Assembly: GCA_044352465.1 (NCBI GenBank)
Contig: JBILDU010000002.1
Location: 25,283 to 89,282, forward strand
DNA from: Bdellovibrionota bacterium
GTDB lineage: Bacteria; Bdellovibrionota_C; UBA2361
DNA: 64,000 bases
Direction of reading: 5' to 3'
Notes under the pieces: generated by a model
Told to the model about the DNA's origin: nothing
Databases searched by the model: none
The model's input: the letters and a program-made list of their open reading frames with translations, nothing else
Part shown: positions 1 to 64,000 of the stretch, one piece after another
How the letters are laid out: each line of letters starts with the position of its first letter
How positions within the stretch are numbered: the first letter of the stretch is position 1
Translations under genes and position numbers: made by a program

Positions 1-282
1 GACGCGAAGAAGAGCGCTCCACTCGATGTGCGGGAGGGTGCTCTGCGGCCCGAGTCTAAGAAACTTTCTTACATGGAGCACCGGGAGCTCAAGGCTATCG
101 AGGGAAAGATAGAGGCGGCGGAGAAGAAGGTGGTTGAGCTTCAAGCGAGCCTCACACGAGCGGAGGTCGTCTCCGATGGGTTAAAGTTACAGGCGCAATG
201 TAAACTGCTCGCCGAGGCCCAAGCGGAGGTGGAGACGCTGTTTGGTCGGTGGGCCGAGCTTGATAGTCGATCGAAGAAGTGA
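1..282 (+). CDS. ABC-F family ATP-binding protein (Uup-like), C-terminal fragment; gene begins before the window
   Basis: Frame is open from base 1. KKLSYMEHRELKAIEGKIEAAE...LFGRWAEL matches the Uup-type C-terminal coiled-coil (KLSYKEQREL...RWEEL pattern). Confidence 0.8.
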   Translation, partial: DAKKSAPLDVREGALRPESKKLSYMEHRELKAIEGKIEAAEKKVVELQASLTRAEVVSDGLKLQAQCKLLAEAQAEVETLFGRWAELDSRSKK

Positions 283-557
283 ACCAAAAAAATAGTTCCC
301 TATCTACTCAGGGATTTCATCCCTTTCCCACCGCTGAGAGGGTGTAAGAGGGATCCAACCTGCCCGCCTCAAAAGGTTTGTTTAGGTCCGAGTGATGTGG
401 GTGAAAGATGAGCTACGAGAAACCCGGAGCTCGTGCTCATAATCGCTATGATTTGTCATCAGTTAGCAATAATTTCCGCCCCGAATCGTTACCTTTAGAG
501 TCCAACGAGACGACACACCTTAGCCGGTAAAGCCTGGGTATTTCGACGGTAGGTGGG

Positions 558-3383
558 GTGGTTTCCAATCTTTCGACACGGTCGTTTGTAGGACGATTTT
601 CGTGCGCGCTTCGATCGGCGGTGGTTTTCTTACAAGCTCTCTTCCTTCTCCTTTCCACGGTCTTTTGTGCTTCAGCTTTTTCGGATGATGAGTCGCGTCT
701 CTGCGAAAATAATGAGTTGTTGGTAGAGTTCTCTGCCCATGCGCTCGCCAGGACCTTAACGAGTGGGACTTTTCGGGAGCATCTCCGCGCGGAGGAATTC
801 GTGGGCTCGCGGAATGAGCGGATTGAGAAGGCTAAAAATTTTCTCTTAGATAACCTTGCGGCGGTTGATCTGTCGATGAATGAGGAGCTCAAGCTCGGTC
901 CAACCGTGGCGCTAGTTTCGGCCGAAGATGTCGGCGAAGCCAGCTCGCTCCACGAGCTTCGTCAGGTTGTCCGCCGAGATAACCGGGCGATACGTGATTT
1001 TGAGTGTAATAATCCGGTCGCTCTCTTTGCTCGACCCAACGACCCTTTCTACGACAACCTGTGGGGCGTGCAAGCGGTTCCGGGAATAGAGGCTGAGCGT
1101 CCGTGGGATAGCTCCACGGGAGATATCACACAGGCGGTCGCGGTGATCGATACCGGTATCGACTATACCCATCCTGACCTCGCGGCGAATATGTGGCGTA
1201 ATCCAAGAGAGGTTTCGGGTAACGGAATCGACGACGATCGAAATGGGTACATCGATGATATTCATGGTGCCGACCTGGTCAATATCGATGGAGATCCGCT
1301 GGACGACCATAGCCACGGTACCCACGTTGCGGGGACTATTGGGGCGGTCGGCAATAATAGGATCGGAATCGCCGGTGTTAATTGGCAAGCAAACCTTATC
1401 GGCGTCAAGGTGCTGAGCGCCTCGGGGCGGGGGTATGACTCGCAGATTCTCGCCGGGATCAACTACGTGATCGGACTTCGTCAGAGTGGGGTAAACGTCC
1501 GGGTTATCAATATGTCGCTGGGAGGACCGTATCCGAACTCGATGATCAAAGCCGCCATAGATCGTGCGGGCGAACTTGGGATCGTGGTCGTTGCTGCAGC
1601 CGGTAACAGCGCTCAAAATATCGATCGTTCGCCGAGTTATCCAGCCGCGTATTCGAGTCCGAATATTATATCGGTAGCCGCGATTACGGGGAGTGGAAGA
1701 CTTGCTTCATTCTCCAACTACGGTACGACAAACGTCGACGTGGCTGCTCCAGGGGTAAATATTTTTAGCACCGTCCTCAATGGCGGATACGAATGGTACA
1801 ACGGTACCTCGATGGCCGCTCCCCATGTTGCCGGTATGGCGACGTATCTTTTGGGGGTCAATCCGACTGTGTCGGTGGGCGATCTGGTCGCGACGATCGT
1901 GAACACCGGGGTGCCTCAGGCGAGTCTTACGGGGGTTGTCGGGTCGGGTAGGCTCGCCCATCTTCCGAACGCGGTCGAAGCTATTCGGAAAGTTGGACTC
2001 GCTATCAGTGGGCGGATTACTCGAAGTAGTACGCCGCTCAGCGGTGTCCCGGTCAGCGCAGGACCGTTCGGAGCTACAACGACCGATACTGACGGAGTAT
2101 ACCGCCTTTTGAACATTCCGAACGGTGCGGCGGTAACGATAACACCGACTTTAAGCTGCACCGTATTCACGCCACCGTCGATCACCCGCACGGTAGACGG
2201 TACACCAATTACCGATGCGAATTTTACCGCAGCCACGGCGCAATACCAGCTCGGTGGGCGGGTAGTCGACGGAGCGGGGCGCCCGATCACTGGAGCTACG
2301 GTCGCGGTGGCTCTCAACGCAGGAGCTCCCGCGCTGTTCACCTCAGGAAGTGATGGATCGTTCAGTGTCACGACGGCCTCGTGCGGTTCGAACTACACCG
2401 TGACCGTCTCCCGAGCGGGCTATGTTTTCCCGGCGGTGAGCGGTGCCTTGAACGGAACCGTATCCCTCACTCTCCAAGCTTACGACGGCAGTTTATACTC
2501 CATCTCGGGAGTTGTTCGGGACACCGCTGGAAGGGGGGTCGGTGGTGCGACGGTGGTAGCGACCTCACTGCGTGGCCTACCACCTTTCTCAACGCAGTCT
2601 GGGGCTGACGGGAGTTTCGTCATCAGCAACGTCTATTCGCCTGAGACCTATACCGTGTCGGCGGCTCGGTCGGGGTACCAATGCCTCAGCTCAGCTACCG
2701 TCGCGGTCAGTGGGGCGAATGTGGTGGCGCGTATTCCTGATTGCATTCCTCCGCCAACGCCAACACCGACCCCGACTCCGACGCCGACCCCGACACGTAC
2801 CCCGACCCCGACACCCACGAGTACTCCCACCCCGACACCAACGCCGACGCCTACCCCAACACCGACGCCAACGCCCCTCCCTTCGATGCAATTCGTGAGT
2901 GTGCGCTTTGAGGGGGCCGCCGGACCACTCGTTGGGGCACGCGTTGTCGCTGAATGGAGCTCACGTTACGGCAACGAGCGAGGGAGGACGAAGTTTACCG
3001 ATTCTCAGGGGCTGGTACGCTACGATAATGTACCGGATGGAGCGCAGTTCACTGTGACCGCTCAAAAGAGTGGCCACGAGTTCGAGCGTATTACCGCCAG
3101 CGTCAACGGACCTATTCTCGTCACGGTCCGTGGAGCAATCAAGACGTTCAAGCTTGCGGGGCGGGTATGGGATCGGTTTGGCCGAAATGGAGTTCCTGGG
3201 GTGACGGTCACCGACGGGAACGGTGGGACAACGGTGACGAATGCGGTGGGTGAATTTGAGTTGTTCGCCCCCTATAATTCGAGGTATCGACTCGAAGCCA
3301 CGAAGACGGGCGTTGGCTTTGGGAATATTCCCGAGGGGATGGTGTTAGGCACTGTCGATACAAATATTATGGCGATGCAGTAA
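558..3383 (+). CDS. Secreted S8 (subtilisin-like) serine peptidase with carboxypeptidase-regulatory-like beta repeats and a Pro/Thr linker
   Basis: Catalytic motifs AVIDTGID, DHSHGTHVAG and NGTSMAAPHVAG; NGIDDDRNGYIDDIHG insert; hydrophobic N-terminal signal; repeated ISG-V-D--G--V-GATV units; (PT)n tract. Start codon uncertain. Confidence 0.92.
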   Translation: MVSNLSTRSFVGRFSCALRSAVVFLQALFLLLSTVFCASAFSDDESRLCENNELLVEFSAHALARTLTSGTFREHLRAEEFVGSRNERIEKAKNFLLDNLAAVDLSMNEELKLGPTVALVSAEDVGEASSLHELRQVVRRDNRAIRDFECNNPVALFARPNDPFYDNLWGVQAVPGIEAERPWDSSTGDITQAVAVIDTGIDYTHPDLAANMWRNPREVSGNGIDDDRNGYIDDIHGADLVNIDGDPLDDHSHGTHVAGTIGAVGNNRIGIAGVNWQANLIGVKVLSASGRGYDSQILAGINYVIGLRQSGVNVRVINMSLGGPYPNSMIKAAIDRAGELGIVVVAAAGNSAQNIDRSPSYPAAYSSPNIISVAAITGSGRLASFSNYGTTNVDVAAPGVNIFSTVLNGGYEWYNGTSMAAPHVAGMATYLLGVNPTVSVGDLVATIVNTGVPQASLTGVVGSGRLAHLPNAVEAIRKVGLAISGRITRSSTPLSGVPVSAGPFGATTTDTDGVYRLLNIPNGAAVTITPTLSCTVFTPPSITRTVDGTPITDANFTAATAQYQLGGRVVDGAGRPITGATVAVALNAGAPALFTSGSDGSFSVTTASCGSNYTVTVSRAGYVFPAVSGALNGTVSLTLQAYDGSLYSISGVVRDTAGRGVGGATVVATSLRGLPPFSTQSGADGSFVISNVYSPETYTVSAARSGYQCLSSATVAVSGANVVARIPDCIPPPTPTPTPTPTPTPTRTPTPTPTSTPTPTPTPTPTPTPTPTPLPSMQFVSVRFEGAAGPLVGARVVAEWSSRYGNERGRTKFTDSQGLVRYDNVPDGAQFTVTAQKSGHEFERITASVNGPILVTVRGAIKTFKLAGRVWDRFGRNGVPGVTVTDGNGGTTVTNAVGEFELFAPYNSRYRLEATKTGVGFGNIPEGMVLGTVDTNIMAMQ
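2748..2880 (+). repeat. Low-complexity (Pro-Thr)n coding repeat within the S8 peptidase
   Basis: [30 protein letters not shown]... encoded by degenerate ccNacN hexamers. Confidence 0.9.
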
Positions 3384-3527
3384 AAAGAGATGGGCAGCAA
3401 GCGGCGTAGACAGCAGAGTGACGTGACTGAAGGGCCAGCTCATACCGTGCCCAGAGAGTTCGTTCATCTGAGCGACGCGGGGAATAGGGTCTTGAGGAGC
3501 ACCATTCGGGCTTGGGGCGAGTTAAAA

Positions 3528-6500
3528 ATGGGTCGGAGTACATTTTTAAAAGCGCTCCTTGTTCTCGCGGGTATGCTTTTCCCTTTAACGAGTTTCGGCG
3601 AGATCTACACCGTCCAAATCCGTGACATAACGGGTGCTCCGGTACCAAACGTGAGAGTCTTTGGAACAGCCGGGTTTAATAGCTTCCCGAACCGAATCAC
3701 CGATCGTGATGGGTTATTCGCTTTTGATAGCGATGATCTAAAGGCCCCTGCTCTCATCACATTCGCGAATGATTCGGCACGCCAACGATTTGACCCACCG
3801 GAGCTCGTTATCGGACCGGTTGGCTGTCCGGGTCGGAAATGTCTGGTAACCGCGCACGATGATCCTACGGGCACGACCGTGCTGACGTGGAACGTGCGCG
3901 GTTCAAACGGTAGAGGTGTACCGAATGTGCCGGTTACGGTCTCGAGTGCCGTATCGCCGTGCCAGACTCGATCGACTGATAGCGATGGCAACGTCGTTTT
4001 CGCGGTTTACCGAGCGCTCGGAACGTGTAACGACGGAAACACGACAACGAGCGATAATTTTACGACGATAACTGCGGAGAGTCCGAAGGGAGCGATCTAT
4101 TCATTTTCTGACCCAAAGGGGCCTCGCTTTACTCGATGTCTGACCTCGGTGGTTGACGGATTTTTTGTTGCGACCGGTCGTCAGGCTGCCTCGCTCCCCG
4201 TAACGAACGTTATCACGTATCGTATTTTTGCTCTGACCCCTCAGAATACGCCCCTTCAAGGAGTAACCTTTACCGGCCCGGAGCTCGGTAAGCTTCCAGT
4301 CTCACTGCGAACGACGGGAGCCACCGGCTTCTTCTCCGTTTCAACGACTCAGTTGGGGATCTCCTCGGGCGCGAGTTGGAGCTTGGCAGCGCAAACCGAC
4401 TATGACGTCTACCCGAAAGAGGTGACTATCAATCCTCAAGAGCGGGTGATGAACGATATTCGATTCACGGCCTTCTCTAATTTCCAGGGAAGCGGGGCGT
4501 TGGTCGTTGATGTGCGTGAGGGGGGTCTATCCCTCGGCGGCGTTAAAGTTGAATCCTCCGAATTGAATGCATGCGGGCAAGCTCGCACCACGAACTCTGA
4601 GGGAAGAGCCCTTCTTGCCTTTAAATCTCGATCGGCGTGTAACGATAACGATTTCGACCACCGAAACGATACCGTGTCGGTGACACCGCAGATGGCTGGA
4701 TGCGATTTTACCGAAAGTCATGCAACCCCTTTTCAGCGTTGCCCCAGTAGTGAAGCGGTGATGACGTTGCATGCGTATTGCCGCGAGCCAGCTCCGCAAC
4801 AACGTCTTATTAGCGGAAGCGTTTTCAATCTCGACACCGTCCCGCTCCCTAACGCATCGATTCTTCGAGATGGCGCGCTGGTCGCAACGACGGGGTCAAA
4901 CGGGAGTTACTTTTTATATGTTGATGAGTATAGCTCACCCAGCTTACGCGCGTCCGCCGGCACGCTTATGTTTGATCCACAGAGCGTCTCGATCGATCAG
5001 ATCGATCGGAATCACTCCGATGTGAACTTCGTTGCGGTCGGCCCCGCGCTTCAACCGAGCGCGACGCCAGCTCCGCCAACGTGTCCGGTTGCAGCTAACT
5101 ATGAGATCACCGGGCAAGTCACAGCGCTCGACGGCAAGCCGCTCGAGGGGGCGGTGGTGTCAGTGAACCATGAGCCTGAAACGAAGACCGATGCCAGGGG
5201 AAATTACACGGTCACGGTCCCGCGGGGGGCGGATGTCTGGGTAACGGTGGATTCGGATGGACGGCGTTTCGACCCAGCAGGGGCCTACTATCCGAATGTG
5301 ATGTGTAACCTTACCAATAATGTATTCGAAGTATCGGTCGAGAGTTTTCAGCTCGTTGGACGGGTGGTGAATTCTCTCTATGAGCCGATGCCGGACGTCG
5401 CAGTGACCCTCGAGCACGAGTCCACGAGGAAGATAACGTCGACCGATGAGCGGGGATATTTTCTTCTGACCGTTCCAGACGGAGCGAACTACGTCCTCAG
5501 AGCAAGCCTTCCTGGGCATGACTTTGTGCCCGCGGTTCATGCCGGTGAGGGGGAGGCGAACGAAACCGGGCTCGATTTCAGATCAATCGTTGAGCCAACT
5601 CCGCTCCCTGTTCCACCGACACCAATTCCGACGATTCCGCCACCCGTGAATACAAGACCAGCAAACCCGACGCCAGAAGCGACCCCCCGCCCGGTCGAGA
5701 CTTCGGTACCGACACCGTCTCCAGCTCCATCAACCCCCATGCCGACGGTAGCACCGACCTCGACTCCACGGGCAACGGTAGCTCCGGTGACACCGCCTCA
5801 AGCTCCGACGGTCGCCCCGACACCATCACCTTCGCCGCGGATTTCGGAGCCCACACCAGTACCTGCACCGGTAGTAACATACTCTCCGGTGCCGAGTTCA
5901 ACCGTAATCCCGACGGCGACGGTGATACCACCTTCAACTCCGACTGCCCCTCGTCCGGTGCCGTCGGCAACGCCGGGCTCGATACCGAGTGTGTCGCCAA
6001 CCGTTGCGCCAACCGCAACACCGACTCGGGTGACTCCGTCACCGTCCCCTGAGCCCACGACGGTTTCGACCGCGACTCCTCGCCCGAGTGCGACACCTGA
6101 CGAGCGGGGGAACTTAGAGCTAACGCTGGCAAGCATTTGTTCTTTTAATCCGGAGAAGTTCGCGCGGTGGTCGGTAACGAACGGCGGTTCGAGTGCGCTC
6201 ACACTCACCTGGGATCTCTACGGCTCCCTGCAGAGAGGTACCGTCGTTGCGGGGGTAGGCACGACCTTCTTTGAAACTAGCCGTGAGGAGGGTTCGAATA
6301 CTTTGCTGCTCTTTAGCGGCGGAGTCATGGTCGCAGTGGAAAGGGCGCAGTTTACCCCCTGTGTTGTAGCTCCCGCGCCGAGTCCCGGAGTTCCCGTAAA
6401 TCCGGAGCCGGGCCAGACACCTCCTCCGACCACACCGCCGAATGAGCCGGCCCCGATATCCCCAACGCCGAGCGTGGTGGCTCCTCCGCCCGAGGCTACG

Positions 6501-6893
6501 ACTATCCCGGAGGGTCCTACTCCGCTGCCTATCGTGGCCCCGGCAGAGCCGACCGTTGCGCCTACCCCAACCTCGACCCCCCGTCCGATGATAGAGATCC
6601 GGGGCGCGTTAACCGAAAAAGACGGTAGACGACTCTCCGTAAAGATGATGAGCCGACTTGAAAAGCTTGGCGAGGGAGCCATTAAGATAGTTGCGACTAA
6701 TCGGTCCACCGCGGAGCGATTCGAGGTCTCGCTCGAACGACCGTTTCGGTACACGCTCGAGGTGCCGATTGGTGAGTACCGCATTCGACTATTGGCACCG
6801 GCGCTGAAGACGCTTTCGCGGCGAAGTTATCGGCTTGACCTTGAATCTTCCAGACGGCACATGAACTTTGCCGTGAGAATCCAGGACAGATAA
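3528..6893 (+). CDS. Large exported protein with tandem carboxypeptidase-regulatory-like/Cna-B-like beta domains and long Pro/Thr-rich regions
   Basis: ORF 3390..6893; likely start ATG 3528 giving signal peptide MGRSTFLKALLVLAGMLFPLTSFG. Repeated G-V---G-PL-G-V...TD--G-Y motifs, Cys pairs and P/T/S-rich linkers. Confidence 0.8.
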   Translation: MGRSTFLKALLVLAGMLFPLTSFGEIYTVQIRDITGAPVPNVRVFGTAGFNSFPNRITDRDGLFAFDSDDLKAPALITFANDSARQRFDPPELVIGPVGCPGRKCLVTAHDDPTGTTVLTWNVRGSNGRGVPNVPVTVSSAVSPCQTRSTDSDGNVVFAVYRALGTCNDGNTTTSDNFTTITAESPKGAIYSFSDPKGPRFTRCLTSVVDGFFVATGRQAASLPVTNVITYRIFALTPQNTPLQGVTFTGPELGKLPVSLRTTGATGFFSVSTTQLGISSGASWSLAAQTDYDVYPKEVTINPQERVMNDIRFTAFSNFQGSGALVVDVREGGLSLGGVKVESSELNACGQARTTNSEGRALLAFKSRSACNDNDFDHRNDTVSVTPQMAGCDFTESHATPFQRCPSSEAVMTLHAYCREPAPQQRLISGSVFNLDTVPLPNASILRDGALVATTGSNGSYFLYVDEYSSPSLRASAGTLMFDPQSVSIDQIDRNHSDVNFVAVGPALQPSATPAPPTCPVAANYEITGQVTALDGKPLEGAVVSVNHEPETKTDARGNYTVTVPRGADVWVTVDSDGRRFDPAGAYYPNVMCNLTNNVFEVSVESFQLVGRVVNSLYEPMPDVAVTLEHESTRKITSTDERGYFLLTVPDGANYVLRASLPGHDFVPAVHAGEGEANETGLDFRSIVEPTPLPVPPTPIPTIPPPVNTRPANPTPEATPRPVETSVPTPSPAPSTPMPTVAPTSTPRATVAPVTPPQAPTVAPTPSPSPRISEPTPVPAPVVTYSPVPSSTVIPTATVIPPSTPTAPRPVPSATPGSIPSVSPTVAPTATPTRVTPSPSPEPTTVSTATPRPSATPDERGNLELTLASICSFNPEKFARWSVTNGGSSALTLTWDLYGSLQRGTVVAGVGTTFFETSREEGSNTLLLFSGGVMVAVERAQFTPCVVAPAPSPGVPVNPEPGQTPPPTTPPNEPAPISPTPSVVAPPPEATTIPEGPTPLPIVAPAEPTVAPTPTSTPRPMIEIRGALTEKDGRRLSVKMMSRLEKLGEGAIKIVATNRSTAERFEVSLERPFRYTLEVPIGEYRIRLLAPALKTLSRRSYRLDLESSRRHMNFAVRIQDR

Positions 6894-7035
6894 GCCACCG
6901 AATATCTCGGTTGAGAATTCGTGTACCCCCAACGATTATTCGTCGGAGCGGAGCGCGGTGTCGCGTTTCGGCACACCCCGGAAGGGTGGCGCACGCCCTC
7001 AAAGGAGCAATGGAAGTGAGATTACGAAGCGGCTA

Positions 7036-8529
7036 CTAAACGGGGAAATAGCCCTCAACGCGGATGTCGTGATCGGGGTGGAGTACACCGAGACGCTCAT
7101 CGAATCCGAATGAGAGCAGATGTTTTCCGTGTGGGTGGGTCGCGATGATCGCGCGCAGGGGGACCTTGCTCGCGTCATGACTCCATGCGGCGAAGGGGCC
7201 GAAGGTGATCTCGCCCAGTGCTCCCGACTTGCCGCGTTTGTCGAGATCGGCGGCGATGAGTTCACGGCAGGCGAAATCAAAGATCCCCTCACGCGGGCGC
7301 GAAACGAGCCGCTCAATCTCACTCGCCAGGACGCGCGGGTGCAGCAGCCACGCTTCCACCCGCGAGGCGTAACGAGGGCTCGGCGGGGCGCCAAACGTCG
7401 CCTTGAGGTTTGGCCAAAATCCCTCACACGGTAGCTCGTCCACATGGACAAGGAGCCCCCCGAGTTTACGCGATTGTACTATCGTGTCGCCGTGCGGGCC
7501 GGGGATAATGCGGAGTCCGTAGCGGTCCTCGATGGTGGTGAAGATATGGTAATGCCGGGACTCGTCGGCGGCGAGCGCCGCTCCGTGGACGTCGATCCGC
7601 CAGGTCTTTTCCCAGACTGCTTTAAATGATTCGCGCAGAGTCGCTTCGACGTGGGCGATCAGAGCTGGAGCAAGAGCTTGTCGCTCCACGACGGTGTAGT
7701 CGTAGCGGAGATGGTTGCGTTTAAAGCTCTCACCGAGGTCGATCGAGCGGTGGGCACCCCGGTGAGTAGGCGTGACAATAGACTGAAGGGGGATGAAGAA
7801 TTCGACTTCGTGAAGGAGTCCTCCGCCGGGGTTCACGATCTTGGCAGCGTAGTGTCGGCCCCGGTCATCAGCTAAAAGGAGGACTAATCCGTCGTCGGGG
7901 CTATCATCCGCCACGGTGGCATGGGTGAACCGAATCGTTGGCGATATCTCTCGCCGAGCGAAGCGGGTGAGGAGTTCTCCGACGAGCGAATCAGAGTCCC
8001 CGTTGTGAAAGCGGATCGCTTCGCGCCGCATCAGCCGGGGGAGTAGGACAGGCGTCGCCTCAACAAGAAAGTTCGAGTCGCGTGGAGTGATATCAAAGAG
8101 GATTCCGCAAAAGGTATCTTCTTCGAATCGCCGAGCGTTCGCGAGGAGTGGACCTGGATCTAGTTTGAGTATGTCGTCGGGGCGCGGGAGAAGAAGCTCT
8201 CCTGTTGTTCGCTCGCGAACCGAAGCGAGGAATAGATCTCTGCCTGAGGTAAGGCACGTTGCGACGATTTCCACATCGATTTCGCCCCGAGGTCGATCTT
8301 CCGGCTCGAATAGGTTGCTCAGAAACTCTGAGTAGCGCTGGCGTGTCGTGGAGAGATCGGAGCTGTCATGGGGGAGATTCGAAAGGGCGATGTGAGCGAA
8401 AAAACGAGCCTCGGCTTCAGCGCGGGGGGTAAGTCTCGCCGCCGAAGGTGGGTACGCGAGCGCGCCGAGATCAAAAGCCCCGTCAGAGGGATCTCGGTCG
8501 CTCGGTCCAAAATGGTGTGACATCGCCAT
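7036..8529 (-). CDS. Hypothetical protein (497 aa, no recognised domain)
   Basis: Long ORF with globular-protein composition; TATAGT 6 nt upstream of the ATG. Confidence 0.7.
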   Translation of the reverse strand: MAMSHHFGPSDRDPSDGAFDLGALAYPPSAARLTPRAEAEARFFAHIALSNLPHDSSDLSTTRQRYSEFLSNLFEPEDRPRGEIDVEIVATCLTSGRDLFLASVRERTTGELLLPRPDDILKLDPGPLLANARRFEEDTFCGILFDITPRDSNFLVEATPVLLPRLMRREAIRFHNGDSDSLVGELLTRFARREISPTIRFTHATVADDSPDDGLVLLLADDRGRHYAAKIVNPGGGLLHEVEFFIPLQSIVTPTHRGAHRSIDLGESFKRNHLRYDYTVVERQALAPALIAHVEATLRESFKAVWEKTWRIDVHGAALAADESRHYHIFTTIEDRYGLRIIPGPHGDTIVQSRKLGGLLVHVDELPCEGFWPNLKATFGAPPSPRYASRVEAWLLHPRVLASEIERLVSRPREGIFDFACRELIAADLDKRGKSGALGEITFGPFAAWSHDASKVPLRAIIATHPHGKHLLSFGFDERLGVLHPDHDIRVEGYFPV

Positions 8530-8699
8530 AGGGAGACTATACCTGATTCAGGCCGAAAGGCACCGATTCGTGGGACGGTGTTTTTCGAAAAAGGAGGTAT
8601 CCAGGCGAGCTCCGCGACTTGGTGGGTGGTGGGAGCCTCTGCGGTAGCTGATGATGAAGTCCGCTGGTAGACGCCGCATGCGCCGACTGTGGGGTTGGG

Positions 8700-8795
8700 C
8701 TATAGCGGGCTTAGATCTCCCAAGATGAGGAGGTAAAGAAGCGCCGCTATATCGCTACAGAACACAAAAAAAGCGATGAAGAGCACCTTGGTCAT
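8700..8795 (-). CDS. Candidate 31-aa hydrophobic small membrane protein
   Basis: MTKVLFIAFFVFCSDIAALLYLLILGDLSPL*; AGAGGT SD-like sequence 5 nt before the ATG; below the ORF-track length cutoff. Confidence 0.45.
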   Translation of the reverse strand: MTKVLFIAFFVFCSDIAALLYLLILGDLSPL

Positions 8796-9088
8796 GCCAC
8801 ACCTCTTCTGGGGGTATCGGAGGGGAAAGGGGGGCGCTTCACAAAATGGCTCTCTTTCAGCTCCCGCATTGGTGCTTCGAGTGTAAGTATTTAGATTTCA
8901 ATATTTTCTTCGGCGGCTTGTTAGCTTCAAGTTAAGCGGGGGTGCCCCAAAACTCCGGGAAAAAAGGGTCGAGTGGGGGGACTTCTGACCCGGTGAAAGT
9001 CAGGTAAATTTATAAAAATGTTGCTTTTTTGGGGTATTTCACGTTAACTCTCCCGTGTTCGCCGTTTGTATAACTTCAGGAGTCTTTT

Positions 9089-9400
9089 GTGAACATCTAT
9101 GTAGGAAACCTGCCCTACGGGGTTTCAGAGGGGGACCTTCGGTCGCTCTTCGAGCAGTTTGGTGCCGTCACCTCAGCAACTATTATTAAGGACAAATTCA
9201 CCGGAGACTCGAAGGGTTTCGGTTTTGTCGAGATGAGCGATGCCGATGCGCAAGCTGCGATCGATAATCTGAACGGAACTGAGTTCAAAGGCCGTTCTCT
9301 CACCGTGAACCAGGCTCGTCCGAAGACGGACGGACCGGGTGGTGGTGGTCCTCGCCGGGGAGGCCCCGGTGGCGGACAAGGTGGTGGTCGCCGTTTCTAG
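9089..9400 (+). CDS. RRM-domain RNA-binding protein with Gly-rich tail
   Basis: RNP2 IYVGNL, RNP1 KGFGFVEM, GGGPRRGG tail; AGGAG SD before the GTG start. Confidence 0.95.
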   Translation: MNIYVGNLPYGVSEGDLRSLFEQFGAVTSATIIKDKFTGDSKGFGFVEMSDADAQAAIDNLNGTEFKGRSLTVNQARPKTDGPGGGGPRRGGPGGGQGGGRRF

Positions 9401-9415
9401 CTCCACCGCTCCGAT

Positions 9416-9448
9416 AAAAAGAGGCTCCCCAGGGAGCCTCTTTTTTTT
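9416..9448. terminator. Rho-independent terminator (bidirectional form)
   Basis: AAAAA-GAGGCTCCC-CA-GGGAGCCTC-TTTTTTTT directly after the RRM gene. Confidence 0.9.
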
Positions 9449-9608
9449 GTTTCCTCTGTTGGCGGGGGTATGAAAAAAAGGTCTGATTTTTGACAAGAAG
9501 TGGTTTTAAGAATGGGCGCCGGCCCATCTTTGAATCGTGCCATCCCCGGTGCGGCTTGAAGTGGTTTTTGAGCTACCCTCAAGTGTGCTAGCGTTGCTTA
9601 CTTTCAGC

Positions 9609-10130
9609 ATGATTATCAATCCACTCCCACCAACTGCTCACCGAAGCGCCCGACCGGAAGATGTCGTGATCGATACGGTCGTGGTCCATTCGATGGCTCA
9701 TCCCGAGGCTCCGACCCCTGAGGAGCTCATGAGTTGTGTGGAGAGGTTGAGCGATTACGCAGTATCCGCCCACTATTTTATCGAGCGGTCGGGAGGGGTT
9801 TGGTGCTTGGTGCCTCCCGAGGAGTGTGCGTGGCATGCTGGAGTCAGTCGGATGCCCTCGCCTGATCAGCGCGAGCGCTTAAACGATTTCAGCATCGGCA
9901 TCGAATTGATCGCCTTACCGGAGAACGCCTTCACGGACGCCCAATATCGAGCGCTGGGGGAGCTCCTCTTTGAACTCTACAACCGATTTCCGATTCGTTT
10001 CGTGGTAGCGCATAGCGATGTAGCGATGCCGCCCGGGAGAAAGACCGATCCCGGGGGGCTATTTTCCTGGGAGCGGGTAATCGCGGAGGTCTCACCACTT
10101 GCCCCGCAGCTCACCTTCCCAGGACGATGA
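9609..10130 (+). CDS. ampD: N-acetylmuramoyl-L-alanine amidase, AmpD-like (Amidase_2)
   Basis: VVVHS, VSAHYFI, AWHAGVS, NDFSIGIEL, HSDVA..RKTDPG motifs; ORF 9537..10130, likely start ATG 9609. Confidence 0.88.
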   Translation: MIINPLPPTAHRSARPEDVVIDTVVVHSMAHPEAPTPEELMSCVERLSDYAVSAHYFIERSGGVWCLVPPEECAWHAGVSRMPSPDQRERLNDFSIGIELIALPENAFTDAQYRALGELLFELYNRFPIRFVVAHSDVAMPPGRKTDPGGLFSWERVIAEVSPLAPQLTFPGR

Positions 10131-10165
10131 TTCGGATGACGGTTGGGGATAGTTCGTCGCCTCAG

Positions 10166-11023
10166 CTATTGCAAGAGACGGAGCGCCACTTGCGGTTGAA
10201 GGTTCGCCTGCGCGAGAACCGCTTGGGCTGATTGCTGAAGCACCTGTAAGCGGACCATGTTGGCGACCTCCTCAGCGACGTCGACATCGCGGATACGACT
10301 CTCCGCGGCGATGAAGTTTTCTCGCGCGACGGAAAGGTAATTAATCGCGCTCGACAAACGACTCTCGACCGCGGCGATAGTCCCACGCGTCGACGTTAAT
10401 GAAAGTATCGCGTTTTGAATACTACTCACCGCGGTAGTCGCCGCCGTCTGCGAGAAGGCTATTGATGTTGAGATGATCGATACCGTGAGTTCGCTGGAAG
10501 CGTTGCCGATGCCGAGCGAGCTGAGTGTGCCTAAAACTCCGCTAATCGTGATCCGTGAATCAGCAGAGCCGGTGAGCCCAACCTGCAACGTAATGCTCGA
10601 GGAGTTCGATAGAAGGTTGAACGTATTAAAAACGGTAGCTCGGGAGATCCGGTCTATCTCTGATCCGAGGGCGATAAATTCAGACGAGAGGGCCGAGCGC
10701 TGCGCTTGAGTAAAGACTCCGTTGGCGCTTTGCTGGGCGAGTTCAAGCATGCGATTGAGAATCGTATTGACCTCCCCGAGAGCCGCATCCGCTATCGAAG
10801 TGATAGAGATCCCGTCGTTGGCGTTTCGGATAGCGACTGAGGCGAGTCGGGCGTCGGCGCGGAGGTTGTCCGCGAGCGCTAAGCCAGCCGGGTCGTCGGA
10901 AGCAGAGTTAATCCGCAGACCTGACGAGAGACGTTGAAAAGAAAGGCTGAGCCTATTCGTGGTGAGACCGAGTTGTCTTTGAGCGCGAACCGAGTCAATC
11001 GCACTCGCAATTGAAAGAGACAT
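10166..11023 (-). CDS. Flagellin (compact, D0/D1 only)
   Basis: RLSSGLRINSASDDPAGLA, LNRMLELAQQSANG, EIDRISRAT.FN, AAESRIRDVDVAEE, AQANLQPQVALRLLQ. Confidence 0.93.
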   Translation of the reverse strand: MSLSIASAIDSVRAQRQLGLTTNRLSLSFQRLSSGLRINSASDDPAGLALADNLRADARLASVAIRNANDGISITSIADAALGEVNTILNRMLELAQQSANGVFTQAQRSALSSEFIALGSEIDRISRATVFNTFNLLSNSSSITLQVGLTGSADSRITISGVLGTLSSLGIGNASSELTVSIISTSIAFSQTAATTAVSSIQNAILSLTSTRGTIAAVESRLSSAINYLSVARENFIAAESRIRDVDVAEEVANMVRLQVLQQSAQAVLAQANLQPQVALRLLQ

Positions 11024-11264
11024 ACTTCACCAATTCCATCTGGTTCAGTGGCGACATCAATTGCCGCTGTAGAGGGGGTGACGGCAATAAGGGAGCAACC
11101 CATAAGGAACTGTATCTCTTTTTTCAGGGACGCTTGAGATTACAGTGGGGAAAAGACAGCAAGAAGTGTGTTTTTAGGTAGTTATGCTTTTGGGCCGAAA
11201 TGAGCGCCCCCCAAAAGGGGAAGTTCTCGAAAGGGTGGGTAAATGGTTTCAGCTTCCCGAGAGG

Positions 11265-12182
11265 TTACGGCTCGTTCGGATCGAGTACCCGACTCATCGT
11301 GCCATCGCAATCGAGCAGAAACTCCTCGCCCCCCACTTTGATTCGCCCGCTCTTACAGGTGCTGCGCGCTCTGCCTTGCGGTTTATTTTGAGCGAGATCG
11401 GCTTGATCAATCTCGGTCACGGGGCTGCCGATGTCGTCGTCAGCCGAGCGCATGATCAAACTCAAACGACCAAGCTGGCGCGCCGTCGTGATCTGAAGCG
11501 CATCTTTCGGTGAGACGTCGAGAGTAATCGTGCGACTGGTACGCCGGCTCCGTGAATCGACCCCGAGATCGGAGCGGTCGGCCGCTGTGCTTGTGTCTCC
11601 CCCGTAGGAGAGTACCCGCGCGTTTTGAACGATAACCTTTGACACGAGCTGCCCGTTCTCCTGGAAAGTCAGAACGACGTCGACTTTCGTCCCCGGTAAG
11701 GCGTGTCCCTCGAGTCCCGCAGTTTCATCCACCTCGATCGATACCGCGCGATTGCGTGGGGTCAGAGCGAGAGAGGTGGTGAGCCCTTCGCGGCTCAGGT
11801 GCATGCGTTGGAGTGGAACGCCAGGTGAAAGCTCCGTTTTGGCGTAAAGATTGTGTAGTTCGGAGATATCTCGAATGGCGCCGTCCGGAACTTGGGAGCG
11901 GGGCCACAGGACCTCTTTGAAACGAATTTCGCTGAGCTTCGACCCGGCGCGAACCGTTCGCTCCGGAGTGAGCAGAGCTACGGTGCCGAGATTTCCTACC
12001 GGTGCAGCGACGTTCTCAGGAGCCGCTGAACGAGCGTTTGCATCGCTGCGGAAATTGAAGACGACGATAAGAATAACGAGAAGAGAAAAGGCGAGTCCGA
12101 GAGCAGCGATAAAAAGAAGTCGCTCTCGGTCGTTCGATTTTCCACCCATTGTGGGTGAGTACCTACCAAACTTCGTGCTCAT
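11265..12182 (-). CDS. cpaB: Flp/Tad pilus assembly protein CpaB (SAF + RcpC domain)
   Basis: N-terminal TM helix; EVLWP..QVPDGAI; RAVSIEVDETAGLEGHALPGTKVDVVLT; VQNARVL; TITLDVSP; GRLSLIMR. Confidence 0.9.
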   Translation of the reverse strand: MSTKFGRYSPTMGGKSNDRERLLFIAALGLAFSLLVILIVVFNFRSDANARSAAPENVAAPVGNLGTVALLTPERTVRAGSKLSEIRFKEVLWPRSQVPDGAIRDISELHNLYAKTELSPGVPLQRMHLSREGLTTSLALTPRNRAVSIEVDETAGLEGHALPGTKVDVVLTFQENGQLVSKVIVQNARVLSYGGDTSTAADRSDLGVDSRSRRTSRTITLDVSPKDALQITTARQLGRLSLIMRSADDDIGSPVTEIDQADLAQNKPQGRARSTCKSGRIKVGGEEFLLDCDGTMSRVLDPNEP

Positions 12183-12585
12183 AGAGCTTCTTTTTCTCCC
12201 CGTGCAAAGACCGGCGCGTTAACCTTCATGGCGATGCGACGGAAAAGCTTCCCCTCGACAAGCAATCGCGTCAGGACACGTTGGCGCGGGGATAAAACTC
12301 ACGCCTTGTTCATCCTCCGAGCGCTGCGCGCTTACGACACGCACCTCCGGCAAGGCTGCGAATTTATTTTTCACAACATCCCAAGAGCCGGCTTCTCTTT
12401 GATGGTAAGTCTACCCGGTTTGGCTATACACCTGGTATCCCTAACACTCTAAATTCGTTATCGTATGTTTGATATGGAAACTTAAGGACGGAGCGTCGTT
12501 GCGGGTTAAGAGCGAGTCACGCCACAGGGGGCGTGCCCGTTTCGCTCCCGGGAGGTTATGCTCCTACGAGTTTTTTGGAGGCGGT

Positions 12586-13089
12586 ATGGTTGAGCGCGAT
12601 ATGGTGAAAGTCCGAGGCATCCGTTTTGTCGGTTGCGCCGTCCTCCTCACCTCTTTATGGGGGTGTTTCTCTGGTAATACGTCGTTTCAATCACCCGAGG
12701 TGCGGAGCTCAGAAAGAAGTGCCCAAAAAGCAAAGGGCGAGAGTCGGGGGGAGCGTGAGCAACTTCAGCCCGCTCCGGACTCTTCAGCAGAGCGGAGTTC
12801 GATAGAGATCTTGTGGGAGTTACCCGCTGAGCCGATCGACGGTTTTACGGTGCGGTACGGCGAATCGCATGAGGCGTTAACCACGGAGCGGCGGTTGGCG
12901 GTGAGCGAGGTGGAAAAGGTGGAGGATCCGGTTCGCGGCAAACTTTATCGCTACGTCATCCCCGATATTCCGAATTCGCAACGTCTATTTGTCAGTATTA
13001 GCGCCTTTAAAGGTGAAACCGAATCGACCCCTTCGAGGGTCTTCGAGGTGGCCCCGGGTATGCCTGAACGTCGCGGGGGGGAGCGATAG
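12586..13089 (+). CDS. Putative lipoprotein with fibronectin type III-like C-terminal domain
   Basis: GGAGG SD before ATG 12586; lipobox LWGC; IEILWELP...GFTVRYG...FVSISAF...ES FN3-like pattern. Confidence 0.6.
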   Translation: MVERDMVKVRGIRFVGCAVLLTSLWGCFSGNTSFQSPEVRSSERSAQKAKGESRGEREQLQPAPDSSAERSSIEILWELPAEPIDGFTVRYGESHEALTTERRLAVSEVEKVEDPVRGKLYRYVIPDIPNSQRLFVSISAFKGETESTPSRVFEVAPGMPERRGGER

Positions 13090-13262
13090 TCATTACCTCA
13101 GACTGGGGTGGCTTGCGCCCGTGATGGAGGTGGTGAAGGGGCTATGTAACGTTGCGCTCCTATAGGTTTTCTGGCAAATCAACTTTACGAGCTGCGGTCG
13201 AAGAAGGCTTCTGACGGACGCTCAAAAGCTGAATAAGCATCAGTCCTTTAATTATAAAAAAT

Positions 13263-14000
13263 ATGATAGAAGTCGAGCATTTAGCCAAAAAATACGGTGA
13301 CTATACCGCGGTGAGCGATGTGTCGTTTACAGCTCAGCGTGGCGATGTGGTCGGCTTTCTCGGTCCCAACGGGGCGGGCAAGACGACATCGATTCGGATG
13401 TTGGTGACTTATCTCCCCGCAACCTCGGGTCGAGCGCGTATTGCGGGTTTCGATGTTGCCTCGGCAGCGGATGAGGTGCGGCGCCGGATCGGGTATCTCC
13501 CTGAAACGCCGCCGCTCTACGGTGAGATGAAGGTACGTGAGTACCTCCGCTTCGTCGGGCGGATCAAGGGAATAGCTGCGGATCGGCTCGAGAGTAGTGT
13601 CGACGATGCGATGGCACGGTGTTTTGTGAGCGATGTCGCGGACAAGCTGTGCCAACACCTGTCGCGCGGATACCGCCAGCGGGTGGGGCTCGCTCAAGCG
13701 ATCATTCACAACCCCGAAGTGATTATCCTCGATGAGCCGACGAGTGGGCTTGACCCGAAGCAGATTATTCAAATTCGGCAGATGATTAAGTCGCTCGCCG
13801 AGAATCACACGGTCGTTTTGAGCACTCATATTCTCGCCGAAGTCACCATGGTCTGCAGCAAAGTTGTCATCGTCAATCGGGGTCGCTCGGTTCTTGAGGG
13901 GGCGTTGAGCGAGGTTACCGCGACCCATTCCCTCGAGCAGGTGTTTATGGAGTGTGTCAGCGCCGAGGAGCGGGAGCTTGCCGTTGGAGGAGCTGTGTAA
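13263..14000 (+). CDS. ABC transporter ATP-binding protein (GldA-like)
   Basis: Walker A GPNGAGKTT, signature LSRGYRQR, Walker B IILDEPT, H-loop STH. Confidence 0.93.
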   Translation: MIEVEHLAKKYGDYTAVSDVSFTAQRGDVVGFLGPNGAGKTTSIRMLVTYLPATSGRARIAGFDVASAADEVRRRIGYLPETPPLYGEMKVREYLRFVGRIKGIAADRLESSVDDAMARCFVSDVADKLCQHLSRGYRQRVGLAQAIIHNPEVIILDEPTSGLDPKQIIQIRQMIKSLAENHTVVLSTHILAEVTMVCSKVVIVNRGRSVLEGALSEVTATHSLEQVFMECVSAEERELAVGGAV

Positions 14001-14776
14001 TGGGTAACGTGATTGCGATTTTTAAGCGCGAAGTTTTGTCGCTCTTTGTTTCCCCGGTGGTATATTTCGTGACCGCGGGTTTCGCCCTTCTGGGGGGCTA
14101 TTTTTTCTTTAACTTGCTGGGGATTTTTAACCTCATCCTCCAACGCTACTCGGCGATGCCGTTCCAAATGCCCGGAACGAATCTGCCCAACCTCAATCAG
14201 TGGGTAATCGAGGGGTTCTATCAGACGTTACTGGTCGTGCTTGTCTTTCTTATCCCGCTCCTCACGATGCGAACGATCGCTGAAGAGAAGCGCCGCGGTA
14301 CCTTTGAGCTACTCATTACATCGCCGGTGTCGGTTGGTCAGATCGTCTGGGGCAAGTTTCTCGGTGTTGCTTTCGTCGTGATGCTGATGTTGTCACTGAC
14401 GCTGGTATTTCCGCTGTTGTTGTGGTGGTACGGCAATCCAGAGGTGCCCCCGATCTTTACCGGTTTCCTCGGACTCTCGGCCTGTGCCCTTGGTTTTGCG
14501 AGTATCGGTATGGCTGTCTCCTCTTTTACGGAGAATCAGATCGTGGCGGGGGTGGCGAGCATGGTGACGTTGCTGCTCCTGTATGTCATCAACTCGCCGG
14601 CTGAGTCGATGAGCGGTCCAGCAGCGGCGGTGTTGAACTATCTCTCGCCGGTGATGCAGGTGCGCGATTTGCTGCGAGGGGTCGTGACCATCGGAAGCTT
14701 GACGTATTTCGGGAGTATGATCGCGCTCGGTTTGTTTGTGTCGATGCGGGCGCTCGATGCGCAGCGTTGGCGCTAG
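14000..14776 (+). CDS. ABC-2 permease (GldF-like)
   Basis: ATG overlaps the upstream TAA; six hydrophobic segments; LTMRTIAEEKRRGTFELLITSP and SSFTENQIVA motifs. Confidence 0.9.
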   Translation: MGNVIAIFKREVLSLFVSPVVYFVTAGFALLGGYFFFNLLGIFNLILQRYSAMPFQMPGTNLPNLNQWVIEGFYQTLLVVLVFLIPLLTMRTIAEEKRRGTFELLITSPVSVGQIVWGKFLGVAFVVMLMLSLTLVFPLLLWWYGNPEVPPIFTGFLGLSACALGFASIGMAVSSFTENQIVAGVASMVTLLLLYVINSPAESMSGPAAAVLNYLSPVMQVRDLLRGVVTIGSLTYFGSMIALGLFVSMRALDAQRWR

Positions 14777-14939
14777 GGTGTCTGTCTCCGCCGGCCGGCC
14801 ATGTCGCGCGCCTCTGGGTTGGGCTGCACGACGTTCTCAAAGCGGCGGCGGCGCGGAGCTCGCACCGACCTCGGCCGCGGCTGATTTTTGAAGTGACGTT
14901 ACGTCAATAACAAGGTGACTCGTTAAGATTGAGCGGCGT

Positions 14940-16562
14940 ATGAGTAAATGGATTCGGTTCTCGGGTATTCTCGGCGGGGTGCTCGTTCTCTTCGGTATCT
15001 TGGGTGGTCTCATCGCGGAGGAATACGATTCCCCCCTGATCGCGGGTCATCTCATTCTCGGAGTGATCTGTTTGGGGGCTTGGCTTTTCGCCTCCGGCAC
15101 TCGTGGAGTCGCCTCAGCAGGGGCGGTGCTCAAAGGTCGGTCGGCTCGATTCGGCGCCAATGTCGTGATCTACACCGGTGTATTTGTCGGTGTTCTCGTG
15201 GCGCTCAATTGGATTGTGCACCGACACGATCGCCGGTACGACTTCACCGAAGAGGGGGTCTATAGTCTCGCGCCCCAATCTCGCGACCTCGTGAAGGGAT
15301 TGCAGCAGTCGCTGAAAATCGTCGGATTTCTTGTCGGCGACGATCCTGGTCAGGAGAATCAGTTGCGCGATCTCTTTGCGCGCTTTAAGGAAGCCAACCT
15401 TGAGCGCGTGACCACGGAGGTGGTGGATCCTCGGGCAAAGCCGCACCTCGTTCAGACCTACGGCATGAAGCCGGGTAATGTCGTGTATCTGGAGCTGGGT
15501 GATGGTGAAGCGAAGGCAACGAGTCGAATTAACGAGTCGTCCGAGGAGGGGATTACGAACGCCATCCTGAAGCTTACCCGGGGAGCGGCGAAGAAACTCT
15601 ATGTGGTGCAGGGGCACGGGGAGCCGGATATTACGGCGAACGATCCGACCGGGCTCAAGGGGTTTGCTGATGCGATTGGGGACGAGCATCTGACCTTGGC
15701 GGGACTTATTCTTGGGCAACACAGCAAGATTCCTGAGGATGCTGCCGGAGTTCTTTTGATTTCGCCCAAGAAGCCGTTACTCGCGGAGGAGCGGCAGCTG
15801 CTCATTGACTACGTGGAGGGTGGGGGCAGGCTGCTGTTAATGGCCGACCCGCGGACCACCGAGGATGTGCGGACGATCGCCGCCCATTTCAAGATCGAAG
15901 TCGGTAACGACGTTATCATCGATCAGATTCAGCGGTTGTTCGCAGCTCCGGCTCTCGGTGTTCAGCCTATCGTGACGACCTACGCACCTCATCCGCTCAC
16001 CCGGAACATGTCGGAGCGTGAGGTCACCGTATTCAATCTGGCGTCCTCAATTCGTTCGGTCGGCACGAGTGATGCCACGACAACGTGGACCGATCTTGCA
16101 AAGACCGGTCTCACGGCGTGGGCGGAGAGAAACTTAGAGCAGCTATTTGACGCTCCGGAAGCAGCGGCGGTGCGCGATCCTGAGGACCTCGTAGGGCCAG
16201 TAACTATCGCAGCGGCGTATGAGCGTAAGCTCGACGGGGAGAAGCCCGCAAATGAGGGGGGTGAAGCCGGCGGAGATGATTTCCGTAAAGTTGCCCGCGT
16301 TGTTGTTTTCGGGGATTCCGACTGGATCCTGAATGCGAATCTGGCGGTATATTCGAATCGTGATTTTGCCCTGAACGCCGTCAACTGGCTCGTCGGCGAG
16401 GAGGGGGGCGTGACGATTCGTCCGCGACAGATGCGTGTCTCTCTTGCGCCGATGTCACAAGAGACTTTCGTGTGGCTATTGATTTCGAGCTTCCTCGTTC
16501 CTGAGCTCATTTTGCTTGTGGGCCTGGCAGTGTGGTGGCGGCGTAAGTCGGTTGCCGCCTAG
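14940..16562 (+). CDS. GldG-like ABC transporter auxiliary component
   Basis: RYDFTEEGVYSLAPQS, QGHGE, GGRLLLMADP, RVVVFGDSD, NAVNWL motifs; N- and C-terminal TM segments. Confidence 0.88.
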   Translation: MSKWIRFSGILGGVLVLFGILGGLIAEEYDSPLIAGHLILGVICLGAWLFASGTRGVASAGAVLKGRSARFGANVVIYTGVFVGVLVALNWIVHRHDRRYDFTEEGVYSLAPQSRDLVKGLQQSLKIVGFLVGDDPGQENQLRDLFARFKEANLERVTTEVVDPRAKPHLVQTYGMKPGNVVYLELGDGEAKATSRINESSEEGITNAILKLTRGAAKKLYVVQGHGEPDITANDPTGLKGFADAIGDEHLTLAGLILGQHSKIPEDAAGVLLISPKKPLLAEERQLLIDYVEGGGRLLLMADPRTTEDVRTIAAHFKIEVGNDVIIDQIQRLFAAPALGVQPIVTTYAPHPLTRNMSEREVTVFNLASSIRSVGTSDATTTWTDLAKTGLTAWAERNLEQLFDAPEAAAVRDPEDLVGPVTIAAAYERKLDGEKPANEGGEAGGDDFRKVARVVVFGDSDWILNANLAVYSNRDFALNAVNWLVGEEGGVTIRPRQMRVSLAPMSQETFVWLLISSFLVPELILLVGLAVWWRRKSVAA

Positions 16563-16600
16563 CTCCCCCGGGGACGCTCTCTTTTCGGAGGTATCACCGT

Positions 16601-18067
16601 ATGAATCTGCGAAAAACGCTCGGTATTGCTCTCCTCCTGGGAGGTCTCGTCGCATACATCCGGTTCTTTGAATTGCCCCGCGAAGAGGCGCGATTAACAG
16701 CTGACCAGCCTTATCGAGGGGTTTCACCGCAAGAATTCTCGGCGTTAACGGTTCGCAGAGGGGCCGAGACCTTTCGTTTTATTAATTCCGACGTCGTGAC
16801 AAAAGGGGCGGCGGCCCCGACCCCTGATCCCGTGACGCTCGCTTCGGTCGATCGCTCGAAGAGCTGGCGTCTCGCCGATGTTGGCGCTGGCGGGCTTGAT
16901 AAGGGAGCAATTAATTCACTCCTCACCGCGCTGGTTAGCTTTACTCTCGGCAAGCCGCTTGCGCGCGCCGAGCTAGCGAGCGATCCGAGCGTCTATGGAT
17001 TGAAAGAGCCGGTGGTTTCCTTGATGGTGACGCGTGGGGAAGAGACGCGGGAGATCCGTTTCGGGGCTCTTAATGAGTATGTGTCGAAGCGTTACGTGGC
17101 GAGCGGGGATGAGGTGTACCTGATTGCGGACGGGTTGTTCACTGCGGTCGATAAGGCGCGCGATCAGTTTCGCAATCGCAATCCGATTGATTTTGCTGAC
17201 AGTGAGTTGGCGGCGGTGAAACTGAAGAGCGGTAGCACGACGTTGAGTTTTGTGAGCGATGATTCTTTTCGGTGGCGGATGACCGAGCCGGTCGCCTTTA
17301 AGGTCAGCGATACCGCGATGGCGAATCTGGGGCGAGCGCTACGGAATATTCGTGTAGCCGACTTTGTTGATGACGTGGGAGAACTCGGGCAATACGGGCT
17401 TGCGGTGCCGAAGTTGTCGGTCGAGCTTCAATTTCGTCAGGAGGTCCGGCCCGAGCCTTTAAGTATTGATATCGGAGTGGTGCCAGCCGGGAAGGCAGAG
17501 GATGTGTTCCTGCGGATCGCCAACGCCGCTGCCGTGATGCGCCTCCCCTCTGATCCAACCGATGCCATTCTCAAGCGACCGGAAGATTTCCGTGATCGGT
17601 CGATCTTTAACGTCGCAGTTGATCGTGTTGAAGGGGTGACGATTGAACGCCCGAATTTAGAGACCTTGAAGCTGGAGCGGCGCGGGGAGGAATGGACAGT
17701 CAACGGTGCCCCCGGGGATCGGCCGTTCATCGAGCAGGTGGTACGCACTCTTGCGACCCTTGAGGCTGAATCGTTCGCTCGGACTGGTGTGGTGACGGGG
17801 GTCGAAAAGCCAACGGCGCGGATATCGGTCACGGTCCGAGGCCCGGAGCCTGAAGCGCCGGTAACGTCTCGCGTCCTTGTCGTCGGCAGTCGTGTCATGG
17901 ACGGTGAGAGTGAAACGGGTTACTATGGCCAGGTGAGCGACGGTAAAGAGACGTTCATCATCGGGGCGAAAGACTTTAAGCTACTCCTCCCGTTGAAAGA
18001 GTCGCTTGTGAAGATGAGCGCCGAAGCCGGGGAGGCGTCTCCCGATACGACCCCAGTGGGGGAGTGA
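16601..18067 (+). CDS. DUF4340-type membrane-anchored periplasmic protein (three repeats)
   Basis: N-terminal TM; repeated W-x...YGL-x-P...FR(D/N)R units; typical partner of GldAFG-like operons. Confidence 0.8.
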   Translation: MNLRKTLGIALLLGGLVAYIRFFELPREEARLTADQPYRGVSPQEFSALTVRRGAETFRFINSDVVTKGAAAPTPDPVTLASVDRSKSWRLADVGAGGLDKGAINSLLTALVSFTLGKPLARAELASDPSVYGLKEPVVSLMVTRGEETREIRFGALNEYVSKRYVASGDEVYLIADGLFTAVDKARDQFRNRNPIDFADSELAAVKLKSGSTTLSFVSDDSFRWRMTEPVAFKVSDTAMANLGRALRNIRVADFVDDVGELGQYGLAVPKLSVELQFRQEVRPEPLSIDIGVVPAGKAEDVFLRIANAAAVMRLPSDPTDAILKRPEDFRDRSIFNVAVDRVEGVTIERPNLETLKLERRGEEWTVNGAPGDRPFIEQVVRTLATLEAESFARTGVVTGVEKPTARISVTVRGPEPEAPVTSRVLVVGSRVMDGESETGYYGQVSDGKETFIIGAKDFKLLLPLKESLVKMSAEAGEASPDTTPVGE

Positions 18068-18201
18068 TTTCATACCCAAAGAGGCTCTCGCAGTCGTTGA
18101 GCGTGAACTACTTTTCCCGGAGCAAGCAGGCTTTCGGGGACAAGGGGGCTTGCGGTGATCGACGGGGCTCGGTTTGAGTCACCCCGATCTGTCGGAGGGC
18201 G

Positions 18202-20652
18202 ATGTTTAAGAAGCTACTGGTCATTGGGTTCGTTCTCGCGCTACTCGCCGGAATAGGCGGAGCTGCGTTCGTTGCGTGGGGGTACTTCTATATTACCCGC
18301 GATCTCCCGCAGCTCTCGACGATAGAGGACTACCGTCCCCCGGTGGTCAGTACGATGTTCGCGGCCGATGGTACCCCTATCGCGGAATTTTTTACGGAAC
18401 GTCGCTATCCGGCAAAGCTTCCTGAAGTGCCGCTCTACGTCCGCAACGCATTTCTGGCGGCTGAAGATGCTTCGTTCTACAGCCACGCTGGCATTGACCC
18501 GGTCAGTATCCTCCGGGCGTTTGTAAAGAACCTCCAGGCGGGATCAGCCAGCCAGGGGGGCTCGACCATCACCCAACAAGTCGTCAAAAATCTCCTCCTC
18601 ACCCCGGAGAAGAAGATCACCCGAAAGATCAAAGAAGCGATTTTATCGTATCAGCTCGAGAGGCGGTTTTCTAAAGATGAGATTTTTGAGCTGTATCTCA
18701 ACCAGATATTTTTTGGGAATACAGCGTACGGTCTCAAAGCAGCAGCGCGGGTATATTTTCAGAAGTCACTCGATCAGCTCACTCTGGCGGAGGGCGCGAT
18801 GTTGGCGGGGCTCCCCAAAGCCCCGAGTAAATATTCCCCGCTCTCGAATATGCCTCGGGCGAAACGCCGTCAGAAATACGTTCTCGATCAGATGGTGAAG
18901 GCGGGCTTTGTGACCGCGGAGGCTGCCGAGGCGGCGAATCGGGAGAAGATCCGAGTTTTCCCGGCGAGTTTCAATAATATTAGTCGAGCCCCGTATTATG
19001 TCGCTGAGGCGCGGCGATTATTTTTAGAGCGGTGGCGCGATATCAACATCGATGCGGATGGAGTTCAGATTCATACGGCACTCGATCTGAACGCGGATCG
19101 GTTCTTGACCATCGCCGTGCGTCGGGGACTACGCGAGGTCGATAAACGTCGGGGATGGCGTGGGCCTCTCGCCTCGATTGAGAACGCCGATCGGACCATT
19201 TTTCTCGAGCGTTTCGGTAATGCATTGCAGAGTGGCTTTACCCCTGAGGTGGTCTATCCTGCGCTGGTGACGGCGGTGTCGCGTGAGCGCAAGAACGTTG
19301 CCGTTGATCTGGGTGGCGCAACGGCAACGGTTGATCTGCGGGAGGCCGCGTGGGCGAAGAAGCGGTTGGCGAAAGACGATAAAGTTTCCTGGATCAACCT
19401 CGAAGATACGCTGCGGGTCGGCGATGTGATCGAGGTATCGCTTCGCGACGAGAGTAATAATGCGAAAAAGGATGAGGGAGCAGGGCCACCGACGCAGCTC
19501 AAAGACGTGTTCCTCGACCAGACGCCCGATCTGGAGGGGGCGATGGTGCTCCTTGATCCGCATTCCGGTAAGGTTACGGCGCTTGTCGGCGGGTACAGCT
19601 ACGGACGGAGTCAGTTCAATCGAGCAACGCAGTCGTTGCGCCAACCTGGTTCGACCTTCAAGCCGGTGTTGTATCTGGCGGCGGTTGATGGCTATCAGTA
19701 TACCCCGTCAACGATCGTTCATGACGCGCCGCGGACCTTCCGCGTAGGGGACGAGTATTGGACCCCGGCGAATTTTGACGAGAAGTTCCTCGGTGCGATC
19801 TCGTTGCGGATCGCTCTCGAGAAGTCGAGGAATTTAGTCTCGGCTGATATCGTATCTCGAATCGGGATCGACGCGGTCATTCAGTACGCGAAGCGTTTGG
19901 GAATTACAAGTAAGCTGGGGCGGAATCTGTCGTTGTCGCTCGGCAGTAGTGAGGTATCGCTCCTCGAGCTGACCCGCGCGTATGGTGTTTTTGCCGCCAA
20001 GGGGGTGTTGTTCGACTCAGTGTTCATCACCCGTGTGGTTGACCGCACCGGGCGGGTGCTCTTCGATGCGGAGAGTGAGTCGCTTGCGCGGGCCCAGCAG
20101 GCGATCGATCCAAACAGTGCGTTTGTGATGTCACACATGATGAAGGGAGTCATCGAATTTGGTACGGGGTATCGTATCAAAGAGATTCTGCGTCCGGTGG
20201 CGGGTAAGACTGGGACCTCGAACGATCAGATGGATACATGGTTTATCGGTTACACACCGCAGTGGGCGGCCGGGGTTTGGGTGGGATTCGACGCGAAAAA
20301 GGAGATCGGTGACAAAGAGACCGGTGGACGGGTCGCGGCCCCGATCTGGCTCTACGCGATGCGGGAATTTCTCAATTACGAAGATAAGCGCAATTATGCT
20401 CAATTAGTAGAGGAGGCAAAAAGCGAGGCGGCGCGACTCGGTATCGAGTACGTTGCGCCGGAGCCGCTTACCCCCCTTGATTTTAGTCCTCCGGAGGGGG
20501 TTGACCCGTACTGGGTCAATCACGATTCCGGCATCAGGATGGAGGCCGATCAGCCGGGGGCTTTTCTCGAATATTTTGTTCGTGGAACCGAGCCACCCAA
20601 AGCCAGTGGGGATTCCGATACGAGCTCCTATTTAGAGTCGCCTGATTTATAG
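18202..20652 (+). CDS. mrcA: Penicillin-binding protein 1A (bifunctional transglycosylase/transpeptidase)
   Basis: Transglycosylase motifs EDASFYSHAGID and GGSTITQQVVKN; transpeptidase motifs STFK, SRN, KTGT; OB-like insert. Confidence 0.95.
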   Translation: MFKKLLVIGFVLALLAGIGGAAFVAWGYFYITRDLPQLSTIEDYRPPVVSTMFAADGTPIAEFFTERRYPAKLPEVPLYVRNAFLAAEDASFYSHAGIDPVSILRAFVKNLQAGSASQGGSTITQQVVKNLLLTPEKKITRKIKEAILSYQLERRFSKDEIFELYLNQIFFGNTAYGLKAAARVYFQKSLDQLTLAEGAMLAGLPKAPSKYSPLSNMPRAKRRQKYVLDQMVKAGFVTAEAAEAANREKIRVFPASFNNISRAPYYVAEARRLFLERWRDINIDADGVQIHTALDLNADRFLTIAVRRGLREVDKRRGWRGPLASIENADRTIFLERFGNALQSGFTPEVVYPALVTAVSRERKNVAVDLGGATATVDLREAAWAKKRLAKDDKVSWINLEDTLRVGDVIEVSLRDESNNAKKDEGAGPPTQLKDVFLDQTPDLEGAMVLLDPHSGKVTALVGGYSYGRSQFNRATQSLRQPGSTFKPVLYLAAVDGYQYTPSTIVHDAPRTFRVGDEYWTPANFDEKFLGAISLRIALEKSRNLVSADIVSRIGIDAVIQYAKRLGITSKLGRNLSLSLGSSEVSLLELTRAYGVFAAKGVLFDSVFITRVVDRTGRVLFDAESESLARAQQAIDPNSAFVMSHMMKGVIEFGTGYRIKEILRPVAGKTGTSNDQMDTWFIGYTPQWAAGVWVGFDAKKEIGDKETGGRVAAPIWLYAMREFLNYEDKRNYAQLVEEAKSEAARLGIEYVAPEPLTPLDFSPPEGVDPYWVNHDSGIRMEADQPGAFLEYFVRGTEPPKASGDSDTSSYLESPDL

Positions 20653-20663
20653 CTCTGGGCGGA

Positions 20664-20709
20664 GTCTCGCCTGCATTGCCCAGCTAAGGATGGCTAATGC
20701 AGGCGAGAC
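20664..20709. terminator. 14-bp perfect inverted repeat between convergent genes; probable terminator or RNA stability hairpin
   Basis: GTCTCGCCTGCATT (20664-20677) pairs with AATGCAGGCGAGAC (20696-20709); no adjacent U-tract. Confidence 0.5.
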
Positions 20710-20916
20710 GATCGGAAAGTTTTTTCACCCGAGAATTTGTATCGTCGGGCTCGAGAGTATGGCGCCCTGTCGTGGGCACCTCATCGTACGCTGAATAGGT
20801 TCCGACTGTGGATGCTGTTGGGAAGCTCCGCGAGTGGAATCGTGCATGCGCTGCAGTCGGCGCGCACGCTATCCTGGCGAGCCTCGGCGAATCGTGGTGA
20901 CCTCTTGGGCGCTGCT

Positions 20917-21564
20917 CTACCGAGTGTTCCCGCGCACGTACACGACGACATCTTCGATGACATCGCCCCGTTCGATCGCGTTGACGACGTCCTGACCTTG
21001 AACAATCTTTCCGAATATCGTGTAGGAGCCGTTCATGTGGGGCGAGTCTCCGATGACGATGTGAAACTGACTCCCGTTCGATTCACGGCCAGGATTCATA
21101 TCGTCGGGGAGTCGGGCCATGCCGAGGGTTCCGACCTCGTGGTGGCGTGAATTGAACTCGGCCGGCAGGGTGTATCCCGGTCCCCCAGTCGGGTTACCGA
21201 TCGGTCCCCCCCCTTGAATGACGTATCCGGGGTATATGAGGTGAAACGTCGTTCCACGGTAAAATCCTTTATCGGCGAGGTGCTTGAAGTTTGCGACATG
21301 CCATGGCGCATCTGCGGGGAAAAGTTCGAAGATGATTCGACCTTTCTTCGTCACGATAGCGCCGCTTTTAATCTTGAGAAGCTCGCTCCGCGGAGGGAGC
21401 TTAAATGGCGGGTCCGCCTCCGCATATCCAGGTACCTCGAGCAGGAGGAGGGTGAGGATAAGGATCAGGATAAATGCCGTAACACCGCCTCCGCGGCGAC
21501 CGTGAGTGGTTCTGAGGGACGGTCTTTTCATGGACTCCGGTTGCAAGTTGGATGGCTCAATCAT
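20917..21564 (-). CDS. Cyclophilin-type peptidyl-prolyl cis-trans isomerase, exported
   Basis: ELFPADAPWHVANF, GFYRGTTFH, VIQGG, GTLGMAR, GSQFHI, YTIFGKIVQG; N-terminal hydrophobic segment. Confidence 0.92.
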   Translation of the reverse strand: MIEPSNLQPESMKRPSLRTTHGRRGGGVTAFILILILTLLLLEVPGYAEADPPFKLPPRSELLKIKSGAIVTKKGRIIFELFPADAPWHVANFKHLADKGFYRGTTFHLIYPGYVIQGGGPIGNPTGGPGYTLPAEFNSRHHEVGTLGMARLPDDMNPGRESNGSQFHIVIGDSPHMNGSYTIFGKIVQGQDVVNAIERGDVIEDVVVYVRGNTR

Positions 21565-21812
21565 CCTTATCCTAAAGCACGGCTTACCGTGTGGTCGAGT
21601 GCAACCGTTGGAGACTCCCCCTCTTAAAGGTGGGGTAATTTGAGTGCAGGTCGCGCTCTCCCGCTGTAGGTGTTTGTTTTTACTGCATTTTTAGTGTGTG
21701 GTGGCTTTAGAAAGAGGAGTCGCGGTCGATTCTCTCCAACCGTTGGCCCCTTCGGTTCTACCCTTATGCTTTTGGATTCGTTGGGTTATCATGCGGTCCT
21801 GGCAAATTTTTT

Positions 21813-23969
21813 TTGATCGCTCAGGTGTTTACCCCCCGTTTCTTGCGGTTCTTCCTCTGCCTCGCCCTCGCGCTAATCTCAGCGCCGCGTGAGCATCTCC
21901 TCGCGCAGGAACGGGCGCTTAAAACCGACATTAAAGAGAAGGTCGACGCTATACTGTTACTCGATGGGTCGGGGAGTATGCGGGTTACCGATCCGGGCAG
22001 ACTTCGGGACGAGGGCGCAAAGCTTTTTCTCGAGTTTTTAAAGCCGGGTGATCGGGTCGGGATCATCGAATTCTCGGGTGATGCGAAGGTCGTCCGACCG
22101 CTTGAGCCGTTTGCGCGCGAGCAAGTGTCAGCGGTGGCCCGCGAGGTCGATGCTGTCGGAAATTCAGGCGAGTATACCGATATCGTCGCCGGATTGCGTC
22201 TAGCGAAGAGTGTTCTCGAAGCGAATCCCCGCAGCGACGCAAATCAGGTGGTGGTTCTACTTTCCGATGGAAAGCTTGATCCTAATCCGGCGGCCGGCTC
22301 GGCGGTGAGTGCGCGCCAGGGGTTAGTTGAGGAGCTTTTGCCTGCGCTGAGAGAGTCTGGTCTGAAGGTTCATACACTGGCTTTTGGGGATCTCGTTGAC
22401 CGGGAACTCCTTGAGAAGATCGCGGCCGATACGAGTGGGTCGAGTTGGTATACGCCGAGCGCTTCAAAGATTCATGAGTCGTACGCAGAGCTCTTTCTTG
22501 TGGTGAAGAGCCCGCAGGTTCTCCCGCTGACGACGAAGGGGTTTAAGATCGATGCGGGTATCGACGAGGCGACGTTCTACATTAATCGTGAGGCGGCGGA
22601 TGCCCCGATTTCGATTCGCAGCCCCGATGGAACGATTATAACGCCCGAAAATCCCCCGCCCTCGGTGCGGTGGTTTCAGGGGCAAAAGTTCGATGTCGTG
22701 ACGGTCTTACAACCCCGACTCGGAGATTGGCGAATTAACGGACTCCCCTCGAACGATAGTTTTGCCACCGTCCTCACGAACTTAAAGCTGATCACCGATT
22801 GGCCAACATCTTCGAGCCTTGGTGCCCCGCTCCTCGTCCAGGCGCGGCTCTATGAAAATGAAAAGCCGGTCGTGTTGCGCGAGATGGCCGGGGCAACGAA
22901 GTACGCCTTCGAAATTACCCCGTCGGATAAGATCTCCGAGCCGATTATACGGGAGTTTTTGTTTGATGACGGTACGCACGGCGACAAAGTTGCGGATGAC
23001 GGTATCTTCTCTCATGAGGTTGAGATCGCCGAGGTCGGCGAGTATCGCCTCAAAGTGATCGCTCGAGCGCCGACCTTTGAGCGAAGTCAGCAGGTGCCGT
23101 TTAAGATAAAACCTCGAATCGTCGAGCTCGTTGTCCAGCCTGCAGATGAGCACGGTGGAGACGCTGCGGCTGGTGCGCATGGTTCTCAAGGTGATGGCCA
23201 TGGTGGTGAGGAGTCTTTGGGCGGGTCGGGTGATGTCTTCTCGATTACCCTCAGCCCTGATGCGGAGGTCTTACGGCGGATCGATGTAAAGCTTGTCGCG
23301 GTGAATGCGCAGAAGAAGCGCTTCGTTATCCCGCTCGAAAAACACGGTGAAGGGTTTCGGGGCTTTTCCTCCTTTCTCCCCGGAGCGGGTGAATATCAGC
23401 TGAAAGCAACTTTGACCGGTGAGGGGCGTCGGGCCGGTAAGCTCAAAGACGGTGGAGGAACGCCTCTTACGATTCGGGAAGAGAGCGCAGTGGTTACGTA
23501 CCATAAAGTGGCGCGACCAGGCGAAGAGTCGGCGCTCCAAGTGGTTGTCGTTAACAAAGAGAAGGTCGAATCACCCACGCCTTATTACGTTTTGATAGTC
23601 GGGCTTAATCTCGTGCTCGGTGGGGTTTTCTTCGCGCTGCTCGGCCGCGGTTCGGCCGCTTCCCGGGAACCGCTGCCTGAGTTCGCTTCAATCCAGCCGC
23701 TCAAAGCGCTCCTTCAGTTATTGGAGGAGCGTGCCCAGTTGATCGAGGTGGATCCGAATGATCCTTTGTTTGTTGGTGATGAAGCTCTACCGGAGTTTGC
23801 CATCGGGGGGAGCGCGCTTTTAGCAACGGTTGATACTACCCCTGGAAGCGCGTCGGGTGAGTCGACAACCGGAGTGGTTGCAGCCTCGTCCGGAGAAGCC
23901 AGCGGGGAGCCGGGGGGCGGATCAGCTGAGTCCCAAGGTGAGGCGCCGAAGCCGGCGGAGGGAGCATGA
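21813..23969 (+). CDS. Exported, membrane-anchored VWA-domain protein
   Basis: MIDAS DGSGS...T...LSDG; LFDDGTHGDKVADDGIFS motif; signal peptide; C-terminal TM and acidic tail. Confidence 0.85.
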   Translation: MIAQVFTPRFLRFFLCLALALISAPREHLLAQERALKTDIKEKVDAILLLDGSGSMRVTDPGRLRDEGAKLFLEFLKPGDRVGIIEFSGDAKVVRPLEPFAREQVSAVAREVDAVGNSGEYTDIVAGLRLAKSVLEANPRSDANQVVVLLSDGKLDPNPAAGSAVSARQGLVEELLPALRESGLKVHTLAFGDLVDRELLEKIAADTSGSSWYTPSASKIHESYAELFLVVKSPQVLPLTTKGFKIDAGIDEATFYINREAADAPISIRSPDGTIITPENPPPSVRWFQGQKFDVVTVLQPRLGDWRINGLPSNDSFATVLTNLKLITDWPTSSSLGAPLLVQARLYENEKPVVLREMAGATKYAFEITPSDKISEPIIREFLFDDGTHGDKVADDGIFSHEVEIAEVGEYRLKVIARAPTFERSQQVPFKIKPRIVELVVQPADEHGGDAAAGAHGSQGDGHGGEESLGGSGDVFSITLSPDAEVLRRIDVKLVAVNAQKKRFVIPLEKHGEGFRGFSSFLPGAGEYQLKATLTGEGRRAGKLKDGGGTPLTIREESAVVTYHKVARPGEESALQVVVVNKEKVESPTPYYVLIVGLNLVLGGVFFALLGRGSAASREPLPEFASIQPLKALLQLLEERAQLIEVDPNDPLFVGDEALPEFAIGGSALLATVDTTPGSASGESTTGVVAASSGEASGEPGGGSAESQGEAPKPAEGA

Positions 23970-24664
23970 ACTCTATTCTGTTAATCGTTGTCGCGCTCGT
24001 GCTCGCCGGTATTATCGCGGGCCTGCTTTATTTCTTGATGAAGCGGCGGGGAGGTCGGGCTGACCCGGCGCTCGCTACATTGAAAAGAATCCGCGATGAA
24101 AGAACGAAGTTACTCGAGCAGCTGCGGGAGGCGTTTGCGCGTCTTGTCCCAGTTTCGGCGGTGCGGAGTGCCCTCAAGGAGGTGGCCATTCGTCAGGAGG
24201 CGTTGCGCGCGGAGAAGGGGCGGATCACGATCACTCAAGCTGAGCTGGAGACTGTTGACTCGCGTCTTCGCGAACTCGAAGAGGTTGAACGGGAGCTCGA
24301 AGCCAGCGGTTTGGAGACAAAGGAAGAGCTGAACATTCTGAAGAAGAAGGAAGCTGAACTTAATTCCAAAAATACAGCGTTGAAGGAGCAGATATCTGCG
24401 GCGGTGCAAGTGCTCGATACGGTCATCTCCGAGATCGAGATGTCTCAACAGCTCCAAGAGCAGGTGCTCGCCTGCAAAACGGAGCTTCTTCAGACCGAGC
24501 AGAGTGTCGCCACCTTGGTTCTCCAGATCGAGCAGGGCAACGAGCAGTATTTTGTTCTCAAACGACGCTATGATGCTCTCGATATTGAGTACGCTCAACT
24601 GTTCGAGAAGTTCTCCGAGGCTGAGTCGCTCGTTGGTTCAAAGAGCGACTCCTCAAAAGAATAG
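23966..24664 (+). CDS. Membrane-anchored long coiled-coil protein
   Basis: N-terminal TM followed by about 190 aa of E/K/L/Q-rich heptads; ATGA overlap with the VWA gene. Confidence 0.8.
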   Translation: MNSILLIVVALVLAGIIAGLLYFLMKRRGGRADPALATLKRIRDERTKLLEQLREAFARLVPVSAVRSALKEVAIRQEALRAEKGRITITQAELETVDSRLRELEEVERELEASGLETKEELNILKKKEAELNSKNTALKEQISAAVQVLDTVISEIEMSQQLQEQVLACKTELLQTEQSVATLVLQIEQGNEQYFVLKRRYDALDIEYAQLFEKFSEAESLVGSKSDSSKE

Positions 24665-24709
24665 CGGCTGGAGAAAGCCAACCCGAGGTGGGCTTGTCAG
24701 GGGAGGATG

Positions 24710-26932
24710 TTACAACATCTCCTGAGGATCCATGTCGAAGGTCACCTTGACTTTCCGCGACTGCTTCTTCTCGCCACGAAGATGGCCCATCACTTTCAGG
24801 AGGTGGATTGGGTTCGCTGCTTTTAAAATCATATGCCAGCGCCACGATGTTTTGAGTCGTTCGAGTGGTGCTGGACTCGGTCCGAGGATTTTCACGGGGA
24901 GGGTGAGGGACTCGATCATACGTTGGGCGAGGGAGCGTAACAGCAACAGTTGGGCCTCGGCTTCGCGTTTGTCTTGCGAGCTCGCGACGATTCGAAGGAG
25001 CCGCGTGAAGGGGGGATAGCCGAGCTCCTGTCTGACCGCAAGCTCCCCCTCTGCAAATCCGAGGAAATCATCCTGCATCGTGCGGAGCAAGCTGGGGTGA
25101 CGAGGAACCCGAGTTTGTAAAATAACCAGGCCGGCTTTGTCTCCGCGGCCAGCTCTTCCGGCCGCTTGCGTGAGCAGTTGGAAGACACGCTCGCTCGCCC
25201 TAAAATCAGGCATATGCAGACCCACGTCGCAGTCGGCAACTCCCACCACCGTGACGTTCGGGAGATCGTGCCCTTTGGCGATCATTTGGGTGCCGACCAG
25301 GATCTCGGTCGCGCCACTTCTGACCCGGCTGAGGATTGCCTTATAGGCGTCGAGATCGTTCGCTGCGTCCCGATCGAGTCGATCGATCCGAGCTGTGGGA
25401 AATAGACTTTGGAGTTCCTCGAAGATGCGCTCAGTCCCCGCACCACGTTGTACCAGTTTTCCCGGCGGCGGATCGGTCGAAGGGGGACACGCAGGGCAGA
25501 ATTCACTGGGAACGACGCTGAGGTTGCAATAATGACAGATGAGCTCGTGGGAGCGCTGGTGGTAGGTGAAGGTGACCGAGCAATTAGGGCATTCGACCAC
25601 GGTTTCACAGCGCTCACATTGAAGGTAGCTGGCGAAGCCACGACGATTGTACAGCACAAAAACCTGCTCCTGACGCGCGAGAGCTGTGGCGATCGCATTT
25701 TGAAGCTGCGGGGAGACGTTCGGCGCGGGGAGTTCCCATGGCTTCAGTCGGTTAAGGTCAACGAGGTCGAAGGTGAGTGGGGTCGCGGTGCTGTGTCGGG
25801 CTGGAAGTGCGAGGTAGCGATAGCGCTTCGAGCGGGCGTGATGAAGGCTTTCGAGCGAAGGTGTCGCCGAACCGAGAACTACCGGACAATTGGAGCGGTG
25901 GGCGAGCACCACCGCAAGATCACGCCCGTTATATCGCAGCCCCTCAGATTGCTTATAGGAGCTGTCGTGCTCTTCATCGACGATGATGAGTCCGAGATTA
26001 TGGACCGGTGCAAAGATACCGGAGCGCGCGCCGATCGCGATCCGACAACGATTTTCAAGCAGGGCGCGCCACGACTCCCAGCGGGTCCGGCGGTGCAGTC
26101 CGCTGTGGAGAACCGCGATATCCTCACCGAGTCTCCCGCGGAATCGATCGATGAGCTGAGGAGTTAACGCTATCTCCGGAACGACCACGATGGCACCGTG
26201 ACCACTCGCGAGAGCGTGTTTAATCGCCTCGATATAGACCTCAGTTTTACCGCTTCCCGTTACCCCGTGGAGAAGGAACGGTTGAGGGGCCCGCGCGGTC
26301 ACGGAGGCCGAGATCGCTTCGACCGCTGTCTGTTGGTGAAGTGTCAACTCAACTGCGTCCTTCACCCAACTCGGCTGTAATTCGGTGTGAAGGGAGGTGG
26401 GGACGATCTCCGTTTCATCGATCGCGATGATGCCCGCGGTTGTCAGAGCTCGGATCGCGGGGCCGGAACCGCGGCAAACCTTGAGGAGATAATTGTAGTC
26501 TTGTACCCCACCGTTCTCTTGAAGCATCGTGAGAACGGCGCGTTGGACCTTGCCTCGCAGTACATCTGCTGGTTCCTTGAGAAGCCGCATCGTGCGGCGA
26601 TATCGACGCACCGATATCGGTGGCACAGCGACATCGATCACATTGGCGAGACTCTCGCCGTAATAGTCCGCGACCCATGATAGAAATTCCAGCTGCTCTG
26701 GCAGGAAGCACCCCTCGAGTTCGCTGTCCGAAAAGATACTTTTGAGCTCGATAGTGGGGTCCGGCGGAGATACCCCATCTCCGAGCCCAACCACGTAACC
26801 GGCGGCGCGACGTCGGCCAAACGGTATCTCGACCCTGCTCCCCACTTTAATTTGCGCAACGATCTCTTCCGGAACACGATAGGTAAAAGGGTGAGGTAAT
26901 GGCGGAATAACGATGTTTACAAGGTCGCGCAT
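24710..26932 (-). CDS. priA: Primosomal protein N' (replication restart helicase)
   Basis: GVTGSGKTEVY, VPEIALTPQ, DEEH, SATPSLES, NRRGF plus four CxxC motifs, QAAGRAGR. Confidence 0.97.
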   Translation of the reverse strand: MRDLVNIVIPPLPHPFTYRVPEEIVAQIKVGSRVEIPFGRRRAAGYVVGLGDGVSPPDPTIELKSIFSDSELEGCFLPEQLEFLSWVADYYGESLANVIDVAVPPISVRRYRRTMRLLKEPADVLRGKVQRAVLTMLQENGGVQDYNYLLKVCRGSGPAIRALTTAGIIAIDETEIVPTSLHTELQPSWVKDAVELTLHQQTAVEAISASVTARAPQPFLLHGVTGSGKTEVYIEAIKHALASGHGAIVVVPEIALTPQLIDRFRGRLGEDIAVLHSGLHRRTRWESWRALLENRCRIAIGARSGIFAPVHNLGLIIVDEEHDSSYKQSEGLRYNGRDLAVVLAHRSNCPVVLGSATPSLESLHHARSKRYRYLALPARHSTATPLTFDLVDLNRLKPWELPAPNVSPQLQNAIATALARQEQVFVLYNRRGFASYLQCERCETVVECPNCSVTFTYHQRSHELICHYCNLSVVPSEFCPACPPSTDPPPGKLVQRGAGTERIFEELQSLFPTARIDRLDRDAANDLDAYKAILSRVRSGATEILVGTQMIAKGHDLPNVTVVGVADCDVGLHMPDFRASERVFQLLTQAAGRAGRGDKAGLVILQTRVPRHPSLLRTMQDDFLGFAEGELAVRQELGYPPFTRLLRIVASSQDKREAEAQLLLLRSLAQRMIESLTLPVKILGPSPAPLERLKTSWRWHMILKAANPIHLLKVMGHLRGEKKQSRKVKVTFDMDPQEML

Positions 26933-27345
26933 GCCGCATCTCCCTTGGCCTGAAGAGGATTAATTTCGAGAGCTTGCCGCAAGGATAAGGAGGCAGAATG
27001 GTGGTAGTTCCTCGTGGACGCAGGAGACATCGCAGATTCGCGCTTTTCTTAAAATAACTCGCTCTGTGGCTGTTGCAGTCCGATAGTCATAACGTGATCC
27101 AACAAATTTTTCACCCGGGGAGATGTCGGCGTAACAAAAGTAAGGGGTTCGGCATCTTATAAGAACCGCTCCCCCAGGAAGCGCTCAGATTGTTTCGGGG
27201 AGGGCGCGGGGGAAACAGGTGGCCGGCTGTGCAACGTCGCGTGTTATTTACTCATGAGGCTTCGGCCCAGAGTTCAACCTGACTGAGGTCGTTGATCTCA
27301 GTTTCGCAGCGCTAATCGATGGGATGACGACAAAGATGTATCGGT

Positions 27346-28416
27346 ATGTTTAGTCTTTGGAAAAAGCAGGAGCAGCTCGTCGGCATCGATATCGGAGCTG
27401 CGGCGATTAAAGTTGTTGAGCTCGAACTCGGTAGAAGTGGGGCTCGACTCCGTCGCGCGGAGCTCTGGCCGCTCAAAGGGGATGTCTTTTCCAACAATTC
27501 GATTACTAAGCCGGATCGCGTCGTCGGTGAGCTTCTCCGACTGTGTGATAACGTTCCGCCGCCCCGCGCTGTGACTGCGGTTCCAGCCCCGAGCGTCTTT
27601 GTAAAAAAGATTACCGTTCCAAAGTCGGGTGGAGCTGCCCTTGCAGCAAACGTGCAGCTTGAAGCGAGCAATCTGATACCGCACAAGCTCGATGCGGTGC
27701 GGCTTGATTATCAGGTGCTCGGGATGAGTGGCGCTAACCTGATGGAGGTGCTGCTCGTCGCGGTGAAGGGCGACGTGCTGGATAGTTTTACGGGGTGTCT
27801 CAACGGGGCGGGAATCGAGACAGCGATCGTCGATGTGGACCTCTTTGCTTTGCAGAACGCTTTTGAGTTTACCCAACCGGAGCGTGCTCAGTCTACCGTG
27901 GCCCTCGTTAATATCGGGGCCCGTTACACGGGTGTGAACATCTGTCGCGGTGGCCGCTCGCTCTCGAGCGGTGACATGGCGATTGGGGGACGCGGATGCA
28001 CCGAGGCTTTGATGCACCATCTCGGCGTCGGATTCGACGAAGCCGAGCAACGCAAGATTCGATGTGACCACGATGAGAAACGCGCCGAGATTCATGAAGT
28101 GTTAGGGCGTTGGGTGGATAGCGCGGCGCTTGAGATTAATCGGCAACTAGGACTTCTTTGGGGCGGAGTTGCCGCCGATGGACGGATCGATTCCGTCATC
28201 GTGAGTGGGGGCGGTTCGCTCGTTCCCGGATGCCTTGAGGCGCTATCGCGGCGAACCGAATTGCCGTGTGAGCGGCTCGACCCATTTCGGGGCCTCGAAC
28301 CCGGGGATATCTCGGGAGCAGGTGGTGAGCTAGCTGCAAGTGCCTCGATGGGGGTCGCGGTCGGCCTCGCCCTGAGACGCTTGGGTGATAAATCCACGGC
28401 GGGGCTAGCGGTATGA
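27346..28416 (+). CDS. pilM: Type IV pilus assembly protein PilM
   Basis: Actin-like GIDIG..AIKVVEL, VDVDLFALQNAF, VNIGA, VSGGGS, AVGLALR; first gene of pilMNO. Confidence 0.92.
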   Translation: MFSLWKKQEQLVGIDIGAAAIKVVELELGRSGARLRRAELWPLKGDVFSNNSITKPDRVVGELLRLCDNVPPPRAVTAVPAPSVFVKKITVPKSGGAALAANVQLEASNLIPHKLDAVRLDYQVLGMSGANLMEVLLVAVKGDVLDSFTGCLNGAGIETAIVDVDLFALQNAFEFTQPERAQSTVALVNIGARYTGVNICRGGRSLSSGDMAIGGRGCTEALMHHLGVGFDEAEQRKIRCDHDEKRAEIHEVLGRWVDSAALEINRQLGLLWGGVAADGRIDSVIVSGGGSLVPGCLEALSRRTELPCERLDPFRGLEPGDISGAGGELAASASMGVAVGLALRRLGDKSTAGLAV

Positions 28417-29009
28417 TTAAAGTTAATCTTCTGGGCGAACCGGCCGGGATCGATCGTGCTACCCAACGGTGGTTCGGTGCCTACGGTGCCTCGGTACTAC
28501 TCCTCGTTACCCTTTGCGGTGTTGTCTATGCGAGCTCCATCGCCCGAGTCGGGGCGCTCGAGAGCGAGACGACGGAGCTTAATAGCACGCTCTTAAAGCT
28601 AAAAAAGGAGACGAAAGAGGTACGCGAGCTTGATGCCAAAAGGAAAGAGCTCCACGCCAAACTCGATGTTATCGCCCGATTGAAATTGACTAAAGTGGGG
28701 CCGGTGCGTGTCCTTGACGATCTAAACCAAGCGGTCCCGGAGCGGGTGTGGCTAACGGAGATAGCCGAAACAGCGACGATCTTAAAGTTGAGTGGCTATG
28801 CCCTCGACAATCAGACTATCGCAGCGTTCATGAAGGAGCTTGAACGTTCTGATTTTTTTGAAACGGTCGAGCTCGTTGAAACGAAGCAGATGGATCGAGA
28901 TGGCGTGAAGATGAAGCTCTTCACCCTCGAGTCGAGGATAAACTACGCTGGCGCCTCCCCCAAGCCAGCGGCTACCGCGGACACTGCTCCGGAGGGGCGA
29001 GTCGGATGA
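28413..29009 (+). CDS. pilN: Type IV pilus assembly protein PilN
   Basis: MIKVNLL motif, TM, coiled coil, VPERVWLT..., GYALDNQTIAAFM. Confidence 0.92.
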   Translation: MIKVNLLGEPAGIDRATQRWFGAYGASVLLLVTLCGVVYASSIARVGALESETTELNSTLLKLKKETKEVRELDAKRKELHAKLDVIARLKLTKVGPVRVLDDLNQAVPERVWLTEIAETATILKLSGYALDNQTIAAFMKELERSDFFETVELVETKQMDRDGVKMKLFTLESRINYAGASPKPAATADTAPEGRVG

Positions 29010-29635
29010 ATGAATTCCTAACTCGATTTATGGACCGGCCGCGGGGTCATAAGATCGCCGCGTGGGTTGGGAGCCTCCTCCTCGTCGGACTGGTGTTCTG
29101 GCAGTCCTTCTATGCTGACATCGCTCAGCAGGTTGCTGTATTGCAGGAGCGTCGTGCCGACCTGAATTCACAGATCGAAGTTGAGCAACGGCTTGTCCGG
29201 AACTTGGCCGCCTATCGAACCGAGGTGGGTGAGCTCGAGGTTCAACTCCGCCAAGCGCTGCAAGAGCTCCCTGATAAAAAAGAGATTCCTGAGCTTCTGA
29301 AATCAATTTCAACCCTGGCGACTCAAGCGGGGCTCGAGGAGGCTCTGTTTCGTCCGGTGCCGGAAGTTTTTCGTGAGTTTTACGCCGAAGTCCCGGTAGC
29401 GATAGCGGTTCAGGGGACGTTTCATCAGGTGGCGAAATTTTTCGATGAAGTTGGCCGGCTTCCCCGCATCGTCAACATCAACCAGATCGCGGTGCGGGAA
29501 CCTGAGCTCAAAGACGATGAGGTGAGAATTAAAGCGGAGTGCACCGCGACGACTTTTCGGTACCTCGACGAGGCCGAAATGGCGCGTCACCGAGAAGCAA
29601 CTGAGGATGCCAAGAAGCGTCGGCGTCGCTCGTGA
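29006..29635 (+). CDS. pilO: Type IV pilus assembly protein PilO
   Basis: TM, coiled coil, LPDKKEIPELL, FYAEVPV, FFDEVGRLPRIVNI, ATTFRY. Confidence 0.93.
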   Translation: MNEFLTRFMDRPRGHKIAAWVGSLLLVGLVFWQSFYADIAQQVAVLQERRADLNSQIEVEQRLVRNLAAYRTEVGELEVQLRQALQELPDKKEIPELLKSISTLATQAGLEEALFRPVPEVFREFYAEVPVAIAVQGTFHQVAKFFDEVGRLPRIVNINQIAVREPELKDDEVRIKAECTATTFRYLDEAEMARHREATEDAKKRRRRS

Positions 29636-30226
29636 GGTCGGTGCAAGACGGTAATACGACACCAACTCCGGGATCCGACGCGCCGTCGACTACTCTCCAA
29701 TCTGCCGCCTCAAAATTTTTTCGCCGGCTCTCACACCTTGTCGTTTCCTAATCCGTGGGGCTCCATCTCCGCCGCAGCCGCCGAGAGTGTACGAAGGCGA
29801 TCTTGTGGGAAGCGTGAGACAAGTAAACGGCGTTCGTGACGGAACGTCCGGCGTGGGGCCTCCCGTTGAGAGATGTGTAATTTTGATACTCCGTTCTAAT
29901 GAGATCGCTTGTTGCAGAGTCGTTCGGAGGTCGGCTCTCGAGCCGAGCGGGGGGATGTCTGCAGAAAGAGGATTGACAGTTCTAACCCCAAAACCTTATT
30001 CAATTTCAGAGGCTTCCGGCGTCCTCCGCTGTTTTCAATTGCCTTATTTTCGGAAAAGCTCCCACACGAGGAGCCGGTTGGTTCAACGAGGTTTGCTTCT
30101 TCTCAGCGGTTGAGAAGGTGGTTGTTTCCGTTTTCGTTGCAATCCCGTTGCCTGTCGAAAGCATCATAGCCCAGACACCGTTGTGTCGGCTCAGCCTTCG
30201 GCACCGGTTGTTTTACGTTAGAGTAA

Positions 30227-32191
30227 ATGGAGAAACTCATGATTGTGAGCCCGAGAGTCATGCGGGGGAATCGCTCGATTCGGAGCGGTTTGTTGGCGGT
30301 CGCGGCCGTTTTGTGTCTTGTCGCGGGTAGCGCCTCGGCGGCGCCATCGAACGAAGCGGCGGCAAATGGAGCTGCAGCGACAAGCGGTGCGAACTCGACC
30401 TCGGAGTTGAGTGCAGACTCCGCCGTGACGGCGATTCGGATTGAGCCACTCGGTGCGACTGAGAACGCAATCATCGGCGAGCTTTCGAAGCCGACCGGGG
30501 TAACCTTAAAAAAGACAGCTCCATCGGAGTACGTTCTCTCACTTGAAAATGCCACCCTTGCTGAGGCGGCTGCGGCGACGTTGGTAGCTCCGCCGAGTGC
30601 CGGAACGATTCGTTCGGTTCGTCCATTGACCGATGCAAAGAGCGCCACTTTTCGGATCTTTGCTGCACCGACCGTGGATTTGAAAGCTGAGGTGCGCGGC
30701 AACCAGTTCGTGGTGAAGGCGGCGACGACGTCGCTCGACGAGCGTGCGCAGATGGATCCGAACGGAGCTCCAGCACCTGCCGCCGACGCAGCGGCTAAAC
30801 CGGCGAGTGCCGATGAGGTGACGATTTCCGGACCCGAGGCACCCACTCAGGAGATGGACGCCGAAGTCGCGGCGCTCTTGAGCGAACAGCCCAAATATAG
30901 CGGTCGACTCATCTCCCTTGATCTCCAAGATACCGATATCGATAACGCTTTGCGGATTATCGCTGAGGTCTCGAACTTGAACATTATCGCGAGCGAAGAT
31001 GTTGCCGGTAAGGTAACGCTGCGGCTCATCGACGTGCCGTGGGATCAGGCGCTGGATGTTATCCTCAAGACGAACGCCCTTGATAAAGTTCAAGAGGGGA
31101 ACGTCGTGCGCATCGCGCCGGTGGAGAAGCTGCGTTTGGAGCGGGAAGCTCTGAAGCAGTCTCAGCAGGCGGAAGACGATCTCGAACCTCTCTCGGTGAA
31201 GTATATTCGGGTCAGCTACGCGAAAGCGGCTGAGCTCAAGCCTCTCATCGATACGGTCATCTCGGAGCGCGGCTCGGTCTCATACGATGAGCGGACTAAT
31301 CAGCTTATCGTCAAAGATATTCGCAAGGGGCTCAAGAACGTCGTTGAGCTCGTCTCGAAACTTGACCTGCGCACTCCGCAGATCTTGATCGAGACCCAGA
31401 TCGTTGAAGCGAAACGTGACTTTTCGCGTGAGCTTGGAGCGGAGCTCGGCTTCCAGTCGATTCAATCGCCGGAGACCGGTAACGCTACGAGCCGAAATTT
31501 TCCGAACTCGATCAACATCGTTGGTTCAACGGATGATAAAGGCACGTTCTCAAGTTTCCCGGCGGCATCGGGAGCTGCGGGGATCAGCTTCCTGCTCGGC
31601 AGTGCTGATGGATCGCTATCACTTAATACCCGCCTCTCCGCCCTGGAGAACGAGGGGCGTGGTCGTGTGGTGAGCCGTCCATCGGTGGCCACGACCAATA
31701 ACAAGCAGGCAGTGATTAAGAGCGTCGAGAAGGTGCGCATTAAGACCCCAAGTGGGGGTGTCTCGGTAGCGACCGGCTCGGGTGCTTCGGCGAGTGGTAC
31801 GAGCGCCGTAGCCACGGAGGTTATTGAAGTCGGTATCGTTCTTGAGGTAACCCCGCAGGCGTCGCCGGACTACTTCGTCCTTCTTGATATCAATGCGAAG
31901 TCGAGTACGCTCGGCGTGGCGCGGGTAGATGGCATTCCGGGCGAGATTGAGCGGAGCGCCACCTCGACCGTGCTCGTTTCAAGTGGTCAGACCTTTGCGA
32001 TGGGTGGCATCTACAAGATCGACGACTCAACGAGCGTTGAGGGCGTGCCGTTCTTCAAAGACATACCGTTCATCGGCCACTTCTTTCGCAGCCAGTTGGT
32101 GGATAACGGAGACGAGGAGCTGCTCTTCTTCCTGACTCCCCGGATCGTTGAGGGTAGTTTCGACGATGCTGCGATGAAGGTTAATTCGTAG
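30227..32191 (+). CDS. pilQ: Type IV pilus secretin PilQ
   Basis: YSGRLISLDLQD, VTLRLIDVPWDQALD, DERTNQLIV, QILIETQIVE, LEVTPQ, GVPFFKDIP, ELLFFLTPRIV. Confidence 0.95.
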   Translation: MEKLMIVSPRVMRGNRSIRSGLLAVAAVLCLVAGSASAAPSNEAAANGAAATSGANSTSELSADSAVTAIRIEPLGATENAIIGELSKPTGVTLKKTAPSEYVLSLENATLAEAAAATLVAPPSAGTIRSVRPLTDAKSATFRIFAAPTVDLKAEVRGNQFVVKAATTSLDERAQMDPNGAPAPAADAAAKPASADEVTISGPEAPTQEMDAEVAALLSEQPKYSGRLISLDLQDTDIDNALRIIAEVSNLNIIASEDVAGKVTLRLIDVPWDQALDVILKTNALDKVQEGNVVRIAPVEKLRLEREALKQSQQAEDDLEPLSVKYIRVSYAKAAELKPLIDTVISERGSVSYDERTNQLIVKDIRKGLKNVVELVSKLDLRTPQILIETQIVEAKRDFSRELGAELGFQSIQSPETGNATSRNFPNSINIVGSTDDKGTFSSFPAASGAAGISFLLGSADGSLSLNTRLSALENEGRGRVVSRPSVATTNNKQAVIKSVEKVRIKTPSGGVSVATGSGASASGTSAVATEVIEVGIVLEVTPQASPDYFVLLDINAKSSTLGVARVDGIPGEIERSATSTVLVSSGQTFAMGGIYKIDDSTSVEGVPFFKDIPFIGHFFRSQLVDNGDEELLFFLTPRIVEGSFDDAAMKVNS

Positions 32192-32238
32192 CGCTGGGCT
32201 TGGTTAACGGAACTTTTAATTCCTGAAGAGAGAAAAAT

Positions 32239-32889
32239 ATGAATTTATCACGACGGTTCATTCGCCCAGTGCTTGGAGTCGGGATGACCTTGGCGATGGT
32301 TGGCTGTGGTTCGGCGTCGAACGATGACCAAGGGGTCTCTTTCACCAACCTCGGGTTTTTTAGTGTGGACACAGAGACGAACGCTTGCGAGGAGACCGGT
32401 GTCTCCTCGGCAATCGTTTCGATCGGCACGAGCGTCGGGAGTAACTCCTTGACGGGTGCTTCGTTATGTATCGGGTTGCAGAACAATTTGTCTGGCCAGT
32501 TCATTCGGTCTGAGCGGGCGACCATCACCTATTCTATTCCGGGTGCTGCGCTCCAGCCGCCGAGCGCTGTTGTTCCGGTCTCGGCGATCATGGGACCAGG
32601 TAGCGCAGGTGCTTCAACCTCACTGCCCGATGGTGTCACGAACGAGAGCCGCGTCATTTCAGGTATCCTCTTGTTGCCGGCTGAGACCTTGCGTTTTCTC
32701 AGCGTCAATCGAGGGGCGTTGCCACGGGCGCCGTATACGATGATCGCGTCCGCTGCGGTGACCGGCGTTACGTCGGCGGGCGACAGCTTGGAGACGAATC
32801 CGGCTGAGATCGCTATCCAGGTGACGACGGCGAGCTTGAGTGCGACGGGGAGCGAGGCTGCTATCGAGGATCCCGCCCTGTTTGAGTAA
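32239..32889 (+). CDS. Hypothetical lipoprotein downstream of pilQ
   Basis: Lipobox MVGC after a hydrophobic stretch; beta-rich composition; 47-bp gap from pilQ. Confidence 0.7.
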   Translation: MNLSRRFIRPVLGVGMTLAMVGCGSASNDDQGVSFTNLGFFSVDTETNACEETGVSSAIVSIGTSVGSNSLTGASLCIGLQNNLSGQFIRSERATITYSIPGAALQPPSAVVPVSAIMGPGSAGASTSLPDGVTNESRVISGILLLPAETLRFLSVNRGALPRAPYTMIASAAVTGVTSAGDSLETNPAEIAIQVTTASLSATGSEAAIEDPALFE

Positions 32890-33406
32890 AGGCGGGTGAA
32901 TCTCGCTGGGGCGCGGAGCCAGCTATCCCCCTCCTCCTAAAAAAAGGGGGGCGGCCCCTCGATCTGGTGGGGTGGGGCGGGGGCTCCCCAAGAGTCTCCC
33001 CCCTTCAGCGCTACCGCAGTTTCCCGTCTCCGGTTTTCTACGTTTCGGGGGCCGCTGAGTTTTATGAGCGTTTCCGCCCCTAAAGTTCACTCCTCGAGCC
33101 TATTTCATCGCTTGGAAAGCGAGTTCCAGCAGATATCCAGGCTAAGCCTGGTCAGAGGCCCCCTTTCTCGCTCGCCCGAGCCCCTGCGGCATCCGTAGTT
33201 AATGCAACTGGTTATGTTTACTCCGAAAGCTGCTTCGCTGGAGTTATTCGACTGGCTGTGGCAGACTTGCCCCTCAACACCGGAAGGTGTTTCGACTTAT
33301 CGCTGCGGTGAGGTGTGCAAGCACTCCTGCGGGGAAAGCTTAGGACTGTGTGCGTTGCCGATGAGGTCTCTTCGAGAGCTACCTGTCGGTTGTAGTAGGC
33401 AAGGCT

Positions 33407-33877
33407 ATGGATATCAACGAGATTCAACAGATCATCGCGTTATTTAAGCAAAGCGACGTGACCGAGTTCGAGCTCGATCACGATGGCACGAAGTTGCGTA
33501 TCGCTCGAGGTGGTCAGCCGGTAACGGTCCAGACCGTGGCGGTTCGCCCGGTTGATCTTGAGCCGGCCATCGTGGCGGCTTCAAATGGTCAACCTGTGGT
33601 GCGGACTGAGAGTCCTGCTCCCCTGCCGAGTAACCTCACCAAAGTGGAATCCCCGATCGTGGGAACTTTCTACCGTCGTCCCTCGCCCGATGCGGAGCCG
33701 TTCGCCAAAGAAGGCGATCGAGTGAAGAAAGGGGATACCCTTTGTATCATCGAGGCGATGAAGGTCATGAACGAGATCGATGCTCCATGTAGCGGCAAGG
33801 TCGAGAAGGTGTTCTTGTCGGATGGTAACGTGGTTGAGTTCGGAGAGGTCCTCTTTCTTATTAATCCGGAAGCTTAG
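33407..33877 (+). CDS. accB: Acetyl-CoA carboxylase biotin carboxyl carrier protein
   Basis: SPIVGTFYR, biotinylation motif IEAMKVMNEI. Confidence 0.97.
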   Translation: MDINEIQQIIALFKQSDVTEFELDHDGTKLRIARGGQPVTVQTVAVRPVDLEPAIVAASNGQPVVRTESPAPLPSNLTKVESPIVGTFYRRPSPDAEPFAKEGDRVKKGDTLCIIEAMKVMNEIDAPCSGKVEKVFLSDGNVVEFGEVLFLINPEA

Positions 33878-33900
33878 CGAGTCCGGGGAGCGCTCATATC

Positions 33901-35307
33901 GTGCAAAATCCTCCGTTCAAAAAAGTTCTTATTGCAAACCGTGGTGAGATCGCCGTTCGGGTGATTCGGGCGTGTCATGAGTTGGGGATCCGCACGGTGG
34001 CGGTCCACTCCAAGGCCGATGAGTCGGCGCTGCACGTCAAACTCGCCTCTGAAAGCGTCTGTATCGGCCCAGCGCTGGCGAAGGATAGTTACCTGAATAT
34101 CGCTTCGATTATGGCAGCGGCGGTGGCGACGCGAGCCGATGCGATACATCCGGGGTACGGTTTTCTCAGTGAAAATGCGGCTTTTGCCGAGATATGCGGA
34201 AGCTGCGGTATCACCTTTATTGGTCCGACCGTCCGCAATATGCGCGTCATGGGTGATAAGGCCCGAGCGCGGCGTGCTGCTGATAAAGCGGGTGTCCCCA
34301 CGATTCCAGGGGACAGTCGCGGTTTGCTCGACGTCGATGAGGCGATGAAGATCGCTGAAAGGGCTGGATTTCCGGTCCTCCTGAAGGCCTGCGCTGGTGG
34401 TGGTGGGCGTGGCATGAAGATCGTCCAGAACCCCGATGAGTTCGCGGCTCTTTTTAGCACCGCACAACGGGAAGTTGAGGCGGCCTTCGGTGATGGGCAT
34501 CTCCTCGTGGAGAAGTATCTTCCGCGGGTTCGTCACGTTGAGGTGCAGCTTGCCGGTGACCTCTTTCATAACATCATCCACTTAGGGGTGCGGGATTGCT
34601 CGATTCAGCGCCGCTATCAAAAAGTTATCGAGGAGTCCCCGAGCCCCGGTTTGCCGCTTGAGGTCCAAGAGCAGATTCAAAACGCTGCAGTTGAAGTCGC
34701 CAAGTCGGTGAACTATTCCAACGTGGGAACGGTTGAGTTCTTAGTCGATCTCAACACGATGAAATTTTATTTCATCGAGATGAATACTCGGCTCCAGGTC
34801 GAGCATCCGGTGACCGAGATGGCAACCGATACCGATCTCGTTAAGGAGCAGATTCGGCTCGCTGCAGGGTTGGAGCTTTCGATTGCGCAGAAGGATGTGG
34901 TCATTACCGGTCACACCATGGAGGCGCGAATTAATGCTGAAGATCCGCGGCGTCTTATACCTTCGCCGGGGTTGATCCAGAGCTATCATCCCCCCGGCGG
35001 GCATGGAGTGCGGGTCGATTCGGCGCTTTACAGCGGTTATACGGTGCAGCCGTATTACGACTCGTTGGTGTCCAAGCTCATCGTGCGGGCGCGTGATCGG
35101 GCCTCGTGCATTCAAAAGCTCCTTGTGGCGCTCGATGAATACATCATCGAGGGGATTAACACGAACATCGAGTTGCACCGGCGGATATTGCGCCACCCTG
35201 ATTTCCAGAGCGGAAATTTTTACACGAAGTTTCTCGAACACGTGCCTATGTTTCCGAAGGATGAGGGATGCGCGGATACAGCCACACGCTCAGGAGCGTC
35301 TGCCTAA
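33901..35307 (+). CDS. accC: Acetyl-CoA carboxylase biotin carboxylase subunit
   Basis: KVLIANRGEIAVR, HPGYGFLSEN, GGGGRGM, EMNTRLQVEHPVTE, RINAEDP. Confidence 0.97.
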   Translation: MQNPPFKKVLIANRGEIAVRVIRACHELGIRTVAVHSKADESALHVKLASESVCIGPALAKDSYLNIASIMAAAVATRADAIHPGYGFLSENAAFAEICGSCGITFIGPTVRNMRVMGDKARARRAADKAGVPTIPGDSRGLLDVDEAMKIAERAGFPVLLKACAGGGGRGMKIVQNPDEFAALFSTAQREVEAAFGDGHLLVEKYLPRVRHVEVQLAGDLFHNIIHLGVRDCSIQRRYQKVIEESPSPGLPLEVQEQIQNAAVEVAKSVNYSNVGTVEFLVDLNTMKFYFIEMNTRLQVEHPVTEMATDTDLVKEQIRLAAGLELSIAQKDVVITGHTMEARINAEDPRRLIPSPGLIQSYHPPGGHGVRVDSALYSGYTVQPYYDSLVSKLIVRARDRASCIQKLLVALDEYIIEGINTNIELHRRILRHPDFQSGNFYTKFLEHVPMFPKDEGCADTATRSGASA

Positions 35308-35321
35308 GGGCGCCTACCAGA

Positions 35322-36332
35322 ATGCAATTTTGGGGACTCGCAATCGCTTTGATGATTGGCGGGTTAAGTGCGCCGCTCGGCGCATGGGGGCAGTCGAGCA
35401 CCCCGCGACCTCACGCAGTTGCGCCCGAAGCAACCTTTCATTTCGGCACGGTTGCGCAGGGTACCAAGGTGAAGCACGAGTTTAAGATTAGGAACGAGGG
35501 GTCCGGTCCCTTCCATATTCAGCGGGTCGTGCCGTCCTGCGGTTGTACCGCCTCGGCGGCGGATCAAGCGACCGTATTTCCAGGTGGCGAGTCCACGGTT
35601 CGGGTCGAATTTGATACGACCGGTTTCTCGGGCGATCAGACCAAAACCGTGCGCGTATTAACAAGCGATTCGGAGCGGCCCTCGATCGATCTGGCGGTCA
35701 AGGGGACCATACTCGCCGATGTGGTTGCTGAACCTGCGTATGTCTCCTTTGGCGACCTCTTTGTGGGGCCTCAGGGCAGCCCGGCCAAAACCGTTACGGT
35801 AAGCGTTCGTGAGGGGGCCTCCGTGCGCTTGGGAGAGGTGAAGGGGTGGTCGAAGTCGCTCGCAGTAACGGAGACGGTGAAGGAGTCGACGCGGCGGGTT
35901 CTCTCGATTCAGCTTCGCGACGGGGTGAAGCCGGGAGAGTTGCGCGACCGAATTGTGGTCACGCTCGTCACACCTCAGGGTGAGGGGACGCTGAATATCC
36001 CTGTAGTCGCCTCGGTGAAGAGCGAGGTCTTTGTAAGGCCGATGAGTCTCTCTTTCGGGGTCATCAGCGGGAGCGAGCCGATCGTGCGAAAGGCGACTCT
36101 GAGTAACCTGGGAGCGCGACCGCTCCAGATACGTTCGATCACCTCAAGCCATCCCGGAGTGGTGGCTCGGTTTTCGCCGGTTGATGCGACCGGTAATTTT
36201 ATCCTAGAAGTTGCTCTCGATCCCACGCAAATTACGAGCGATTTTAAAGGCGAGTTGACTATAATCACCGATAGGCAGGACCTGCCTCCCATGGCATTAC
36301 ATGTATATGGGATCGTTCCGCCCCGCCTCTAA
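35322..36332 (+). CDS. DUF1573-domain exported protein (Ig-like repeats)
   Basis: FHFGTV...HEFKIRNEG...SCGCT...PGGEST motif; signal peptide from ATG 35322. Confidence 0.85.
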   Translation: MQFWGLAIALMIGGLSAPLGAWGQSSTPRPHAVAPEATFHFGTVAQGTKVKHEFKIRNEGSGPFHIQRVVPSCGCTASAADQATVFPGGESTVRVEFDTTGFSGDQTKTVRVLTSDSERPSIDLAVKGTILADVVAEPAYVSFGDLFVGPQGSPAKTVTVSVREGASVRLGEVKGWSKSLAVTETVKESTRRVLSIQLRDGVKPGELRDRIVVTLVTPQGEGTLNIPVVASVKSEVFVRPMSLSFGVISGSEPIVRKATLSNLGARPLQIRSITSSHPGVVARFSPVDATGNFILEVALDPTQITSDFKGELTIITDRQDLPPMALHVYGIVPPRL

Positions 36333-38130
36333 GCGCGCTCAACACGGTTATTTCGCCCGGGCAACAGTCGGCACCGCCTCGTGTGGCTTCTTGGTGCTCG
36401 GCATCGCCTTTCTTCTTACGATTTTATTGCTTCCCGCGGTCGGAGTGTCTCAGGGGGTTACCGTTGGTGGTCTTTCATTCCCTGTTGAGGCGATTGATCG
36501 AGCGAGCGGGGGAGAGGTTCTTGTTCGACTCGGGGGGGTCGAGACCCTGACAACGAGCGAGGCAGTCGAGCGTTTCGTCGTTGAGACGACCCTCGGTGAC
36601 CAGAAATTAGCCTTGCGCTTGGAAGCGGCCGCCCTTCTCCGCTTTGCTGAGGAGTGCTTTAAGCGGGAGCAGTTCGAGTGGGCCGGGCTCGCCCTTCGAG
36701 CGATGCGGTGGCGTCCCGCCGCAATCGAGGATGACCTTGTGGAGAGTTTCGATGTTTTGAGTGAGGGAAGCTCGCTGACGAGCGGGGTTGATCGCGTCGC
36801 CCGTGCGGCGTTACTGCCTCTCTTTGAGCCGGAGCGGTATCCGCGCCTGACCGCCCGGCTTGTCCTGGCCGCCGGCGTACGGGCGCCGGACTGGGTGCGG
36901 CAGTTCGCTATCGCGTATGCGTACGGGGCTGAGCGGGCGATGAAAGAGCGCTTACAATCGGAACTGACCGAACGATTGCGCCGACGCGACCTTGAGGGCG
37001 CGGCTTTTTTCGCGGTATTCGCCCGTGAGGTTTACGGTCAAGACAAGGTGTTCGTACAATCGCTGGCGTTGAGGATAGAGCGTTTTGGTGAGATCCTCCG
37101 CGCGGTAACCGAGGGCAACGTCGATGCGCTTGGACGAGCTTTAGCGACAGAGATAGCTGATTCCGATCTGCGGGCACTGGTAGGTCCTCTCGCGATGGAG
37201 GGGCTTCACATGGCCGCAACCCGTTCGCTTGAGGCAGGAGACCTGGATGGAGCGCTTGAGATCCTCGCCCGTGTCGACACGCTGAAACGAACCCCCACGA
37301 CTCATCAGTTGACGTCCACCGCGCTTGAGCGGCTTTATCCCCGTCCCGGGTCAGCGTTGCAGCGGGCCGAGGTGCTTAACTACCTTGACTTTATAGCTCG
37401 TCACGATGACTCATTGGCGCAGCTATACAAACGAAAGCTCACCGAGGCGATCGATCTCCTCCTCGAAGCGGGGAAGGGTAACGAGAGTGAGCCGTTACTT
37501 GATCGGTTAAAGCAACTCGTTGGATCCTCTGATCCGTTACTCGATACAATCCGCGTGCGCCAAGCTCGGGCCTATTTCGGGGCGGGGTTTCACTCCTCGG
37601 CTGAACGGAAGCTCCGGGAAGTTTCGGCGGGCAGTTTTAGGGCGATGTTTTTGCGGTTCCAGCTCGCCATCGTGAACATGTCGGTAGAGACGCTCGGAGT
37701 TCTTCTCTTGCTCTGTTTTCTCTTGATAGTCCGTATGCTCGTTTCGATCAAGCGAGGGGGGCCTTCGAATCTTAAGTCGGAGCGGCTCGCGGGAGACCCG
37801 TCGCGGAGCTCGAGCCGCGGAGTGGGTGGGGGATCGGGGGCGACCCTTTCTCAGCCGGATGAAGAGGATGCGCCGCGTGGATTCGTCGTCAATGAGTTGC
37901 GGCGAATGAGTCCGAGCGCCCAAGAATACCAGCGTTGTCTTGCGGTGCTTGGTCTAACGCCCCACGCCGATTTGAGAGCGATTAAGAATGCCTACCGGAA
38001 ACTCGTAAAAGATGTGCACCCCGACCGGCATAAGAATCAAGACGAGGAGGCCTCCAATCGCTTTATTGAGCTCACTCGAACCTACGACCGCATTCTCGAG
38101 TTGCGCAAAGAATTTCGCTACGAGGATTGA
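36301..38130 (+). CDS. Membrane protein with large helical (TPR-like) exported region and C-terminal J-domain
   Basis: C-terminal VLGL...IKNAYRKLVKDVHPD...RFIELTRTYDRIL; TM before the J-domain; N-terminal hydrophobic segment; start uncertain. Confidence 0.8.
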   Translation: MYMGSFRPASKRAQHGYFARATVGTASCGFLVLGIAFLLTILLLPAVGVSQGVTVGGLSFPVEAIDRASGGEVLVRLGGVETLTTSEAVERFVVETTLGDQKLALRLEAAALLRFAEECFKREQFEWAGLALRAMRWRPAAIEDDLVESFDVLSEGSSLTSGVDRVARAALLPLFEPERYPRLTARLVLAAGVRAPDWVRQFAIAYAYGAERAMKERLQSELTERLRRRDLEGAAFFAVFAREVYGQDKVFVQSLALRIERFGEILRAVTEGNVDALGRALATEIADSDLRALVGPLAMEGLHMAATRSLEAGDLDGALEILARVDTLKRTPTTHQLTSTALERLYPRPGSALQRAEVLNYLDFIARHDDSLAQLYKRKLTEAIDLLLEAGKGNESEPLLDRLKQLVGSSDPLLDTIRVRQARAYFGAGFHSSAERKLREVSAGSFRAMFLRFQLAIVNMSVETLGVLLLLCFLLIVRMLVSIKRGGPSNLKSERLAGDPSRSSSRGVGGGSGATLSQPDEEDAPRGFVVNELRRMSPSAQEYQRCLAVLGLTPHADLRAIKNAYRKLVKDVHPDRHKNQDEEASNRFIELTRTYDRILELRKEFRYED

Positions 38131-38639
38131 TGGGCCTCTCCTCGGGGGCTGAGCGGCTGCTATCGTCAAAAAACCTTCCGAAAACGCATTGGGTTGAAGA
38201 GACCGCCCGGAAAATAGCCTAGCCAGGGTTTGGAGGTGTTTTTTATAACCCTGAAAGTGGTGTCAGATAATAATGGTGTTTTTAGGTAGTTATCGCTTCT
38301 TCTCGGTGCAAGGACCTGCGCCTTCCTGAGTCGTGCTTAATGGGATGATGCCAACCAGGGGCCATTAGATCTTCGTCGCAATGCTTGATTAGGAATCGTT
38401 AAGGGGATACCTTTTTGAGGCATCTCCAGGCGCTCCTCTCCAAAAGCAATCGATTCCGGGGAGCGTTTTCTCGATGCCTGTGCTCTTTTTCGTGTCTTTT
38501 CAGTGTTTCTTTTCGGTGTTTCTTTTCGGTGGGTCTTAAGAGACCTGTCCGTCCAGTTAACCTTCAATGGTGGTGGTCGAGCGGTGATGCCGCTTCGGGC
38601 TCTGAACGAGAGAGCCCGGCAGTGTAGTTTGAGCAATAT

Positions 38640-39857
38640 ATGGTGACAGTAGTACAGGTCTCCCGTTTGATCGGGGCTTTTCTTCTCAGCGGTGGTATTT
38701 TCCTGACCCCCGTTCGGTCGTTCGCCGATGATGGTGGTGATAAGCCTACGGCTACTCCTACACCACCGCCACAATGCTCACCCTCGCCAACTCCTACACG
38801 GACGGCGACCCCAACCCCCACGCGGACGCCAACCCCGTTTTGCACCTTCACTCCGACACCAACTCGTACAGCGACACCCACGCCGACCCGCACTCCGACG
38901 CCGGTCTGCACCTTTACACCGACTCCGACACGGACAGCGACGCCGACCCCGACACGCACACCGACCCCGTTTTGTACGTTTACGCCGACGCCAACTCGGA
39001 CCGCAACGGCGACTCCGACCGTAACTTCCACACCGACAGCGACGCGAACCCCCAAGCCGACGATGACGCCGACGGTTACCCATACGCCGACTCCAACTGA
39101 GACACCTTATGAGAAGCCCACGTTGACGCCGACGGCCACACCGACATCGACTGCGACGCCGACTGTAACAGCGACTTCGTCGCCGACCCCGACGGTGACG
39201 GCGACGCCGACCTTGACCCCAACGCCAACCGAGACCCCAGAGCCGACGCCGACCGCGCCGCCGCCTGTTCCAACGCCGACGCCGACCGCGCCGCCGCCTG
39301 TTCCAACGCCGACGCCGACTCCGGAGGGGACGGTAGGACTACTCTGTCAGCCGTCGCAATGTACCGAGGTGGCACTCGCCCCCTTTGTTGAGACGGTGCG
39401 GGAGAAGCTCGTTCTGCAGGAGCGGTTCTTGTTGCGAGAGGCGCGCCTTATTACGGTAGCGCTACGGGGCCGAAACGATCAGCGAACCCGCACCCTCATA
39501 ACCACCCTCAAACGCAAGTCGCGCTCCATCCGCAAAGAGATCGGGCGTACGATTCAGAACCTGCCTGCGGTCGTCTTTCAGGCCTGCCCTTCGAGTTGTG
39601 AAGAGTCCTTCAGGACAAGCTTCGACCTGTCCGAGGTAACGAACATAAACCGAATGTCGCGTGAGTTTTTAGCGCTCGCCAAGAAAGCGATCAATGAAAG
39701 GTATCAACTTGGCCGGAAGACCCCGTGTGACTCCGCGTGTCAGATAAGGGTTCGGGAGCGTAAGCTTCAAGCACAGCGTCAGATCGAGATCGCTCGCGAA
39801 TTAAGCGTAGAGACGGTTCGAGTTATCAAAGGAACTCCACGGATCACGACGTTCTGA
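38640..39857 (+). CDS. Exported Pro/Thr-rich protein with Cys-spaced tandem repeats and a basic helical C-terminal domain
   Basis: Signal peptide ending RSFA; about 200-aa PT stalk; C-terminal domain with three Cys pairs. Confidence 0.8.
38775..39020 (+). repeat. 66-bp (22-aa) coding tandem repeat, about 3.7 copies
   Basis: Units begin at Cys codons 38775, 38841, 38907 and 38973; consensus [21 protein letters not shown](F/V). Confidence 0.85.
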
Positions 39858-40290
39858 GTGTGCCTGGGCTGTGTCTGTGGTTCGAGGAGTTTTTGTCCTT
39901 GTGTTCTTGACTCAGCGGTTGCTTCCGGAGTCTCAGGAATTTAAAGGGGATAGATTCAACTGAATTTCCCTTAGTATTCGAGGGCTGTACCCCGTCCATA
40001 TCATTTGCTCTTCTGAAAGCTGGCCGGGGGACGGAGTTGGCGTTGTCTCTCTGTTCAGTTTGCTGGTGCGCTCCCGACCTAGCGCGAACGAGCTCCAAGC
40101 TTCAAAAAAGCGGATATCGGTCCTTTTCTACACGCTGCTCCGGAATCTGCGCGGCACATTCTGTGCGCGTTTGTATTCCGCTTGCAAGGCTTCGCGTCGG
40201 TAAGGAAACTTACCGGATGGGATAGCAGGTGAAAGATCCCACCGAACGTGATACGACTCTTCCGGGTTAGCTTTCACCCGAGACATTTCT

Positions 40291-40905
40291 ATGGCCAAGT
40301 TGTATTTTCGTCACGGCACCGTCAGCAGCGCTAAAACGATGAACCTTCTCGTGGTGGCCCATAACTACCGCCAACAGGGGAAGAAGGTGCTCGTCTTAAA
40401 ACCGGCGCTCGACACCCGATTTGGCGAGGACAGCATTCGCTCACGGGCCGGTTTGGAGCAAAAAGCCGATATTCTCCTCAATGAATCGTCGCGCATCCCG
40501 GCAGAGGCGCTTCTCGGGGTCAGTTGCGTTCTTGTCGATGAGGCGCAGTTTCTGAGCACCCGGGTGATCAACCAGCTTCGGGAGATCTCCGTTTTTAACA
40601 ATATCCCGGTTATCTGCTACGGATTAAGGACGGATTTTCGAAGTCAGCTCTTTGAGGGAGCGAAGCGACTCATGGAGCTCGCCGATGCGATTGAGGAGGT
40701 AAAAACGACATGTGCCTTCTGCAATCGTAAGGCGATTATGAATCTCAAACACTCGAACGGACGTGCCACGATTGAGGGGCCGAGCGTTGATCTTGGGGCC
40801 GAGGAAAAGTATTTCCCCGCTTGCTACGCCTGTTACTGCGATCAGCTCAAGGCTGCCGAATGCCCCGTTTTCCCAACCTCGGAGCAGTTTAACCTATTTG
40901 ATTAG
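40291..40905 (+). CDS. tdk: Thymidine kinase
   Basis: AKLYFRHGTVSSAKT, LKPALDTR, VDEAQFL, YGLRTDFR..LFEG, Zn-binding CAFC...C. Confidence 0.93.
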   Translation: MAKLYFRHGTVSSAKTMNLLVVAHNYRQQGKKVLVLKPALDTRFGEDSIRSRAGLEQKADILLNESSRIPAEALLGVSCVLVDEAQFLSTRVINQLREISVFNNIPVICYGLRTDFRSQLFEGAKRLMELADAIEEVKTTCAFCNRKAIMNLKHSNGRATIEGPSVDLGAEEKYFPACYACYCDQLKAAECPVFPTSEQFNLFD

Positions 40906-41416
40906 GTTTTGATGCCGGCAGTGTCGGGCGGAGAACTTCAAGGAAATTTCCTGAACCGACAACGACAACGCGGTCTCGCTTCTTAAAGCCTACAGCCCTG
41001 AGGTAATCAGCGGGAATCGTGATTCGGCCGAGACCGTCAGGGGTCACCGATTCAGAGTAGTTGAGCATGAGCGTTACCCTTTCTATCGGCTCAGCTTTAT
41101 TAAGGGGACGGTGGGTTTCCTCCAGCGCGCTATCGTAGAGTGCTTTAAACTCGGTCGCGGAAAAGACCCAGAGACCTTGCTTCGTGGGAGGAAGGAAGAT
41201 GTGGACTGGCGCGTCCCCGCCCATCTTATCCCAAAACTGCCCCGGAATATTTAGTCTTCCTTTGTCATCGACTGTGACCTCCTTCATCCCTGTGAGGAGG
41301 TGCTCGAGATTCGGTCTATCACCGGAGTGGGGGAGGCGGAGTTGCTTCAGCGCTTCTTGGCGCATTTTGAGGGTGGCTAACTCTGCGTTACCTGGTGTTA
41401 AGGTGTTTTCAGTCAT
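40889..41416 (-). CDS. MraZ/SpoVT-AbrB-like protein, stand-alone
   Basis: Two DxxGR motifs (VDDKGRLNIP, PDGLGRITIP) and VVVVGSGNFLEV; about 40-aa N-terminal extension. Confidence 0.75.
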   Translation of the reverse strand: MTENTLTPGNAELATLKMRQEALKQLRLPHSGDRPNLEHLLTGMKEVTVDDKGRLNIPGQFWDKMGGDAPVHIFLPPTKQGLWVFSATEFKALYDSALEETHRPLNKAEPIERVTLMLNYSESVTPDGLGRITIPADYLRAVGFKKRDRVVVVGSGNFLEVLRPTLPASKPNQIG

Positions 41417-41518
41417 CCTTTGAGTGTGGCGAGGGCGTTAAATTTAGTCAAATGAGGCGAAGTAGCCAGCTTGTAGGAGCTGGGCTTAAGCTCTTTATAA
41501 GGATGATTATTGGTCGAT

Positions 41519-42589
41519 TCAGCTCGTTAAGTCAGGTGTTGGGTGGGGGGCCTGGAGCGCCCCCCGGAGAAGTTTGAGCGCCTGCCCCCTACCTGGGGCG
41601 AGGCGAAAGAAGAGCGGGGCAAGGGGCACACCGCTTTCATGGAGAAAGAGGATCGCGTCGGTTTCCGGTGAAATGAGACCAGCTTGAGGATGGGAGCGAA
41701 CGAAGCGGGTCAACGGACCTCCCAGCTCTTGACGAAGCTCTTTAGCGCATACGAGCGCTAACGTTGCCGTGGCGAGACGATCGGCGCAGAAGGCAAGTTT
41801 TTTGAATTCAGCTGGTAGCTTCGCTGACTCAGCCGTTCTTTCATACGGGGTGACAAAAAGTGGGGCCGCGATGCGCTCCCCCTTTTTGCTGGTTGTGGCG
41901 CTTATCTCGATAAGGTCGAGGATCGTTTCAGGATACGAGTAGGACATCTGTACGAGGCCGTCTTTTTGGACATCGTAATCAAGTTTTTCGAATATACCGA
42001 GGAGCTTCCGCCGCGCGCTCTCAGAATCCTCTCGTTGGATGGCTTCAGCAGCGCTAAAAAATTCCTTAAATAAGGCGCGCCCAACCGCCCCCTTTTGCTC
42101 AAGCCCCGGGACGGTGGTGGTGAGAGGTACGCGAGACTCGAGGAGCTTTGGGGGCGCTAACCCATAGGTCGGTAAGGTAAACGACATCCCTCCAAAGCCG
42201 ACACCGGTGAGCGCTGAGATTCCCGCCCTGGTTTCACCGGGGGAAACGATACTCACCACTTCGCGGGATGGCGGACGAGTTTTCGGAGTGATGAGCGAGA
42301 TCGGCTGATCGGTCGAATTCGTTAATCCCCAACGAGTCAAGCTCTCTCGCTTTAAAACAACACCGCTCGCCGAATCGCTGAGTACAAAACCGGTCGGCGT
42401 AACGGTGACCACAGCGCCAGGTTCGATCGCTTCGAGCTCGAATGAGACTCCGATCGAGCATTCCGGTGAATGAGGGTCGCGCTGAGTGCGGGTCGGTAAC
42501 GACACCCCTTGGAGCTGGTCGGCTCGGGAGGTCTTTTCGTCCGTGAGGTGATGCGGTTGAGATTTAAAAATACCTTCCCAGAAGCCCAT
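41519..42589 (-). CDS. Hypothetical protein (356 aa)
   Basis: Long ORF with GGAG SD; beta-rich N-half and helical C-half. Confidence 0.65.
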   Translation of the reverse strand: MGFWEGIFKSQPHHLTDEKTSRADQLQGVSLPTRTQRDPHSPECSIGVSFELEAIEPGAVVTVTPTGFVLSDSASGVVLKRESLTRWGLTNSTDQPISLITPKTRPPSREVVSIVSPGETRAGISALTGVGFGGMSFTLPTYGLAPPKLLESRVPLTTTVPGLEQKGAVGRALFKEFFSAAEAIQREDSESARRKLLGIFEKLDYDVQKDGLVQMSYSYPETILDLIEISATTSKKGERIAAPLFVTPYERTAESAKLPAEFKKLAFCADRLATATLALVCAKELRQELGGPLTRFVRSHPQAGLISPETDAILFLHESGVPLAPLFFRLAPGRGQALKLLRGALQAPHPTPDLTS

Positions 42590-42658
42590 GGTCTTTCACT
42601 CCATCGCACGATGTCGCGAGTGTACACTATAGATCGTGATGGTAGACCACAGGCTATT

Positions 42659-43111
42659 TTAAAAGGGACCTTGAGCGGTCCCGGGTTTTGTCGGCATCGC
42701 GGCGAGCGTTCGCGAGCAGGTCCGGCGGGTCTGGGGGCGCAGCCCCGGGCGACGTTGAGGGGGTAACCTCCGGTGAGAGGTGCGCTCGGGTTGCTGGCGT
42801 GTCGATAGCGCCCGGAGCGCTGCTCGGTGGGCGCGCGGGAACGGCTTCTCGGCAAGGACCATAGCTCGATCGGGTAGAGTAAGCTCCCCAAAACACGCGC
42901 CGGAAAACACCTTTTCCGCGAGAGGGGATCCGCGGGGAGTCGCCTCGATGCGCCGGCGGGCTCGCGCCGAGATCGCTCGATGGAGGGGGTGGTATGCGGG
43001 CACGACCTCATTTACTCGGAGCATCCCCCAAAGGGGGCGCCCTGAGTCGATATCGGAGAGGATCGAGGCGACAAGACGGGGAGAGACAGGCTGTTTTTCC
43101 ATGACAGCCAA
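42659..43111 (-). CDS. Possible hypothetical protein
   Basis: Fills the gap upstream of the 356-aa ORF on the same strand; competes with several overlapping GC-rich ORFs; C-terminus is Arg/Pro-rich. Confidence 0.3.
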   Translation of the reverse strand: MAVMEKQPVSPRLVASILSDIDSGRPLWGMLRVNEVVPAYHPLHRAISARARRRIEATPRGSPLAEKVFSGACFGELTLPDRAMVLAEKPFPRAHRAALRALSTRQQPERTSHRRLPPQRRPGLRPQTRRTCSRTLAAMPTKPGTAQGPF

Positions 43112-43292
43112 ATGAGCAAAGGTCGTGCCCCCCCTGTCGGACTTTTAAGGTATTGATTTGATACCCCTCTCCCGGGCGGAGGGGGTGGGGGGCGTGTGGG
43201 GTGGTGCGGCAGTGGTGCTGCACCGTGCCGCACGGGGCGGTAACGACCCGTCACCATGGTATTCTTTAGAGGTATCGGTATATACTCGCCAA

Positions 43293-43391
43293 CGGCGGCT
43301 GGGTCGCGTGCGAGAGGACCCGTGAACCCGGTCAGGCCCGGAAGGGAGCAGCCGTAACGGTATCACTCTGTGATACGTTTCTTGGCCGCCG
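43293..43391 (+). ncRNA. ffs: Signal recognition particle RNA (4.5S)
   Basis: Helix-8 motif GTCAGGCCCGGAAGGGAGCAGC; terminal stem CGGCGGCT...GGCCGCCG; TATACT -10 at 43281; classic position upstream of dnaX. Confidence 0.92.
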
Positions 43392-43441
43392 CTTTACTAC
43401 CCCTACTTGAGATTGGGGACTCCAACAGGCGCGTACCGTCG

Positions 43442-45136
43442 ATGTCCTATCTGGTCTTTGCCCGCAAATATCGTCCCGGTAGTTTCGCCTCGGTCGTAGG
43501 GCAAGAGCACGTTACCCGCACCCTCGGTAACTCGATTAAACGGAATCGGGTCGCCCACGCGTATCTCTTCGCGGGGCCCCGTGGGGTGGGAAAGACCTCG
43601 ATAGCGCGAATCTTTTCCAAGGCTTTGAATTGTCAGAAAGGCCCCACCGACGATCCGTGCATGGAGTGCTCGAATTGTCTTGAGATAACGAAGGGCTCGA
43701 GCCTTGCGGTGCGTGAGATCGACGGAGCCTCGCATAACAGCGTCGATAACGTTCGTGAGCTGATCGAATCATTCCGGTCCCTTCCGGCACCCGGATATCG
43801 CTATAAGATCTATATTATCGATGAAGTTCATATGTTCAGTGGCTCGGCTTTCAATGCCCTGCTGAAGAGCCTCGAAGAGCCGCCACCGAACACCGTATTC
43901 ATTCTCGCAACAACCGAGGTTCATAAGATCCCCGAGACCGTCATCTCGCGGTGTCAGCGCCACGATTTTCGCGCACTGCCAGGTGAAGACATCGAAAAGC
44001 AGCTCAAGCACATCGCTGCTCAAGAAAAGGTGACGATCGAGCCGGAGGTCTTTCGGATGATCGCCCGATTTTCGGACGGGTCGATGCGAGATTCCCAGTC
44101 ATTGCTCGACCGGGTGTGCTCGTTCTGTGATGGAACCGTCACCGCAGTTGAAGCGGGTAAGATTCTCGGGGTAGTCGAACGCAGCGTTCTTTTCTCGCTT
44201 TCTCAAGCGATATTTTCTCACGATGCGCCGAAGGCGTTAGAGATGGTGGGGGTCGCTTTCTCGCGTGGGATCGATCCAGCTCTTTTTCTTAAAGAATTCG
44301 CCTCGCATTGGCGTGAGCTTGTTGTCGCCCGCTTCGGTGGAGAGAAGGGACTTGAGAGGCTTGGTGTTTCGCCGGACGATGCGGTTGAGCTTCGTCGGCA
44401 GGTGCAGGGGGTCTCAACCCACGATGTACAAGATCTCGCCGAGCTTGCCCGAAGTGGGGCTGATCGAGCGCTGCGGAGTTCGTTTCCCAAATATGCGCTC
44501 GAAGCTTTGGTCGTCCAATTGGCGACGCGGGCTCCGGTGCGTGAGATGAACGATATCCTCGCTGCGCTGAAGTCGGGTAAGGTTGGTCCGGTGAATAGCG
44601 CGACTCCGAGCGCGCCGTCCCGGGTCGCGCGGGTGGAGCCGCTCGTTGCCGAGCGGCCTGCGGCGCCGGTAATCCAGCGTGCCCCGGTTGGGGCGAGTGT
44701 GGCGGCTGAGTCGCCGACGTCATCAAACGGTGGCGCGCTCGATTGGGGGAGCTTCGTCCGCTTTGCCACCGATGAAGGCGCGCGGATGCTGGCTGAGCAG
44801 CTGAAGCGTCTTTCAGTTGAAAGCTTTTCCCCAGGGACTTTAAAGGCACGTGGTCCCGATTTTTCGGTCGCCTATCTCGCCAAGGGCGAGAATAAAGAGA
44901 AGCTCGAAAAACTCCTTGGTGGTTTCGTCAAGGGGGCGGCGAAGTGGCGGGTTGATCTGCAGACGAGTGGCTCGGTAGGACAGCCTGAGCCGGGGAGCTT
45001 GCTCCACAACGAGCAGAGTGCGAAGAGCGAAGCCGAGCGGCTTCGGAGCGAGCAGATCTCGAATCACCCCAAGATTAAAAGTCTGCAGAAAGTTTTTCCT
45101 GGCAGCAAAATCGAAACGATTAAAGTGAAGGAGTAA
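43442..45136 (+). CDS. dnaX: DNA polymerase III subunit gamma/tau
   Basis: MSYLVFARKYRP, GPRGVGKTS, EIDGAS, IIDEVHM, FNALLKSLEEPP, SRCQ; true start ATG 43442. Confidence 0.97.
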   Translation: MSYLVFARKYRPGSFASVVGQEHVTRTLGNSIKRNRVAHAYLFAGPRGVGKTSIARIFSKALNCQKGPTDDPCMECSNCLEITKGSSLAVREIDGASHNSVDNVRELIESFRSLPAPGYRYKIYIIDEVHMFSGSAFNALLKSLEEPPPNTVFILATTEVHKIPETVISRCQRHDFRALPGEDIEKQLKHIAAQEKVTIEPEVFRMIARFSDGSMRDSQSLLDRVCSFCDGTVTAVEAGKILGVVERSVLFSLSQAIFSHDAPKALEMVGVAFSRGIDPALFLKEFASHWRELVVARFGGEKGLERLGVSPDDAVELRRQVQGVSTHDVQDLAELARSGADRALRSSFPKYALEALVVQLATRAPVREMNDILAALKSGKVGPVNSATPSAPSRVARVEPLVAERPAAPVIQRAPVGASVAAESPTSSNGGALDWGSFVRFATDEGARMLAEQLKRLSVESFSPGTLKARGPDFSVAYLAKGENKEKLEKLLGGFVKGAAKWRVDLQTSGSVGQPEPGSLLHNEQSAKSEAERLRSEQISNHPKIKSLQKVFPGSKIETIKVKE

Positions 45137-45141
45137 CTGCG

Positions 45142-45486
45142 ATGGCGAAGGGATTCCCCGGGTTCCCGGGTGGTGGAATGGGAAATATGCAGGCGCTCAT
45201 GAAGCAAGCCCAGAAGATGCAGGAACAGCTTCAAAAAGTTCAGAGCGATGCCGAGCAGTACACCGCCGAGGGGAGCGCTGGCGGTGGCGTGGTGAAGATA
45301 ACGGCGAACGGTCAGAATCGATTGCTTTCGGTCGCTATCGATAAGCAGTGTGTGAATCCTGATGATGTCGAGATGCTCCAAGATCTGGTCCTCGTTGCTG
45401 CTAACGATGCGTTACAGAAAGTGCAGGAGAATCTTAAGAGCCAGATGTCAAAGATTACCGGTGGAATGAATATCCCCGGACTTTAA
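45142..45486 (+). CDS. ybaB: YbaB/EbfC nucleoid-associated protein
   Basis: MKQAQKMQ, AGGGVVKITANG, DDVEMLQDLVLVAANDA, TGGMNIPG; lies between dnaX and recR. Confidence 0.95.
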   Translation: MAKGFPGFPGGGMGNMQALMKQAQKMQEQLQKVQSDAEQYTAEGSAGGGVVKITANGQNRLLSVAIDKQCVNPDDVEMLQDLVLVAANDALQKVQENLKSQMSKITGGMNIPGL

Positions 45487-45498
45487 GAGGTCTTTGCG

Positions 45499-46104
45499 AT
45501 GTTGTCTTTTCCCCCTGCTATGCAGAAGCTCATTCGTGAGCTCTCGAAGCTTCCCTCGATCGGGGAGAAGTCGGCGACCCGGCTCGCCTACCACCTTGTG
45601 AATAACGACCGTGCGCTCGCTGAGTCACTCGCTGAGACGCTGCGACACGCTGTTAAAGGGGTTCAGCCGTGTTCCCGTTGCTTCAACTTAAGCGAGGGAG
45701 AGCTGTGCACGATCTGTAAGAATCCTCAGCGCGATGCCGCCCTCATCTGTGTCGTTGAAAAGCCGATGGACCTCGTTGCTATCGAGCGGATGGGGGAGTA
45801 TCGGGGGCTCTATCACGTCTTGCACGGACTCTGGGCACCGCTCCGGGGGCAGGGGCCGGAGAGTATGAAGCTGAGCGAGCTTATCGCGCGCCTCGATGGG
45901 GGCGGTATCAAAGAGGTGATTCTCGCAACAAGCTCAACGGTGGAAGGGGACGCCACGGCGCTCTACGTCGCCCGCCTTGTTGCCCAGAAGGGGATTCCAA
46001 CGTCCAGGCTGGCCCAAGGTATGCCGAAAGGGGGAGAACTCGAATACGCCGACGATATAACGCTCTCGCGGGCTCTCTCCGGGCGCCATGTTATTTCGGG
46101 GTAG
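45499..46104 (+). CDS. recR: Recombination mediator RecR
   Basis: HhH LPSIGEKSATRLA, C4 zinc finger, ICVVE, YHVLHG, VEGDATA, GGELEYAD. Confidence 0.97.
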   Translation: MLSFPPAMQKLIRELSKLPSIGEKSATRLAYHLVNNDRALAESLAETLRHAVKGVQPCSRCFNLSEGELCTICKNPQRDAALICVVEKPMDLVAIERMGEYRGLYHVLHGLWAPLRGQGPESMKLSELIARLDGGGIKEVILATSSTVEGDATALYVARLVAQKGIPTSRLAQGMPKGGELEYADDITLSRALSGRHVISG

Positions 46105-46176
46105 TTCAAAAATGCCCGTTGAGAGGCGCCAAGAGGGGTTTTAAAAGGGAAATAGCCGGGTAACTGAGCCATGCTA

Positions 46177-46204
46177 TTGACTTAATGCCCCTAAGACGTA
46201 AAAT
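46177..46204 (+). promoter_or_regulatory. Sigma70-type promoter for tRNA-Asn
   Basis: TTGACT-16 nt-TAAAAT, ending 12 nt before the tRNA 5' end. Confidence 0.65.
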
Positions 46205-46216
46205 TCGACCCGGTCT

Positions 46217-46292
46217 TCCCCGGTAGCTCAGCTGGTAGAGCAGGTGACTGTTAATCACCGTGTCGCTGGTTCGATCCCAGCCCGGGGAGCCA
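46217..46292 (+). tRNA. tRNA-Asn (GTT)
   Basis: 76-nt cloverleaf: acceptor TCCCCGG/CCGGGGA, anticodon arm GGTGA-CTGTTAA-TCACC, GTTCGATCC T-loop, encoded CCA. Confidence 0.97.
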
Positions 46293-46580
46293 TTTTCCCG
46301 ACGATTACCTCTCTTACTATTACCTCTATTATCCCGAAGATATTTCCTGAGGTTCGCGCGTCCTTTTTCGGTTCCTCCGTTTCTTGTTAGCTTTTTCTTG
46401 TTCCCCTTTTTGTGAGCCGAACGGCTCATATCTTTGAGTCTTATACCTGGGCAACAGGGAAATGACGGGGAAATGGGGGGGCATCAAGGAAACTCACGCT
46501 TCCCCCTTCCGTGGCCTCGGGGGCTCCGAACGGGGGAGATTTTCGTCAATCAATTCAGAGAATTTGGCGATAGTGTGGGT

Positions 46581-47597
46581 ATGGTAAAAGGTTCCCCCCA
46601 CTGGCTGTTTGTTCTCCTCTCGATCCTCCTACGGCTTCATGAGGCGACTGCAGCCCCGACCCTCGATGGAATCGGCTCGTTCGGCTACCAACTTCAAAAC
46701 CCTGATATAAGCCAGCTGGCGGTCTCTTCGTATGAACTAGTCATCATCGACTATTCGAGAGACGGGAGTGATGCCCAAGCTTTTTCGGCGACAGAGATAG
46801 CGACGCTCAAGAATTCAGGCAAAAAGGTGCTCGCTTATCTCAGCATCGGTGAGGCTGAAGAGTATCGTTTCTATTTTAAATCTGCATGGACACGGGCGCA
46901 AAAGCGTGGCCCGTGCGGCCGTGTTCCCGCGCGACGTGCCCCGGCGTGGCTCGATGAGGTGAACCGCGATTTTTGCGGGAATTATAAGGTTAAATATTGG
47001 GATCGTCAGTGGCAACGGCTCGTATTCGGCGTTCGGCACGGTAAGCGCCGGAGCTACCTTGATCGGATTATCGATGCGGGCTTCGATGGCGCCTATTTGG
47101 ACATCGTTGATGGATATGAGTATTGGCTCGAAAAACGCGGTGCGGCACGGCGTCCGACGGCGGCACAAGATATGGCGAACTTTGTGGTAAAGCTCGCCCG
47201 CTATGCTCGGGTGAAGCGAGGCCAACGAGATTTCATCGTGGTACCACAAAACGGCGCCGAGATTATTGACGTGGTGAGCCCTAAGCTGCGTAAGCGCTAC
47301 CTCGCCACGATCCAAGGAATCGGGGCGGAGGATACGTTTTATTTCGGACGCAAAGATGAGGATAATCGGTTTGATCCTCAGCCTGCGCTGCGAACCCTCG
47401 AGAAATATGTCGCTGCGGGGAAGAAAGTTTTCGCCGTTGATTACCTCCTTCAGAGCGCCAAAATTGAAAAATTTGCGCGTCTTGCTTGCGCGCAGGGCTT
47501 CGTTCCCCAGGTAGCTAGCCGTGCACTCGATACCGTTGAGAACCAAGTTCTCGTCGGATGTCAGTGTCTCTTTTCGGAAAGCGGTTGGGTCTGCTAA
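46581..47597 (+). CDS. Exported endo-alpha-1,4-polygalactosaminidase-like glycoside hydrolase (GH114/TM1410 type)
   Basis: YQLQ, LVIIDYSRDG, AYLSIGEAEEYRFY, GNYKVKYW, AGFDGAYLDIVDGY, PQNG, GIGAED, VDY motifs; likely start ATG 46581. Confidence 0.87.
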   Translation: MVKGSPHWLFVLLSILLRLHEATAAPTLDGIGSFGYQLQNPDISQLAVSSYELVIIDYSRDGSDAQAFSATEIATLKNSGKKVLAYLSIGEAEEYRFYFKSAWTRAQKRGPCGRVPARRAPAWLDEVNRDFCGNYKVKYWDRQWQRLVFGVRHGKRRSYLDRIIDAGFDGAYLDIVDGYEYWLEKRGAARRPTAAQDMANFVVKLARYARVKRGQRDFIVVPQNGAEIIDVVSPKLRKRYLATIQGIGAEDTFYFGRKDEDNRFDPQPALRTLEKYVAAGKKVFAVDYLLQSAKIEKFARLACAQGFVPQVASRALDTVENQVLVGCQCLFSESGWVC

Positions 47598-47656
47598 CGG
47601 AGAGAGCGTTGGCACCAGCCTTTGCCTCTTCGTGGTGGGCGAGCGCTTGGCTGTGC

Positions 47657-49471
47657 CTACCGCAGCCGGTTCAATGCCTCTTCAGCGGCGGCGTGATAGT
47701 GGTTCGATAGCAAGGTCCAGTCGAACATATCGGTAAGCCGTTCAGCTCGGTTGCGTAGCTCGATCCGTTCACGCCGGGTAAGTTGAACAAAGCGGAGAAG
47801 GTACTCAGCGAGCGCATTGATGCTTTCGCCGGGCTGCTTCGTCGAGCGGTCAAGAACGTAGATCCCCCGATCCGCGACGTCTGGCACATGTCGTCGCACA
47901 AAGGTACCGAAACCGCTCAGATCGGTCGTGATGGCGGGGAGTCCAAGCGCGATACACTCGAGCGGGGTGTAGCCCCACGGCTCGTAGGAACTCGGGAAAA
48001 CACCCAAATGGCACCCGCGCACGAACTGGTCGTAGTCGAGCCCGAACAAAGGGCTCGTCGCCGTCATGAAGTCAGGGTGAAAAACCACTTTGACCGGGTC
48101 GCTCGGCGAATTGAACAGGCGACGGTGGCGGAGGTGTTTTAATACCGGGTCATTCGCATCGTCGACGACTTCGTGGGTGACGATGGGCGGCAATCGACTG
48201 GTCTTCATCGTGTGGAGCGCCCGTTTCATCCGGGTCTCAAACTCATCGGGGAGAAGCTCCTCGTAGGAGGGGAGGTGGCCCCGCACGACTGCCGAGAGGA
48301 GTCGTTGCCCCATCTTTGTTTCGGCCTCATTGCAGATCTTTTTGAGATCTTCGAACATCAGGTGGCTTTGCAGCGCGGCGACGTTGATATTTCGGGTCGC
48401 GGCACGGGTGATAATAAATGCCACGACCGTTGGAGGATGCGGGATCTCCTTCAGCATGAGGTTGAGCCGGTGCAGCGCTTCGATGAAAACATCCATGCCT
48501 TTGTTGCGATATTCGTACCGACCGCTGGTGAAAAGGTAGATCGTCCGGTCAAGATCGAACGTGTAGCTCTGGAAGAAGTGACCCATGGTAAACTCGTGGA
48601 TCTTCTCCTTGAACTTGAGATGGAGGTTTTGAAATTCGTGGAGTGCAGTGAACCGTTGAATATTGAGCCCGTTCGGAAGGATGAATTCCGGAGCTCGTCC
48701 AAGGAACTGCTCGGTTTCTCGGGCAGTCACTTCGCTGATCGTCGAGAATACCGTGGCGCACCGTGCCGCGAGTCGCTCGAGGGCGAAGCGGGGGTAGATG
48801 TTGAAATGGGTCGCCATCTTGTCTGGGTCGATATGGGCTAGGTCGCGATAGAAATTCGGGTTATCGCTCGCAATATACCGTCCGAGGAGGGTTGCGTGGG
48901 TTGTGAAGATCGTCCCCATGCGCAAGTGGGTATGAGCGATGCGGGGGATCGCAACTCCAGCCATCCATTCGTGAAAGTGAGCAACGATCGGGCGTTGCGT
49001 CTCTGATTGCAGTAGGGCGTTAAAGAACTCAAACGTACCGAAGCCGAACGCCACGGTATCGTTAACCTCGCCGTCGTTCTCTGGCAGGCTCACTCCGTGA
49101 TCTTTCCACAGGAGATACTTCGCTTTACCGAGATCAACCCCGCGTGACTCCAGGAGGATCACGTTCGGGCGCCCCGTAATAAGCCATCGGCCGGTGTGGG
49201 CGATAATGCCGATCGATTTCAGATGTTCGATTGCGGGCGCCAGCGCTGCTGGAGGTGGGGTCTCTTCAAATTCAACCGCCGCGGCTTGTGCGTTGTACGG
49301 TCCGATAAGAAAATAACGCTCTTGCCATCGAGCGAGCATCGCCGGCACCTTGGTGCGAATGACGGTATAAATACCGCCGATCTGATTGCACACTTCCCAG
49401 GCAACCTCGAAGAAGAGCGGGCTTTGGTTCAAGCTTTCGGGGGAGGGGGGACGTATCGTGGTGGTAGGCAT
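47657..49471 (-). CDS. Glycogen synthase, GT3 (eukaryote-type) family
   Basis: FEVAWEVCNQIGGIYTV, HFHEWMAG, FTTHATLLGRY, HEFQNLH, SGRYEYRNKG, GCHLGVFPSSYEPWGYTPLEC. Confidence 0.93.
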   Translation of the reverse strand: MPTTTIRPPSPESLNQSPLFFEVAWEVCNQIGGIYTVIRTKVPAMLARWQERYFLIGPYNAQAAAVEFEETPPPAALAPAIEHLKSIGIIAHTGRWLITGRPNVILLESRGVDLGKAKYLLWKDHGVSLPENDGEVNDTVAFGFGTFEFFNALLQSETQRPIVAHFHEWMAGVAIPRIAHTHLRMGTIFTTHATLLGRYIASDNPNFYRDLAHIDPDKMATHFNIYPRFALERLAARCATVFSTISEVTARETEQFLGRAPEFILPNGLNIQRFTALHEFQNLHLKFKEKIHEFTMGHFFQSYTFDLDRTIYLFTSGRYEYRNKGMDVFIEALHRLNLMLKEIPHPPTVVAFIITRAATRNINVAALQSHLMFEDLKKICNEAETKMGQRLLSAVVRGHLPSYEELLPDEFETRMKRALHTMKTSRLPPIVTHEVVDDANDPVLKHLRHRRLFNSPSDPVKVVFHPDFMTATSPLFGLDYDQFVRGCHLGVFPSSYEPWGYTPLECIALGLPAITTDLSGFGTFVRRHVPDVADRGIYVLDRSTKQPGESINALAEYLLRFVQLTRRERIELRNRAERLTDMFDWTLLSNHYHAAAEEALNRLR

Positions 49472-49485
49472 GGTGAGCTCTCGTG

Positions 49486-50193
49486 TTAACGCTCCCGCTC
49501 GGCCGCTTCAAGGGTATTGGGGACTTTTGTCTTTAGTTCAACGAGTAGAGACGCTAGCCGGCGCACCTTTTTATCCGGTCCGTTCGCCTCGCTGTAGCGC
49601 GTTGCAAAGAAGTCTTTGGCTGGTTTTGAGCCAGCGATCTCTTGCTTTACCGTGTCGCGACATTTCAAATAGCGGGGGCGTTGAACGCGGGTGAACTCGC
49701 TCGTTGTATTCATGTGAGCGGTGCGGACCAGGAAATTGAGCCGTTTCTCCATGTCGCCCTTCAGCCATGTTTTCCAGAACCGCTCCATTGTAGGACAGAG
49801 CTCGGTGGCACCATTTTTGGCGTTCACCACGTCGATCTCGAGGATTCCATCGAGGACAAGGGGGCAGGCCCCGGAGCGGACAGTGCAGTAGAGGTACACC
49901 CCGACGAGATGGTTTATCGCAGCGTCATTAAGCGGTTGGAGTTGCGCGCTCCCTGTCGTCCGCAAGGTTTCGAGCGTTGCTGAGAAATCGTTGAAGTAAG
50001 CGATAGCTGCGTCTTGTCCGACATCATAAGGGTTTCGCTTTACCGTCGAGGTATCTTCGAGCTCAATCTCGCCGACCTGGGCGCTCGGAGTTTCCCCTTG
50101 CGCTGCAACCGATACGGGATAACTGAGGGGACTCGTCAACGTTGCGGTGAAAACAGCGGAAAGAAACAAATCGATCGGCCGAAACCTTGCCAT
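49486..50193 (-). CDS. Hypothetical exported helical protein with four Cys
   Basis: ORF 49486..50208; likely ATG 50193 with GAGG SD; signal peptide ending VAAQ; 14-bp gap to glycogen synthase. Confidence 0.7.
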   Translation of the reverse strand: MARFRPIDLFLSAVFTATLTSPLSYPVSVAAQGETPSAQVGEIELEDTSTVKRNPYDVGQDAAIAYFNDFSATLETLRTTGSAQLQPLNDAAINHLVGVYLYCTVRSGACPLVLDGILEIDVVNAKNGATELCPTMERFWKTWLKGDMEKRLNFLVRTAHMNTTSEFTRVQRPRYLKCRDTVKQEIAGSKPAKDFFATRYSEANGPDKKVRRLASLLVELKTKVPNTLEAAERER

Positions 50194-50465
50194 ACTTTCG
50201 ATCCTCACACGAGCTTGATCGGTAAAACCGGGTACAACTAAATGTTGTTTTTGTAGCCCTGTAGCGAACTCGCACTAAGCCTCGAAAAGGCCGAAGCCGT
50301 CACTTTTCGAAACTTCGCCCCGCTAGAGTAGGGGCGAGTCATACCTTGAACGGATAGTAGCAGAAACCTGCCCAGAAGGCATTTTTAAATCAGCCCGGTT
50401 CGTTCACGGCGAGCGTCGTTTCTCTTCCGCCGGTGCCGATATCTTCGCGATGCTTGCAGGGCGAA

Positions 50466-51335
50466 TTATGCTTGCGCTTTCGCCGCCTCGTCGAATATCC
50501 GCTGCGGTGGTTCACGGAGATCCCACACGATGCCGAACCAAGAGAGGGCTTTGAGCATATAGTGGGAGATGTCGATCTCCCACCAGTAGAATCCTTGGCG
50601 CTCCGAGCCGGGGTAGCGGTGGTGATTGTTATGCCATCCTTCGCCAAGGGTTAAGAGAGCGAGGATCAGGCTGTTCTTGCTCTCATCCGTTGTTTTGAAA
50701 CGGCGTCGTCCCATGAGGTGGGCTGCTGAGTTGATGAGGAAGGTGCCATGATAGAGGAGTGTCGTGCTGACGAAGAAACCCCACACAAGGAGTTGAAATC
50801 CATCGGTACCAAGGGATGGGTAGGCTGCGCCCAGAAAGTTGCCGAAGTAAAATAGAAAGACCGCCAAAGCGACCGGAGCAACGAGGTGCCACTCGTCGAG
50901 CCACCGCAGCTCCGGGAACTTTAAAAAGTCACGGATAAGTTCGGGGCGGCCCGAAACGAATTCGGAGCATAGCACCCACCCAACGTGGGCGTGCCACACC
51001 CCGTAAATGTGGGGAGCGTGCATGTCCTCAGCTGTGTCTGAGTGTTGGTGGTGGTGGCGGTGATGTGAGGCCCACCACAGAGGTCCCTTTTGGGCTGAGG
51101 AGCAGCCGAGAAAGGCGAGCAAAAACTGAAAGAGTCGACTCGTCTTGTAAGAGCGATGAGAGAAATAGCGATGGTATCCGCCAGTGATAGCGAACATCCG
51201 AATAACGTAAAGAAAGAGGCAAACTCCGAGAGCGAACCAGCTAAATCCCGCCCAGATGACCAGGAGGCAGGCGAGATGAACGCCCCAAAAGACCCACTGC
51301 TTTAGAACATTTATCGCGCTTGTCTGACCTTCCAT
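50466..51335 (-). CDS. Acyl-CoA delta-9-type fatty acid desaturase
   Basis: His boxes HRYFSH, HHRHHH and HNNHH; QKGPLWWA; INSAAH; TM segments. Confidence 0.95.
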   Translation of the reverse strand: MEGQTSAINVLKQWVFWGVHLACLLVIWAGFSWFALGVCLFLYVIRMFAITGGYHRYFSHRSYKTSRLFQFLLAFLGCSSAQKGPLWWASHHRHHHQHSDTAEDMHAPHIYGVWHAHVGWVLCSEFVSGRPELIRDFLKFPELRWLDEWHLVAPVALAVFLFYFGNFLGAAYPSLGTDGFQLLVWGFFVSTTLLYHGTFLINSAAHLMGRRRFKTTDESKNSLILALLTLGEGWHNNHHRYPGSERQGFYWWEIDISHYMLKALSWFGIVWDLREPPQRIFDEAAKAQA

Positions 51336-51558
51336 AACCTCGCCACTTTCTTCGTCCAAAGACCCTCTCCGGGTCTGTTACTAAGCCTCGTAGTTGTATC
51401 TCGACCGAACCACCGTTGCAAACGGGTGCGTTCGTAGGGGGCGCGCTAGAATTAAATTCGGGAGCGAGGCGCGCTATGATGCGAATCAAATATAGAAAAA
51501 AATCCCATTTGCCTCAGTTAGTTGGACCTTCTCGGAGGGGTGTCCGGTGAGGCTCAGT

Positions 51559-51588
51559 TTGACAAACGCAACACGGTTGCGCTATTTT
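51559..51588 (+). promoter_or_regulatory. Promoter with an embedded palindromic operator (candidate Fur/Zur box)
   Basis: TTGACA (51559) ... CGCAAC-ACG-GTTGCG (51567-51581) ... TATTTT (51583), 6 nt before ATG 51595. Confidence 0.6.
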
Positions 51589-51594
51589 CTCGGA

Positions 51595-51987
51595 ATGAAT
51601 CGAGAGTTAAACATTTTAAACAACGTCGATCGAGTCGGGGCTGTCGTCTCGTTTGCGTGTGCGGTGCACTGTCTTGCCCTCCCGTTGTGTCTCTCGATCC
51701 TCCCGCTCCTCGGCCTTGGCTTCCTCGCGAGCGAAGGATTCGAGGTTGGCATGATTGGGTTCGCGCTTCTTTTCGCTACCTTGAGTCTTTGTTGGGGGAG
51801 TCGAGTTCACGGGCGTAAACATCTTTTCGCTTTTATCGCGGTGGCCCTGGTGCTCTTCTCCGCTGCGCACGAATTCGGCCACGACGTGGGGCACTCAATC
51901 CTGATGGGGTTGGGTGGCCTCCTCCTCGCGAGCGCTCACATTCTTAACCGCCGCCTCTGCAAATCTTGCAATTCGTGTAACTGCTAA
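51595..51987 (+). CDS. MerC-domain membrane protein
   Basis: DRVGAVVSFACAVHCLALP motif, four TMs, AHILNRRLC and C-terminal CKSCNSCNC. Confidence 0.85.
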   Translation: MNRELNILNNVDRVGAVVSFACAVHCLALPLCLSILPLLGLGFLASEGFEVGMIGFALLFATLSLCWGSRVHGRKHLFAFIAVALVLFSAAHEFGHDVGHSILMGLGGLLLASAHILNRRLCKSCNSCNC

Positions 51988-52134
51988 ACTCTCGTTCGCT
52001 TTTCTGAAGCCTGCGAATGCCCTGAGCGACCGAAGGAGGTTGAAGGGCTTCTTCTGGTTCGAATTGGTTCCCACCATGTCCGGGAACCAAGTCCAAGGGT
52101 AGAAAGTCTCTTTGAAAATGACCGTGGCGGCAGC

Positions 52135-52566
52135 TTATGAGCCCCGACAACGACCACAGAGCCCGACAAATTCGAGGGTGTGATTTAATACTTTGAAGTC
52201 GTGGCTCCGCAGAATCTGGGCCTCGATTTCATCGAGATCGTGCCCCATTTCGATGCACTGAATCGAGCGGCACTTAAGGCAGATCATGTGGTGGTGGTGG
52301 TCCGATTCGTCGAGGATTTCGTACCGCTTCATCCCCTCGAGGAGGTCAACTTCCCGTACGATGCGCTTTCCAAGGAGAAAGTGAAGCTCCCGGTATACGG
52401 TTGTTTTGTTGACCTCGAGCGACCGGCGCTTGAGTCCGGTGATGAGTTCCGCCGCGGATATCGGACCTTTATGCCGGCATAAGATCTCAACGACAGCGCG
52501 GCGCACCTGGGTCATCCGGCTTCCGTCGGTCTTTAGTTTGTCGAGGATCTCTTTCGGCTCACTCAC
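52135..52566 (-). CDS. Fur-family transcriptional regulator (Zur-like)
   Basis: RMTQVRRAV, TTVYREL, HHHHMICLKC, GLCGRC. Confidence 0.92.
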   Translation of the reverse strand: MSEPKEILDKLKTDGSRMTQVRRAVVEILCRHKGPISAAELITGLKRRSLEVNKTTVYRELHFLLGKRIVREVDLLEGMKRYEILDESDHHHHMICLKCRSIQCIEMGHDLDEIEAQILRSHDFKVLNHTLEFVGLCGRCRGS

Positions 52567-52681
52567 ACAACGACGGTACCAGACTTTCGGTGGGAACGTA
52601 AATCATCGTTTCCTGAGCGGGTTGATCGATCAAGTTTTTGTGAGTGCGCCGAATGCGCGGGGTGTTAAAAGCCTTTTATCT

Positions 52682-54217
52682 TTACACCTGACGGCCTCGA
52701 GCAAACGTTCGCAGGTCCGTTAAGAGTTCGGTGTCGGTAATGATCCGGGGGACTTTGTGTTGGCCGCCGAGTTTACCCCGTGATTTCATCCATTCGCGGA
52801 AGGTCCCGGATTGAACGACGAGGATGGTGGGGGCGTCGAGGCCAAAACCCTCGGCCCGGTGGGCTTGGTAGTCGTCGTTCCTTTCTTGGAGTTTCCGGTC
52901 GAGCGCGGTGGTAAAAACGGAAATTTGCTCCGTCGTCGGGGGGTCGCCAGCAAACTCAATAACGTAGATATGCCGACCGAGCCCTCCTGTCTCGGCTGGG
53001 AATAAGGCCCCAACGGAGTAGTCCGCTACGACCGCTGCGATCGAGTTGGCAGCAGTGGTGATTCCGTCGTCGATCTCCTCCGCGATCAGGTGTTCACCGA
53101 AAGCTGAGAGGTAGTAGGCGGTTCTTCCCGTGATGAGAATTCGGGGTGGGGTGCGATCAATGAACCGTACCGTATCACCGATGACGTAGGACCACATGCC
53201 GGCGCAGGTGGAGAGTACGATTGCGTAGTTCACCCCGAGTTCAACATTCTCAATCCAATGACGGGTCGGGTTCGGTGCGTTGAGCTCTTCGAGTGGCACG
53301 AACTCATAAAATATCCCGTGATCAAGCATGACTCGAAGCCCTTCACCTGAACCTCTATCGGCGAGAGCGATAAAACCCTCACTCGCTGGATAAACCTCCC
53401 GTAATTCGGCGTGACTTCCTGCCAAGATATCCTCGAATTGCTTCCGGTATGGGGCGAAATTGACCCCACCGTGAACAAGCATTTCGAGGTTGGGATAAAA
53501 AGAAGCGACCCGGTCGCTCGCCCCGGGCACGAGTTCTTGCATCTTCTTCATGAAGATGAGGAGCCAGGCTGGTACGCCACTTAACATCGTGATGTTTTCC
53601 TGGAGCGAGGCGCGGGCCATGGTGTCGATCTTCTCCTCCCAATCTTTGATAAGGGCGAGAGTCGCGGGGGGGAAATAGCGGATTTTCGCCCACAAGGGGA
53701 GCGTCTTGGCGCTAATACCGCTTAAGTCACCACTAAGAATGCCGGGTGCCTCAGAGACGAGATCGGTGCTACCACCTAGGAAAAAAGAGCGTCCACTGAG
53801 CAGTCGACTTTTGGGGCGGTTGAGGACGTGGTGGACGAGGAGATCGGTGCCCGCTTTGGCGTTCGAACGGATCATCTCGGGGGAGACGGGGAGATATTTT
53901 GTTTTGCCGGAGCTCGTCCCTGAGCTTACAGCGAAGAACTTAATCGGGGTTGGCCAAGAAATATTGTCAAAGCGCGGATAGGCCCCTTTCCAATATTCGT
54001 CCCACATCTCGGTGTAGGTTCGGAGGCGCACCCGCTCTTGAAAGTCTGCAACGGAGCGAATCGTCCCGAAATCATGGTCTCGACCGAAGTTGGTGTTGGC
54101 CGCTTTGCGAACAAGGGCGAGCAGTTGCGCCTCCTGAACGGCAGCGTAATTTTGAGTTGCCAAGATACGGCTGCGCCGAGCGGCCACGAGTCGAAGGATC
54201 GGAGTAGCATTCAACAT
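52682..54217 (-). CDS. GH3 acyl-adenylate/amido-synthetase family protein
   Basis: SSGTSSGKTKYLP, GDLSGI, HGGVNF, YPASEGF, YVIGDTV, GGQHKVPR. Confidence 0.9.
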   Translation of the reverse strand: MLNATPILRLVAARRSRILATQNYAAVQEAQLLALVRKAANTNFGRDHDFGTIRSVADFQERVRLRTYTEMWDEYWKGAYPRFDNISWPTPIKFFAVSSGTSSGKTKYLPVSPEMIRSNAKAGTDLLVHHVLNRPKSRLLSGRSFFLGGSTDLVSEAPGILSGDLSGISAKTLPLWAKIRYFPPATLALIKDWEEKIDTMARASLQENITMLSGVPAWLLIFMKKMQELVPGASDRVASFYPNLEMLVHGGVNFAPYRKQFEDILAGSHAELREVYPASEGFIALADRGSGEGLRVMLDHGIFYEFVPLEELNAPNPTRHWIENVELGVNYAIVLSTCAGMWSYVIGDTVRFIDRTPPRILITGRTAYYLSAFGEHLIAEEIDDGITTAANSIAAVVADYSVGALFPAETGGLGRHIYVIEFAGDPPTTEQISVFTTALDRKLQERNDDYQAHRAEGFGLDAPTILVVQSGTFREWMKSRGKLGGQHKVPRIITDTELLTDLRTFARGRQV

Positions 54218-54396
54218 ACGGGCTATAATTCACAATCTAACCCGTGTGTGGCAAGAGTCGTGGGCGGTTAAGGATTGCGCCTCTGTTCGGGCCCTTTCAC
54301 GCGCGAATAGACGTGTTCAATCCTAAAAAAGGACCGGAAATCCTTTTTCACAATCCTGCGTGAAAGACGACGACAGCCCGCGGCCTATAAAACGCC

Positions 54397-54645
54397 CTAT
54401 AAAACGGCAGCGTGAGCGTCCCGAGCGATCACCGAACCGGGAGCACCGAGATAGAGAATGACCGCCTCGGGTTCAGCGGCAGAACCTTGGATCTTCTTCA
54501 TGAGCTCGGCCCTATCGGAGGCGTGGTGACGAACCCGACCCGCACTTGGGGTGGGCTTATTCCAATCCCACTCGACGTTGACGAGTTCAACCCATTCACC
54601 TTCGTACATCTCTTTAATGTGCGACCAGGATAATCGAGCAGTCAT
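54397..54645 (-). CDS. Small hypothetical protein (about 82 aa; DUF5678-like appearance)
   Basis: GGGG SD before ATG 54645; RLSWSHIKEMYEGEWV...GRVRHHASDRAEL...ILYLG pattern. Confidence 0.55.
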   Translation of the reverse strand: MTARLSWSHIKEMYEGEWVELVNVEWDWNKPTPSAGRVRHHASDRAELMKKIQGSAAEPEAVILYLGAPGSVIARDAHAAVL

Positions 54646-54922
54646 AGTCCCCAAGGCTGTTTTACTGTTTGGCGAGACATCGACATGGTACCTGAGATCG
54701 TGAAACCTATGCAATTTTTTTTGAAGGCTCTCCCGGGCCATTTCAGGCGGTGCCACCCCCGCCACCGTTGTTTCAATTGCTTTCACTATATCGTGGTGGC
54801 ACTATCACCATTGGGCAAATAATTTGTCATAACCTCTCTATTTTCGACATGATCGAGCGTGGTCACTGTCGTTCCTCGAAGTGGTTTCAAAACTATTTCC
54901 AGAGGGGTGCCAAGGTTAAGGT

Positions 54923-56236
54923 ATGAAGAAAATCGGCAAGATATCAGGCTTCCCTGAATGGCTTCCCGAGCAGCGGCTCATCGAGGAGGAGGTCATCAAC
55001 ACCATTCGGGGTATCTATCGTAGCCACGGCTTTACCCCGATTGAGACACCCGCGGTGGAGCTTTTGACGACCCTTCTCTCTCAGGGGGTCGTCGATAAAG
55101 AGATCTTCGTTTTACGACGGGCTCAGGACGATGGTAGTGGCGAGGCGGAGCTCGGGCTCCACTTCGACTTGACGGTGCCTTTCGCCCGTTATGTCGCGCA
55201 GCACTTCGGGGCCCTCCAATTCCCCTTCAAGCGCTACCAGCTTCAAAAGGTATGGCGCGGGGATCGCCCGCAAAAGGGGCGTTTCCGCGAATTCTACCAA
55301 TTCGATATCGATATCGTTGCCCAAGAAAGCCTGCCGATAGCGTGCGACGCGGAGGTATTTACGGTGCTCGATAAAGCGTTTGTGGCTCTCGGGATCGGAG
55401 CGCACGAGCTCAAGATGAACAGCCGCAAAATTCTCCTCGGATTTTATGCGGCTCTGGGGCTTTCTGAAGAGGCGCAACGCAAAGCGGTGGTCGCAGTCGA
55501 TAAGATAGCGAAGATCGGGCCGGACGGTGTTCGTACGGAGCTTGAGCGCGAAGCGGGTATCAGTGGGGCGGTGGCCACCCGAATCATCGAGTATGCCGGG
55601 CTACGCCTTACCCCGGAGAATTTCGCGGAAAAGCTTCGCGGATTTGGGGTGAGCTCAGAGCAACTAGAGGCGGGTATCGTTGAATTAGCGGCCCTTTTTG
55701 CCCTGCTGCCTGCGGCGACGCGGGGGCGAATCGTCGTGGATCTGAGCCTGGCCCGAGGACTCGCCTACTACACGGGGGCGATCTGTGAGGTCCACCTCAC
55801 CGATTTTCCCGAATTTGGCTCAGTCGGGGGAGGCGGGCGATATGAGAATTTGACTCAGGATTTCGTGGCGCGAAAGCTCCCTGCTGTCGGGGCATCGATC
55901 GGACTCAGCCGGCTGATGGACCTCATCTTTACCCACCATTTGAAGACCACATCGAAGAGGTGTCCGACCGATGTCGTGATCGCGGTGTATAACGATGAGC
56001 AGCGCCCTCGATGTAATGCGGTAGCCGAGGAGCTCCGTAGCGCGGGTATGAACGTAGAGGTGTATTTCACCGCGGCGAAGCTCGGGAAACAGATCGATTA
56101 CGCTGCCGGGAAGGGAATACCTTTTGTTCTTTTTATTCACCCAGAGAGCGGTGCAATCGAGGTGCGGAATCTGTCGACGCGGGAGCAGCAGCCGGTGACG
56201 GATCTGGCTCTGTGGGCCAGCGGGATGCCGAGGTAA
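54923..56236 (+). CDS. hisS: Histidine--tRNA ligase
   Basis: SGFPEWLP, FDLTVPFARY, RGDRPQKGRFREFYQFDID, LARGLAYYTG, GGGRYENL, SIGLSRL, anticodon-binding domain. Confidence 0.96.
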   Translation: MKKIGKISGFPEWLPEQRLIEEEVINTIRGIYRSHGFTPIETPAVELLTTLLSQGVVDKEIFVLRRAQDDGSGEAELGLHFDLTVPFARYVAQHFGALQFPFKRYQLQKVWRGDRPQKGRFREFYQFDIDIVAQESLPIACDAEVFTVLDKAFVALGIGAHELKMNSRKILLGFYAALGLSEEAQRKAVVAVDKIAKIGPDGVRTELEREAGISGAVATRIIEYAGLRLTPENFAEKLRGFGVSSEQLEAGIVELAALFALLPAATRGRIVVDLSLARGLAYYTGAICEVHLTDFPEFGSVGGGGRYENLTQDFVARKLPAVGASIGLSRLMDLIFTHHLKTTSKRCPTDVVIAVYNDEQRPRCNAVAEELRSAGMNVEVYFTAAKLGKQIDYAAGKGIPFVLFIHPESGAIEVRNLSTREQQPVTDLALWASGMPR

Positions 56237-56640
56237 TGTACCGCGAACTGAGCCTCAAGACTGCGGGGAGCGGCCTCTACCTCATGACCGCAGAGGTTGA
56301 GCGGGTCGTGGCAGCCGCGGCGTGTGATGAGGCGATCTGCACCGTCTTTATTCAACACACCTCAGCGAGCCTCGTCATCCAAGAGAACGCGGACCCCTCA
56401 GCAAAGCGCGATTTAGAGAAATGGCTCGACCGACTCGTACCGGAGCGGGACCCCCTCTATACCCATACCGCTGAGGGGCCCGATGATATGCCCTCACATA
56501 TTAAAGCGATATTAACCCAGAGTTCGCTCGCGATTCCGATCGTTGATGGTCGGCTTACCCTTGGCACCTGGCAGGGCATTTACCTGTGGGAGCATCGCCG
56601 CGAGCCGCACCGACGCTGCGTGGGGGTCATGGTGCGGTAA
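56236..56640 (+). CDS. yjbQ: YjbQ family (secondary thiamine-phosphate synthase-like) protein
   Basis: HTSASLVIQENADP, HTAEGPDDMPSHIK, LGTWQGIYLWEHR; ATG overlaps the hisS TAA. Confidence 0.92.
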   Translation: MYRELSLKTAGSGLYLMTAEVERVVAAAACDEAICTVFIQHTSASLVIQENADPSAKRDLEKWLDRLVPERDPLYTHTAEGPDDMPSHIKAILTQSSLAIPIVDGRLTLGTWQGIYLWEHRREPHRRCVGVMVR

Positions 56641-57043
56641 CATTTCGCCCGAGTGATGCGGTCGCTCAGGCGACTTTGCTCAGAGGGCTCGACTGAGACC
56701 GAGAGTCGACTCGGCTTGGTGCAGGCGAGTGCAAAAAAAATAGCTCCCAGTTTTTATTGATGGAATTTGATACCTCGTACCTTCGGTGTTGCCGTGTTGT
56801 CGATGAGCCAAAGCCCTTGGAGCGATCTTTACATGGGGAGGGCTTATTAAAAAAATCGACGAGGCCATCATCAGCGGTAACTGACAGAGCGCATAAAGTC
56901 TCCTGAGGGAGTGGATTACCTTAAACCGGATTATACCGCGGGTGACTCCCGTGTGCGCATTCGGCGAAGGCCGATGGTAGAGCGCGAGTAACTTCGTTAC
57001 CCACGCTCACCCAGTGTAAGCCGTCTAATCGATTGGGGGTGTG

Positions 57044-57436
57044 ATGCAGCAGGAGGCTCAGTTCGTTTTCCATAATATGGATCGGTCCGAAGCGCTCGAG
57101 GGGCGCGCGCGCGAGAAGCTTCAACGCCTCGATCGGATGTTTAATGGAATCGTGGGGTGCCGCGTGGCTTTTGAAGCGCGTCACCGGCACCACCGGCAAG
57201 GCACTATATTCCATGTCACGATAAATTTAGCGCTCCCTGGAGCTGATGTTGTTGTTACCTCGCTTCCCGAAAAGAACCATGCCCATGAGGATCCTTTTGT
57301 GGCGCTCCGAGACGCGTTTGATGCGGCGTGGCGACAGCTTGAGGCACGGGTTGGTCGGATGCGGGGAGAGGCTCACCGCGGACGAGCGCTGGTCGCAGGG
57401 CAGGAGCGACTCGAGGAAGAGGGGGAGGGTCGATAG
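57044..57436 (+). CDS. HPF/RaiA family ribosome-associated protein
   Basis: FHNMDRSEALE, CRV...HRHHRQG, HEDPFVALRDAFDAAWRQL; no C-terminal cold-shock domain. Confidence 0.85.
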   Translation: MQQEAQFVFHNMDRSEALEGRAREKLQRLDRMFNGIVGCRVAFEARHRHHRQGTIFHVTINLALPGADVVVTSLPEKNHAHEDPFVALRDAFDAAWRQLEARVGRMRGEAHRGRALVAGQERLEEEGEGR

Positions 57437-57536
57437 TATTGCGGGAGCTCCTTTCGACGATGCCGAAAATACTCGGCGGCGGAAAGGAGGTGACGTGAGA
57501 GCAATTTTTTAAATAGGCCCAAATCGATAGCGATTC

Positions 57537-58547
57537 TCAACTAAACACTCGGGGAGTAAGTCCCCGCAGGCGAGTAACCATAAACTCACGCATTTCAGCC
57601 TCGAGAGCTGGGGGATAACTGGCGATTCCGGCGGTGTTCACCTGAAGCGTTCCGTACTCAACCGCCGCAGCGGGGCGGAGCCGCTTCAAGTTTTTGAAGA
57701 ACTCCCCATTCATCCGAAATACACCGACGGTCACATCCTCGATGCGTTCCCAAGGAAGGTTCCTACCAACCTCTTGAATCAGCTCCCCATACTCCTCACG
57801 CCAGGTGGGGCTCCATAAAATGGGGTCGAAGACGAGCCGTACCCGCCAGCCGTGATCGAGCGCTGCGCGGGCGGCGGTCAGCCGTGCTGCGAGCGAAGCG
57901 GTGAGGTGCTCGAATCGATTCACGAGCGGTTCCGGGGAAACGGTCCAGGCGAGAATTGCGTTCGAAACGGGGCGAAGGTGGGCGATCTTTGAGAAACCCG
58001 CACTTTTGGTCCGAATCTCTATCGTGATTCCGGAATCCTCGCGTGCGAACTCGATCCAACGACCGGTCAGCGGCAAGATCCCCTCGAATCCGAGAAGATC
58101 GGTGTCGTAAGAGAGGGAGAGGTAGATCGAGCCGTGGCGAAGCCGCTCGTGACGAGCAGCTTCAAAGAATGCCGCTGAATTCACGAAGACAACGATATTT
58201 GCTGAACGGTACATTCCTTGGAGGTAGCAATACGAGCAGTCGTAGAGGCAATTGATAAGCGGGGTATTATAGAATGCGGGGGTAGATCCGACCGACTGGA
58301 CGATGTCGGGCATCGGGTAAATTAACCCCTCGCGACGCACCGCAAGCACGAGCTTTTGGGTTTTTTTCTGGAGCCGCCATTCCTGGTGGGGACGATTCAA
58401 GATCTCACTGAATCGCTCGATCACGACCTGCTCGGCTCGGGGGAATCGCTCAAGCACTGCTCGAGTGTCGGGATAATCAAACGCCTCCCGCTCGATATAG
58501 ATATGGGAGAATTTACGGGTGAGCGAGGGCACGATGAGCCTCTTCAA
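57537..58547 (-). CDS. Spore-photoproduct-lyase-like radical SAM protein
   Basis: CxxxCxxC in NCLYDCSYCYLQGMY; SYDTDLL, EIRTKS, AWTVSP, E..TASL..RL, FDPI. Confidence 0.85.
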   Translation of the reverse strand: MKRLIVPSLTRKFSHIYIEREAFDYPDTRAVLERFPRAEQVVIERFSEILNRPHQEWRLQKKTQKLVLAVRREGLIYPMPDIVQSVGSTPAFYNTPLINCLYDCSYCYLQGMYRSANIVVFVNSAAFFEAARHERLRHGSIYLSLSYDTDLLGFEGILPLTGRWIEFAREDSGITIEIRTKSAGFSKIAHLRPVSNAILAWTVSPEPLVNRFEHLTASLAARLTAARAALDHGWRVRLVFDPILWSPTWREEYGELIQEVGRNLPWERIEDVTVGVFRMNGEFFKNLKRLRPAAAVEYGTLQVNTAGIASYPPALEAEMREFMVTRLRGLTPRVFS

Positions 58548-59352
58548 AGATCGCTTTAAGTTCAGCTTTTGAGCTCGGCTCCCGATGGAGGAAGCGTTTG
58601 AGTGCGGTAAGTTCCTCCCCGGTGCGTAGCACGTATTCCCTTGCCGCAGTGGTGAGCAGTTGCTTCTGGCTTGCGGTAAAACGATAGGCGCTTAGAAACT
58701 GGTCGAGGATCGCTTTGTCGTCTGGGGGGAAACTAAATTTTTCACCCGAATGAGCGGCCGCAAGCGCCGTGAGGTAGCCATCGATTGCACCGCAGTGCGG
58801 GGCGATGAGCTGCGAAATACCCTCCTTGGTAAGCTGTGCAGGGGAGAAATGATCGGAGACTACTTTCAGAATGCTCCACGCCGAGGGGGCGGTGTAAATC
58901 GAGGCTGTTTCAGCAAAGCCGCTTCCCTCCATATCAACGAGGGCGATGTCCTCGAGTTCAGTTGGCACAGTCATAACCGGCACATCAAAAGTCGTTAAGT
59001 GCGTCTCGATGAAGGGATGAGCGATAACCGGATCGGGGAGGTAATGACGCGCGGTCGCGTGATCGCGGATCCGATGGGCATAATAGATCTCACCGAGCGG
59101 ATGCGTTGCTGGTGCGGCACATACTCCGATATTAAGAATCAGGGGAGTAAGATGGGGTGACCCAGCGCAGAGCGCTGCAGTGCCGATGGCGCTCCGCATC
59201 TTTCCAACGCCGGTGACGAGAAGATCGATCGGGCCCGTGGAGCTCTCTCCGCGAAACACCTGAAATGCGCGGTGATGAACCTGTCGGCGCAGTCGCCAAT
59301 AGTCGATGAGCGGCGCAGCTTCGCAGTGAAGAGCAGTTACGATGAACGTCAT
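58513..59352 (-). CDS. Nucleoside phosphorylase / MTA-SAH nucleosidase-fold protein
   Basis: TALHCEA, TGVGK, NIGVCA, VDMEGSGF, KVVSD; overlaps the radical SAM gene by 35 bp. Confidence 0.8.
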   Translation of the reverse strand: MTFIVTALHCEAAPLIDYWRLRRQVHHRAFQVFRGESSTGPIDLLVTGVGKMRSAIGTAALCAGSPHLTPLILNIGVCAAPATHPLGEIYYAHRIRDHATARHYLPDPVIAHPFIETHLTTFDVPVMTVPTELEDIALVDMEGSGFAETASIYTAPSAWSILKVVSDHFSPAQLTKEGISQLIAPHCGAIDGYLTALAAAHSGEKFSFPPDDKAILDQFLSAYRFTASQKQLLTTAAREYVLRTGEELTALKRFLHREPSSKAELKAIFEEAHRALAHP

Positions 59353-59576
59353 AGGGATGAATTATACAACTGAGTTGCCCAAAAAAGAACCTATCTCAGC
59401 ACGATAAAAGCTTTCGAAAATCCTCCGCGACGGATTGGAGGAGCCAGCCCCATTCCGGTGTTCGTACTTCACCCCCCGGACCTTCTTTTTGGTTAAAAGA
59501 CGTTTCTCTCCGCCTACCAATATGCGACCTACGACCAAGCGATGAGCAGGTGGGCTAGCGCCTCCGTTCGATTGAG

Positions 59577-60425
59577 TCATCGGCGACCCCGCGAGAAGCC
59601 GAGAACGAGGGAGGTAAGGAGAGGCGGGGGAGGCGCGTTGACCGCAGAGCGAACCCCTGGGGGAAGGGAGACGGTTCGCGGGGCCAGAGTCCTTACCGAA
59701 ACAAATGGCGAAGCGTCGCGAACCACGATCGCCCCTGTTGCTGAAACGAGGGTGAGCACCACCGGAGTGAGTGACTCGATTGAATGCAGCAAAATATCAC
59801 CACCAGCGATGATCAGCGCGTCCCCGGTAACTCGCAGCGGTGCCACCGTCTCGAGGAATCCAGCCACGGAGAGACGGGTGTACGGTTGATGGGTGCCTGG
59901 ACGGGGCAGTTCGACTGCCTCGGGTATGAAGCCGTTGACCGGGAAGGCGGTACTCTCCGCGAGGAGCGCCGAGCGAAGGATACATGTCGTTAGAGAGCGC
60001 ATCGACCCGCGCGAGAGGGGTTCGCCGTTGAACGACCGATCGCCTTGGGCTTGCCGCGATTCAGCACATCCGGTCGAGGGAATGAGCACCGAATCGAGAT
60101 CGATCGTCGGTCCGACGAGGAGATCCACTGTCGATTCGATCGAAAAGCTCCGCATCGATGCTTGGGCCGATCGGCTCTCAAGGTGCGGTGAGGTCGTTGC
60201 GGTGATACGAGGTAGGGCGAGCTGATCGATAAGGGAAGCGGTCGCGCGGAAATACGCACGGTCTGAATCGATTGTCGTGCTAACGGTCGCACTGCTCCCC
60301 ATGATCACCCGCCAGGTGGCGAGGCTTAGAAGCGCGAGGAGCGACACGCCCATGAGGAGGGCGAGGGCGAGAAAGCCCTCCTCTTGGCTAGGTCTACGGA
60401 CCTTTGAGGGGTGGTCAAGGGTCAT
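59577..60425 (-). CDS. PilX-like minor pilin
   Basis: EEG|FLALALL hydrophobic helix without Glu5; RAYFRA; ATGA overlap with the upstream gene. Confidence 0.6.
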   Translation of the reverse strand: MTLDHPSKVRRPSQEEGFLALALLMGVSLLALLSLATWRVIMGSSATVSTTIDSDRAYFRATASLIDQLALPRITATTSPHLESRSAQASMRSFSIESTVDLLVGPTIDLDSVLIPSTGCAESRQAQGDRSFNGEPLSRGSMRSLTTCILRSALLAESTAFPVNGFIPEAVELPRPGTHQPYTRLSVAGFLETVAPLRVTGDALIIAGGDILLHSIESLTPVVLTLVSATGAIVVRDASPFVSVRTLAPRTVSLPPGVRSAVNAPPPPLLTSLVLGFSRGRR

Positions 60426-61285
60426 CGGCGAGCCCCCATAAAGGTAAAGAATGTGGAACGGTAGGTGCTGGGAGGTAAAAAATCGAGGCTCCAAGGGGGG
60501 CCGTGGGCGAGCTGGAGCGAGACTCGATAGGCCGGTGGAAGAGAAGCTGTACCCGCAGTGATTGATATCTGCATCGCTTTAAAGCCCCTTAGGAGGGGCT
60601 GATTTTCAGGCGTCTCAAACCCCCGATGGCTGAGATAGCGGATCTCCCCGGTGTGAGAGAGATACACCGAATACTCCCGTACGACCGGTATGAATGTCGT
60701 TGCCGTCGTGAGCGTTGCCGGGGATAGCGGCACCACAGTACTGGGGATAGGGGAGAGGTGTGCCTCAAAGCATGGAGTGGCTGACGTTCGGTGTAGAGTT
60801 GCGGTCGTTAAGAGCGCCCCATCGACCGAGAGTGCCAGCAGGAGTCGGGTATCGCTGGGGGGACTCTCTCCCCAGCGAGAGCAGATTTCCAAGGCTTCAT
60901 TCGGGAGGGGCTGGTGGAGGTCGAGCGTTCCGCGTATCGCGAGCTCAAGAGCTGAGACTCCGTTGCTCTGAGGCGCCGGATGGAAACGCGGATGATTGAC
61001 TATCGGGTGTGTCGTTCCATCGGTATACGCGATAGTTCCATCGGGATGGATCCTGGCAGGAAGAGGGAGGCGGTGTGCGCTGACATGCTCGAAGAGCGGA
61101 GTCAAAATCGCTTTTAAAGAGGTGACATGAGAGATTTCTTGGCTCGTTACTCTCGTCTTCTGATGGGCTTCGATAGCAGCCGTAACCGCAGCGGTGAGTC
61201 CGATAATAAGAGGAGCTCCCACGATGAGTGTTGTGAGTATCTCAAGGATCGTTGTCCCGATCTCGTGTTTGCACTGGGGGAGCAT
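60422..61285 (-). CDS. PilW/PulJ-like minor pilin
   Basis: EIG|TTILE prepilin-like motif plus hydrophobic helix; late NQPLL motif. Confidence 0.6.
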   Translation of the reverse strand: MLPQCKHEIGTTILEILTTLIVGAPLIIGLTAAVTAAIEAHQKTRVTSQEISHVTSLKAILTPLFEHVSAHRLPLPARIHPDGTIAYTDGTTHPIVNHPRFHPAPQSNGVSALELAIRGTLDLHQPLPNEALEICSRWGESPPSDTRLLLALSVDGALLTTATLHRTSATPCFEAHLSPIPSTVVPLSPATLTTATTFIPVVREYSVYLSHTGEIRYLSHRGFETPENQPLLRGFKAMQISITAGTASLPPAYRVSLQLAHGPPWSLDFLPPSTYRSTFFTFMGARR

Positions 61286-61290
61286 CGGTG

Positions 61291-61587
61291 TTACGACCCC
61301 ACATAGAAAGCGCGACGTGAGTCGGACGTGCCCCCGCAGATAACGGTCGCACCGTCGTGGATACAGGGGGGCTTGCTCCCGTGGGTAGAGAGCTGCTGGC
61401 CGAGGTGCTCACGCAGGCGCTGAGTGATGAGGCGTAGTTTTAAAGCTCCCTCGTACCCTGCTTTCGAAATGCTGAGCGCCACGAAGGAGATGAGTGCGAG
61501 CGCTAACATAAGCTCGAGGAGGCCGAGCCCTCGATTATTAAAACGTTTCAACACGACCCTCGCCCCTCTTTCAATCGATCGATACAC
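61291..61587 (-). CDS. PilV-like small minor pilin
   Basis: NNRG|LGLLELMLAL prepilin motif; C-terminal Cys pair; start may be GTG 61554. Confidence 0.6.
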   Translation of the reverse strand: MYRSIERGARVVLKRFNNRGLGLLELMLALALISFVALSISKAGYEGALKLRLITQRLREHLGQQLSTHGSKPPCIHDGATVICGGTSDSRRAFYVGS

Positions 61588-62080
61588 TGACTCGGCCTCG
61601 GAGAGACACCGTCACTCGCCCGACCCGGTTTTCACTCTGTAGGACGATCGTGCGTGGTGAGGTTGCACCCGAGGGGAAAAAAATGAGCTCTACCTCTGCA
61701 TCCTTGGCGCTACGACATTCGACACGTTCGTCGTAACGGTGGACACGCCGTGTTGATGCGGAATCGCCGCGAGCCGTATTGCTCTCAAGAGCCAGCGGAA
61801 CGGTCCACCCCGTCCGTGAGACCGTGAGCTGCTGGCGCACACCCGACGTTACGGCTCTGAGGTGAAGCTCTTGAAGCACCCGGGTAAGCGTTTCGATCTC
61901 CCCCCGGAGGGCGAATCCCGCGCCGAAGGAGCGACCCGAACCGTAGACCAATCCACCGACGATGCCGCAGAGCGCCACCCCGATGAGGAGCTCCACGACC
62001 GAAACACCGCGCGATTTGGCGACCGGCCTTCGCGGTGCCCGTCGGATAAGCGCGCTCGGTGCTGAACAGGTAAAAGCCAT
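61571..62080 (-). CDS. FimT/GspH-like minor pilin
   Basis: SRG|VSVVELLI motif; RAV..G; LIFFPSGATSPRTIVL...VTVSLRGRV C-terminus. Confidence 0.72.
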   Translation of the reverse strand: MAFTCSAPSALIRRAPRRPVAKSRGVSVVELLIGVALCGIVGGLVYGSGRSFGAGFALRGEIETLTRVLQELHLRAVTSGVRQQLTVSRTGWTVPLALESNTARGDSASTRRVHRYDERVECRSAKDAEVELIFFPSGATSPRTIVLQSENRVGRVTVSLRGRVSVSID

Positions 62081-62273
62081 ACCGGGTTATCGCGCTTCAC
62101 AGTCGAGTGTTGCCACGATAGCTCTTTTATTCGGGGGATAGCTGCCCAGCGCGCCCGATAGGACGCGAGGGAGAGCTTAATTTTTAGGGCTCTTCGCCGC
62201 TGGGAGCACGCGTGCCGGCAGATAGACGCTCGCAGGCACGTCAGATAAAATGAGCGCCCGTTGGGTATCTCGG

Positions 62274-63116
62274 CTACGAGAGTGATTTCTTCTCGCGCTC
62301 TTCGTCGGAGGTGGGGCGCGTTCGCGCGGAGTCAATACCGTTCGAAGAGGAGTCGATAATCGTCTCATTTGAACGTTGGGTCAGGAACGGGTCGGATAGC
62401 TCGGAGGCGTAGACACTGGCGAGGGCGGCAGGGCTTATGAGATTACCGCCACCGGCGGCTTGAGCCTCGGCTTTTGCCGCTAGGGTCTGGGCATCTTCCA
62501 GTTCTACGACGGACGATATCTTCTTTGAGAGGCCCTCGTTACCGGCGATAAACGAGGAGAGCTCGGTAAGGCCGACGTTAAGTCTGACGACAGCGTTGCT
62601 AGCATTTAAAGTAGTTGCAACACTTGCGTTAATCACCCGGGTGACCCCACTTCCGCCGGGAAGGACTGCGGCGACGTTCAGGTCCCGAGATGGAACGTTT
62701 ATGGTGAGGTCGACTGGGGTGCTCTCGAGCACGCCGATGCCGTTTACCGAAGCCGCGGCCTTGACCCTCTGAATCTCATCAGCCTGGGTGTTTATCTGAT
62801 CGTTTAACTCCGTGAGCCGGGCAGACTGGGGGAGATCTTCCGCCTCCTTCGCGATGCGATATTGCTCCAATCGAGCGGTGCGGATGCTCTCGAGAGCTGC
62901 CGCCTGAGTTTCGACAAACCGCTCGGCTAAGCTCACCGCGCGGGGCTTATTATACACCCTTTCAGAGCGAACGATCACCGCAGCGTCGACCTCCTCTCCG
63001 CGTGGTTCGGCTCCAAGGCGGGCGGAGAGGGATTCGGCGTTGCTATCACGCCGCGGAGCCCCCAGAGGGGGATCCCCCCCCCGGGCGCGACGTAGTCGAT
63101 CGATCGGGTTCGTCAT
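62274..63116 (-). CDS. Highly diverged flagellin-like protein (D1-like core only)
   Basis: DEIQRVKAAASVNGIGVLESTPV aligns with EEIQRIGATTEFNGAPVLDGSPL of the adjacent flagellin; D0 motifs absent. Confidence 0.6.
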   Translation of the reverse strand: MTNPIDRLRRARGGDPPLGAPRRDSNAESLSARLGAEPRGEEVDAAVIVRSERVYNKPRAVSLAERFVETQAAALESIRTARLEQYRIAKEAEDLPQSARLTELNDQINTQADEIQRVKAAASVNGIGVLESTPVDLTINVPSRDLNVAAVLPGGSGVTRVINASVATTLNASNAVVRLNVGLTELSSFIAGNEGLSKKISSVVELEDAQTLAAKAEAQAAGGGNLISPAALASVYASELSDPFLTQRSNETIIDSSSNGIDSARTRPTSDEEREKKSLS

Positions 63117-63919
63117 TTCTTACTCCCACTCCCTCCCAGAAGATTAAAGACCGTGGATGTCTCAAGCCTGGCAGCTTGAGCGTTCAACGCCGCCGTCTGA
63201 TTCTGGAGAATCGCCTGCGCCGTTAACTTGGACATCTCCTCAGCCACGTTGAGGTCGGTAATCTGCGCTCGTGCAGCGGCGTAATTTTGGCGCATGACAT
63301 CGTTCAATGCCGAGGCCTTTTCTATCCGCGATGTCGCTGCGCCGATCTCCCCGCGGGCCGAGGTCAGGCCCGTGCTGACCTCTCGAATCGCGTCGATCGC
63401 CGAGCGGGCTGAGGCTTGGGAGGTAAGGCTTTGCGATGTCAGACTCGAAGCGATCTGGGCGAGGTTCACCCCCTCAGCGGTGACGCGTGAGCTGCTCGCT
63501 GAGTCAGTTCCGACCTGAACGACCAGGGGGGATCCGTCGAGAACGGGTGCCCCATTGAACTCCGTCGTTGCACCGATACGCTGAATCTCCTCGACCAGTT
63601 GGTTGTATTGGGCTTGAATCGCCCCGCGCTGCTCGTCATTGAGGGTACCGTTGGCTGCCTGCGTTGCCAGGGCCTGGAGCTCCCCGGTGAGGCTTGACGC
63701 TTGGGAGAGGGCGCTATCAGCGACCTCAAATCGCGAGACCGCATACGAAATGTTCTTAGATGCCTCCGAAAGCGAAGCTATTGATGCGCTGAGCTTCGAA
63801 GCGATGCTTAGTCCAGCCGGATCGTCGGCGGCTTTGGAGATACGTAAGCCGCTCGAGAGTTTCGTAAAAGAGACGAGATTCGGGATCCTGGATCCCGTGA
63901 ATCCACTAACTTTAGTCAT
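63113..63919 (-). CDS. Flagellin with shortened N-terminus
   Basis: KLSSGLRISKAADDPAGL, LATQAANGT, EIQRI..TEFNG, AARAQITDLNVAEEM; GAGG SD upstream. Confidence 0.9.
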   Translation of the reverse strand: MTKVSGFTGSRIPNLVSFTKLSSGLRISKAADDPAGLSIASKLSASIASLSEASKNISYAVSRFEVADSALSQASSLTGELQALATQAANGTLNDEQRGAIQAQYNQLVEEIQRIGATTEFNGAPVLDGSPLVVQVGTDSASSSRVTAEGVNLAQIASSLTSQSLTSQASARSAIDAIREVSTGLTSARGEIGAATSRIEKASALNDVMRQNYAAARAQITDLNVAEEMSKLTAQAILQNQTAALNAQAARLETSTVFNLLGGSGSKK

Positions 63920-64000
63920 GGTACAACCTCACTGTCTACGAATCTCACCCCCCGGAAACGGTGCAGAAAGGGGGTGAAATCCTCCTCTTTAATCCGTGGT

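Follow-up and report, generated by a model that had tools for sequence, protein, structure and literature searches.

Two genes in the window, the whole stretch of 64,000 nucleotides analysed here, form an operon: a minimal flagellin comes first, and behind it lies a member of a new, monophyletic and fast-evolving family of flagellin-derived proteins. The second protein, hereafter the partner, is very probably a conserved derivative of the flagellin D1 domain. Tentatively, and at somewhat less than an even chance, it could assist flagellin export or homeostasis without polymerising itself, with HP1076 of H. pylori as the closest known case. Since only the D1 part of flagellin is kept, the partner is probably concerned with tuning flagellin handling rather than with building the filament.

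Locus organization and the short flagellin

Both genes are located on the minus strand, the short D0–D1 flagellin (268 aa) at 63113..63919 and the partner (280 aa) at 62274..63116, exactly as in the original prediction. The plus strand reads tcat at 63113-63116, so that the ATG of the partner and the TGA of the flagellin overlap as ATGA. The ribosome-binding site of the partner, GGAG, was found 8-11 nt before its ATG, within the codons of the GGSGSKK tail that ends the flagellin. This tail, as well as the start with 19 residues ahead of KLSSG, had been pointed out as atypical, and both are present.

The flagellin matched Pfam Flagellin_N (PF00669) with an E-value of 6.8e-31 and 107.6 bits (gathering score 26.6) and Flagellin_C (PF00700) with 1.1e-8 and 35.7 bits (gathering score 23). 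The Flagellin_N match runs from position 25 to 137 of the 139-position profile. In the genome, which has 12 flagellin-like genes, the other 11 matches begin at positions 1-5. Alignment with 22 positional orthologues showed a 15-column gap at the N-terminus, the N-terminal D0 of the short flagellin not being full-length. This erosion is specific to the genus of the window, and in most lineages the paired flagellin keeps the canonical flagellin motifs, with a mean column identity of 53%. Judging from its sequence, the paired flagellin may well be an ordinary filament subunit. Contigs of four other lake-metagenome runs, with 28 to 30 of 30 depth bins covered per run, showed 0 differences wherever they overlap the stretch, and among 20 runs no RNA run was listed as containing it.

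D1 core and flagellin descent of the partner

The partner alone matched 0 Pfam families at E ≤ 0.1 and 0 at E ≤ 1, did not reach the gathering score of Flagellin_N, and gave no match in NCBIfam. At the family level, 17 of the 36 members touched Flagellin_N at E ≤ 1 (best 5.7e-7). In a BLASTP comparison of flagellin and partner, the QYNQLVEEIQRIGATTEFNG / QINTQADEIQRVKAAASVNG stretch aligned with 13/37 identities (E 2e-4). With hhalign, the partner family and the paired flagellins matched at a probability of 97.4% (E 9.2e-12), the alignment spanning residues 64-272 of the partner and 60-265 of the flagellin. The D1 alignment originally drawn by eye is therefore above chance by both methods, and its second block, SVATTLNASNAVVRL / SLTSQASARSAIDAI, has an unchanged register in the profile–profile alignment. 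When the PDB sequences were searched with the partner profile, flagellins made up 44 of the 46 matches (E ≤ 10; best E 3.4e-7), headed by 3k8v and 2zbi, which are cell-surface flagellin homologues of Sphingomonas.

The AF2 model has a pLDDT of 77-97 across about residues 59-204, the D1 core (62505..62942, minus strand). It consists of helix 59-93 (second half of ND1a), helix 99-121 (ND1b), a beta-hairpin at 135-152 and helix 169-204 (CD1). The best Foldseek match of the model was 5z7q (E 8.9e-6, TM by target 0.72), and all 21 matches at E ≤ 0.001 were flagellin entries, including filaments, crystals and flagellin–FliS complexes. The Atlas structure search gave a TM of 0.60 to a flagellin cluster. 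The D1 fold, with its ND1a and ND1b helices, beta-hairpin and CD1 helix, is thus present in AF2, Foldseek and Atlas results alike. Together with hhalign and the PDB search, these comparisons agree with the predicted flagellin derivative that keeps D1 and lacks the N-terminal D0; the D1 similarity that the original prediction had put to profile and structure searches was found in both. Complex prediction of the short flagellin with the partner gave a score of 0.00 in both runs, which had no controls, and is counted neither for nor against an interaction.

No other part of the partner is as well conserved or as confidently folded as the D1 core, which makes most of the lateral and axial contacts of the filament. 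This would suit a structural minor component of the filament (for example a terminator, a sheath-contact subunit or an adaptor at segment boundaries), which would be exported by the flagellar type III system and dock by D1 to the cognate flagellin but would not extend the inner tube. The 12 flagellin-like genes of the genome, which suggest a composite filament, point in the same direction. Taken together with the termini and the evolution of the family described below, such a structural role is considered unlikely.

Partner termini

The first ~58 residues of the partner are disordered (pLDDT below 50-60 in AF2). In this they resemble the export signals of flagellar substrates, which would suit a structural component. 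However, hhalign of partner 1-63 against flagellin 1-60 gave a probability of 1.4%, and the family alignment begins only at partner 64 and flagellin 60, so that the N-terminal D0 and the LSSGxRI/DDAAG start of D1 have no counterpart in the partner. To our knowledge, this D0 and motif are common to all axial proteins, and their absence argues against a structural component.

At the other end, residues 205-259 are helical, with low confidence, and weakly colinear with the flagellin C-terminus (hhalign 24%, P 8e-4 for the C-terminal slices alone). The whole-family hhalign alignment extends to the partner C-terminus, where the low-confidence helices give way to a charged tail. Flagellin_C was absent among the 25 most often matched of the 65 families touched by the 36 partner members at E ≤ 1. 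The original prediction had both D0 segments replaced: this holds for the N-terminal one, by hhalign and low pLDDT, and only partly for the C-terminal one, which is still weakly flagellin-like.

In most relatives, the C-terminus is LDxxRVxxLL, a sequence similar to the flagellin end, and this ...RVxxLL motif would again favor a structural component. In the window species, its hydrophobic residues are replaced in the 36-row family alignment, a loss that speaks against that role. The same motif is the most flagellin-like candidate for a FliS site, and its degradation in the window species also counts against the accessory model.

Two other readings of the termini were discarded. A frameshift behind the odd C-terminal tail was rejected because the tail aligns gap-free with LDPERVKALLDDDE of the relatives and four independent metagenome contigs are identical; the tail is thus a substitution and no error. 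Regarding a FlgM-like reading (MxIDR at the N-terminus and LDxERVxxL at the C-terminus), FlgM was not among the 25 most often matched of the 65 families for the 36 members at E ≤ 1, and four FlgM-profile matches over the cut-off lie elsewhere in the genome.

The partner had also been proposed as a FliW decoy. For FliW binding in B. subtilis, the first 60 residues of flagellin are described as sufficient (PMC6070490). Since exactly this part is missing from the partner, a decoy role is weakened.

Distribution and evolution of the partner family

Members of the partner family were present in 25 of the 91 genomes from one order, against 0 of the 33 from elsewhere in the phylum. Its alignment has 36 rows, with 35 distinct sequences, and where the sources name the relatives at all, they are only called 'hypothetical protein'. 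Protein searches for relatives gave 2 by the word-indexed method with a single sequence, 3 with a profile and 10 by the exhaustive representative search, while a single-protein pattern search of genome contigs gave 478 pattern matches, none of them confirmed.

By profile, a flagellin stands immediately upstream of the partner in 19 of 25 loci, and in two genomes the upstream gene is degenerate. The survey of pair conservation asked for originally thus returned a conserved partner that is paired with a particular short flagellin type. The partner is not strictly dependent on this neighbor, since it stands without a flagellin in 3/25 loci (G009, G027 and G014). These lone partners weigh against a structural component and, along with the canonical motifs of the paired flagellin in most lineages, against the accessory model as well. 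The ATGA overlap occurs in 2 of the 19 pairs, both in the genus of the window, and the other pairs have a gap of 5-127 nt. With the coupling restricted to one genus, production of the partner in stoichiometric amounts with the flagellin, as originally suggested, is therefore only presumed.

In a tree with flagellins, the partner family forms one clade (SH-aLRT 95), outside all flagellins of the genome, and the paired flagellins are not separated from these others. Terminal branches of the family are typically 2-3 times longer than those of the flagellins, which fits poorly with a structural component. The partner profile scored 55 bits with the adjacent flagellin and 28-38 bits with all other flagellins of the genome. 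By this score, though not by the tree, the adjacent flagellin is a candidate ancestor of the partner by duplication.

A decaying tandem duplicate of flagellin, or an ordinary FlgL, might be suspected from the low pairwise identity to the neighbor and the lack of a Pfam match of its own. This explanation is highly improbable and already contradicted by the data. Open frames were found in all 25 genomes, the family forms one clade, and the N-terminal MxFKI and the core motifs are conserved, the D1 core best of all. Between the two species that make up the genus, dN was 0.55 against a saturated dS, so that the dN/dS comparison originally called for can only say that dN is well below dS.

Flagellar equipment of the genome

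The genome (94.9% complete) encodes FliS, on contig C76, as well as FliW, CsrA, FlgM, FlgL, two FliD and three FHIPEP genes. The export apparatus that the original prediction needed is therefore present, along with FliS, FliW and CsrA. The true FlgL is found on another contig (C151), beside csrA and fliW, with 184.9 bits on TIGR02550 (cut-off 127.2). An ordinary FlgL was rejected as the identity of the partner: it has no NCBIfam match, and 0 of the 36 members match any FlgL model at E ≤ 0.01. Neither outcome that had been feared for the prediction, an ordinary FlgL or an unconserved decaying duplicate, was thus encountered.

FlaG is the usual gene behind flagellin genes. FlaG (PF03646) gave no match in the partner, was not among the 25 most often matched of the 65 families for the 36 members and gave none in the genome. 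FlbT (PF07378) gave 0 matches in the genome at its 94.9% completeness.

Leader, promoter and mini-flagellins

The operon is headed by a 5′ leader (63920..64000, minus strand, cut by the contig end), recognized by box conservation and covarying stems. On this strand, positions 63940-63982 form a hairpin whose loop contains the motif TTTCTGCA (in short, UUUCUGCA; 63962-63969). The invariant 15-nt box GACAGTGAGGTTGTA (in short, GACAGUGAGGUUGUA), at 63922-63936, lies over the Shine–Dalgarno site. Among 24 loci of relatives, the box was exact in 13 and near-exact in 5, and the hairpin stems covary. The box occurs a single time in the genome, none of the 7 other flagellin loci examined having it. 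An Rfam scan of 8 loci with the leader gave 0 matches at E ≤ 1. The structured leader marks the flagellin–partner locus across the order.

In families f6 and f9, an identical leader box heads mini-flagellins of 116-150 aa that have flagellin termini only. No cultured member was encountered among the 36 genomes of f9. Considering these mini-flagellins, the eroded D0 of the flagellin and the degenerate upstream gene in two genomes, the locus appears to be free of the filament-building constraint.

A promoter of the FliA (sigma-28, attack-phase) type heads the locus in relatives. In B. bacteriovorus, this type is described as common to attack-phase genes generally, many of them non-flagellar (PMC3627812). 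It is not flagellum-specific there, which is a further observation against the accessory model.

The leader raises the question of regulation. Caulobacter crescentus FljJ is reported as a flagellin paralogue that forms no filament alone and controls flagellin translation, with relief by its own secretion (PMC7591256). By this precedent, and that of B. subtilis Hag, the short flagellin, the partner or both could be secretion-coupled translational regulators: retention in the cytoplasm would lead to repression via the leader, either directly or through FliW–CsrA or another RNA-binding factor, and export would relieve it. The leader is indeed unique and strongly conserved, with its box over the Shine–Dalgarno site once in the genome, CsrA and FliW are present, and of flagellin only the termini for export and chaperone binding remain in the mini-flagellins headed by this box. 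On the other hand, the leader box has no GGA core, which is the CsrA motif, FlbT was not found in the 94.9% complete genome, the partner is devoid of the N-terminal FliW-binding region, and no finding connects the partner, as distinct from the flagellin, with the RNA. Such regulation is therefore given a rather low probability.

Comparison with known systems and proposed function

Among minimal D0–D1 flagellins, to whose kind the upstream short flagellin belongs, B. cereus 5z7q and B. subtilis Hag (5maw/6gow) are the best structural matches of the partner D1 core. These flagellins have complete N- and C-terminal D0 and polymerise, whereas the partner has no N-terminal D0. FlgL, the hook–filament junction protein 3, is likewise a flagellin homologue of about 300 aa that is associated with the filament and is not a flagellin, but it has both D0 segments and matches TIGR02550, unlike the partner, which has neither the N-terminal D0 nor a FlgL-model match.

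FlaC is a stand-alone protein in which the D0 and the D1 termini are all retained, and we know of no paired flagellin or special leader described for it. In Campylobacter jejuni, it is reported to be flagellin-like, secreted and dispensable for motility (PMC4863622). FljJ is reported to be a full-length flagellin, 49% identical to the structural ones, that still becomes incorporated into the filament and needs FlbT; the partner has no N-terminal D0, and FlbT was not found in its genome. No D1-only or truncated flagellin of the partner's kind was found in the literature outside subscription-only papers.

HP1076 is described as a D1-like, non-polymerising protein that docks on the FliS surface used by flagellin, competes with it there and is expressed with the flagellar genes (PMC7248283). 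It is restricted to epsilon-proteobacteria, membrane-associated and not behind a flagellin gene, all unlike the partner. The likeness (PDB 3k1h, 3k1i and 6lea) lies in the resemblance to flagellin D1 and is weak: Foldseek matched HP1076 chains with E-values of about 1e-2 (1.7e-2 for 3k1h) and a TM by target of 0.45-0.46. No sequence relation was seen, HP1076 being absent from the 46 PDB sequence matches (E ≤ 10). The partner, in contrast, is demonstrably flagellin-derived and keeps the beta-hairpin and the C-terminal helices, while its FliS binding is only putative.

In the accessory model, the locus would make non-structural flagellin derivatives that use the flagellin handling pathway, that is, FliS, the export gate and possibly the FliW–CsrA circuit. 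The partner, unable to supply an N-terminal D0 helix to the filament core, would occupy flagellin-binding surfaces as a soluble D1 mimic, in the manner of H. pylori HP1076 on FliS. No building block itself, it would thereby tune how its cognate flagellin is exported, kept stable or assembled. Since the hp1076-null mutant is reported to have no motility phenotype (PMC7248283), the analogy predicts a subtle role.

Bacteria with many flagellins are common, and few non-structural flagellin derivatives have been studied (FljJ, HP1076 and FlaC). Here, a conserved family without a family-model match provides a clean natural 'D1-only' flagellin, complementary 'termini-only' mini-flagellins occupy the same locus in sister families, and a structured, covarying 5′ leader without an Rfam entry accompanies them. 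These forms and the leader are a testable natural dissection of the flagellin parts needed for export, chaperone binding and regulation versus polymerisation, in predatory bacteria, where motility and attachment need switching. Binding of the partner to FliS or the export gate, if it does take place, would reveal how export is ordered or limited in cells that have a dozen flagellins.

Downstream pilin-like genes

Behind the partner, four pilin-like genes follow on the minus strand. The first, at 61571..62080, encodes a GspH/FimU-like minor (pseudo)pilin (N_methyl E 0.0032; TIGR01708 GspH E 1.2e-6, below its cut-off), and the second, at 61291-61587, is pilin-like (N_methyl 3.3e-5). The third (60422-61285) and the fourth (59577-60494, a 305-aa ORF) are pilin-like or membrane-anchored, the former with a pilin-type N-terminus by regex and the latter with no family match.

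Pilin-like genes were found within about 1.5 kb behind the partner in 16 of 25 loci (9 by regex, 7 more by eye). They also stand behind a partner-less flagellin or mini-flagellin at 6 further loci (L041, L042, L071, L069, L070 and L072). This recurrence would suit an attack-phase function outside the flagellum, in which flagellin derivatives would cooperate with type IV minor pilins or be themselves secreted or surface-exposed for prey contact; the FliA-type promoter would then denote the attack-phase programme only. Also in its favor, the Sphingomonas cell-surface homologues 3k8v and 2zbi are the top sequence matches, and FliA is reported to drive many non-flagellar attack-phase genes in B. 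bacteriovorus (PMC3627812). A terminator scan of the minus strand between the partner and the first pilin gene found none, which is weak evidence.

A more far-reaching proposal, of low probability, sees this one chromosomal locus as a 'taken-apart' flagellin under a dedicated riboregulatory leader across an order of predatory-type bacteria, with export-competent termini (the short flagellin or the 116-150-aa mini-flagellin) and a separate D1-only module. The pieces would not belong to the filament but act as a signalling device coupled to secretion: they would report on the state of the export gate and, via the co-oriented minor-pilin genes, link swimming to the attack-phase programme of type IV pilus attachment.

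As for a function outside the flagellum, it is improbable on the remaining evidence. Neither the short flagellin nor the partner has a signal peptide or a pilin-type N-terminus, and 193 nt separate the partner from the first pilin gene in the window. Other genes lie between the pair and the pilins in G039 and G042, and in G010 the pair has no pilins behind it. Finally, the wider neighborhood is also syntenic, with TerB, SIS/CBS and TraB-family genes, so that inherited gene order may explain the adjacency of the pilins.

The two-gene locus and its paired flagellin

The protein under study (hereafter, the partner) is encoded by a 280-aa ORF at 62274–63116 (−), downstream of a 268-aa flagellin ORF at 63113–63919 (−). 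The window ends with its contig (G000, the genome under study, contig C97, 25283–89282), the last base being common to both. The ATGA overlap claimed at 63113–63116 was confirmed, with tcat on the plus strand and the partner ATG lying over the flagellin TGA. The paired flagellin matched Pfam Flagellin_N (6.8e-31) and Flagellin_C (1.1e-8). Its Flagellin_N match starts at profile position 25 of 139, and the 11 other matches in the genome at positions 1–5. The codons GGA GGG AGT GGG AGT AAG AAA (63113–63135, −) specify its GGSGSKK tail. Since a GGAG within these codons, 8–11 nt 5' of the partner ATG, supplies the Shine–Dalgarno site of the partner, the tail resembles a by-product of that ribosome-binding site, and its oddity is probably explained by this purine-rich stretch. 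In the genus's only other species, the flagellin C-terminus is GGGKK.

Flagellin descent of the partner

The partner alone gave no match in Pfam or NCBIfam, and BLASTP against the adjacent flagellin aligned a single 37-residue stretch (E 2e-4). When 1.84 billion representatives were searched exhaustively, 10 relatives of 152–287 aa emerged, the 152-aa one being a C-terminal piece, and genome searches added further ones. A 15-member partner profile aligned with the paired-flagellin profile at 97.4% probability (E 9.2e-12; partner 64–272, flagellin 60–265), and flagellins accounted for 44 of the 46 matches of the partner profile against all PDB sequences. The AF2 model (mean pLDDT 71.5) was confident exactly at residues 59–204, comprising two helices, a beta-hairpin and a long helix. 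All 21 Foldseek matches at E ≤ 0.001 were flagellin entries, the best being 5z7q (E 8.9e-6, TM by target 0.72), and the ESM Atlas look-up agreed with flagellin, so the D1 likeness to the neighbour put forward in the original prediction was borne out. Among 36 family members, 17 touched Pfam Flagellin_N at E ≤ 1. At E ≤ 0.01, any member matched 19 NCBIfam families, of which 13 were flagellin or flagellinolysin models and six unrelated models with one member each. Identity as FlgL was rejected, since no FlgL model was among the 19; the true FlgL of the genome scored 184.9 bits.

The proposal that both D0 segments had been replaced stood for the N-terminus, where partner and flagellin slices compared alone gave 1.4% probability, but only in part for the C-terminus, where the last 75 residues show weak colinearity with the flagellin C-terminus (24%, P 8e-4). 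The partner has neither an N-terminal D0 nor the LSSGxRI/DDAAG stretch with which D1 begins. These data show that it descends from flagellin and that the N-terminal D0 and early D1 were lost. LDxxRVxxLL forms the C-terminal end in most relatives. The hydrophobic residues of this end are substituted in the window's species, and a sequencing problem was discarded, as the contigs from four other runs agree fully with the window.

Possible function and flagellar genes of the genome

Since the N-terminal helix is absent, the partner would be unable to extend the filament core. It is likewise without the N-terminal 60 residues that, in B. subtilis, suffice for FliW binding, and would retain D1-C and the C-terminal helices, the flagellin region contacted by FliS and FlhA-C (both from an excerpt of PMC6070490). 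The nearest precedent is HP1076 of H. pylori, described in an excerpt of PMC7248283 as D1-like, non-polymerising and competing with flagellin on FliS. On account of the missing N-terminal parts, the retained D1-C and C-terminal helices and this precedent, our favoured, if tentative, reading is that the partner may act in flagellin export and homeostasis as a soluble accessory or competitor, which we rate slightly below an even chance. A minor structural component, to be weighed against the same missing helix, seems unlikely and ranks behind it.

FliS, FliW and CsrA are present in the genome, and four matches to the FlgM profile exceed the cut-off; neither FlbT nor FlaG was found. Its 3.1 Mb also carry 12 Flagellin_N matches alongside three FlhA-type (FHIPEP) and two FliD genes (contigs C117, C47, C168; C137, C40), and four of the flagellin-type frames measure 624–691 aa. 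This set points either to more than a single export system or to a filament of very composite make-up.

Conservation and pairing

With each protein classed by whichever of the two profiles scored higher, the partner was present in 25 of the order's 91 genomes. A threshold of E ≤ 1e-15 gave matches in 24 of the 124 genomes sampled from the phylum, one of them actually a flagellin, and in none of the 33 outside the order. The order's largest family, f9, had none in 36 genomes. The partner family forms a single clade (SH-aLRT 95), with terminal branches typically 2–3 times as long as the flagellin ones. Between the genus's two species dS is saturated, and dN reaches 0.55 in the partner and 0.26 in the flagellin. 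Given this distribution, the single clade and the partner's dN against saturated dS, a decaying duplicate was rejected.

By profile, a flagellin of a single, recognisable short type (257–273 aa) lies directly upstream in 19 of the 25 partner loci, with gaps of 5–127 nt in our own ORF calls; the ATGA overlap occurs in two of the 19 pairs, only in the window's genus. In one further locus, L040, the upstream DNA can be read as the 3' terminus of a flagellin gene. Two loci of family f11, L036 (2169–2828, −) and L038 (2175–3002, −), have a degenerate flagellin relic upstream, with no Flagellin_N match in either and a weak Flagellin_C match (E 0.0024) only in L038; the relic still shares 4 nt with the partner start. 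No flagellin adjoins the partner in three loci (genomes G009, G027 and G014). In the genome under study, the partner profile scored 55 bits on the adjacent flagellin versus 28–38 bits on the other nine. The family is conserved, and its pairing with flagellin is operon-like.

Promoter, leader and mini-flagellins

Scanning 22 readable upstream regions of relatives revealed a TTAAG-N15-CCGATA-like pattern in nine (shuffles: mean 0.57, maximum 3), and additional loci have a CCGAT-like −10 element 105–175 nt 5' of the ATG. According to an excerpt of PMC3627812, the same FliA motif occurs in 92 of 140 B. bacteriovorus attack-phase promoters, and many non-flagellar genes are also FliA-driven there.

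The 5' leader, located 3' of the promoter (in the window, 63920–64000, −), contains a hairpin with a UUUCUGCA loop and a GACAGUGAGGUUGUA box, a structure shared with relatives L014, L016, L019, L021, L023, L024, L035 and L037. The stems differ wholly in sequence between taxa with pairing kept, compensatory changes were found in all seven RNAalifold pairs, and the loop is conserved. Single-sequence folds of nine core taxa gave stems of 6–17 base pairs, 12–17 in eight. The invariant 15-nt box, over the Shine–Dalgarno site, is present unaltered in 13 of 24 loci and with 1–3 changes in five more; it occurs once in the genome and in none of seven other flagellin loci examined. The leader had no Rfam match. 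The locus carries a special, undescribed leader. By hand, loop CUUUCUG could pair with box CAGUGAG (6/7 pairs), which could hide the ribosome-binding site.

A leader covariance model matched in 41 of the order's 91 genomes. Among 22 further matches inspected, three head a short flagellin, 16 head ORFs of 116–150 aa (one cut by the contig end), one heads an unrelated 503-aa gene and two have no readable ORF. The 116–150-aa ORFs (mini-flagellins; families f6 and f9, L069–L088) combine a disordered N-terminus bearing an AFKRLSSG-like motif with one long (84-residue) C-terminal helix, which aligns to flagellin residues 176–266 (94.4%, E 8.5e-8). No Pfam domain occurs in any of their 46 relatives from databases, and the 17 for which a source gives a name are all 'hypothetical protein'. 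Directly behind the mini-flagellins of family f6 come pilin genes. The genome under study has no separate mini-flagellin, and the best match of their profile in it is the paired flagellin. Selection at this locus hence keeps the leader and the flagellin termini, not D1, which argues that filament building is not its conserved job. The partner as a translational regulator linked to this leader is improbable and also ranks behind the soluble accessory.

Neighbouring genes

Four pilin-like genes lie downstream of the partner on the same strand, and the intervening 193 nt contain no terminator-like site. Such genes occur within about 1.5 kb 3' of the partner in 16 of 25 loci (nine by regex, seven more by reading); they are likewise found behind versions of the locus that have no partner, and other genes intervene in some genomes. 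A functional link of the pair with pilin genes is unproven, and an attack-phase or pilus-linked role, for all the FliA-like motif, is the least probable of the alternatives to a soluble accessory.

Synteny extends further, to TerB on the upstream side and to SIS/CBS and TraB-family genes in the vicinity. In several relatives, the gene for a TerB-domain protein of about 150–160 aa immediately precedes the flagellin promoter in the same orientation (L056:9983–10468, L058:10313–10768 and L055:10827–11306, all −); in the window, its position falls beyond the contig end. The window also holds an RcpC/CpaB gene next to a second, ordinary flagellin of 285 aa (10166–11023, −), as well as a pilM-pilN-pilO-secretin cluster (27346–32191, +).
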